From contig DXJG01000003.1 of assembly GCA_019056805.1 (NCBI GenBank), positions 27,712 through 59,711 of the forward strand: a stretch of DNA of 32,000 nucleotides. Reading direction: 5' to 3'. This DNA comes from Candidatus Baldrarchaeota archaeon. GTDB lineage: Archaea > Asgardarchaeota > Baldrarchaeia > Baldrarchaeales > DXJG01. Below the pieces are notes generated by a model. It ran no database searches and was not told where the DNA came from. It worked only from the letters and a program-made list of their open reading frames with translations. The position numbers and the translations under genes are program-made. This document shows, piece after piece, positions 1 through 32,000 of this stretch; position 1 is the first letter of the stretch; each line of letters opens with the position of its first letter.

Positions 1-231
1 AAATCTGGCACCATGGTTATCCAGTTAGTTGGTAAGAGAACATGGTGGGACGAGGAACGGTTCTGGTGGTATGGTCAGTGGGTGATCCTAAGCGGCACAG
101 GCGAACTGGAGAACCTCCGCGGGCGAGGAACTTGGTGGGGACCAGGATATGAAGGTGTAGATGAAGAGATACCAGAGATACCAGGTGAAAGACCCGATAT
201 ATACTATGAGGGAGAGATACACTTTAATTAG
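1..231 (+). CDS. Hypothetical protein, C-terminal part (frame open from window start; ILSGTGELENLRGRG resembles DUF3224-like beta-barrel proteins)
   Basis: Frame 1 is open from base 1 to TAG at 229-231 and is followed by a T-rich tract near 299-309. The family resemblance is from memory of one motif only. Confidence 0.5.
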   Translation, partial: KSGTMVIQLVGKRTWWDEERFWWYGQWVILSGTGELENLRGRGTWWGPGYEGVDEEIPEIPGERPDIYYEGEIHFN

Positions 232-993
232 TAGGGAACAATCTTAGCTGGCCACGCAAGAGCATAAGTCTGGCTTTACTTAACAACCAGCCTAAACCTT
301 TTTTATTTTCGTAGATCTGCTACATTAGATTATAAATAGTGATGCAAAAAGATTTATCCTTTCTTAAAACGAATAATCAAAGTACCAGTTAAATACATGT
401 AGAGTTAGTTACGGCCCTTATTGCGCAGCGATGATTTGCTCTATGTCTTGCATGTTGCGGGGTTGAAGAGGCGTAATACATCTCGCCTTTGGCATGTCAG
501 TTTTGGATACTGTTCCTTGCCGACGCGAAATCACTTAATTTTTGAGGTAGCATGGTTTAGAGGTGAGATTGTTCGTTCGATTTGGTTGAAGACTGGGAAG
601 TTCTAGAGGAGTACGCTGGGGGATAAACAAGGGGTTTAAGCCCATTCCCATTGTCAAAAATGTGGATTATAAACATATATATGAATCTCGCTTCCTGTTT
701 GATCTCTGTTGCCAGATTCCTTGGATTGTTGAAAAATCTAGGAGAACGAAAAGTAACTTGTTATAGAGAATTATTAAATGTGGCTTTAAAATTTTATTAT
801 TCTTGTTGAGGTTTTGGTTTTCTTATTTGTTTTTACTGTAAAATAGGTTGATTATGACATGTGGATAAAGAAATTTGAATTTATGTTTGGTTATATCATT
901 TGCAAAAAGTGAAATTTTAAACTGGAATTTTTACTATCTTTTAACACCGCATATTACCATTGGAGGGATGTTCTCTAAGCTGTAAGTTAATGG

Positions 994-1006
994 GAAAATT
1001 TAAATA
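994..1006 (+). promoter_or_regulatory. Putative BRE/TATA promoter of the rps13 operon
   Basis: GAAAA followed by TTTAAATA (999-1006), about 44 nt upstream of the TTG start at 1050. Confidence 0.4.
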
Positions 1007-1049
1007 GTACTGGACTTTTCAATTGGATAGCCTTTTGGAGGTGCAGTTA

Positions 1050-1505
1050 TTGGTATCGAAGGAATATCGTCACGCAGTGAGAGTCGCTGGTGTAGACTTG
1101 AAAGGTACTATGAGTTTACTATATGGACTCACAGGAATTAAGGGAATTGGATTTAGGTTAGCTAAGGCTATAATTCAAGTTACCGGTTTAGATCCGAATA
1201 TGAAGGTCGGTTTCCTTACAGATAGAGATGTTAAAAAAATTGAAGAAGTACTTTCTAATCCTACCGAGTTTGGTATACCATCTTGGATGTTAAATCGCCG
1301 TAAAGATTATGCAACTGGTCAAGATATTCATTTAACTGGTTCAGATTTAGTTCTAACCATCAAAAGCGATATTGATCGTATGAAAAGCATTAAAAGTTGG
1401 AAGGGTATCAGACATGCACTTGGCTTAAAAGTTCGTGGACAACGCACCAGAACCACTGGTCGAGGTGGAAGAACGATCGGCGTAACAAAGAAGAAAAAGA
1501 AGTAG
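1050..1505 (+). CDS. rps13: 30S ribosomal protein S13
   Basis: VRVAGVDL, GIKGIG, RHALGLKVRGQRTRTTGR motifs. SD GGAGGTG precedes TTG at 1050 (ORF track starts at 1023). Confidence 0.97.
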   Translation: MVSKEYRHAVRVAGVDLKGTMSLLYGLTGIKGIGFRLAKAIIQVTGLDPNMKVGFLTDRDVKKIEEVLSNPTEFGIPSWMLNRRKDYATGQDIHLTGSDLVLTIKSDIDRMKSIKSWKGIRHALGLKVRGQRTRTTGRGGRTIGVTKKKKK

Positions 1506-1518
1506 TGGAGGTTAAACC

Positions 1519-2076
1519 ATGGGAGATCCGAAAAAACAAAGAAAAAAATACATTCCTCCGAAACATCCATGGCAGAAGGAACGCTTAGAGAGAGAATTAG
1601 CTATTGTAGGAAAATATGGTCTTAGGAATAAAAGAGAGTTATGGATACATCAAACTGAATTAAGAAAATATAGGCATAGAGCCCGTGAGATACTTGCTTT
1701 ACCTGAAGATATTAGAAAGAAGTATGAGGAGGAACTTATCAATAAATTATATAAAATGGGTGTTCTTCACGAAAACGCAACGCTTGATGATGTTTTAGGC
1801 TTAACCGTTGAAGATATCCTAGAAAGAAGATTACAAACACTTGTTTATAGAAAGGGATTAGCAAAGAGTATCTATCATGCTCGACAACTTGTTACTCATG
1901 GACATATTGCTATAAATGGTCGAAGAATAACCGCTCCATCCTATCTGGTTAGCAGAGAGGAAGAAGATCTTATTTCATATTTCCCTGCATCACCATATAA
2001 TGATCCAAAACATCCTGAAAGACCTCAAGCCACCCCAGAAGCCGCACCCGTAGAGGAGGCTACACAAAATGAGTAA
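1519..2076 (+). CDS. rps4: 30S ribosomal protein S4
   Basis: [54 protein letters not shown]. Confidence 0.98.
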
Positions 2077-2470
2077 AGAAAAAAGGAAAACCAAATGGGG
2101 AGTAGCACACATCTACAGCTCTTACAATAATACAATTGTACATATCACAGATTTGACTGGTGCTGAAACAATCGCTATAGCTAGCGGTGGTATGATAGTT
2201 AAAGCGGATAGAGAAGAATCTTCACCATATGCAGCTATGCAAGCAGCATTCAGAGTAGCAGAAGCTGCAAAAGAAAAGGGTATAACCGCGATACACATCA
2301 AAGTAAGAGCACCCGGCGGACACGGACCAAGAAATCCAGGACCAGGAGCACAAGCAGCCATAAGAGCTTTAGCAAGATCAGGGTTAAGAATTGGTAGAAT
2401 AGAAGACGTAACACCAATACCACATGACGGAACCCGCCGCCCCGGTGGAAGAAGAGGAAGACGAGTCTAA
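2069..2470 (+). CDS. rps11: 30S ribosomal protein S11
   Basis: [61 protein letters not shown]. Confidence 0.98.
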
Positions 2471-2501
2471 ACACGTATTTTTCACCCTTGGAGGAACTAA
2501 T

Positions 2502-3311
2502 ATGAATATCAGAATTTTGGAAAGAAGAGAAGAATTGATAAAATTTATTCTAGAAGATGTAGATGCGGCATTTGCAAACAGTTTAAGACGTATAATGATA
2601 GCTGAAGTACCAACTATGGCTATAGATGATGTTATAGTAATAGAAAACAGTTCACCTTTATTTGATGAAATAATTGCTCATAGACTTGGTCTAATTCCAC
2701 TTAAAACAGACCTAGATACCTATGTTCTTCCCGAAAAATGTGAATGTGGAGGAGAAGGTTGTGCGAATTGCCAAGTAGCCTTAACTCTAGAAGTTGAAGC
2801 AACCGATGGCCCTATGACGGTTTACTCAGGCCATCTAAAATCTCAAGACCCTAAAATTGTCCCTGTAAGTGAAAAAATCCCCATAGTTAAGCTAGCAAAA
2901 GGACAAAAACTTGTTTTGGAGGCATATGCCCGATTAGGACTTGGCAAGGAACATGCAAAATGGCAACCCGTATCCGCAGCCGCGTACAAATATTTACCCA
3001 TCATAAATCTTGATTATGAAAAATGTGATCAGTGTGGGGCTTGTGTAGAAGTTTGTCCAAGGGAAATCTTAACATTAAGGGATGGAGAACTTGTAATAGG
3101 AGATATATTCAATTGTAACTTATGTAAATCATGCGAAGAGGCATGCGACTTAGAGGCTATTAAAGTTTCATATGATAATAAAACCTTTATATTCATCATT
3201 GAAAGTACTGGTGCTTTACCTCCAGAAAGAATTTTAGAAGAAGCAGCAAAAATACTTACCGAAAAAGCTGAGCAATTAATTAAAGAGATGGAGAAAAATA
3301 GAGAAATATGA
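2502..3311 (+). CDS. rpoD: DNA-directed RNA polymerase subunit D (Rpo3) with Fe-S ferredoxin-like insert
   Basis: FANSLRRIMIAEVPTMAID, DEIIAHRLGLIPL, G.GKEHAKWQP, and two CxxCxxCxxxC motifs. SD GGAGG precedes ATG at 2502. Confidence 0.97.
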   Translation: MNIRILERREELIKFILEDVDAAFANSLRRIMIAEVPTMAIDDVIVIENSSPLFDEIIAHRLGLIPLKTDLDTYVLPEKCECGGEGCANCQVALTLEVEATDGPMTVYSGHLKSQDPKIVPVSEKIPIVKLAKGQKLVLEAYARLGLGKEHAKWQPVSAAAYKYLPIINLDYEKCDQCGACVEVCPREILTLRDGELVIGDIFNCNLCKSCEEACDLEAIKVSYDNKTFIFIIESTGALPPERILEEAAKILTEKAEQLIKEMEKNREI

Positions 3312-3321
3312 GGTGTAATCG

Positions 3322-3687
3322 ATGGTTCATCGTACAGGTCCAACCGATATAAACGTGAGAAAACTAATAAGAAAATTAAGAAAACAATCCAGAATAGAAC
3401 AAGTTAACATATGGCGTGATATTTCCGAAAGACTTCTAGGCCCTAGAAGACAAAGAGCAGAAGTTAATATTTCGAAAATAAATCGATACACCAAAGATGG
3501 TGATACAGTAATAGTTCCTGGGAAGGTTCTAGGAGCTGGTAAAATAGATCATAAGGTTTATGTTGCTGCATTATCATTTTCTGAAAACGCTCGAAAAAAA
3601 ATAGAAGCAGTTGGAGGAAAATGTTTAACAATCGAAGAACTCATACAAATGAATCCCAGAGGATCAAATGTAATAATTATGGAATGA
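3322..3687 (+). CDS. rpl18e: 50S ribosomal protein L18e
   Basis: [36 protein letters not shown]. Confidence 0.97.
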
Positions 3688-3697
3688 GGTAACAAAA

Positions 3698-4165
3698 ATG
3701 GCATCTGAAGAAATTAGGGTAATTGATGCAAGTAATGCAATACTCGGAAGACTTGCGAGCATAGTGGCTAAAAGATTACTCAACGGAGAAAAAATAGCTA
3801 TCATAAACGCTGAGAAAGCCATAATTTCAGGTAAATTTGATAGCATTATCGAAAAATATAAGGAATGGTTGAAAATTAGAACACATACAAACCCTAAAAA
3901 GGGACCATTCCATTATAGAAGGCCTGACAAACTTGTAAAACGAGTTATTCGAGGCATGTTACCCTGGAAGAACCCTCGTGGAAAACAAGCTTATAAAAGA
4001 CTTCGCGTTTATATAGGGGTTCCAGAAGAATTTAAGAACAAAGAAGTAGAGAGAGTTAAAGAAGTTGATGCCAGTAGACTCAGAGGAAGTTACATCACTA
4101 TATTTGAATTATCCCAACTCATAGGTTGGAATCCACCTAAAAACCTAGTTATGGAGGAACAATGA
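3698..4165 (+). CDS. rpl13: 50S ribosomal protein L13
   Basis: [51 protein letters not shown]. Confidence 0.97.
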
Positions 4166-4166
4166 A

Positions 4167-4571
4167 ATGGCTAAAATTCTCCTTGCGAGTGGTAAAAGAA
4201 AAACAGCAATAGCCAGAGCTGTCATAAGAGAAGGAAAGGGAAGAATAAGAATCAACAAAATACCTCTCGAAATTTATCAACCTGAACTGGCAAGATGGAA
4301 AATTATGGAACCCATACTTTTAGCAGGTGACGATATTATAAGTAAAATAGATATAGATGTCAAAGTAGAAGGTGGAGGAGTCATGGGACAAGCTGAAGCT
4401 GCAAGAATGGCAATTGCACGAGCCCTGCTTGAATGGACAGGGGACTCGACATTAAGAAAAAAGTTCATAGAGTATGATAGAACAATGATTGTAGGAGATC
4501 CTAGAAGAACAGAGCCCAAAAAATTTGGAGGTAGAAGCGCGAGAGCTAGAAGACAAAAGTCTTACAGATAA
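4167..4571 (+). CDS. rps9: 30S ribosomal protein S9
   Basis: [53 protein letters not shown]. Confidence 0.98.
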
Positions 4572-4780
4572 CCTATTACATTCCTAATTTTAATTGTAAT
4601 GTCATTACTCTTCAGAAAATTATCAGATCAGAACTTTATATCAGCTAGTAATTCACTTAAAACATTCGATACAAAAGCAATGTTTAAATAATTTTTTCTT
4701 TTAGTTCTATGTACACATGGAGGTGGCTAAACAAGCCATTAAAACCATTTTGAGTCTAAAATGTTAAGAGGTGTATTTAT

Positions 4781-5022
4781 GTGATAATCCCGGTCCGATA
4801 CTGGCGCTCCAATTGAGCTTAGATGGGGCGCCAGCGGAAAGCTTTACATGCGGGAAATTAATCGCTGATAAGTGGGAAGAATTTGCACGACGTGTAAGAC
4901 AAGGCGAAGATCCAAAACAAGTATTAGACGACTTAGGCATTAAACGATATTGTTGTAGAAGAATGCTTCTCAGCCACGTAGACCTAATAGATGAAATCTT
5001 AGATTTTAGCCTACCCACCTAG
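4781..5022 (+). CDS. rpoN: DNA-directed RNA polymerase subunit N (Rpo10), spliced: join(4781..4799,4841..5022), 66 aa
   Basis: SD GAGGTG (4768-4773) and GTG at 4781. Exon 1 encodes MIIPVR plus T; exon 2 begins GC TTT ACA TGC. The join gives [18 protein letters not shown]...[11 protein letters not shown], the canonical Rpo10 with a Zn-binding CxxC and CC. The ORF-track call at 4771 reads through the intron and lacks the first Cys. Confidence 0.93.
4800..4840 (+). other. 41-nt BHB-type intron in rpoN pre-mRNA
   Basis: Central helix UCCG(4794-97)/CGGA(4835-38), 3-nt bulges AUA(4798-4800) and AAG(4839-41), 11-bp inner stem CUGGCGCUCCA/UGGGGCGCCAG (one G-U). Cleavage after the 2nd nt of each bulge restores the Cys codon T|GC. 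Unspliced frame stops at TGA 4814-4816. Confidence 0.9.
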
Positions 5023-5097
5023 ATACGAAAACTTTTTATTGCAAAAATTTGTTTCTTTTCGCACCCTATATATTTAGTTATCCTATGGAGGGTTTAA

Positions 5098-5721
5098 ATG
5101 AGCGAAGAAGTCGTTGAAGACTTATTAATTCCACTTGAACAATATCTAGCAGCAGGTATTCACATCGGTACTAGAATTAAAACAAGATCAATGGCTGATT
5201 TCGTATACAGAGTTAGACCTGACGGTCTTTATGTATTAGATGTTAGAAAAACAGATGAAAGAATTAGAATAGCTGCAAAAATGTTAGCCAGATACGAACC
5301 ACATAGAATTCTTGTTGCATCAGCCAGACAGTATGGACAAAAACCCGCTAGAAAATTTGCCGAGCTCATCGGGGCTCACGCCATAGTGGGCAGATTTGTA
5401 CCTGGAACATTAACGAATCCCGCCTATCCAGGATACTTAGAACCCAGTATACTCATGGTTACAGACCCTAGAGCGGATAGACAAGCAGTTAGCGAAGCAA
5501 TAGAAGCTAGAATACCCGTAGTAGCACTTTGCGACACGGATAACATTACCGCAAATGTAGACTTAGTTATACCCACAAATAATAAAGGACGTAAAGCACT
5601 AGCCCTTATATACTGGCTATTAACTCGCCAAGTCTTAAGAGAAAGAGGAGAAATACCGCCAGATGGAGAGCTTCCTACACCCATCGAAGAATTTGAAACA
5701 AAAATTATCCTTAAAACCTAA
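5098..5721 (+). CDS. rps2: 30S ribosomal protein S2
   Basis: [67 protein letters not shown]. Confidence 0.98.
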
Positions 5722-6030
5722 TTAACACTATCGAATTACTACCTATCCATGTATAGTTTCGTTCTTTTTTTAAGAAAGCAAGAACTGGTAAAATAATTTT
5801 CATTAAAAACATTCACAAACACATTTGAGAATATACTTACGCACCTATAAGAAATAATATTGCCAATTTCTCGAGAAACTGCTGTAATATAAATTTTCTC
5901 AACTAAAAATATGTACTTTTCTTTTTCTTCATTTTTCATAGCTTAGTTAAAATACGATTCATTTTTAAATTAATTATAGCCTAATTTCAGCATATAACCA
6001 TAATAAAATCTGACAAGAGGACGTATTAAC

Positions 6031-7011
6031 ATGTTGAATAAGGTTGTAGCTTCTGCTCCCGGTAAAGTTATCCTCTACGGGGAGCATAGCGTTGTTTACG
6101 GTGAACCAGCCATAGCCATAGCTTTATCAAAAAGAGCATATACAACAGTTTATCCTCTAAATACATCAACGATAGAAATCAATGCAGTAAATTACGGAAT
6201 AAAAGCAGAATTCCCTCAAGAAAGAAAAAAGATAGATCTAAAACGCAAAAAACTTAAAATTTTACAACCAATCTGGGAAGCATGTCTCCAAGTCCTAGAA
6301 TACACAAATACCAAACAAGGCTTAAAATTAAGAATAGAATCCGAAATTCCCAGAGGAGCAGGACTCGGATCCTCTGCCGCAGTAGCAGTATCAACAATCA
6401 TGGCCGTTAGTACATTGATTGGAGCAAAATTCCCTTTACAAATAATTTCAAAATTAGCTTATGAAGCTGAAAAAATAGTTCACGAAACTCCAAGTGGTAT
6501 AGATAATACAATAGCTACATTTGGAGGGGCAGTCCTCTTTCAAAAAGGAAATATCACAAAAATAAATGTAAAAGAAAACATTCCACTAGTGATCGGAGAC
6601 ACTGGAATAGAAAGAGTAACTAAACAACTTGTATTAAAAGTTAAATCCCTTAAAGAAAAATACAATGACATTATAACGTCAGTAATCAAAAGTATTGGCT
6701 TAATAATACCCAAAGCATTAAAAGCACTAAATGAAGGAGATCTACTAACACTCGGAGAGTTAATGAACATCAACCAAGGACTACTAGATGCATTAGGAGT
6801 CTCAACAAGAGAAATAGCTAAATTAATCTACGCAGCAAGAACTGCCGGCGCATATGGAGCAAAACTCACCGGCGCTGGAGGCGGAGGATGTATCATAGCA
6901 TTAACCTCGCCAGAAAAACAGAAAAAAGTCGCAGAGGCAATAGAAAATGAGGGTGGAAAACCCTTAATAACAAAAATTTCCATAAAAGGGGTCAAAATTG
7001 AAGAAAAATAA
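6031..7011 (+). CDS. mvk: Mevalonate kinase
   Basis: APGKVILYGEHSVVYG, GHMP motif IPRGAGLGSSAA, PSGIDN, GAKLTGAGGGG. Confidence 0.95.
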   Translation: MLNKVVASAPGKVILYGEHSVVYGEPAIAIALSKRAYTTVYPLNTSTIEINAVNYGIKAEFPQERKKIDLKRKKLKILQPIWEACLQVLEYTNTKQGLKLRIESEIPRGAGLGSSAAVAVSTIMAVSTLIGAKFPLQIISKLAYEAEKIVHETPSGIDNTIATFGGAVLFQKGNITKINVKENIPLVIGDTGIERVTKQLVLKVKSLKEKYNDIITSVIKSIGLIIPKALKALNEGDLLTLGELMNINQGLLDALGVSTREIAKLIYAARTAGAYGAKLTGAGGGGCIIALTSPEKQKKVAEAIENEGGKPLITKISIKGVKIEEK

Positions 7012-7795
7012 CTTTGTAATTCTTAAATTTGGAGGTAGTGTAATTACAGATAAAGAAAAACCTTTCAAGGCAAGAGTAAATGTAATAGATCGATTAGCAA
7101 GGGAAGTATCTGAATACGAAGGAAAAATGATAATTATACACGGCGGAGGTTCATTCGGACATCCTGTTGCCCATAAATATAAGATAAAAGACGGCTATAA
7201 GGAGAAACAACAACTTATTGGGTTCGCGAAAACCCATTCAGCAATGCAAAAGTTAAATATTATAGTTACACAACGATTAATTAAATACGGTGTCCCAGCG
7301 GTTTCTGTACCTCCTGTTTCAACAACCCTTAGCCAGGATGGGATCATAAAAAAACTAGAATGTGAAACAATAGAACGAATGCTAAACATAGGACTCATCC
7401 CGGTTCTCTATGGGGATACAGTACTTGACATGAACATGGGATTTACAATAGTTTCGGGAGATCAAATAGCATCCCATTTATCTATAAAATTCAATGCAGC
7501 ACAACTAATTTTTGTTCTAGACGTAGACGGCTTATTTACAGACGATCCTCGTAAAACTCCCGAAAAAGCAAAATTAATAGAAGAAATTGATGTCCAATCT
7601 CTTAAAAAAACAACAAATATCTTTGAAAGAAAGGGAGGAATTGATGTTACAGGTGGAATAGCTGAAAAAGTTAAGTGGATAATACCTGTAGCTGAAAAGG
7701 GAATACCCGTTATTTTATTAAATGGTAATGTTCCTGGAAGACTTAAAAAAGCACTAACAGGAGTAAAAACGGTCGGAACTTACATTCACGGTTAA
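6998..7795 (+). CDS. ipk: Isopentenyl phosphate kinase
   Basis: ILKFGGSVITDK, IHGGGSFGHPVA, PVLYGD, VSGDQI, DVTGGI (amino-acid-kinase fold). Lies between mvk and fni. Confidence 0.93.
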   Translation: MKKNNFVILKFGGSVITDKEKPFKARVNVIDRLAREVSEYEGKMIIIHGGGSFGHPVAHKYKIKDGYKEKQQLIGFAKTHSAMQKLNIIVTQRLIKYGVPAVSVPPVSTTLSQDGIIKKLECETIERMLNIGLIPVLYGDTVLDMNMGFTIVSGDQIASHLSIKFNAAQLIFVLDVDGLFTDDPRKTPEKAKLIEEIDVQSLKKTTNIFERKGGIDVTGGIAEKVKWIIPVAEKGIPVILLNGNVPGRLKKALTGVKTVGTYIHG

Positions 7796-7822
7796 AATTT
7801 GAAATAAAAAGGTGAAGTATAC

Positions 7823-8998
7823 ATGACTGATGCAATAAAGGGAAACAAGCAAAGTTGTCGTATAAATCGGGAAAGTGAAATAACTGAAGGAAGAAAAATA
7901 GAACATATACTTATTTGCTTATCAAAAGATGTTATAGCAAAAGAAAAAACCACAGGACTTGAAGATGTTGAATTTGTTCATGTTTCTCTTCCCGAAATAA
8001 ATAAAACTGACGTAGACACATCAATTAAACTTTTAGGCCACGAATTGGCAGCTCCAATAGTTATTGCAGCTATGACAGGGGGACACCCCAAAGCGGCCAA
8101 AATTAACGCAACGTTGGCAGAGGCTGCTCAGAAACTAAATATAGCTATGGGAGTGGGGAGTCAAAGAGCTGCCTTAGAGGACTCTTCCCTAGAATACACC
8201 TATTCCATAGCACGAGAAAAAGCTCCTGACATTCTTCTAATAGGAAATATAGGAGCACCACAAATATTAGAGGAAAATAGAATCGAAAATATTAGAAAAA
8301 TAATAGAAATGATAGATGCAGATGCTGTAGCAATACACCTCAACGCTCTTCAAGAAGCAATTCAACCAGAGGGAGAAGCCACATTTAAAGGAGTAGTTTC
8401 AGCTATCAAAGACATAGTAGAAAAAATAGAAGTACCTATAATAGCTAAAGAAACTGGCGCTGGTTTTGCAAGAGAGGAAGCAAGATCTCTAGAGAAAATC
8501 GGCGTAAAAGCAATCGATGTAGGAGGAACCGGAGGCACAAGTTGGGCAGCTGTTGAAACTTATAGAGCTGAAAGTCGTGGAATGCATTTTGCTGCAAGTA
8601 TAGGTAAGACATTTTGGGACTGGGGAATCCCCACAACTATAAGTACGATTGAAACAGCTTTTTTCACAAACAACATTGAAATTATAGCAACAGGAGGAGT
8701 TAGAACAGGTCTAGATGCAGCAAAATTAATCTCACTTGGTGCCAATGCTGTAGGTATATCTCTACCACTACTAAAACCCGCATATGAAGGAAAGGTAGAA
8801 AAACTAATTCAAATTCTACAGAAAGTTATCGAAGAACTTAAAATAGCTATGTTTCTTGTTGGAGCTTCTAAAATAGATGACCTAAAAAAGGCCGACATAA
8901 TAATTATGGGAAGAACAGCTGAATGGTTAAAAGCTAGAGGCTTTGATGTAACAATATTTGCAAACAGGAGAAAGCAACAAATGGAGAAAATAAAATGA
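7823..8998 (+). CDS. fni: Type 2 isopentenyl-diphosphate delta-isomerase (FMN-dependent)
   Basis: RKIEH, AMTGG, GVGSQR, HLNALQEAIQPEG, KETGAG, GGTGGTSW, WDWGIPT, ATGGVRTGLD. Confidence 0.96.
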   Translation: MTDAIKGNKQSCRINRESEITEGRKIEHILICLSKDVIAKEKTTGLEDVEFVHVSLPEINKTDVDTSIKLLGHELAAPIVIAAMTGGHPKAAKINATLAEAAQKLNIAMGVGSQRAALEDSSLEYTYSIAREKAPDILLIGNIGAPQILEENRIENIRKIIEMIDADAVAIHLNALQEAIQPEGEATFKGVVSAIKDIVEKIEVPIIAKETGAGFAREEARSLEKIGVKAIDVGGTGGTSWAAVETYRAESRGMHFAASIGKTFWDWGIPTTISTIETAFFTNNIEIIATGGVRTGLDAAKLISLGANAVGISLPLLKPAYEGKVEKLIQILQKVIEELKIAMFLVGASKIDDLKKADIIIMGRTAEWLKARGFDVTIFANRRKQQMEKIK

Positions 8999-9495
8999 AA
9001 ATACCACAAGTATATGTCGAAATACCACAAATAGAATTCGAAAAATACATTGAAAAGGGAAAGGCAAAAACAAATCTAGTTGTTATTTTACCTGAAAAGA
9101 AAATAGAAATGTGGATAAACAAAGGAGAAGATATTCCAGACATGAAAAATGTTAAGGTTCTAATTCAAAAGATTTATGATACAGCTCATCAGGAAATATT
9201 CGATTTAGAGAAAGGAGAGGTAAAAAAGGACTGTATCATTATTTATCCAGACAGGAGAACACAAATTAGGTTGAAAAAAGGAGACAGAGTAGCAATAGTT
9301 GAAGCAAAAGGTTATATAGTTCAACCATATGCCGAACTAGGCAACAGAGTATTTAAGGAACTTCAACTTGCAGCAATAATTACAAAAAAGGGTGAAATAC
9401 GCTACGTGAGATCCCCAATAAGAGGGACCGTAATATACGTAGCGGAATTACATCAAAAGCCCCAAACAATAATTTTCTTTATATTCCCCGAATAA
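8995..9495 (+). CDS. DUF2118-like protein
   Basis: MKIPQVYVE N-terminus and C-terminal G.RV...LAAIITKKGEIRYVRSPIRGTVIY hairpin-barrel pattern. ATGA overlap with fni. Confidence 0.7.
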   Translation: MKIPQVYVEIPQIEFEKYIEKGKAKTNLVVILPEKKIEMWINKGEDIPDMKNVKVLIQKIYDTAHQEIFDLEKGEVKKDCIIIYPDRRTQIRLKKGDRVAIVEAKGYIVQPYAELGNRVFKELQLAAIITKKGEIRYVRSPIRGTVIYVAELHQKPQTIIFFIFPE

Positions 9496-9591
9496 ACCTA
9501 TTGGCGCATTTTGAATCTAAAATAATCTCTCTGCAGGTGAAAATTACACCTTACTGTCATTGTGACTTATAAAAAGAAATAACACTCATGT

Positions 9592-9780
9592 TCATTCCTT
9601 TTTCCATCGCAACGTCCATTTCAATTTTCTTGGATCTCTTTTCATCTCTATTAAGGACTTTCTGCACTTACTTGAACAGAACCAATATACCGTACCATCA
9701 TTTTTAACGTACATCATTCCAGTTCCAGGTTCAATATCTCCTCCGCAAAAAGAACATTTTTGAACCTTTACCATAGTCAT
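9592..9780 (-). CDS. rpl24e: 50S ribosomal protein L24e
   Basis: [21 protein letters not shown]...[15 protein letters not shown]. Confidence 0.97.
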
Positions 9781-9784
9781 CCCC

Positions 9785-10003
9785 TTATCTTACAACTATC
9801 TTTCTAGCTTCTCTTTCAGTTTCCCTTAACATTAAGATGTCCCCTAGTCTAACGGGGCCCTTTACATTCCTTGTAAGAATCCTATTTTTATCTCTTCCTT
9901 CTAATATTCTGACTCTAACCTGCGTGATTTCTCCAGTAACACCAGTACGACCAATAATTTGAATAACTTCCGCGGGGGTTCCTCTATCTACCTCTGAACT
10001 CAT
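9785..10003 (-). CDS. rps28e: 30S ribosomal protein S28e
   Basis: [46 protein letters not shown]. Confidence 0.98.
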
Positions 10004-10244
10004 GAAGACACCTCCAACACAAGCAGTTCCATGAATACTTTAGTTCCCATACGTGTCATGATACGTTTTTAGTTTTTAAATATAAGTTGCTGGCAACTAT
10101 TTTACTTCATTATCTTTTTAAATTTACTGTCAAATATCCGCAAAAGGATAGTGCCCTATTAAAGGTAAAATCGAAAAATTCATAAATAAACTGTAGTATC
10201 CATAAACCGCCGATGAGAAATGACGATACCGGAGGGAGGCTTCA

Positions 10245-10613
10245 ATGGCAAAACCACCTTACGTAAAATTTACCGTACCTAAGGAGCTAGCTGAGAAAGC
10301 ACTGGAAGCTTTGGAGATAGCCAGAGATACAGGACAGGTAAGAAAAGGAACCAATGAAACAACTAAAGCTGTAGAGAGAGGAATAGCAAAACTAGTGTTA
10401 ATTGCCGAAGATGTAGATCCACCAGAAATAGTAATGCACCTACCTATTTTATGCGAGGAGAAGAATGTACCATACATATACGTACCAAGCAAACAGCAAC
10501 TTGGATCAGCCGCTGGAATAGATGTAGCAGCAGCCTCAGCATGCATTATAAATCCTGGAGACGCCAAGGATCTTGTCCGCGAAATAGTAGAGAAAGTAAA
10601 AGAATTCAAATAA
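10245..10613 (+). CDS. rpl7ae: 50S ribosomal protein L7Ae
   Basis: [39 protein letters not shown]. Confidence 0.98.
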
Positions 10614-10708
10614 AACACGAACAGCCCTCAAATTTAATCTAATTTTATTTACTAATTTCTTCCAAGTTTAATACGTCCTACCTACAACCTTAGTAATGGG
10701 AGATAAAA

Positions 10709-11155
10709 ATGGAAAGAACACTTCTAATTGTTAAACCTGACGGGGTTGTTAGGGGATTAATAGGCGAAGTTATATCTCGTGTAGAAAGAAAAGGACTAAA
10801 AATCGTAGCCCTAAAAATGATGAAATTATCTAGAGAAAAAGCGGAGGAACTATACAGTGTCCACAAAGGAAAACCATTCTTTCAAGAATTAATTAACCAT
10901 ATAACTTCAGCGCCAATAGTTGCAATGATTCTAGAGGGTGAAAACACGATTCAAATTGTTAGAAACATGATAGGTGCAACTGACCCCTCCAAAGCAAACC
11001 CTGGCACTATCCGCGGTGACTATGCTTTAACCATAACTAAAAATGTAGTACATGCTGCAGATTCGCCAGAAAACGCAGAAAGAGAAATAAATGTAATCTT
11101 TGGAACAGAAAAACCAATAGAATATGAACGTACCGATGAAAATTGGCTTTATTAA
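10709..11155 (+). CDS. ndk: Nucleoside diphosphate kinase
   Basis: [44 protein letters not shown]. Confidence 0.97.
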
Positions 11156-11337
11156 ACCAAAACTCTTAACATTTTTATTTATATTTTATGTAAAAACTAC
11201 AAAAAATATGTTCTTTTATGTAAGGATTACACGTAAAGTATTAAAAGGATTATAAAATAGTAAGGTCGATACTATTTTCGCTTCATTAACTTAAAGAGAA
11301 AATCAAAAATTATTGAATTTTATAGGAGGCTATTGAA

Positions 11338-13149
11338 ATGGCTCTCAGACAACCAATTTGCGTTGTACTTGGCCATATAGACCATGGGAAAACAACTCTA
11401 CTTGATAAAATTCGCGGAACAGTAGTTCAGTTAAGAGAAGCCGGGGGCATAATCTAGCCAGACAGCTCTCTGGCTAGATGCCAAACCCAACATATAGGAG
11501 CATCGTTCCTTCCAGCCGAAGTCATAGAAAAAATATGTGGTAAACTTTTAGAAAAATTTAATATTAAAATTACAATTCCAGGAATTTTAATTATAGATAC
11601 ACCGGGTCACGAAGCTTTTTATAATCTAAGAGCTCGTGGGGGAGCTGCAGCAGACTTCGCCATCCTTGTAGTTGATGTCATTGAAGGATTTCAAACACAA
11701 ACCTGGGAGTGTATAAATATTTTAAAATCCAGACGGGTACCTTTCCTTGTAGCTGCAAACAAGATAGATAGAATTCCAGGATGGCAACCTAACCCGGGAG
11801 CACCTTTTCTTGAATCTTTTAAGAAACAAAGTCCTCACGTTCAAAAATTTCTAGACGAAAAAGTCTACGAAATCATGGGTTCACTATCAACAGAAGGTTT
11901 TCAAGCCGAAAGATTTGATAGAGTTAAAGATTTTACAAAAACAGTTGCTATTATTCCAACAAGTGGCAAAACAGGTGAAGGCATACCCGAACTTCTTGCA
12001 GTTTTAGCCGGTTTAACTCAACGTTATATGAAAGAGAAATTAAAAGTTGTAACAGGTCCTGGAAAGGGAGTTGTTCTGGAGGTTAGAGAAGAACCCGGAT
12101 TAGGTTTGACTCTTGACGCCATTATATACGATGGTATCGTAAGAAAGGGAGACATAATCGTAGTTGGCGGTCTAGATGGTGTAATAGTCTCCCGAATCAG
12201 ATCTCTTCTCCAACCCAAACCTCTTGATGAAATAAGAGATCCAAGAGATAAATTTAATCCAGTTGATCAAGTTGTCGCAGCAGCTGGCGTTAAAATAGTG
12301 GCCCCAGATCTTGAAGGGGCTGTTGCTGGGTCGCCGATACGAATTGTCTGGGATGAATCAATAGTTGAAGAAATTGAAAAAGAAGTTGAAGAAGAACTCG
12401 AAAAAATAAGAATATCAACTGATAAAACAGGAACAATCCTTAAAGCTGACACTCTCGGTTCTCTAGAAGCTATAGTCAACTATTTTAGAGAAAGAAATAT
12501 TCCGATAAGAATGGCTGATGTCGGTGATGTTTCAAAAAGAGACATAATGGAAGCTATTGCAGTAAAAGAAAAGGATCCATTCCTCGCCGCCATCCTAGCT
12601 TTTAATGTAAAAGTTCTTCCTGATGCTGAGGAGGAAGCTAGACGCCATAATATACCAATATTTAAGAGCAACATTATATATAGGCTTTTCAACGACTACG
12701 AGGACTGGTTAATAAAGAAAAGAGAAGAACAAAAGAAAAAGGAACTAGAATCCCTTATAAGACCTGGAAAATTCAAAATATTACCCGGGTATGTGTTCAG
12801 GAGAAGTAAGCCGGCAATAGTCGGTGTCAAAGTTCTTGCTGGCAAAATACAGCCAAAATATTCACTAATTAACTCAGACAATCAGAAAGTAGGGTCAATA
12901 CTTCAAATACAAGATAAAGGGCAAAACATTAAAGAAGCTACAAAAGATATGGAAGTTGCAGTATCAATTAAAGGGCCAATTGTTGGACGACATATTAAAG
13001 AAGGGGACGTACTATATGTAGATGTTCCTGAATCCCATGCAAGAATATTATTAACAAAGTTTAAAAATGATCTAACAATTGATGAAATCGAAACTTTGCA
13101 GGAATTGATTGAAATAAAGAGAAAAGAAAAACCCTTCTGGGGAACATAG
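11338..13149 (+). CDS. infB: Translation initiation factor 2 (aIF5B), spliced: join(11338..11451,11485..13149), 592 aa
   Basis: SD AGGAGG and ATG at 11338. [27 protein letters not shown] (G1), EAGGI|TQHIGA (G2) after removing 33 nt, IDTPGHEAF (G3), ANKID (G4). Frame is continuous into the ORF-track fragment 11875..13149. Confidence 0.95.
11452..11484 (+). other. 33-nt BHB-type intron in infB pre-mRNA
   Basis: Outer helix GGG(11443-45)/CCC(11486-88), central helix GGCA(11446-49)/UGCC(11479-82), bulges UAA(11450-52) and AAA(11483-85), perfect 10-bp inner stem UCUAGCCAGA/UCUGGCUAGA. In-frame TAG at 11455-57. Canonical cleavage joins ATA|ACC (Ile-Thr). Confidence 0.92.
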
Positions 13150-13161
13150 GAGGAAAGTGAA

Positions 13162-13548
13162 ATGCCAGAAATAAAACTCGTCATCTCTAACCCACAAACT
13201 GGGAAAACCTATCAAATAACTTTAGATGAAAAGAAAAGTAGGGCACTAATAGGTAGAAAAATAGGAGAAACCGTTTCAGGAGACTTAATAGGGCTACCTG
13301 GATACGAAGTCGAGATAACTGGTGGAAGCGACAAGGACGGGTTCCCGATGAGACCCGATGTCCATGGAGGCGTTAGAAAAAGGGTACTACTTTCAGGGCC
13401 ACCAGGATTTCACCCAACTCGTCCAGGTGAAAGAAGAAGAAAAACAGTAAGAGGGAACGTCGTCACAGAAGAGATCGTACAAGTTAACGCAAAAATAGTA
13501 AAACACGGAGAAAAACCAATTGAGGAAATTTTAGGGAAAACAGAGTAA
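13162..13548 (+). CDS. rps6e: 30S ribosomal protein S6e
   Basis: ITGGSDKDGFPMRPDVHG, GERRRKTVRGN, VQVNAKIV. Confidence 0.97.
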   Translation: MPEIKLVISNPQTGKTYQITLDEKKSRALIGRKIGETVSGDLIGLPGYEVEITGGSDKDGFPMRPDVHGGVRKRVLLSGPPGFHPTRPGERRRKTVRGNVVTEEIVQVNAKIVKHGEKPIEEILGKTE

Positions 13549-13766
13549 TAATTCATATTATTCTACGAGTAGGTTAGTTCACATCAAATATTAGTTATTA
13601 CACATTTTTATTATAAATAGAAAAATTATTAAAGAAGTGAACTTTATTCGAAATAAAATCTTCATGTAATTGCTTAACAATTAACTGTAAATCGAAGCTT
13701 AATTGTATAAGTTTAATATGCCTAGAAGCTATAATGTTTCTTCTAATATACGTCAGGAGGATAAAA

Positions 13767-15026
13767 ATGATATTAAAAGACGAGATGTTTCAATGTGAGG
13801 TTAATATCGGCACAGTCGGACACGTAGATCATGGTAAAACAACCTTGGTTGAAGCTCTCTCTGGTCAATGGACAGATAGGCATAGTGAAGAAATTAGAAG
13901 GGGAATTTCCATTAAGCTAGGCTATGCCGACACTACCATTAGAAAATGCCCGAAATGCCCCCCTCCCAAATGTTTTACAACTACTTATCTCGCTAACGGA
14001 GATAAATGTCCATATTGTGGATCAAATCTTCAAGTATTACGAAGAATTTCTTTCGTTGATAGTCCTGGACATGAAATATTAATGGCTACTATGCTTTCTG
14101 GCGCCGCGTTAATGGATGGCGCAATTTTAGTTATTGCTGCTAATGAGCCTTGTCCTCAACCACAAACACGTGAACATTTTGCTGCTCTTCAAATTATTGG
14201 TGTTAAAAACATCATTATTGTTCAGAACAAAGTGGAATTAGTGTCGAAAGAAAAAGCATTAGAAAATTATATGCAAATCAAAAAATTTGTCGAAGGCACA
14301 ATAGCTGAAGATGCGCCTATAATACCGATTTCCGCTGTTCATAAAGTAAACCTAGATGTACTCATTCAAGCTATAGAGGAAATTATACCCACACCAAAAA
14401 GAGATCCAAATAAGCCAACCAGATTTTATATTGCTAGATCATTTGATATTAATAGACCCGGGACAAAACCCGACGATTTAAAAGGCGGAGTACTTGGAGG
14501 AGCAATCATACAAGGAAAACTTAAAGTAGGAGATGAAATCGAAATACGACCAGGGTTACCAGAAAAACGAGCTAGAAAAATAGAGTATGAACCACTATTC
14601 ACCGAGGTTACAAGCTTAAGAGCTGGACCTTATGTGCCATTAAAGGAGGCTGGTCCTGGTGGTTTAATAGGGGTCGGTACAAAGCTTGACCCTTCTCTAA
14701 CAAAAGCTGATGGACTAGTTGGAAACATCGCTGGTAAACCTGATACACTACCCCTCATACACAATACACTACGTATTGAAGTTCATCTTATGGAAAGGGT
14801 TGTTGGCACTGAAGATTTAAGAAAAGTTGAAGAAATCAAAAAGAATGAAACTATTATGCTAAATATAGGCACTGCTGTAACGGTAGGCATTGTAACAGAG
14901 GCAGTGAAAGACGAAGCGGAAATTCAGTTAAGAAGACCTATATGTGCAGAAGAGGGTGAACGAGTAGCCATCAGTAGAAATATAGGTGGAAGATGGAGAC
15001 TTATAGGACACGGAATAATAAAATGA
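13767..15026 (+). CDS. eif2g: Translation initiation factor 2 gamma subunit
   Basis: [27 protein letters not shown], Zn knuckle, [34 protein letters not shown] precedes ATG at 13767. Confidence 0.97.
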
Positions 15027-15445
15027 TGAAAATGACGCAAAAAAATAAATTGAAAATTGTGTTAGATACGAATATACTAATGTTACCGGCTCAACTAAAC
15101 ATAAATCTTTCAGCTGAACTTGATAATCTATTACAATTAAGATACGAAGTTGTAGTTCCTGAAGGAGTGATTGAGGAACTTAAAAATTTGATCAGTACAT
15201 CAAGTCCTAAAACCCGTCGCATAGCTAAATTTGCCTTAGAGCTAGCTAAAAAATTCAAAATAATTCCAATAAAACCTAAACCTGGGGAAAACATCGATAA
15301 AATGCTAATACGGTTGGCAAAGAGCAGAAAATATGTAATTTGCACATGTGACAACGAATTAAGAAGAAAAATTAGGGAAGTAGGAGCACCAGTTATATTT
15401 CTCAGACAGAAGTCCCATTTAACCATTGAAGGCGAAATTCCATAA
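15023..15445 (+). CDS. PIN-domain protein (Fcf1/Utp24-like) usually found between eif2g and rpoE1
   Basis: [30 protein letters not shown]...[14 protein letters not shown] overlap with eif2g. Confidence 0.88.
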
Positions 15446-15567
15446 TCACGCGAAACACATATAAGTTTAATAATTTACATCAAAACCAATCTTAAACTCT
15501 TTTCAAATGTTCAATTCACTGTTTTAATCCTAATAAAATAACGATTGTCACGGGGATTGAGTTAACA

Positions 15568-16158
15568 ATGTATAAGTTAGTTAAAGTTCAAGATGTAGTT
15601 CGTATTCCTCCAAATAAGCTTAGTGAACCAATTGAAGATGCTGCTTTAGAAGTACTGAGAAAAGAACTTGAAGGAACAATCGATCCCAAATTAGGATATA
15701 TTATAGCTGTAATAAATGTCGATAGTGTTGGTTTGGGACGAATTATTCCAGGAGATGGTGCCACGTATCACGATGTAGATTTTACAGTTTTAACTTTTCA
15801 ACCAACGTTACAAGAGGTTGTAGAGGGAGAGGTAATAGAGGTACTAAACTTCGGAGTTTTCATACGATTAGGCCCTCTTGATGGACTATGTCACGTTAGC
15901 CAAATAACAGATGACTTTATTACCTACGACTCAAAAAGATCGGCACTCATAGGAAGAGAAACTGGCAAAGTAATATCTGAAAACGATCGCGTAAGAGCAA
16001 GAATAGTTGCCGTAAGTTTAAGAGGTGGATCACGAAGTGGGAAACTAGGCTTAACAATGAGACAACCATTCCTAGGTAAATTAGAATGGATAAAAGAAGA
16101 AATTAAAAGAATAGAAGCTGAAAAGGAGGAAAAAACAAGTGAAAGAAAAAGCGTGTAG
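15568..16158 (+). CDS. rpoE1: DNA-directed RNA polymerase subunit E' (Rpo7)
   Basis: DVVRIPP, GDGATYH, S1 domain FGVFIRLGPLDGLCHVSQITDD, LTMRQPFLGKLEWI. Confidence 0.97.
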   Translation: MYKLVKVQDVVRIPPNKLSEPIEDAALEVLRKELEGTIDPKLGYIIAVINVDSVGLGRIIPGDGATYHDVDFTVLTFQPTLQEVVEGEVIEVLNFGVFIRLGPLDGLCHVSQITDDFITYDSKRSALIGRETGKVISENDRVRARIVAVSLRGGSRSGKLGLTMRQPFLGKLEWIKEEIKRIEAEKEEKTSERKSV

Positions 16159-16327
16159 AACCTGCCATAGAATTGTTACAAATCAAAGTATTTGTCCTTA
16201 TTGCAAAACTCATACTCTTTCTGACGACTTTAGCGGGCTTATCATAATAATCGATCCCCAAAAATCTGAAATCGCAAAAAAACTACATATTGACCAGCCT
16301 GGAAGATATGCATTTAGAGTGCGCTAG
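16139..16327 (+). CDS. spt4: Transcription elongation factor Spt4 (RpoE'')
   Basis: KACRTCHRI..CPYC Zn motif, IIIDPQKSEIAKKL...PGRYAFRVR. Confidence 0.95.
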   Translation: MKEKACRTCHRIVTNQSICPYCKTHTLSDDFSGLIIIIDPQKSEIAKKLHIDQPGRYAFRVR

Positions 16328-16337
16328 GTAGATAACA

Positions 16338-16877
16338 TTGTCCTTAATTTTTAAATTACCCGAACATTTACGTAGCAAACTTAAAAAACCCCTGGGTCAA
16401 CTCATTAAAGGTCCCCCAGACATTACAATTAAAACTGCTAAAGAAATCATTAAAAAATTAAGACCTCCAAAAGTCATTACAGTAGGAGACATAGTTACAC
16501 ATTCAGCCAAAAAATACAAGTTACCCCTTTCAATAGCCATAATAGATTTAAAAACCATGAGAAAAAAGAGTGATGTACATATCAGTTACACAGGCAACGA
16601 AACCATAATAAAAACAGATAATCCAGCAGGTACAATTACATATGATGCTTGGAAAGCTGTGAAAGATGCAATGAAGAAGAAAGGAGAAGTTATAATACTA
16701 GTTAATGGAGAGGAAGACTTATTAACACTCCCCGCAATTTATCTCGCACCCGAGGGATCAATTATCATTTATGGTCAACCACATGAAGGCATAGTAGTAG
16801 TAAAATCTGATCAAAATACTAAAAAGAAAGTGAAAGAAATCCTACTAGAAATGGAGGGATCAGAGAGTGTCCTTTGA
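16338..16877 (+). CDS. GTP-dependent dephospho-CoA kinase (DUF359 family)
   Basis: LRSKLKKPLG, ITVGDIVT, NPAGTIT, VNGEEDLL.LP, YGQP.EG.V. Conserved position after spt4. Confidence 0.88.
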   Translation: MSLIFKLPEHLRSKLKKPLGQLIKGPPDITIKTAKEIIKKLRPPKVITVGDIVTHSAKKYKLPLSIAIIDLKTMRKKSDVHISYTGNETIIKTDNPAGTITYDAWKAVKDAMKKKGEVIILVNGEEDLLTLPAIYLAPEGSIIIYGQPHEGIVVVKSDQNTKKKVKEILLEMEGSESVL

Positions 16878-17172
16878 AATAAAAATTATCTCCGAAAAAG
16901 ATAATCCTCTACTAGAAAGAAAAGAAATAGAGTTTATTATATTTCACGCTGGTCAAGGCACGCCGAAACGAACCGATATACGTAAAAAAATTGCAGCTAT
17001 GCTAAACAAGGATATAGAATGCGTATACATCAAACACTTATACTCAGAAACTGGAAAACCAGAAACAAAAGGAGAAGCAAGAATATATGAAAGCAAAGAA
17101 AGAGCATTAGCTATAGAACCAAAACACATTATAGAAAGAAACAAACTGGAAAAAGAAGAAGAGAAAAAATAA
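16867..17172 (+). CDS. rps24e: 30S ribosomal protein S24e
   Basis: NPLLERKEI, GTPKRTDIRKKIAA, GEARIY, EPKHIIERN. Confidence 0.95.
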   Translation: MSFEIKIISEKDNPLLERKEIEFIIFHAGQGTPKRTDIRKKIAAMLNKDIECVYIKHLYSETGKPETKGEARIYESKERALAIEPKHIIERNKLEKEEEKK

Positions 17173-17270
17173 CCATTTAACAAAATATTTCTAACGCTCT
17201 TAACACTTACACAAACTATACTATAACTAACAATAAATTTGGTAACTAACAGATGAAAGAGGGGTGAAAA

Positions 17271-17456
17271 ATGTCAAAAACACCTAAAGTTATAGTGAGT
17301 ACATATTACGAAATAAAGGAAGGCAAACTCATCAGAAAAAGAAAATTCTGCCCAAGATGTGGTCCAGGAGTTTTCTTAGCCGAACACAAAGATAGATTTT
17401 CATGCGGCAAATGCGGATACACCGAGTACAAAAAGAAAGAACAAAGCTCAAAGTAA
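17271..17456 (+). CDS. rps27ae: 30S ribosomal protein S27ae
   Basis: [32 protein letters not shown]. Confidence 0.97.
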
Positions 17457-17570
17457 AAACCATTTATAGATCTCTAATTTTAAAATGTAAAGTCGATAAG
17501 CTAAATACCTAAAAACACCGTAAGTAATCTAATTTTAATTCTACAAATAACTTCATAAAAGGGGTTATTC

Positions 17571-18212
17571 ATGGTATTAATAAAAAAGGGCGCAGAAGCC
17601 TGGTTATTTAGAGAAAAATGGTATGAATTCGATGTTATAAGAAAGTGGAGAATACCTAAAAAATATCGTGTAAAAGAACTGGACAAAGCTATTCGCGTCT
17701 TTAGAACTAAACATGAGGCAAGACTACTTTCTGAGACTCGTAAAAAGGGTGTACCTACACCCATTGTCTTTATGGTAAATCTAATGGAATCCTCAATTAT
17801 AATGGAAGATGTTAAAGGCAAAGTACTTAAAGAAGTTTTAGACACCCTACCACTACAAGAGAAAAAAAGGATCTGCATGTTAATTGGAGAAAACATCGGG
17901 AAAATGCACAAAGCCGGTATAGTTCACGGCGACCTAACAACATCTAACATTATACTTACTAATAACAACCAAATAGTTTTTGTTGACTTCGGCCTAGCAT
18001 CATTTTCCAAAAACCTAGAAGATCATGCAGTCGACTTACATTTAATGGAAAGAACATTAGAAAGTACACACCACAAAATGGCCAAAAAATACTTCAACTG
18101 GATAATCGAAGGATATAGAAAAATCATGAAAGACTATACAAATAAAGTTCTACAACAGATAAAAGAAATTCGACTCAGAGGAAGATACGTAGAAGAGAGG
18201 CGAGAAAAATGA
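17571..18212 (+). CDS. bud32: KEOPS complex kinase Bud32 (stand-alone)
   Basis: IKKGAEA, K.RIPKKYR, RTKHEARLL, GVPTP, HGDLTTSNI, VDFGL, AVDLHLM. Confidence 0.95.
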   Translation: MVLIKKGAEAWLFREKWYEFDVIRKWRIPKKYRVKELDKAIRVFRTKHEARLLSETRKKGVPTPIVFMVNLMESSIIMEDVKGKVLKEVLDTLPLQEKKRICMLIGENIGKMHKAGIVHGDLTTSNIILTNNNQIVFVDFGLASFSKNLEDHAVDLHLMERTLESTHHKMAKKYFNWIIEGYRKIMKDYTNKVLQQIKEIRLRGRYVEERREK

Positions 18213-18784
18213 AGGAAATATTTTTTGCTACTAGCAACAAAAACAAGTACCTTGAAGCAAAAGCAATCCTAGAGAACTTTAATATAAAAGTTAAATGGTT
18301 AAAGGGAAAATACCCAGAGATACAAGCCGAAAGCTTAGAGGAAATCGCCGCATTTACAGCAAAATGGGTCGCCGAAAAAACAAAGAAAAAAGTTTTCGTA
18401 GAAGATGCTGGACTATTTATACAAACTCTAAACGGATTTCCAGGACCCTACTCATCATATGTTTACCAAACCATCGGAAATACCGGTATTCTAAAACTAT
18501 TAGAGGGAGAAACGAAAAGGGAAGCCTTTTTCATGAGCGTTATCGCGTACTGTAAACCCTCATCCAAACCGATTACGTTCACCGGGAAAGTTCATGGCAC
18601 TATCGCATATGAGGTAAGAGGCGATAAAGGTTGGGGATTTGACCCAATATTTATTCCTAAAGAAGGAAAAGGAAAAACATATGCTGAAATGGGACCAGAA
18701 AACAAAAACAAAGTTTCACACAGAAGAAAAGCATTAGAAAAGTTTGGCACATGGTTTTCGAAGCAATGTAATAACAAAGACTAA
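18209..18784 (+). CDS. rdgB: Non-canonical purine NTP pyrophosphatase (RdgB/HAM1)
   Basis: FATSNKNKY.E, VEDAGL, GFPGPYS, WGFDPIF, KNKVSHRRKAL. Confidence 0.95.
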   Translation: MKEIFFATSNKNKYLEAKAILENFNIKVKWLKGKYPEIQAESLEEIAAFTAKWVAEKTKKKVFVEDAGLFIQTLNGFPGPYSSYVYQTIGNTGILKLLEGETKREAFFMSVIAYCKPSSKPITFTGKVHGTIAYEVRGDKGWGFDPIFIPKEGKGKTYAEMGPENKNKVSHRRKALEKFGTWFSKQCNNKD

Positions 18785-18954
18785 CTTTAAATCCAGATGT
18801 CAACTCTATAATATCCTAACATCATCATTGTAGTGTTAGAATGCTCATCTATACTAAAATTTGAATAGAAAAAATTTTTAAGACATTCATAGTCTTCCTC
18901 TTAGAAATTACTGTATCAAAAATTTGTTACGCTCATGTTTACGAGGTGAAACTA

Positions 18955-19410
18955 ATGGCTAGAATGCACGCTAGAAAAAGAGGTAAATCAAGTTCAACGC
19001 GACCTCCAAGAAGAACACCACCAGAATGGGTTAAGATTCCGCCTCAAGAAGTTGAAGACTTAGTCGTAAAACTCGCCCGTGAAGGGCACCCTCCAAGTAC
19101 AATAGGCGTAATCCTTAGAGATCAATACGGTATACCATTAGTTAAACAAATAGTCGGAAAAAGCATAACCCAAATTTTGGAAGAAAATAATTTATCCTTA
19201 CCCTTACCAGAAGATCTCCTAAATCTAATTAGGAGAGCTGTCAATTTAAGAAAACATCTTGAAGAACATCCAAAAGACCTTCACTCAAAACGAGGATTAC
19301 AATTAATTGAAAGTAAAATACACAGACTAGTAAAATACTATAAACGAGTTAAAAAGATACCACAAGACTGGAAATATGATCCAAAGAAGGCTGAAATTCT
19401 AGTCCGTTAA
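18955..19410 (+). CDS. rps15: 30S ribosomal protein S15 (S13e family)
   Basis: [56 protein letters not shown] precedes ATG at 18955. Confidence 0.97.
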
Positions 19411-19426
19411 AATTTGGGGAGTAATT

Positions 19427-20923
19427 TTGCTTGAAGAAAAATACCCCCAGTTCTGGGGAAACGCTAAAGAAATAGCCAAAAATATAAAAGAAAAAATTGA
19501 AGAAGGACTAACAGCCCGCATAATTTCTCATTTTGACGCCGATGGCATATCATCAGCCGGAATAATATGTGCTGCACTATACAGACTACAAGCTTCTTTT
19601 CACCTCAGCATAGTTAAACAACTAACCCCAGAAATTCTCAAAAACTTGAAAGAAGAAAAATACACATTTTTCATTTTCACAGACATAGGAAGCGGCCAAT
19701 TAAACCTAATTAAGCAACATCTAAATCAAAAAGAAAAAATCATAGTTATAGATCACCATCCACCCATAAAATCAGAAGATGAATCTTTAGTTCATTTCAA
19801 CCCTCATCTCTATGGAATTGATGGTGCAAGAGAAATCAGTGGCTCCACAACAACCTACCTAGTTGCTCGAGCACTTGATAAAAGAAACAAAAATCTTTCT
19901 AATATAGCAATAGTTGGTGCTCTAGGAGATAGACAAGACAAAGGAAACCAGTACTCTCTCACAGGAGTAAATAAAGAAGTGGTAGACGAAGCTGTTAAAC
20001 TCGGAATTCTAGAGGCCAAAAAAGACATAAGACTTTTCGGACGGGAAACACGACCAATCCATATAGCTCTCGAATACACAACAGATCCATTCATCCCTGA
20101 GCTATCTGGCTGTCGAGAGAGATGTAAATATTTCATAGAAAATGAAGCTAAAATCCCATTAAAAGATGAAAATGGAAAATGGAGAACACTATCCGACCTC
20201 TCAAAGGAAGAAAAACAACAATTAGCCTCCAAACTCATAGATTACATGATAATTAAAGGACTAAGCGCAGAAGAAGCTCAAAGCATTATTGGAATGGTAT
20301 ACACATTCCTAAACGAAGAAAAAGGAACTCCGCTAAGGGATGGAAGAGAATTCGCCACCCTACTAAATGCCTGCGGAAGAATGGGATATCCGGAAATCGG
20401 AGTAGCCATATGCATGGGCGACAGAGAAGACGCACTAAAAGAAGCAGCACAAATACTTTCAAAATACAGAGAAAAACTCTCAAACTCAATATCATGGATC
20501 ACTCAAAACCTGGAAGAAAAACTCAAAGAGAAAAAATATGTTAGGTATTTCCACGGAGAAGATATAATCGATGACACTATCATAGGAACCGTCACATCCC
20601 TCCTCCTTTCCTCAAAAAGAATAAGTGATGATAAAGTAGTGGTTGGCTTCGCATATAGCAACGAATATCCATCCATGGTTAAACTTTCAGCAAGAACAAC
20701 ACAAACCCTCGTCAACAAAGGAGTCGATTTAGGAAAAGCCCTAAGACTCGCAGTTAAAAACCTAGGAATCGAACCCATCGCAGGGGGACATAACATAGCA
20801 GCAGGAGGGCAAGTACCAATCAATATGGAAGAACAATTCATCGAACAATTAGACAACATATTAAAAGAAATGTTGGAGCCTGAAAAACTTGAAAATACTA
20901 AACAAAATAATACTAACGGTTAG
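19427..20923 (+). CDS. RecJ-like DHH/DHHA1 phosphoesterase
   Basis: SHFDADGISSA, DIGSG, IDHH, ALGDRQD, ATLLNACGRMG, GGHNIAAGG. Conserved position between rps15 and pcc1/rps3ae. Confidence 0.9.
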   Translation: MLEEKYPQFWGNAKEIAKNIKEKIEEGLTARIISHFDADGISSAGIICAALYRLQASFHLSIVKQLTPEILKNLKEEKYTFFIFTDIGSGQLNLIKQHLNQKEKIIVIDHHPPIKSEDESLVHFNPHLYGIDGAREISGSTTTYLVARALDKRNKNLSNIAIVGALGDRQDKGNQYSLTGVNKEVVDEAVKLGILEAKKDIRLFGRETRPIHIALEYTTDPFIPELSGCRERCKYFIENEAKIPLKDENGKWRTLSDLSKEEKQQLASKLIDYMIIKGLSAEEAQSIIGMVYTFLNEEKGTPLRDGREFATLLNACGRMGYPEIGVAICMGDREDALKEAAQILSKYREKLSNSISWITQNLEEKLKEKKYVRYFHGEDIIDDTIIGTVTSLLLSSKRISDDKVVVGFAYSNEYPSMVKLSARTTQTLVNKGVDLGKALRLAVKNLGIEPIAGGHNIAAGGQVPINMEEQFIEQLDNILKEMLEPEKLENTKQNNTNG

Positions 20924-21146
20924 AATTCACTGTAAGAATGAAAAACATGCAGAAATACTTCAAAAAATTCTATCAATAGAAGATAAATTCGCACCCCCCA
21001 CAATAAAAGTAGAAACCATTTCTCAACAAAACTATATCATATCAACAATCAAAGGCCGAGAAAAAGTTGAAACCATACTCTCAACTCTAAACGATATTTT
21101 TGAAACAATAAAGTTAATCAACAACATTTACAGCATAACCGAATGA
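20889..21146 (+). CDS. pcc1: KEOPS complex subunit Pcc1-like
   Basis: 85-aa protein ending TLNDIFETIKL, in the conserved slot between the RecJ-like gene and rps3ae. Confidence 0.7.
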   Translation: MKILNKIILTVRIHCKNEKHAEILQKILSIEDKFAPPTIKVETISQQNYIISTIKGREKVETILSTLNDIFETIKLINNIYSITE

Positions 21147-21286
21147 TCCCATCAATAACTATGGGAACAAAAACTATATAACACTTCAAATATTAATACG
21201 ATAAAATCGTAACATTACTAATCTAAAATGGAAAGATTTTTATTAATTCCATTTCAACTACTTTCGCTACTCACGGAGGTCTACAC

Positions 21287-21892
21287 ATGTCTTCAAAATC
21301 AAAGAGAAAAGAAAAAGCAAGGGTACGAGATAAATGGAAACTAAAAAAATGGTACACAGTCATCGCTCCACCATACTTCGGCAACAAAGAAATAGGACTA
21401 ACCCCAGCTGACGAACCAGAAAAACTCCTAGGCAGAATAATAGAAACAACCCTATATGATATAACAGGAGACTTCAACCAAATACACGTAAAACTATACT
21501 TCCAAATAAACGACGTAAAAAGCGACGTAGCCTACACCAAATTCAAAGGACACGAATGGGCCAGAGACTACCTTAGAAGCCTAGTAAGAAGAAGAACATC
21601 AAGAATAGATGGCATTTTCAATGTAACAACAAAAGACGGATACAAACTAAGACTCTCAGCAGTTGCCTTCACAGTTTCAAGAGCAAAAACAAGCCAAGAA
21701 AAAGCAGTAAGAAAAATAATGAAAGAAATAATCGAGAAAAAAGCCCAACAACTAAAATTCGAAGACTTCGTCCAAGAATGCGTACTAGGAAAAATCGGCT
21801 CAGAAATATACAACGAAGCCAAAAAAATCGTAGCACTCAGAAAATGCGATATAAGAAAAAGCAAACTACTAGAAGAACCCACACCCCAGTAA
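21287..21892 (+). CDS. rps3ae: 30S ribosomal protein S3Ae (eS1)
   Basis: [46 protein letters not shown]. Confidence 0.97.
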
Positions 21893-22258
21893 AAAACAAC
21901 CTAATTTTAAAGTATCCAAATTTAGTATTTTCCTCTATAAAAACCTAAACGGACCTAAAAACTCCTTTTTAGAAATTTTGGAAATCGAACTTAGATCACC
22001 GTATTGATGAGGGTGGCGCCTTGACGTTACCCTGGTATATATAGTATTTTTATTTGGATAGTAGTCTGTATAGATATGTTTCATATAGAACAATTATTCA
22101 CTATTTTTGTTACATTTAAGACAAAAAATCAAAACATTTGTTCAGTTAAAATCGAGTTTAAAATGTGGCGCGTATAAAAAGGCTTATAAAGCGGCGCCAT
22201 GGCAGAGACTGTGCTCCTAAGAGCCCATTATCAATAAAATTTATGTAGGGGGTCTAAA

Positions 22259-22510
22259 ATGTTAGAGAAAGTATTAAGACGGCACAAATTCCTTCCCGTA
22301 AAAAGAAATGGACAACGCCTATACTTCAGACATTCCATTGCTATAGGGGGGATCTATGTCTCTTTACGCGGGAGAATAGCAGAAGTAAAAATCCCAGAAA
22401 TAAACTTCTCTTACACTTTTAATGCGGCTTCAAGACTAGAAAAATTCCTACGAGCCTTAGAAAGAAACGTAGAAGACGAAAGCAGCATGTTCCTACCTGT
22501 AGCATACTAA
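22259..22510 (+). CDS. Small hypothetical protein (83 aa)
   Basis: ATG preceded by G-rich SD-like GGGGG. Plausible composition but no recognised family. Confidence 0.5.
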   Translation: MLEKVLRRHKFLPVKRNGQRLYFRHSIAIGGIYVSLRGRIAEVKIPEINFSYTFNAASRLEKFLRALERNVEDESSMFLPVAY

Positions 22511-22589
22511 ACACAAAATACAACAATACGTCAAATTTAAACATCAACACACTATAACATTTATTGTTACCGCTATTCAAGGGATCTAA

Positions 22590-23201
22590 ATGAGTAAAAC
22601 CGTTCAGCGAAAGGAAGTTGCAAAAGAAGCAGCCCGACTACTATATTATGGTTTAGCAACCGAATACTATGCAGCCAAAAGAATGGCTGCAAAACAATTA
22701 GGAACTCGATTTTTACCAAGCAATAAAGAAATAGCCCTAGAACTTGATAATCTAGCTGAATTTTTAGAGGGAGAAGAAAGAATACAGCGCCTCATCCAAA
22801 TGAGAAAAATATCGCTCCAAATAATGAAAACACTAAGCGAATATTATCCCAAACTAGTTGGGAGCGTCTGGAGAGGAATCATAACACGAAACAGCGATAT
22901 AGACATCTACATATACACAAGAAACATAGAAGAAGTAATTAAAAAACTAAAACAAGCCAAATACCAAATAACAGGAATAGAGAACGTCACAAGATGTATA
23001 GAAAACACAGTAAAAGAATACACACACATTTATGTTAAAACAAAACAAAACTTCAAAATCGAAATAATTATTCGCGATCCCGAAGAAATAAACCTAAAAG
23101 AAAAATGCGAAATATTCGGAGACATAATAAAAGGACTAACAATAGAAGAACTAGAAAAAATCCTAAAAACTGACCCCGTCAAAAAATTCATACCTCCATG
23201 A
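22590..23201 (+). CDS. Predicted nucleotidyltransferase (Pol-beta fold, COG2413-like)
   Basis: EVAKEAARLLY...EYYAAKRMAA..LG..LPSN.EI N-terminus and LVGSVWRG...SDIDI NTase signature. Confidence 0.75.
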   Translation: MSKTVQRKEVAKEAARLLYYGLATEYYAAKRMAAKQLGTRFLPSNKEIALELDNLAEFLEGEERIQRLIQMRKISLQIMKTLSEYYPKLVGSVWRGIITRNSDIDIYIYTRNIEEVIKKLKQAKYQITGIENVTRCIENTVKEYTHIYVKTKQNFKIEIIIRDPEEINLKEKCEIFGDIIKGLTIEELEKILKTDPVKKFIPP

Positions 23202-24490
23202 GGTGCCAAATCTTGAAAGCAGTAATTTTAGCTGCAGGGGAAGGCCAAAGACTACTACCCCTAACAGCAACAAGACCAAAACCCCTCCTACCAGTAGCAG
23301 GAAAACCCGTACTAGAACATATCCTAACTGCACTCTACGAAGCAAAAATAAAAGAAATACTAATCATCGTAGGACACCAAAAAGAACAAATAATCAAACA
23401 TTTTGGAAACGGAGAAAAACTCAACCTAAAAATAACCTACAAAGAACAAAAAGAACCTCTCGGAACAGCCCACGCCACAAACATAGCCAAAGACTTCGTA
23501 GGCAACGACAACTTCCTACTAATCTACGGAGATGTCCTAACAAGCAAACAAAACTACCCAAAAATAATAGAACACTTCAACAAAGAATCATCCTCAGCCC
23601 TAATCACCACATACAAAGTAGAAGACGCATCACTCTACGGCATCATAAAAACAAAAAACAGCCAAGTCACAGAAATCATAGAAAAACCAGACCCAACAGA
23701 AGCAAAAAACCAACACATAAATGCAGGAATCTATATTTTCACACCTAAAATCTTCAACGCAATAAAACAAACCAAAAAATCGAAAAGAGGAGAATACGAA
23801 CTAACAGACTCCATACAACAGATGATTAAACAAGGAGAAAACATACTCGCACACAAATTAGAAAACTGGTGGATAGATATAGGAACCCCATGGGACCTAC
23901 TCGACGCAAACAAACTACTACTTGAAGAAACAAAACTAGAAATAAAAGGAAAAATAGAAGAAGGAGCAAAAATCATAGGACCAGTAGGAATAGGAGAAAA
24001 CACCATAATCAGATCAGGAAGCTACATAATAGGACCAACCCTAATAGGAAAAAACAGCGACATCGGACCAAACTGCTACATAAGACCTCACACATACATA
24101 GGAAACCACTGCAGAATAGGAAACGCCTGTGAAATAAAAAACAGTATAATACTCGACCACACCCACATAGCTCATCTATCTTACGTAGGAGACAGCATAA
24201 TAGGGCAAAACGTCAACTTTGGAGCTGGAACCATAACAGCAAACCTCAGACTAGACGAAAAAACAATAAAAATGACAATAAAAGGAAAAAGAATAGATAC
24301 CAAAAGAAAAAAACTCGGAGCAATAATCGGAGACAACGTAAAAACAGGAATCGGATGCATGCTAATGCCAGGAGTAAAAATAGGCCAAAACTCCCTACTA
24401 GGAGCAAACACAACCATAAACAAAGACATCCCACCAAACACATTCATAACAACAAAAACCGAAAATATCCAAAAACAAATACAACCCTAA
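23198..24490 (+). CDS. glmU: Bifunctional sugar-1-phosphate nucleotidylyltransferase/acetyltransferase (GlmU-like)
   Basis: AVILAAGEGQRLLPLT..RPKPLLPVAGKP, LGTAHA, RGEYELTD, hexapeptide repeats with HLSYVGDSIIG, NFGAGTITANLR. Confidence 0.92.
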   Translation: MRCQILKAVILAAGEGQRLLPLTATRPKPLLPVAGKPVLEHILTALYEAKIKEILIIVGHQKEQIIKHFGNGEKLNLKITYKEQKEPLGTAHATNIAKDFVGNDNFLLIYGDVLTSKQNYPKIIEHFNKESSSALITTYKVEDASLYGIIKTKNSQVTEIIEKPDPTEAKNQHINAGIYIFTPKIFNAIKQTKKSKRGEYELTDSIQQMIKQGENILAHKLENWWIDIGTPWDLLDANKLLLEETKLEIKGKIEEGAKIIGPVGIGENTIIRSGSYIIGPTLIGKNSDIGPNCYIRPHTYIGNHCRIGNACEIKNSIILDHTHIAHLSYVGDSIIGQNVNFGAGTITANLRLDEKTIKMTIKGKRIDTKRKKLGAIIGDNVKTGIGCMLMPGVKIGQNSLLGANTTINKDIPPNTFITTKTENIQKQIQP

Positions 24491-24520
24491 ACAAACACAA
24501 CCCCTAACTCTTCTTCAAAA

Positions 24521-25027
24521 TTAAACTAAAATCAATCTCCTCACAATATAACCAAGAACCAAAGAAGAAAAAGCCAACGTCCCATAAAACAAAAGAAAGA
24601 AATAAAAACCCAAAACATACATCAACCAAAAATCCTTCAACAAATTAACCAACTGAGCCCTAGCAAAATCAACATCAAAACCATAAGACTGCCAAGCACC
24701 AGGAACAATCATAACACCAAACAAAGGATCCAAAACAATCTGAACAGTCAAAATCAAACCATTCAAAAAGTAAAAAACAGGAAAACACAAAGCCCCACCA
24801 AACGCCAATTCTTTCAACTCCATACCAGACAAAAACCCAGCAACAAAAAACAACACACAAAAAACAACAATATAATACAAAAAATAAGGATTAACAGCAC
24901 AAGTAAACCTAAACCCCCAAACAAAATAAAAAATGCTCTCTACACCAAAAAGAACACCACACAAAATCGCCATATAAATAAACGTTAACCTCCAACTAAC
25001 ACCCTTACCAAACTCTCTTCCAACCAA
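24521..25027 (-). CDS. Hypothetical integral membrane protein (about 4 TM segments)
   Basis: 168-aa ORF with several long hydrophobic stretches. GG-rich SD-like sequence upstream on the minus strand. Confidence 0.65.
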   Translation of the reverse strand: MVGREFGKGVSWRLTFIYMAILCGVLFGVESIFYFVWGFRFTCAVNPYFLYYIVVFCVLFFVAGFLSGMELKELAFGGALCFPVFYFLNGLILTVQIVLDPLFGVMIVPGAWQSYGFDVDFARAQLVNLLKDFWLMYVLGFYFFLLFYGTLAFSSLVLGYIVRRLILV

Positions 25028-25241
25028 GCCATAAGCCTCCGCAAATCAACATAGACCAAACAACAACCCTATATAAAACTTAACACAACGGCAAACCACC
25101 CAACCATAACCCCACATATAACAACAAAAACCGAAAAAATATATACCCCAAAATCAAAACAAACCTACAGCAAACCCACAACCCTTAAAAACCAAAACAA
25201 ACAACAAAAACGCACAAAAATATTAAAAACATGCAATAAAC

Positions 25242-25249
25242 TTTAAAAA
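25242..25249 (+). promoter_or_regulatory. Putative TATA box of tRNA-Gly
   Basis: TTTAAAAA ending about 25 nt upstream of the mature tRNA 5' end, preceded by an A-rich BRE-like stretch. Confidence 0.4.
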
Positions 25250-25274
25250 CCAAACACCAAAATAAAAATAACAG

Positions 25275-25352
25275 GCGGGGCTAGTCTAGCCTGGACTAGG
25301 ACGTCGGCCTTCCAAGCCGATAACCCGGGTTCAAATCCCGGGCCCCGCACCA
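25275..25352 (+). tRNA. tRNA-Gly (anticodon TCC), intron-less, CCA encoded
   Basis: Acceptor GCGGGGC/GCCCCGC, anticodon arm TCGGC-CTTCCAA-GCCGA, T arm CCGGG-TTCAAAT-CCCGG, ACCA end. Confidence 0.97.
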
Positions 25353-25840
25353 TCAACACTCCCTTCTCAGTTTCCCTCCTAATCACGTTTTTCAAGACTC
25401 CATTTCTAATTTTAAAACATTTTTCGGCTTAATTACATACTTTTTAACTCTTATTTTTCGTAATAAAATATAGGAAGAATTAGATGTTTTTGACACGCAT
25501 AAACCAAGATGAATGATATAAAAGTGCAAATAGGGAAGTAAATACGTACTAACGTATTTTATACACATGAACTATTAACATGTTGAATAAAAGGTATCAG
25601 TTAAATTTATAAAATCCCTGGATTTTGTCCATCGCCTTTACATATATCAAGGAAATGAAAAGACTTCAAATCAAACCAAAAAATAATTATAGATTAGATA
25701 GACATTTTTATGCAACCTAAGTTTTTTGTCAATTATTAATCTGTATTTTGAAGCTTATACACGAGTTTTCGAGTTGTCATGTATTTGCATATTTAAACTT
25801 TCTGATCAAATTGTTTATTGAGGTGTTTGGAGGGAGAGCT

Positions 25841-28800
25841 ATGAAAATCAAATCAAAATCAACTATTTTGATTTTTATAGTTCTCCTAATGGATTTTTCA
25901 GCAATTGGACTCATCTCGACGAGTGAAGGTAAAGTCCTAGATGCACTCTCAAGGATAAAAGAGCCAAAAATCTATATCAATAGTTTAAATCCAAGTTTTC
26001 AAGAATTCAAAAATGGAACGCCGGCGAAAATTTGGGAGGAGGAAATAATTGGTAGAATAGTAGTATCTCCACTCGGCAATACTCCAAATACCGGTCAAGG
26101 CATAACACTAAACTCAAATATTGAAAATAATTGGACTACGGGGATAAACGCAACAGGATATTTAAGTGAAGATATTGAAGAACTCTACGAGAAATCTATT
26201 GAGAACATTAATCGTACTGGAACACTTGTTTTAGCATTTTTAGCAACAGACATCGAAGTTTTAAATGAAACATTATTCAGCGATGAAAGAACAAGAATAG
26301 TTATAGACGAAATTTTAAGATTCGCAGAAGAAGTCGGAGACGCAGCAATAATCCTCACAGGAAACTACTGCACAGCAAAAATCCTAATGTACATGTTATG
26401 GTTGACTGAGAGAGATAGAAGAATAAATGAAATTTACCTCGTTGTTTTAACTCATGGAGTTCTAAATGAGACATCACAGATCCATGGAATGTTAATGCAT
26501 GGAGAAAACGGTGTGGCTGTTGTAAATGGTGAAACGTTGAAATATTTAGCTAAAATTTTAAGGCTAAAACGATTGGATAAACTGAAATTTGTATATTTAC
26601 CCTTCTGTAACATGGGAAGAGAGAAAGAAATCCACAGTGACAGTTCTGTTGTAGCTTTCTTCGAAGAATATAGCAAAGCCCAAATACTAACCTACGAAGG
26701 AGAAACATACTTAAACGGAGAATACATTGCTTCAATTCAATCCATTTTATCTTCTGGAACCTACGAACTGATCGAAGAAAACGTATATTTTCCTGTTCAA
26801 GTTATCGACAATTTCACAAGCCAGACGGTAGAAGGCTACCTTGAGTTTACAGTAATTGACGAGATTGAAGAGTTAAACTCCACAATTAATCCCTACGAAA
26901 TTTATGATAGTAATGAGAATGTGACATTAGGATCCAGATTTAGACATGAGACTACCTCTGGGGGCAACTATAGAGTTACCGTTCATGGAAAACGTGTCAA
27001 AGCCACAATTCACCACGGAACTCCACCAAGAAGCTACATGAGGAAGAAACTTAAACATATAAGTTACCAGGTTCCACCAAAATGCAAAACCTTCGGTGCA
27101 AGAGGCCCAAAAATAGATTTCAAGCATAAAGCTAAAAGCATACCTCTTGTTGCCGGAAGATTTTGGAAACCACCAAAATCCGAAAAGAAATATTTTGGAA
27201 ACAGCCCTGTGGGGAAACTTAGAACTAGCATCGATGAGATTAAAAGAACAATTTTAATCGTTGATGAAATTTTCAACACGATCTACAAAAACTACTACGA
27301 AATTAAACACGCAGTTTACAGATGGATTGATGCAACATTTAACGCTCCATGGAACAAATGGATGCGTGGACCAATAAAAACAACATTGGATAATACTGTT
27401 TTCCGTGGAGCAAACTTCATAATAAATTTTGCAAAACAATATTTAAAAACAATTATTTGCATAGCCTACAATTTGAAAAACTCTGGAGAAAGCCTTGGAG
27501 AACTTGTGGCAGCCTTAATAATTGCCGCAATAGCAAAACTCGCAAAAGGAATACTAAAATACTTCTCATGGACAATAAACAAACTCCTAAAAACACTATC
27601 AAACGTCTTAGGCGTAGATTTATCATGGGTTAAAAAGATTTTAGATAGCTGGATAGATCCAAATATAAAGTTTTTAGATAATGCTGTCGCTTATAGCGAA
27701 TCAACATTCAAATCTGCCGCTCAAAAATTTACAAATGCAATAATAAAACCATTCAACTGGATATGGAACCAAATAAAGAACCTATTCGACACACTATGGT
27801 CTAACTTTATTGATTTCTCTGTCGACAACTATTTGACTTTGGCCTATTTGTTAAGTGAGCTTGCAGTTGAAGGAAAACTTCCTGAAAAACTTGTAAGATC
27901 TATTATGAATAACGCTGGCAAAATCCTAGACTTCATAATAAGCATACAACCCATAGAAAAAAGATTAGAATCATGGTTCAAGATTTACTATGTTTGGCTT
28001 ACATCTGCCCTTATAGCCGGCAAAATAAGAATAGAAATACCTGAATCATGGAAAACAATTGTAAGCAGAGATGTAGAAAAAACCAATAAGATGGCGAATG
28101 GGAGAGTTGAGAATCTTCATAAAACACTGTACGACATTCTCGGAGACAAAGTAAAACATACAAATTTGCTAAGAATGGACGATGTAATGATAGTATTTAG
28201 AAGAGGTTTATCAAATATAAAATGGCGTGACGTTCATTTTCCCGAAGAAATAATTGGTAGAATTGAGAGAATCGTATTAAACAAAGAACTAATTGAAAAA
28301 CTCAAAGATAAAAAACTTGTAGAGATAGATGAGAACGGTAAGATCAAGCGTATTGTGCTTGACTACGATAAAACTGGTAGGAAGTTCCATTACTGGTATG
28401 GAGAAGTAAATATAGTCCAAGTGATTCATACACATATCGATGGAAAACCTGTTGCCTTTGCAATAGTATGGGAAGGATACCTAAACTGGTTCACTGATCC
28501 CGACGAGGATAAAAATCTTAAAAATTCAAAAGATAAATACTTCGAAGAAAGAATTAAAGACGGAATATTTTACGGGGAAAATGGAGACATTAGAGCTTTA
28601 ATGAGCGAATTTAAACCTTGTAAAGTCGAAACAGAAGACTTTACACTAAAAGGTTACAGAATAGTACTAGGACTAAAAATAAAAGTAACACCTGGTAAAG
28701 AGGGAATCAATGTTAGAACACTAGAAGATAAATTCGATGAAAGCTACAAGAAACTGATTCCCACGGAACTAGTTCAAAAATTAATCGAGAGCAATCCAGA

Positions 28801-30184
28801 ACTTAAGAAAAAATTTGAGAGTAAAAGACGTGTAGAATTCCTTTACAGGTTTGATAACGGCCTAGGAATTGATGACGGAGTATTAGGTAGAGATTGGATA
28901 AGTAAGATTGGAAAAGTTGAGCAGTTAGTAAAAACACAAGTAGACTTCTGGAATAAATATGTAGAAAAATGTAAGGTCGAAAAAGGTAAAATGCCAAACT
29001 TTTTTGACACCGTAGCTCAATCGATTCTCGAAATACATCCCGTAATGACGGATAACACTGTTGAGACAGTTATAAAGCTATGTGATCCACCATTCCTCAA
29101 TGAACCACCCATGGCACATACAGAATTAACCTTAACGCTCAAAAAAGTATCAGAGAGATTAAATATTGAAGGACTAAGTGAACAAAAAAGTTCTGTTGAG
29201 GATATCAAGATAAAAGTGGAAAACTACATTAAAGAGAATTTTGGAGAATTCTATGAAAAAGTACATAAAGAATTTCTACAAAAAATCGAAGAAATAGAAG
29301 GAAAAGAAAGAGCTAAACTTGAAAAAACTAAATCAGCTGATGAAATCAATAAAATACTTAGTAAACCCGTTAATGAAGTCAGCAATAAAATATTTGAAGG
29401 AAGCGGTTCATGGAACTATGAATTACTTGATACGGTAAGGAAAGAAAGATACGAACTAAGATCCAAAGCAAGAAGTGAAATTTACAGTGGAAATCTGAAT
29501 AAGATTGTATCTGATGGAAATGTTGAGAAAATTTTCGTTGAGTTACCAACTGACCCACAAAAAGAAGGAGTAAAATTTTTGACAGGGCACATCGAGAAAT
29601 CATTGAAATCAGAGAAGATTAAAAGTGTTTACAAGAAAATTCTTGGAAAAGCATGTAACATGGGTACATCAACAATATTTATAGTCATTTTTGTAACAGC
29701 AAGCTTCTTGGGAACTAGATTTGGAATGGAAATCTATAATATTTTGCCCGAAGACGCTAAAACTACTTTAAAATCTGGTTCTCAAAAATTCAAGGTTTAT
29801 ATGTTACTAGCATGCGTTAGTTATGCTTTAGTAAACGTAGATGATTATCAAGATTTTACAAAAGTCATTAAACGCGTAAAGGACGAGGGAACATTGAAAG
29901 ACGTTGCAAAAGTCTTACTACAAACATTTCTAGGCTGTTTGTTAAACGGCATATTAATAGGGATGCTTCTAGAGGAAGAAGGCGACATTATTTTAGCTGA
30001 TGAAATTATACCCTACATTGCGAGAACCATATTTGGAAACAATGCATGGATATTTGAAAAAATTATATGGCCAATTGTGGACACAACAGTTCAAATTTTT
30101 GGAAATGGAGGACCAATAATGTACTTAGCAGGAACAGCGATAGGATCCATTGTAATACAAATATTACAACAAGTAATAAATTAA
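25841..30184 (+). CDS. Large (1447 aa) putative exported/membrane protein with caspase/CHAT-like His-Cys motif
   Basis: SD GGAGGGAG and ATG at 25841. Basic plus hydrophobic N-terminus, LVVLTHG...FVYLPFCNMG, amphipathic helical middle, hydrophobic C-terminus. Confidence 0.75.
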   Translation: MKIKSKSTILIFIVLLMDFSAIGLISTSEGKVLDALSRIKEPKIYINSLNPSFQEFKNGTPAKIWEEEIIGRIVVSPLGNTPNTGQGITLNSNIENNWTTGINATGYLSEDIEELYEKSIENINRTGTLVLAFLATDIEVLNETLFSDERTRIVIDEILRFAEEVGDAAIILTGNYCTAKILMYMLWLTERDRRINEIYLVVLTHGVLNETSQIHGMLMHGENGVAVVNGETLKYLAKILRLKRLDKLKFVYLPFCNMGREKEIHSDSSVVAFFEEYSKAQILTYEGETYLNGEYIASIQSILSSGTYELIEENVYFPVQVIDNFTSQTVEGYLEFTVIDEIEELNSTINPYEIYDSNENVTLGSRFRHETTSGGNYRVTVHGKRVKATIHHGTPPRSYMRKKLKHISYQVPPKCKTFGARGPKIDFKHKAKSIPLVAGRFWKPPKSEKKYFGNSPVGKLRTSIDEIKRTILIVDEIFNTIYKNYYEIKHAVYRWIDATFNAPWNKWMRGPIKTTLDNTVFRGANFIINFAKQYLKTIICIAYNLKNSGESLGELVAALIIAAIAKLAKGILKYFSWTINKLLKTLSNVLGVDLSWVKKILDSWIDPNIKFLDNAVAYSESTFKSAAQKFTNAIIKPFNWIWNQIKNLFDTLWSNFIDFSVDNYLTLAYLLSELAVEGKLPEKLVRSIMNNAGKILDFIISIQPIEKRLESWFKIYYVWLTSALIAGKIRIEIPESWKTIVSRDVEKTNKMANGRVENLHKTLYDILGDKVKHTNLLRMDDVMIVFRRGLSNIKWRDVHFPEEIIGRIERIVLNKELIEKLKDKKLVEIDENGKIKRIVLDYDKTGRKFHYWYGEVNIVQVIHTHIDGKPVAFAIVWEGYLNWFTDPDEDKNLKNSKDKYFEERIKDGIFYGENGDIRALMSEFKPCKVETEDFTLKGYRIVLGLKIKVTPGKEGINVRTLEDKFDESYKKLIPTELVQKLIESNPELKKKFESKRRVEFLYRFDNGLGIDDGVLGRDWISKIGKVEQLVKTQVDFWNKYVEKCKVEKGKMPNFFDTVAQSILEIHPVMTDNTVETVIKLCDPPFLNEPPMAHTELTLTLKKVSERLNIEGLSEQKSSVEDIKIKVENYIKENFGEFYEKVHKEFLQKIEEIEGKERAKLEKTKSADEINKILSKPVNEVSNKIFEGSGSWNYELLDTVRKERYELRSKARSEIYSGNLNKIVSDGNVEKIFVELPTDPQKEGVKFLTGHIEKSLKSEKIKSVYKKILGKACNMGTSTIFIVIFVTASFLGTRFGMEIYNILPEDAKTTLKSGSQKFKVYMLLACVSYALVNVDDYQDFTKVIKRVKDEGTLKDVAKVLLQTFLGCLLNGILIGMLLEEEGDIILADEIIPYIARTIFGNNAWIFEKIIWPIVDTTVQIFGNGGPIMYLAGTAIGSIVIQILQQVIN

Positions 30185-30199
30185 CAATGGTGATAAAGA

Positions 30200-31630
30200 G
30201 TGAAGAAAAGCGAAATCAAGGAAAAATTGGAGAGAATAATGAAAGATTTAGATGACTTTAATATTGTGATTCGTGAAAAGGCTGCCCGCGACCTTGAAGA
30301 TATCAAATATGATTTAAAGCATCTAGATCAAAACCAGTTAAAAAATCTGGTACCAAAGTTGATTGAGAAGTTAGATGATCCAAGCGGTAAAGTTCGTCGT
30401 TATACAGCATATGTCCTTGAAAGCATTTCAACAACTTTCCCAGAGTTATTTAAGGACAAGATAACAGAACTAATGAAGAAATTAGATAAACCATGTGAGA
30501 AACCTTATAGAATATATGACCGCGAGAGCCACGATGAGATATACTTTCCCAACTATTGTCAACACGCCCGTTCTTGGATAGCACAAACTCTTGAAAACAT
30601 TTCAAAGAAATTTCCAGAACTCTTCAAAGACAAAATACCAAAACTAATAGAGTTATTAGATGATTCAAATGATGAAGTCTGTGCTACTACAGGATTTATT
30701 TTCAAGAACATTGGACGAAAATATCCAGAGTTAGTTAAAGATGCAATACCAAGGTTGTTAAGAAATGTGGAGGCACCTTCAGATGTGTGCTTTGGCGCAG
30801 TTGAAGCCTTGCTTCAAATCGCAGAAAAATATGCAGAAGAAATTAAAGACAAAATAGACGTGTTAATGGAAAAATTAGAATGGCTAACCTCCGATGATGA
30901 CGCAATTTACGAAGATATCGCAGATATTCTTCATATCATTTGGAAAAAATATCCTAGCTTAGTTGAAGAAGCGATGAAAAACCTATGGGAAGACTTGGAT
31001 GTCTACAAAACGAGAGCCATATCCGCAGTTGCATATAAACACCCAGAACTGGTTATAAATACAATACCAAAACTGAAGGAAGCTTTAAGCGGTAAAGATG
31101 AATCTATTCGTGATAGTGTCGTTGCAGCCTTGGGAAATATTGGAGTGAGATATCCACAACTAATTAAAGATATAATACCAAAACTAACAGAACTACTAGT
31201 TGACGAGAATCCTGACGTTTGCGAAGTGACGTATAACGTTCTTGTAGATCTCGTGGATAAACATCCAGAAATAGTTGAAAACATAATACCTAAACTAAAA
31301 GAAATAACATTTAGAGTAATTACAGAAACCGATTTGTTTAACAAATACAACCTCGAAGATCTAACCTACTTTCTAAAGAAGACAATTATAGAAAGACATC
31401 CTAAAATAATCGAAGATACGATACCAAAACTGATAGAAAAATTAGACGATCCAAACGAAGAAACACGTAGAAGAACTATATGGCTTCTAGGAGAAATTGG
31501 AGAGAAAAAACCAGAATTAGTCAAAAACGCAATACAAAACCTAAAAGAGAAACTAAACAATATCTCCATAGAGGTCCGCCAACAAGCCACCAAAACTCTT
31601 CAAAAAATAGATCAGAACATCCAGAAATAA
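30200..31630 (+). CDS. HEAT-repeat (alpha-solenoid) protein
   Basis: Recurrent ..P(E/Q)L(F/I/V)KD.IPKL.E.L.D.....VR repeats across 476 aa. Starts 15 nt after the large ORF. Confidence 0.88.
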   Translation: MKKSEIKEKLERIMKDLDDFNIVIREKAARDLEDIKYDLKHLDQNQLKNLVPKLIEKLDDPSGKVRRYTAYVLESISTTFPELFKDKITELMKKLDKPCEKPYRIYDRESHDEIYFPNYCQHARSWIAQTLENISKKFPELFKDKIPKLIELLDDSNDEVCATTGFIFKNIGRKYPELVKDAIPRLLRNVEAPSDVCFGAVEALLQIAEKYAEEIKDKIDVLMEKLEWLTSDDDAIYEDIADILHIIWKKYPSLVEEAMKNLWEDLDVYKTRAISAVAYKHPELVINTIPKLKEALSGKDESIRDSVVAALGNIGVRYPQLIKDIIPKLTELLVDENPDVCEVTYNVLVDLVDKHPEIVENIIPKLKEITFRVITETDLFNKYNLEDLTYFLKKTIIERHPKIIEDTIPKLIEKLDDPNEETRRRTIWLLGEIGEKKPELVKNAIQNLKEKLNNISIEVRQQATKTLQKIDQNIQK

Positions 31631-31667
31631 CACAATATTATTTTATCGTACCAATTGAAGCCAGTAA

Positions 31668-31890
31668 AATTATGAGAAAAATATACAAAAACTCATAAAG
31701 CTGTCAGACGATCCCCTTATGAAAAGGTTCATGAGGAAGTCCAAATAATTATTTGGAAATTCCATTGAAATATACCGTCCTAATTAAAGAGATATTTCCA
31801 AAACTAACAGAAAAATTAAAGGACAACGAAAAATACATCACAATACTAGTAGACAGCTTAAAAAAGACTACAACATTTGAATATGACTAA
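31668..31890 (+). pseudogene. Degenerate HEAT-repeat remnant
   Basis: Short broken frames IQKLIKLSDDP and KYTVLIKEIFPKLTEKLKD resemble RYPQLIKDIIPKLTELL of the upstream gene. DNA CTAATTAAAGA...CCAAAACTAACAGAA is shared with about 31160-31191. Confidence 0.55.
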
Positions 31891-31975
31891 AAGACAGTAA
31901 AACTACTAAAACATCCAGAAGTTCAAAATAGTAAATAAGATTGCAGTAACATCAGAAAGAATAGAGGAAAATTAA

Positions 31976-32000
31976 TGGTGCGGGCGCCGGGATTTGAACC
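31976..32000 (-). tRNA. 3' end of a tRNA (truncated by window edge; acceptor suggests Gly, anticodon not visible)
   Basis: Reverse complement reads GGTTCAAATCCCGG-CGCCCGC-A-CCA (T loop, T stem, acceptor 3' strand, CCA). Confidence 0.8.

Follow-up and report, generated by a model that had tools for sequence, protein, structure and literature searches.

Introns of the BHB type in tRNA and rRNA share one geometry (a 3-nt bulge, a 4-bp helix and a second 3-nt bulge), and are cut by the EndA endonuclease and joined by RtcB. A pre-mRNA intron of this type is also known, in the gene cbf5, with earlier studies reportedly by Watanabe (2002) and Yoshinari (2006). The cbf5 intron is found in Crenarchaeota (Aeropyrum, Sulfolobus, Desulfurococcales; Yokobori 2009, PMC2738675), where its splicing has been confirmed by cDNA and in vitro cleavage, and for which the rule has been stated that BHB motifs are cut between the second and third bulge residue (PMC2738675). 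In the literature that we searched, it is the only protein-coding BHB intron in Archaea with experimental support, all other cases having been predicted only (PMC2738675); papers from 2025-2026 cite cbf5 as the sole case, and no paper on a BHB intron in rpoN or in an Asgard mRNA was found.

Two other systems offer partial parallels. The HAC1 and XBP1 mRNAs lose a short intron by a spliceosome-independent, protein-catalysed reaction that changes the reading frame: the IRE1 nuclease cuts, and a tRNA ligase or RtcB, the latter in animals, joins the exons (review PMC13149111). Ribosomes translating phage T4 gene 60 skip an interruption of tens of nucleotides that contains a hairpin and an early stop; this bypass keeps whole codons and needs matched take-off and landing codons.

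Here we describe an insert in rpoN of a Baldrarchaeia-like Asgard archaeon, which is very probably a 41-nt endonuclease-type (BHB) intron lying within the codon for Cys7. Like the cbf5 intron, it is a short intron in coding sequence that would fold with its exons into a partly relaxed BHB, with predicted cuts between the second and third bulge residues; both hosts encode a hetero-oligomeric EndA, and both genes are mis-annotated by gene callers. In contrast to cbf5, rpoN encodes a core RNA polymerase subunit and belongs to the Asgard phylum, its insert splits a zinc-ligand codon, and its splicing is deduced from DNA. The geometry is the same as that of tRNA and rRNA introns, and the length of the insert (31-43 nt among relatives) and the type of its 3' bulge (AAG/AAA) resemble those of tRNA introns in its own genome, which encodes the same enzymes; however, the substrate would be an mRNA, the exon part of which is coding, so that helix partners are limited to silent codon positions. 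The likeness to HAC1/XBP1 extends to the removal of a short intron from mRNA by proteins with a change of frame, but IRE1 is stress-activated and recognizes paired stem-loops, whereas for rpoN a tRNA endonuclease would act on a BHB, with no sign of regulation. Gene 60 shares with rpoN the short gap, the hairpin and the early stop, but rpoN has a split codon and conserved BHB determinants. Introns of this kind are already known; the novelty lies in the host gene, in the phylum and in how abundant they appear to be.

The rpoN locus and its predicted joined product

The window (the whole stretch of DNA that was analysed, 32,000 nt) belongs to a metagenome-assembled draft genome of 1.92 Mb (18 contigs, 91% complete) in which rpoN is single-copy. 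The gene occupies window positions 4781-5022 (+), inside the cluster rpoD-L18e-L13-S9-rpoN-S2, which follows the usual archaeal order. Its surroundings and parts are as follows.

2424-3311: rpoD, in the cluster upstream of rpoN
4167-4571: S9, in the cluster, 5' of rpoN
4768-4773 (+): Shine-Dalgarno-like GAGGTG, of putative function, 7 nt upstream of the true start GTG 4781
4771-4773 (+): false start GTG inside the Shine-Dalgarno-like box, beginning an 83-aa read-through ORF that ends at 5022
4781-4799 (+): exon 1 (GTG ATA ATC CCG GTC CGA U), with the GTG start, the MIIPVR codons and then U as base 1 of the Cys7 codon
4800-4840 (+): predicted BHB intron, 41 nt, phase 1, 59% GC, with an in-frame TGA at 4814-4816
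4841-5022 (+): exon 2, in which GC ends the Cys7 codon and is followed by FTCGK...SLPT and the stop TAG at 5020-5022
5098-5721: S2, in the cluster, 3' of rpoN

This agrees with the earlier note, which had read from the letters a GTG start at 4781, MIIPVR plus U, a 41-nt insert at 4800-4840 and the continuation GC UUU ACA UGC GGG AAA, with which exon 2 opens at 4841. The insert, located 19 nt from the start codon and inside the Cys7 codon, has a GC content of 59% against 35.5% for the genome. Left unspliced, the exon-1 frame does run into the TGA at 4814-4816, as had been claimed, and its product is an 11-residue peptide only. The GTG at 4781 lies ten bases downstream of the GTG at 4771 and in a different frame. 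Gene callers had been expected to choose GTG 4771 and lose the first Cys, and this is what is found: the only rpoN ORF in the mechanical ORF list is the 83-aa frame from that codon, which matches the Pfam profile over positions 7-58 and recurs letter for letter in public protein collections. The GAGGTG box stands at equal spacing in the genus-mates, and in G004, one of the related genomes with an insert discussed below, GGGTGA precedes the ATG start.

Applied to rpoN, the cut rule removes exactly 4800-4840. The predicted joining of U4799 to G4841 creates UGC (Cys7) in the context CGA UGC UUU and gives a 66-aa RpoN. Against the Pfam family RNA_pol_N (PF01194), the joined product matches profile positions 1-58 with 117.8 bits and the unjoined one positions 7-58 with 97.1 bits; the junction that the earlier note had derived from the rule (CGA T/GC TTT) accordingly adds 20.7 bits, and restoration of the profile by joining at the rule-predicted cuts holds in all variants. 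In 17 of 17 distinct solved sequences (archaeal Rpo10/RpoN and eukaryotic Rpb10), exon 2 aligns from residue 8; it falls short by exactly seven residues, all of which come from exon 1 and the split codon. Joining yields a protein with C7, C10, C44 and C45 (residue numbers as in the solved chains), the zinc ligands of the RpoN/Rpo10/Rpb10 family, Cys7 being the first; C7 is absent from the unjoined ORFs.

The predicted proteins of public assemblies were searched for an exact match to the spliced 66-aa protein, and none was found. The public RpoN records of the lineage (P0002-P0009, P0109) show at least seven wrong N-termini (e.g. MSAES-, MGVTSAES-, MAEG- and the 83-aa form), and every lineage record examined has a wrong N-terminus without the first zinc-ligand Cys7. 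Asgard genomes need intron-aware gene calling.

A second box was observed further upstream: GGAGGTG at window positions 4719-4725 (+), about 55 nt upstream of the rpoN start, also present in the three genus-mates and followed by no conserved start codon.

Occurrence among relatives and fold of the motif

In 5 of 41 genomes the rpoN profile match begins at position 7, namely in the window genome, its three genus-mates and the only genome representing a second family, and in the other 36 it begins at position 1, 2 or 3. The order and the class consist of the same five genomes, all of which are interrupted at the same base. The site is likewise interrupted in seven further metagenome loci (L121-L125, L132, L134), of which six come from assemblies that are not among the reference genomes; five were obtained via a pattern scan of contigs and two via look-ups of mis-called proteins, and one (L122, on a 101,615-nt JGI contig) may be the same DNA as one reference genome. 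The earlier note had suggested a comparison with insert-free rpoN: in about 110 other archaeal loci (Asgard, Bathyarchaeia, Thermoprotei and others), the gene is uninterrupted at this site and M-I-I-P-[VI]-R-C-F-T-C-G is contiguous, the phylum-wide absence of the insert applying to the genomes listed, which are the best 150 of 369 matches. Five other Asgard genomes gave weak rpoN matches, which reflect truncation of the gene at contig ends and not introns.

A metagenome-assembled draft in 18 contigs, 91% complete, invites the suspicion that the insert is an assembly error, or that the gene is a decaying copy. The insert is, however, found in contigs assembled from three sequencing runs, which belong to three studies (two of the runs may be the source of this assembly), in five species-level genomes, and in JGI and ENA contigs from several metagenomes; at the locus, the contigs of four DNA runs contain the insert and show no joined (insert-free) form. 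Against a pseudogene stand intact, conserved exons in a single-copy, essential gene. An artefact or a decayed gene, the former named in the earlier note as a possible refutation, is therefore hardly conceivable.

Nine distinct inserts, all between the same two bases, measure 41, 43, 41, 42, 31, 41, 41, 41 and 31 nt. These lengths span all three classes modulo 3, so that the exons have no constant frame relation in DNA and only precise removal yields the same protein everywhere. Changes in exon 1 among the nine variants are confined to the start codon (GTG/ATG) and three third codon positions, all silent; when the exon-1 bases are read in the frame of the gene callers, the amino acids change freely among relatives. 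The elements of the predicted fold, in window coordinates, are the following.

4788-4791 (+): 5' strand (UCCC) of a long-range closing helix, pairing with 4852-4855 in the consensus fold
4792-4793 (+): 5' strand (GG) of the minimal outer helix h, pairing with C4842 and U4843
4794-4797 (+): 5' strand (UCCG) of the central 4-bp helix, in exon 1, pairing with 4835-4838
4798-4800 (+): 5' bulge AUA, predicted cut 4799/4800, invariant in nine sequences
4801-4834 (+): inner hairpin h', with an 11-bp stem (4801-4811/4824-4834) and a 12-nt loop (4812-4823) of free sequence
4835-4838 (+): 3' strand (CGGA) of the central helix, in the intron
4839-4841 (+): 3' bulge AAG, predicted cut 4840/4841, AAG in eight sequences and AGG in one
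4852-4855 (+): 3' strand (GGGA) of the long-range closing helix, pairing with 4788-4791

The central helix is paired in 100% of cells over the nine sequences, with a single U-A to U.G change (CGGG once), the inner helix ranges from 9 to 17 bp, and in every variant exon 2 opens with GC UUU after the 3' cut. The pair G4793-C4842 of the outer helix is present in nine of nine sequences and G4792.U4843 in six, so that this helix has 2 bp in six variants and 1 bp in three; the long-range 4-bp helix (4788-4791/4852-4855) sits nine bases beyond it. The minimum-free-energy fold (-30.6 kcal/mol, z = -3.1, 1 of 200 shuffles as good) recovers the central helix, the 5' bulge and the stem. From the fold proposed in the earlier note, the central helix, the two bulges and the 11-bp stem were retained, but the outer GG/CU helix, a G-C plus a G.U pair, is not picked by energy folds, which favour a small exon-2 hairpin together with the long-range helix and leave a 2-nt junction at the 3' cut. 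Because the 3' bulge is closed by a helix of 1-2 bp plus a covarying long-range helix, the rpoN motif is a relaxed BHB, canonical on its 5' side only. Rfam gave no match at the rpoN locus. The genome holds no other copy of the intron, which is thus not a member of a repeat family.

The pairing is supported by covariation. In nine related sequences of one lineage, for which the values are not to be read as probabilities, the proportion of paired cells is 96.3%, and with partners slid by 1-3 columns it drops to 37-43%; 12 pairs are changed on both sides, against 1-4 in these slid controls; the contrast is large, and 0 of 500 column shuffles reach the observed values. The inner stem is quite different in sequence in each sub-lineage while its pairing is kept (11 of 15 aligned pairs changed on both sides, 96.9% of cells paired). 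Pair 4789/4854 occurs as C-G (three sequences), U-A (three), A-U (one), U.G (one) and a C.U mismatch (one), and its two bases are the silent third positions of the Ile3 and Gly11 codons; this covariation indicates that RNA structure constrains synonymous exon sites, and it supports the long-range closing helix.

The tip of the hairpin is reverse-complemented between the close relatives L033 (257-298) and L122, with the stem unchanged, a hairpin flip within the intron. Coding sequence could not tolerate such an inversion.

The gene-caller model holds that the insert is translated: RpoN would begin with GTG 4771, or with some other start codon within or ahead of the insert, and an N-terminal extension peculiar to the lineage would replace MIIPVRC. 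In its favour, the frame from 4771 is open, its product is present in public collections, and open frames of 72-87 aa also exist in relatives. Yet GTG 4771 is embedded in the Shine-Dalgarno-like box of GTG 4781, and the relatives share neither a start (ATG, GTG or TTG occur at varied places, giving at least seven N-termini) nor a peptide, because the insert varies in length modulo 3 and its hairpin tip is inverted. The product would moreover lack Cys7, which is kept in all of the roughly 110 other loci and in all solved structures, and the retention of MIIPVR plus U, with silent changes only and in another frame, would go unexplained. We consider translation of the insert very unlikely.

A further rival is translational recoding, by ribosome bypass or frameshift over the hairpin as in phage T4 gene 60; a stable hairpin and a stop shortly after exon 1 bear a superficial likeness to a bypass site. 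However, the Cys7 codon is made up of U4799 and G4841-C4842, on either side of the insert, and a hopping ribosome could not bring these bases together into one codon. There are no matched take-off and landing codons, the length of the gap is not constant (31-43 nt), and conservation falls on two 3-nt bulges and a 4-bp helix, that is, the determinants of the endonuclease. Recoding is, on this evidence, extremely unlikely, and excision from the mRNA as a BHB intron is the reading that we follow below.

Splicing enzymes and the case for cleavage with ligation

The genome encodes a 184-aa EndA resembling alpha subunits (best PDB match 3p1z_B, E = 1.4e-44). It is nearest to the catalytic alpha subunits of A. 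pernix, S. tokodaii and P. aerophilum, whose enzymes are heterotetrameric, and the similarity includes the stretch aligned to their extra loop. A second EndA paralogue, of 178 aa, has valine at the position of the catalytic His of the M. jannaschii enzyme. By its sequence, the pair is of the broad-specificity, two-subunit type. RtcB is likewise encoded (608 bits). Two EndA paralogues, consistent with an (alpha-beta)2 enzyme, have been reported for most Asgard genomes, with intron-rich tRNA genes (10.64898/2026.10.13.758758, a 2026 preprint). In the window genome, 91% complete, ARAGORN found only 18 tRNA genes, of which 12 contain introns; the majority of its tRNA genes probably escape detection owing to multiple or non-canonical introns. 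Where tRNA BHBs are clear in this genome, the introns measure 24-31 nt and the 3' bulge is AAA or AAG, similar to rpoN.

These genes suggest how RpoN may be made. In the pre-mRNA, UCCG of exon 1 would pair with CGGA of the intron, flanked by the AUA and AAG bulges, a stable intron hairpin and weak or long-range pairing between the exons. The two-subunit EndA would cut after the second base of each bulge, at 4799/4800 and 4840/4841, and RtcB would then ligate the exons and probably circularize the intron. The mature mRNA, reading CGA UGC UUU, would be translated into a normal 66-aa RpoN with the C7, C10, C44, C45 zinc site.

Cleavage might also occur with no rejoining of the exons, in which case the motif would act as a site of processing or decay and lower the level of rpoN mRNA. 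The endonuclease can act on BHB motifs in RNAs other than tRNA and rRNA. A systematic search for EndA substrates in archaea has been reported (PMC7714728). With rpoN in a single copy, however, no complete RpoN could be made without ligation; in nine variants that differ in length, the cuts restore both the reading frame and the Cys codon, which is not expected of a mere cleavage site; and RtcB is encoded. Such a role for the motif seems very improbable.

The identification of a BHB pre-mRNA intron made in the earlier note is thus supported by the constant site, the lengths modulo 3, the compensatory changes, the silent changes in exon 1, and the presence of an EndA pair and RtcB. From the anatomy of the locus, its conservation and covariation, the restored profile and the enzyme genes, we infer that cleavage and ligation take place on rpoN RNA, and the cell almost certainly has to cut and rejoin this mRNA to make RpoN. 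If an obligatory intron is indeed conserved throughout an Asgard class in the gene for a core RNA polymerase subunit, then mRNA splicing by enzymes is no crenarchaeal curiosity; such an intron would tie RNA polymerase production to the tRNA-splicing machinery, and raises the question of the order of splicing and translation in a cell without a nucleus.

Other candidate introns in protein-coding genes

Three further genes contain candidate inserts of the same kind. In infB (aIF5B), at window positions 11452-11484 (+), a candidate 33-nt insert with an in-frame TAG forms a strict hBHBh' motif (outer helix GGG/CCC, centre GGCA/UGCC, bulges UAA and AAA, 10-bp stem), and its removal restores the universal motif EAGGITQHIGA. 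Strict BHB inserts are also present in pyrG (C9:155012-155043, minus strand, 32 nt) and in glyA (C6:44097-44122, minus strand, 26 nt), and in both genes removal restores a universal motif, with the junctions KIDPYLNVDPGT and NRYAEGWPGERVYAGC, respectively.

A census of the motif over the genome (stems of at least 7 bp) returned 60 matches with the 3-4-3 geometry, and 35-54 for ten off-geometry controls with a 4-bp central helix. Relaxed or GC-filtered versions of the census gave no excess over the off-geometry controls, and nothing but noise came from a permissive version. By itself, the motif is thus weak evidence, and counting cannot enumerate introns here; from the census, only matches whose junctions restore known motifs were used.

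On balance, we lean towards the view that endonuclease-spliced introns occur genome-wide in protein-coding genes of this Asgard class, in core information-processing and metabolic genes (candidate hosts rpoN, infB, pyrG, glyA), and that the rpoN intron is a visible example. If so, many essential proteins, RNA polymerase included, would depend on the tRNA-splicing machinery, and translation would wait on mRNA splicing; a prokaryote belonging to the nearest kin of eukaryotes would then have protein genes that are split as a matter of routine.

The genome scan also returned a 22-nt BHB candidate at C17:158950-158971 (minus strand), with the junction IIMGAAGRDFHNFN.

Follow-up and report, generated by a model that had tools for sequence, protein, structure and literature searches.

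Removal of introns from archaeal mRNA by the tRNA splicing endonuclease has hitherto been treated as an oddity, and the tally for Archaea in a 2023 review stands at two genes, cbf5 and HVO_1309. In Crenarchaeota (Aeropyrum, Sulfolobus), the cbf5 pre-mRNA carries a bulge-helix-bulge (BHB) intron that is cut by the heteromeric splicing endonuclease, after which the exons are ligated, and this intron is associated with the (alpha-beta)2 form of the enzyme, EndA (Watanabe 2002; Yoshinari 2006; Yokobori 2009, PMC2738675). In the HVO_1309 mRNA of Haloferax volcanii, a BHB is likewise cut by the splicing endonuclease, and the spliced form is seen in RNA-seq (Schwarz 2020, PMC7714728; PMC10485636). 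In Asgard archaea, intron-rich tRNA genes have been described and two EndA paralogues reported in 44 of 60 genomes, in a preprint whose text contains the word "mRNA" 0 times and leaves mRNA introns unmentioned (bioRxiv 10.64898/2026.10.13.758758).

Here we analyse a window of 32,000 nucleotides, the whole stretch of DNA under study, from a Baldrarchaeia genome, together with that genome and its relatives. The rpoN and infB genes in the window contain short inserts that we regard, with high confidence, as archaeal BHB introns inside protein-coding mRNAs, part of a population of at least 12 mini-introns in nine housekeeping genes of one genome. The initial annotation of the window took neither rpoN nor infB to be an established host, subject to a literature check, and within the literature that could be searched this holds: cbf5 and one Haloferax mRNA are the only messages found there to be spliced this way, and neither rpoN nor infB is described as a host.

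Results

The rpoN gene, on the plus strand, begins at a GTG start codon (4781) directly preceded by a Shine-Dalgarno-like GAGGTG. Exon 1 (4781..4799) encodes codons 1–6 and the first base of Cys7. It is followed by a 41-nt insert (4800..4840) that shifts the frame by its length and places a TGA in frame. An explicit parse of the minimum free energy (MFE) fold gives a 4-bp central helix, in which 4794-4797 (TCCG) pairs with 4835-4838 (CGGA), two 3-nt bulges on opposite strands (4798-4800, ATA; 4839-4841, AAG), and an inner helix of 4801-4811 with 4824-4834. The outer exon-exon helix is weak, at 2 bp (one G-C and one G.U), which makes the exon side of the motif a relaxed BHB form and would call for an enzyme of broad specificity. 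If each bulge is cut between its second and third bases, the joined exons read MIIPVRCFTCGK in frame, matching the Pfam profile. The first zinc-binding cysteine of RpoN, Cys7, is encoded across the exon junction, and exon 2 (4841..5022, stop codon included) matches positions 7-58 of 58 of Pfam RNA_pol_N (E = 6.8e-28).

The infB gene, which encodes aIF5B, is interrupted on the same strand. Exon 1 (11338..11451) has an ATG start with GGAGG upstream and comprises 38 codons, which match GTP_EFTU positions 4-27 and contain the G1 P-loop GHIDHGKT. The insert (11452..11484) is 33 nt long and carries an in-frame TAG. Its MFE fold, parsed in the same way, has the full hBHBh' form: a 3-bp outer helix (11443-11445 with 11486-11488), a 4-bp central helix (11446-11449, GGCA, with 11479-11482, TGCC), 3-nt bulges on opposite strands (11450-11452, TAA; 11483-11485, AAA) and an inner helix of 11453-11462 with 11469-11478. 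Cutting after the second bulge base gives a 593-aa product with the in-frame junction ...REAGGI|TQHIGAS..., in which exon 2 (11485..13149) contributes 554 codons plus the stop and carries Pfam GTP_EFTU, GTP_EFTU_D2, IF-2 and GTP_EFTU_D4. An aIF5B orthologue was found in 41 of the 41 Asgard genomes searched.

Folds and parses thus bear out the two mRNA introns with BHB geometry that the initial annotation had proposed, the rpoN motif being relaxed on its exon side. That annotation also described the two stems as dissimilar and the only complete tRNA of the window as intron-free. Both descriptions stand: the stems have no sequence relation to each other, and the tRNA-Gly at 25275-25352, the sole tRNA in the window, is uninterrupted. 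Against shuffled sequences, the MFE folds of the rpoN and infB introns reach z = -3.1 and -4.0, respectively, and of the 56,590 BHB candidates that a genome scan with a loose definition produced, both motifs rank within roughly the top 20. The RpoN and aIF5B junctions agree with the Pfam profiles and with uninterrupted orthologues at 23 other Asgard loci. An Rfam search of the window returned the tRNA as its single match; given this and insert lengths of 22-49 nt, as against a ribozyme core of several hundred nt or a protein-splicing domain in frame, group I introns, group II introns and inteins were rejected.

Comparison with relatives indicates that both introns conserve structure rather than sequence. 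In a survey of related MAGs, both genes are interrupted at the same codon in four genomes (G001-G004) from two families; G001-G004 also share the short rpoN exon 1, with an ATG start in G004. Across the five genomes, this one included (G000-G004), the rpoN core TCCG[ATA]...CGGA/G[AAG], bulges in brackets, is kept, and the inner helices, 9-16 bp long, vary in sequence while each one pairs. In infB, the G002 stem carries a C:G to T:A double change, and the G004 stem is entirely different. For both introns, most inner-helix positions differ among the five genomes with pairing complete, against a conserved core helix and conserved bulges, a pattern of covariation. The rpoN intron recurs identically in a metagenome contig from an independent study, and both introns also occur in MAGs whose titles assign them to other samples. 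Among the runs listed for the 8.6-kb stretch and for infB alone, none was RNA; the DNA is carried by subsurface and marine/hydrothermal metagenomes. Within the genus, aIF5B exon 2 retains 89-90% amino-acid identity, which points to strong purifying selection on the exons. Both hosts appear to be single-copy within this MAG (91% complete, 3.6% contamination): rpoN has one match in the genome, and aIF5B-like matches elsewhere in it are weak GTPase paralogues only. A Pfam RNA_pol_N scan of 300 genomes of the phylum finds rpoN uninterrupted in the best-scoring genomes among the matches listed.

The genome encodes two EndA paralogues, in the regions C9:197884-198129 and C9:13779-14039, and the ligase RtcB (family match E = 3.7e-183). 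One paralogue retains the catalytic Tyr, His and Lys and is nearest to the catalytic subunits of the crenarchaeal heterotetramers 3P1Z_B, 3AJV_B and 2ZYZ_B, above all to 3P1Z_B, the catalytic chain from Aeropyrum pernix, with which it aligns gap-free across the loop region. The second lacks the catalytic His. Typing of the subunit architecture by homology therefore assigns the splicing endonuclease to the two-subunit alpha-beta type, for which broad substrate specificity may be inferred (PMC5829648).

That the genome might hold many short mRNA introns had been anticipated from the window, and a census supports it. Combining a genome-wide BHB scan with junction-spanning homology to one intron-free Asgard reference genome, we count at least 12 introns of 22-49 nt in nine genes: rpoN, infB, pyrG, glyA (three), atpD, pcm, porG, a GTPase-like gene and fbp (two). 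The ten junctions other than those of rpoN and infB align gap-free to the reference, and in glyA one of the exons measures 64 nt. Junction-spanning homology replaced ORF-joining statistics, since counts of BHB removals that join two open frames equalled those of decoys with shifted cut sites and had no discriminating power. A lenient homology filter returned 400 mostly spurious hits; the strict subset alone was retained. As a control for geometry, a hairpin with a 3-nt bulge and a 4-bp helix occurs 104 times in the genome, whereas bulge lengths of 1, 2, 4 or 5 nt yield 56-72 occurrences; under a stricter stem requirement, 61 compare with 23-31. This excess suggests ~35 real strong BHB motifs.

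Several candidates were set aside. The genes psmA, gltX, SMC and GlyRS are uninterrupted, the gap in a CDC48-like gene is a run of N, and hypF has a 1-nt frameshift with no convincing BHB. Candidates in PolB, an Fe-S protein and an acetolactate-synthase-like gene gave no usable alignment to the reference genome and stand outside the count. Rfam found nothing for three C-rich elements flanked by BHB motifs.

The introns seem to differ in age, some being common to the whole order and others confined to the genus. At least two further introns belong to an Odinarchaeum-like genome alone, and in another Asgard family infB is interrupted at a different codon. On our reading, introns were gained at different times within the Baldrarchaeia lineage, and other Asgard lineages contain comparable introns that were positioned independently.

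Discussion

The analysis shows the motif, an exactly restored reading frame, covarying stems at conserved sites, hosts present in one copy, and genes for the enzymes; that these mRNAs are cut and ligated in vivo we infer. In the pathway we propose, the pre-mRNA would fold locally so that four exon bases pair with the last four paired intron bases, flanked by the two 3-nt bulges. An (alpha-beta)2 heterotetrameric EndA would cleave each bulge between its second and third bases, and the exons would then be ligated by RtcB. RpoN complete with its first zinc-binding Cys, and aIF5B with P-loop and switch I joined, would be encoded by the ligated mRNA alone. By this reasoning, the mRNAs of the nine interrupted genes very probably need cutting and rejoining by the tRNA-splicing enzymes.

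Cutting by EndA could instead be mainly regulatory or degradative, with splicing partial or condition-dependent, or with the cut mRNA destroyed. Yeast TSEN does cleave mRNAs without ligation (review PMC10485636), and dosage control might suit hosts such as a subunit of RNA polymerase and a factor for translation initiation. Yet no uninterrupted copy of rpoN or infB was found in the 91% complete MAG, so productive ligation must occur if the cell is to survive, and we consider this account improbable. A regulatory coupling of tRNA maturation to gene expression is speculation.

Retention of the inserts in the mRNA, with the ribosome skipping them or reading through by bypassing, frameshifting or stop-codon readthrough, seems highly improbable. 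Hairpins of similar size do accompany known translational bypassing, as in phage T4 gene 60, and the infB (33 nt) and fbp-1 (30 nt) inserts keep the reading frame, the latter being stop-free and leaving no frameshift signal. However, infB lacks matching take-off and landing codons (ATA precedes the insert, CAA the resumption point). Taken modulo 3, the insert lengths fall into every class, and stops occur in most inserts; the insert in G004 holds both TGA and TAG in frame. All 12 share the BHB geometry, which bypassing does not require, and only cutting at the canonical endonuclease sites produces the correct junctions.

Decay or error would mean that the interrupted genes are pseudogenes or that the inserts arose in assembly or sequencing, and this MAG of 18 contigs does have ordinary defects, as the hypF frameshift and the N run of the CDC48-like gene show. 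This account is hardly credible, and comparative data already contradict it, with inserts at identical codons in four other genomes of two families, an identical rpoN insert in an independent study's contig, essential single-copy hosts, exons under strong purifying selection and compensatory changes in the stems.

Splicing by EndA and RtcB remains our preferred reading, and it may extend beyond this genome. The hosts include transcription and translation machinery, and separate sets of introns occur in Asgard lineages both related and unrelated to this one. On balance, we lean toward the view that Asgard archaea may carry a pervasive, still-turning-over population of EndA/RtcB-spliced protein-gene mini-introns, roughly a dozen to a few dozen per genome, gained independently at different depths, placed in GC-rich codons of conserved motifs and largely missed by gene callers. 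If so, an RNA polymerase subunit and aIF5B would depend on the tRNA-splicing machinery. Among prokaryotes, Asgard archaea are the closest relatives of eukaryotes; interrupted protein genes whose mRNAs must be spliced would then be regular in the archaeal group nearest to them, with a bearing on the origin of tolerance for interrupted genes.

There are practical consequences as well. Genes interrupted in this way are prone to be called truncated, frameshifted or pseudogenes, or to carry additional residues unnoticed. Such miscalls distort completeness estimates, metabolic reconstructions and alignments of phylogenomic markers, of which rpoN and aIF5B are two. The introns also form a concrete, testable set of natural non-tRNA candidate substrates for (alpha-beta)2 EndA.

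Among known systems, one parallel is HAC1/XBP1 splicing, in which IRE1 cleaves at stem-loops and ligation is performed by Trl1 in yeast or RtcB in animals, in the service of a regulated stress response. By analogy, the proposed pathway would likewise remove a short intron from a coding mRNA independently of the spliceosome, with an endonuclease acting before a tRNA ligase; RtcB and HAC1 both appear in the reference list of PMC5829648. Unlike the predicted pathway here, HAC1/XBP1 splicing employs IRE1 rather than EndA/TSEN and a different motif, and homology of the introns is not implied.

Archaeal tRNA and rRNA BHB introns share with the present ones the motif, predicted cut positions, enzymes and A-rich bulges; here, by contrast, the substrate is an mRNA whose codons supply the exon half of the motif. 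HVO_1309 stands as one isolated case, in a euryarchaeon whose enzyme is of the alpha2 type, whereas here multiple introns lie in coding sequence and their removal would be needed to restore conserved protein motifs. A close counterpart is the cbf5 intron, also a short intron in coding sequence with a (relaxed) BHB fold in organisms that possess (alpha-beta)2 EndA. The introns are analogous to it rather than orthologous: their hosts are other genes, and cbf5 in this genome (C10:25410-25751, within a 364-aa open frame) is uninterrupted. Unlike cbf5, known as a crenarchaeal case, the set described here belongs to an Asgard lineage, with splicing predicted from sequence, and involves rpoN, aIF5B and seven other hosts, with up to three introns per gene and many per genome.

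Results

The window is an archaeal information-processing region of typical kind, with genes in the order L13, S9, rpoN, S2, mevalonate-pathway kinases, an L7Ae/L30e-family ribosomal gene, NDK, aIF5B and S6e. Short inserts interrupt rpoN and infB (encoding aIF5B), each single-copy in the genome. The rpoN frame opens at a GTG (4781) with a GAGGTG motif upstream, runs through a first exon of 19 bases, and is broken by 41 frame-shifting bases containing a TGA (4800–4840) before coding resumes at 4841. infB starts at 11338, with GGAGG upstream, and proceeds for 38 codons, P-loop included, to a 33-base insert with an in-frame TAG (11452–11484; contig C10, 39163–39195, +), beyond which coding resumes at 11485. 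Exact excision of the 41 bases restores a continuous rpoN frame, whose exon 2 covers positions 7–58 of the 58 in Pfam RNA_pol_N. The same operation on infB yields a 593-aa aIF5B with the junction LREAGGI/TQHIGASF (slash, splice junction), both exons spanning the Pfam GTP_EFTU domain in order.

The unconstrained minimum-free-energy fold of each insert takes the bulge-helix-bulge (BHB) form (z = −3.1 for rpoN and −4.0 for infB). In the rpoN motif, the central helix joins exon TCCG to intron CGGA, with bulges AUA and AAG; 11 bp make up the inner helix, and the outer helix between the exons comprises a G-C plus a G.U pair, nothing more. The infB motif has an outer helix GGG/CCC, a central helix GGCA/UGCC, bulges UAA and AAA, and a 10-bp inner helix. 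In each bulge, canonical BHB cleavage falls between bases 2 and 3, and the cuts so predicted are exactly the junctions required by the protein alignments. The folds and exact junctions confirm the initial annotation, which had ascribed BHB geometry to both stems. A loose BHB definition yields 56,590 candidates across the 1.92-Mb genome, and the two motifs rank in about the top 20 of these. Elsewhere in the window, the genome's best-scoring BHB-like match is a 19-bp near-perfect hairpin (25833–25891, +) lying ~85 nt into a 1478-codon open frame (25748–30184), which its excision would break; the true start of that gene may be downstream of the hairpin.

For a genome-wide census, 751 non-overlapping homologous gene pairs were compared between this Baldrarchaeia genome and one closed Asgard genome, the Odinarchaeum-like G005 (1.42 Mb), accepting a BHB motif only if the alignment to the reference crossed the predicted junction without a gap. 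Besides infB, the census identified introns in pyrG (C9 155012–155043, −, 32 nt), atpD (C6 168431–168466, +, 36 nt), pcm (C17 48225–48255, +, 31 nt), a porG-like gene (C6 49473–49507, +, 35 nt) and a GTPase-like gene (C17 158950–158971, −, 22 nt; junction MGAAGRD/FHNFN). The serine hydroxymethyltransferase gene glyA (C6:42886–44426, −) holds three BHB introns, of 28 nt (44186–44213), 26 nt (44097–44122) and 29 nt (43400–43428), with a 64-nt exon of 21 residues between the first two. In fbp, intron 1 (C17 208556–208585, +, 30 nt) is in frame and stop-free, and intron 2 (C17 208921–208969, +) measures 49 nt. Unspliced, fbp intron 1 would add 10 residues (KLAAIMAARP) within a conserved block. Standard checks would miss introns of this sort, which produce neither a frameshift nor a pseudogene signal. 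From exon to exon, the Pfam profile positions are contiguous.

With rpoN, the census totals 12 introns in 9 genes; this number is a minimum, since the test misses short exons and any gene lacking a homologue in the reference. This supports the suggestion that the genome may hold many short mRNA introns, and the proposed BHB search at coding breakpoints added ten introns to those of rpoN and infB. As a homology-free control, we tallied hairpins that lead into an n-nt 5′ bulge and then a 4-bp helix. Bulges of 3 nt numbered 104, against 56–72 for each of the other lengths (1, 2, 4 and 5 nt); tightening the stem criterion gave 61 against 23–31. The excess over background is ~35 motifs, tRNA introns included. 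Separately, hypF carries a 1-nt frameshift within its acylphosphatase motif GVGFRPF (C6:58216–58220, −) and lacks a convincing BHB in the vicinity; an error of sequencing or assembly, or a true frameshift, is the probable cause.

The 12 introns share several traits. The first base is A in 11 and the last two are AA in 9, and GC content is 39–59%, compared with a genomic 35%. The 392 intron bases contain 9 copies of CTAG (genome-based expectation, 1.1), always within stems, in the infB, pcm, fbp-1, pyrG and atpD introns. Shared ancestry of the introns would be one possible explanation for the CTAG excess and the A.../...AA ends, a preference in insertion or recognition another. On the exon side, the central helix consists of a GC-rich 4-mer, which may explain intron placement in Gly/Pro/Ala/Arg-rich conserved motifs, a placement that verification by alignment itself favours.

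Typing of EndA, the tRNA-splicing endonuclease, likewise proposed at the outset, found two paralogues, one of 184 aa with the catalytic Tyr/His/Lys and one of 178 aa without the His. The former is closest to the catalytic subunits of crenarchaeal heterotetramers (3P1Z_B, 3AJV_B, 2ZYZ_B), and its N-terminal loop region aligns without gaps. This region widens substrate range (PMC5829648); the substrate specificity of EndA in this genome is inferred from homology. The ligase RtcB is also encoded.

ARAGORN called 18 tRNA genes in this 91% complete genome, 12 of them intron-containing; such few, mostly intron-bearing tRNAs fit the heavily interrupted Asgard tRNA genes of a recent preprint (bioRxiv 10.64898/2026.10.13.758758). 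Several strong BHB matches adjoin T-arm-like sequence, for example at C9:4557–4585, C9:265586–265615 and C9:38684–38711, which suggests that non-canonical introns hide many tRNA genes. Three related elements of 79–99 nt (L182, C9:185819–185917, +; L183, C18:35013–35101, −; L184, C9:441627–441705, −) are bordered by a good BHB, GGTG[AAA]GGCTCCGTC...GACGGAGCCCACC[AAA]. Their C-rich core, CCCCCCTCCTCCCCCT, includes an anti-Shine-Dalgarno-like CCTCC. The elements have no match in Rfam; they may be a novel small RNA cut out, and perhaps circularised, by EndA. A further strong BHB (within locus L185, C6:114510–114551, −; 42 nt, 8-bp outer helix) sits exactly at the junction of 777-codon and 183-codon frames resembling CODH/ACS alpha and epsilon. 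Its excision would alter the first gene's C-terminal 10 codons; it may be intronic, serve in processing or be fortuitous.

The survey of related MAGs that the initial annotation had advised found rpoN and infB interrupted at the same sites in all four relatives examined (G001–G004), that is, in five of five genomes from two families. The rpoN core TCCG[AUA]...CGGA/G[AAG] is retained throughout, and the five inner helices (CTGGCGCTCCA, CTGACATTGCACTCAA, CTGATGTTGCGCCCA, CTGACATTGCACC, CCACCGACG) each pair perfectly or nearly so with the partner strand. The infB stem shows a C:G to T:A double change in G002 and is unrelated in G004. A contig from another study's metagenome spans the rpoN intron with zero differences, and this comparison revealed no intron-less DNA form.

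infB is uninterrupted at 23 loci of other Asgard families. Two genomes of another family (G010 and G020; L006 and L007) carry in infB a BHB intron of 29 nt at another codon, GHIDHGK/T after the P-loop lysine and ~90 nt upstream from the codons for QHIGAS, an independent gain in the same gene. By open-frame lengths, the pyrG, glyA and atpD introns occur in same-genus genomes and are absent from the sister family and G010, whereas those of rpoN and infB occur in both families. G005 itself has 29-nt BHB introns in a radical-SAM gene, split inside CxxxC/xxC (C1:852786–852814, −), and in gcvPA, at AYTP/YQAEASQG (C1:827298–827326, +). This uneven distribution, together with the other introns in G005, indicates repeated gain (or loss). 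Also in G005 are split alignments at 795535–795564, 535633–535668 and 1251260–1251405, and a small-GTPase-like gene with a −1 frame change (C1:~21035–21053, −) at the same place relative to nine paralogues in the window's genome, which may mark either a recoding site or a pseudogene with a shifted frame.

Discussion

Cleavage of the pre-mRNA by EndA and joining of the exons by RtcB is very probably the best explanation of the inserts, judged from the DNA of one MAG and its relatives and a census against one reference genome. Such splicing may be regulated or partial. As an alternative, bypassing or readthrough by the ribosome leaves unaccounted for the endonuclease geometry common to all the inserts, at exactly the right cut sites, and is at odds with the codons flanking the infB insert. 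A pseudogene or artefact origin is ruled out, since the inserts are conserved, show covariation and recur in independent assemblies.

The initial annotation knew of neither rpoN nor infB as intron hosts, and BHB splicing of archaeal mRNA is described in the searchable literature for cbf5 and Haloferax volcanii HVO_1309 (PMC7714728) and for no other gene; a 2023 review gives "at least two" genes. That literature makes no link between Baldrarchaeia and introns, and the 2026 Asgard tRNA-intron preprint makes no mention of mRNA. Splicing by EndA and RtcB would here act on a different set of genes: the textbook case of an archaeal mRNA intron is that of cbf5, a gene that is uninterrupted in the present genome.

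Follow-up and report, generated by a model that had tools for sequence, protein, structure and literature searches.

How can an archaeon make a core translation factor from a gene whose reading frame is closed by a stop codon after 39 residues? The question is raised by the aIF5B gene of an uncultured Asgard archaeon of the Baldrarchaeia, which lies in a stretch of 32,000 nucleotides that was analysed as a whole (hereafter the window). By reading of translations, we take the row of genes in the window to be S28e, L7Ae, NDK, aIF5B, S6e and aIF2-gamma, presumably a conserved archaeal order. The aIF5B gene itself occupies positions 11338-13149 of the plus strand, with an ATG at 11338 and a stop codon at 13147-13149, as read from the sequence and its translation. 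A Shine-Dalgarno-like AGGAGG located 8 nt upstream supports this ATG as a maintained translation start. Exactly one internal stop, a TAG, is found when the frame is translated and it falls inside an insert of 33 nt; with the insert set aside, the gene consists of 592 codons without any further stop or frameshift. In the read-through product the Pfam domains GTP_EFTU, GTP_EFTU_D2, IF-2 and GTP_EFTU_D4 are all intact and the GTP_EFTU match continues across the insert.

The in-frame TAG had been claimed to limit the unspliced message to a short peptide, and translation bears this out: such a message codes for 39 aa only, followed by UAG. The next in-frame start, at 11875, opens an ORF of 424 aa that is devoid of GTPase motifs, as had also been described, and the called product in public collections is exactly this ORF. 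The suspicion that the gene is mis-annotated stands in so far as the call is truncated; the pseudogene label that was part of the same suspicion was not seen. The genome is a metagenome-assembled genome (MAG) of 18 contigs, 91% complete and with 3.6% contamination. A search of it for an intact second copy of the gene, named earlier as a finding that would speak against the claim, returned none: one aIF5B was found, the 100% self-match, a count that is limited to the assembled part. Based on the analysis reported here, we propose that the insert represents a bulge-helix-bulge (BHB) pre-mRNA intron of the splicing-endonuclease type. We consider this reading highly likely, the splicing itself being predicted from DNA sequence and from comparison with relatives.

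Fold of the insert and predicted spliced product

Folding of positions 11425-11510 gives one dominant structure, whose MFE and centroid forms coincide in a canonical helix-bulge-helix-bulge-helix (hBHBh') motif (Table 1). Its energy is -30.7 kcal/mol (z = -4.16) and none of 200 shuffled sequences was as stable. In pre-tRNAs the 3' bulge adjoins the helix formed between the two exons and the 5' bulge adjoins the intron helix, and cutting takes place after the second nucleotide of each. The strand arrangement of the aIF5B motif is that of the tRNA BHB matches in the same genome. Applying the definition of the motif as quoted in preprint 10.64898/2026.10.13.758758, we find two bulges, here UAA and AAA, on opposite strands around a GGCA/UGCC helix, an architecture kept in 8/8 distinct sequences. 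The flanking helices comprise 3 bp (outer) and 10 bp (inner), where at least 2 bp each in the pre-tRNA arrangement are called for. The fold and its coordinates agree exactly with the original prediction, according to which the 33-nt insert and its flanks make up a complete BHB with a perfect 10-bp hairpin.

Table 1. Features of the aIF5B locus; positions are counted from the first nucleotide of the window.
Feature	Position	Strand	Basis or remark
Shine-Dalgarno-like AGGAGG	11324-11329	+	read from sequence; 8 nt 5' of the aIF5B ATG
Exon 1 of aIF5B, 38 codons, P-loop GHIDHGKT to ...REAGGI	11338-11451	+	translation
Outer helix h, 5' strand GGG (exon 1), partner 11486-11488	11443-11445	+	fold; G-C in 8/8 distinct sequences
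Central 4-bp helix H, 5' strand GGCA (exon 1), partner UGCC 11479-11482 (intron)	11446-11449	+	fold
5' bulge UAA, predicted cut 11451/11452	11450-11452	+	fold; cut rule tested on a tRNA of this genome
Predicted BHB intron, 33 nt, with in-frame TAG 11455-11457	11452-11484	+	sequence, fold, comparison
Inner helix h', perfect 10 bp 11453-11462/11469-11478, 6-nt loop 11463-11468	11453-11478	+	fold
3' bulge AAA, predicted cut 11484/11485	11483-11485	+	fold
Exon 2 of aIF5B, 554 codons and stop, TQHIGA... (G2/switch I) to C-terminus	11485-13149	+	translation
Outer helix h, 3' strand CCC (exon 2)	11486-11488	+	fold, covariation

What would cleavage at these sites yield? Removal of 11452-11484 in silico, with each cut placed after the second bulge nucleotide, joins GGC AUA to ACC CAA and gives an aIF5B of 592 aa. 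The predicted exon junction RNA reads ...GGGGGCAUA joined to ACCCAACAU, and the spliced protein reads REAGGITQHIGA, as in Asgard orthologues that have no intron. Removal restores the G2/switch-I motif GGITQHIGA in register with these orthologues, and intronless orthologues of other Asgard families show GGITQH without a gap at the insert site. This is the outcome that had been claimed for canonical cleavage, namely the conserved IF2/IF5B motif in a frame like that of genes lacking the intron.

A strict scan of the genome (1.92 Mb, both strands), accepting only a central helix of 4 bp, an inner helix of 8 or more Watson-Crick pairs, an outer helix of 2 or more pairs and an intron length of 26-60 nt, returned 27 BHB motifs versus 10-11 in shuffled genomes, where the strict motif turns up by chance at roughly 3 per million positions. 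Because this rate is low and the aIF5B motif occupies a site at which its removal re-creates a conserved motif in frame, a chance occurrence is very unlikely. A looser genome-wide scan (5-bp inner and 2-bp outer helix) was uninformative, with 15177 matches versus 12107 in a shuffled genome, and a loose test for ORF restoration performed no better than random positions (514 passed versus 550 controls). Both were replaced by the strict motif and by checks of the junction peptides. The initial ORF filter overlooked the aIF5B intron as exon 1 is just 38 codons long.

Other classes of intervening sequence were also tried. A group I or group II intron is rejected on size, 33 nt against a ribozyme core of hundreds of nucleotides, and an Rfam search of 11250-11650 gave no family match at E up to 1. 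An intein is equally rejected: the insert amounts to 11 codons with a TAG among them, and the version in a sister family contains TGA as well as TAG.

Conservation of the insert and of its exons

Comparison with the orthologues of sister genomes, suggested earlier as a check, found the insert, with its pairing kept, in each of the order's five genomes at one codon boundary, and five metagenome contigs carry it too. Within the genus, all four genomes (including the one studied here) have a 33-nt insert with a TAG at the shared codon boundary, and the three congeneric MAG records come from different isolates and studies. The sister family, represented by one genome, has an insert of 30 nt with a very different stem, TGA and TAG inside it and AGA as the 3' bulge. 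When 201 Asgard genomes were searched with the N-terminal region, these five were the only ones with the insert among the matches listed. A pattern scan of metagenome contigs retrieved 30 stretches, comprising the 5 aIF5B carriers, 3 of them with new sequence variants, and 25 chance matches.

The covariation alignment holds 10 sequences in 8 distinct rows, all from one order. In each of the 8 distinct sequences 17/17 base pairs are kept, compared with 16-40% pairing when the 3' partners are slid along the sequence. Compensatory changes on both sides are seen in four pairs of the inner helix, including a C-G/U-G/U-A series, and the central helix shows two changes, both from G-C to G-U, with pairing at 100%. 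As a single order supplied the rows and the compensatory changes mostly distinguish just two lineages, these represent few independent events. The loop is the most variable part, with an identity of 17-67% between congeners against 81-85% for the exons. Among the relatives it is structure rather than sequence that is conserved, the pattern that characterizes a BHB intron.

Has the stop-bearing insert simply inactivated aIF5B, leaving a decaying pseudogene or a truncated remnant of 424 aa? The annotation looks the part, inasmuch as ORF callers and public collections offer no product that contains any of the GTPase motifs. The substitutions tell against such a history. Exon 1, located upstream of the stop, differs from relatives by 13-21 synonymous and 2-4 non-synonymous codon changes in 38 codons, and the first 100 codons of exon 2 by 35-53 synonymous versus 4-16 non-synonymous changes; judged by these counts, both exons, including exon 1, are under purifying selection. 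Decay is equally at odds with an insert that persists across two families, in five genomes, as well as in five metagenome contigs, with 592 codons that have acquired no other stop or frameshift, with four intact aIF5B Pfam domains and with the fact that this is the sole copy found in the genome. We therefore regard a dead gene as very improbable. The exon flanks are also informative about the motif that they help to build. The exon codons that contribute to it, GGG GGC AUA and ACC C, are invariant in carriers, while nearby synonymous sites vary, and orthologues without the intron use other synonymous codons at the same positions. Such a double constraint, by codons and by pairing, is what a BHB spanning exon and intron predicts.

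Splicing machinery and other interrupted genes

Does the organism encode the enzymes that this reading calls for? The genome contains two EndA paralogues (two PF01974 matches above the cut-off; C9:197851-198417 and C9:13755-14363, minus strand) and one RtcB (a single PF01139 match of 608 bits; C9:161691-162998), and thus both the endonuclease and the RtcB-type ligase. By reading of their sequences, the catalytic Tyr/His/Lys region would be of the usual kind in one EndA paralogue and would lack the His in the other, a combination that fits a broad-specificity enzyme; EndA is probably an (alpha-beta)2 heterotetramer of this type. The same type is present where cbf5 introns occur (PMC10485636).

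The tRNA genes provided a control for the cut rule. A BHB of like arrangement is found on contig C9 at 448302-448327, and its removal by the same rule produces a clean 77-nt tRNA-Arg(TCG); run without intron mode, ARAGORN finds the spliced form and misses the unspliced gene. Over all contigs of this 91%-complete genome ARAGORN reports just 18 tRNA genes, of which 12 have introns. Multiple or non-canonical introns probably conceal the majority of its tRNA genes. These numbers fit the heavily interrupted, intron-rich tRNA genes that have been published for Asgard archaea (PMC11291895; preprint 10.64898/2026.10.13.758758). Two of the calls deserve correction: a gene reported as tRNA-SeC is tRNA-Arg(TCG) after removal of its BHB intron, and the 52-nt 'intron' of tRNA-Phe is really two introns.

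Further protein genes of the genome, rpoN, glyA (at two sites at least) and fbp, are restored by the cut rule of the aIF5B intron. In rpoN a 41-nt GC-rich canonical BHB with an 11-bp inner helix follows MIIPVR (window 4800-4840, contig C10:32511-32551). Just downstream of the BHB the Pfam RNA_pol_N match sets in at profile position 7, and removal gives the junction IIPVRCFTCGK. The glyA gene (SHMT; C6:43039-44212, minus strand) is in pieces. Canonical 26-nt BHBs at 44097-44122 and 44187-44212 leave SHMT-like junction peptides when removed, and a break in the Pfam match falls at about 43401-43431; this one gene probably has three introns. A putative fbp carries a BHB of 49 nt whose inner helix has 13 bp (C17:208921-208969) near the 3' end of an open frame of 364 codons, its restoration resting on ORF continuity. 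The cbf5 gene, the classic host of an mRNA intron in archaea, is found just upstream of the window (C10:25410-25751) as a single open frame of 364 aa and is uninterrupted.

Inserts are also found in the P-loop of aIF5B, in other Asgard lineages. In all four genomes of one genus (g8) a frame-shifting insert of 29 nt interrupts the P-loop at GHIDHGK/T (L013:1478-1506, L015:1478-1506). It folds into a 9-bp hairpin and a relaxed BHB, with 3 of 4 central-helix pairs and no clear outer helix, and its removal restores aIF5B ORFs of 589-605 aa. Here aIF5B appears to have gained an intron independently. Similarly, a genome of about 4.5 Mb from another Asgard family (G031) has a 30-nt AT-rich insert with an in-frame TAA within the P-loop codons, GHIDHG/KT (L047:581-610); the motif is BHB-like with an imperfect central helix, and removal restores an ORF of 613 aa. 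Taken with rpoN, glyA and fbp, the independent P-loop introns suggest that BHB introns in coding genes may be common, and they may be much commoner than has been assumed.

These genes also help to weigh the idea that the TAG is decoded, for instance as pyrrolysine or by a suppressor, and that the 33 nt are translated as an 11-residue insertion in switch I. Both versions of the insert, 33 and 30 nt, are multiples of three and keep the frame, as read-through would require, whereas introns of like geometry elsewhere in the genome and in aIF5B of other Asgard lineages shift it (26, 41 and 29 nt). TAG moreover ends 203 of the 1002 long ORFs of the genome (about 20%) and is an ordinary stop here, and a decoded TAG would leave the TGA of the sister-family insert to be dealt with. 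From one relative to another the hypothetical peptides diverge strongly, yet no base pair is lost, and the additional residues would adjoin the conserved G2 threonine of the GITQH motif. We give read-through hardly any credence. Little more than a superficial likeness favours programmed bypassing in the manner of phage T4 gene 60, with take-off before the UAG and landing 33 nt downstream aided by the hairpin: a stop does lie close to where take-off would occur, and it is followed by a stable hairpin. There are no matching take-off and landing codons, however, as AUA AUC precedes the stop and GCC AAA precedes ACC. Exon-intron pairing and two 3-nt bulges, conserved in exact BHB geometry and shared with the tRNA introns of the genome, are not needed for bypassing, which we judge exceedingly unlikely.

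The least probable explanation is that the 33 nt are absent from the DNA of the organism: the genome is indeed a metagenome-assembled draft, but the contigs of two DNA runs, one of which may be its source, carry the insert with 0 differences and no joined form listed, as do, in variants that keep the pairing, three congeneric MAGs, one MAG of the sister family and five metagenome contigs. Two other runs, X3 and X4, matched just short parts of the stretch and are uninformative for the insert. Among the runs listed for the gene and the region none was of RNA, and those of DNA were metagenomes from subsurface and marine sites. A segment of about 40 nt at 11743-11787 of the window was matched by several other metagenome contigs at much higher depth and with 3-5 differences, which we interpret as strong conservation of this part of the GTPase domain, common to other archaea in the samples, and not as a repeat.

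A BHB intron is the only reading that fits all tests, given the geometry of the motif, the compensatory changes, the 30-nt version of the sister family, the gapless orthologues without intron, the selection on exon 1, the single gene copy and the presence of two EndA paralogues and RtcB. To this extent the comparative tests support what the original prediction had proposed, and splicing itself is what we infer from them.

Known systems, proposed mechanism and implications

A close precedent is the cbf5 pre-mRNA intron of Crenarchaeota (Desulfurococcales and Sulfolobales), whose splicing has been shown experimentally (PMC2738675, PMC10485636). Like the aIF5B insert, it is a short BHB-type intron within protein-coding sequence, limited to a clade and missed by gene callers. 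The tRNA splicing endonuclease cuts it and the exons are ligated, in lineages with a two-subunit (alpha-beta)2 EndA, and we propose likewise for aIF5B. The two differ in that the cbf5 motif has been described as a relaxed BHB (PMC10485636), whereas that of aIF5B is fully canonical, and in that the evidence is experimental for the crenarchaeal intron and drawn from sequence for the Asgard one. A second precedent is the HVO_1309 mRNA of Haloferax volcanii, in which, as PMC10485636 relates the findings of PMC7714728, a BHB is cut by EndA and spliced RNA forms as the major product. By the same account this too is an mRNA carrying a BHB, from a euryarchaeon with a homodimeric alpha2 enzyme and in a gene unrelated to aIF5B. 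In the literature searched, cbf5 of Crenarchaeota and HVO_1309 of Haloferax were the only endonuclease-spliced archaeal mRNAs found, and we found no report of an aIF5B intron or of BHB introns in Asgard protein-coding genes. A review considers that more endonuclease-spliced archaeal mRNAs probably remain to be found (PMC10485636).

Archaeal tRNA BHB introns (PMC11291895; preprint 10.64898/2026.10.13.758758) share motif and cut rule with aIF5B, as seen for the tRNA-Arg of this genome, and the same enzymes are proposed to act on both. Unlike them, the aIF5B intron resides in an mRNA, the exon halves of its motif are bound by codons as well as by pairing, and the unspliced precursor can be translated, into a product of 39 aa. 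Eukaryotes offer a more distant parallel. In the splicing of HAC1/XBP1 mRNA, IRE1 makes the cuts and an RtcB-type ligation follows, performed in animals by the RtcB ligase, the whole serving as a regulated stress switch. This unconventional mRNA splicing has been reviewed (PMC13149111). It resembles the case proposed for aIF5B in being non-spliceosomal, protein-only and directed by structure-defined cuts, with an unspliced message that gives a different or truncated product. IRE1, however, is unrelated to EndA and cuts in stem-loops rather than in a BHB, and its action is regulated, whereas aIF5B shows no sign of regulation.

How might aIF5B then be expressed? We propose that the transcript folds at 11443-11488 into hBHBh', with exon 1 providing GGG and GGCA, exon 2 CCC, and the intron UGCC and the 10-bp hairpin. 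EndA would cut after the second nucleotide of each 3-nt bulge (11451/11452 and 11484/11485), and RtcB would join the exons and probably circularize the 33-nt intron. Production of aIF5B would proceed from the spliced mRNA only, while ribosomes engaged on unspliced RNA would halt at the UAG after 39 residues. The intron may go back to a single gain in the order's ancestor and would have been splicing-competent ever since.

What are the implications of this model? As the intron interrupts the switch-I motif, no functional aIF5B would result without splicing, and cutting and rejoining of the mRNA by the enzymes of tRNA splicing would almost certainly be obligatory. The case stands out by its host gene, a core translation factor, and by its Asgard lineage, and the intron is apparently not the sole one of its kind in the genome but one of several. 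A broader proposal is that EndA-dependent splicing of mRNAs is genome-wide in Baldrarchaeia, with a dozen or more housekeeping messages for translation, transcription and central metabolism in need of EndA and RtcB; we see this as evenly balanced between true and false. If true, it would mean an Asgard archaeon with routine, protein-catalysed splicing of coding transcripts, in which the output of core genes such as aIF5B is possibly coupled to the capacity for tRNA splicing. As databases hold a stump of 424 aa in place of the protein, completeness estimates, phylogenomic marker sets and metabolic reconstructions of these lineages will be distorted. Asgard archaea are the group closest to eukaryotes, and the predicted reach of tRNA-type mRNA splicing extends, in one of them, to a universal translation initiation GTPase. 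Comprising a short RNA substrate together with RtcB and the two subunits of EndA, the aIF5B case makes a concrete and testable system in which the origin and persistence of introns can be studied, and one that can address the interplay of such introns with coupled transcription and translation.
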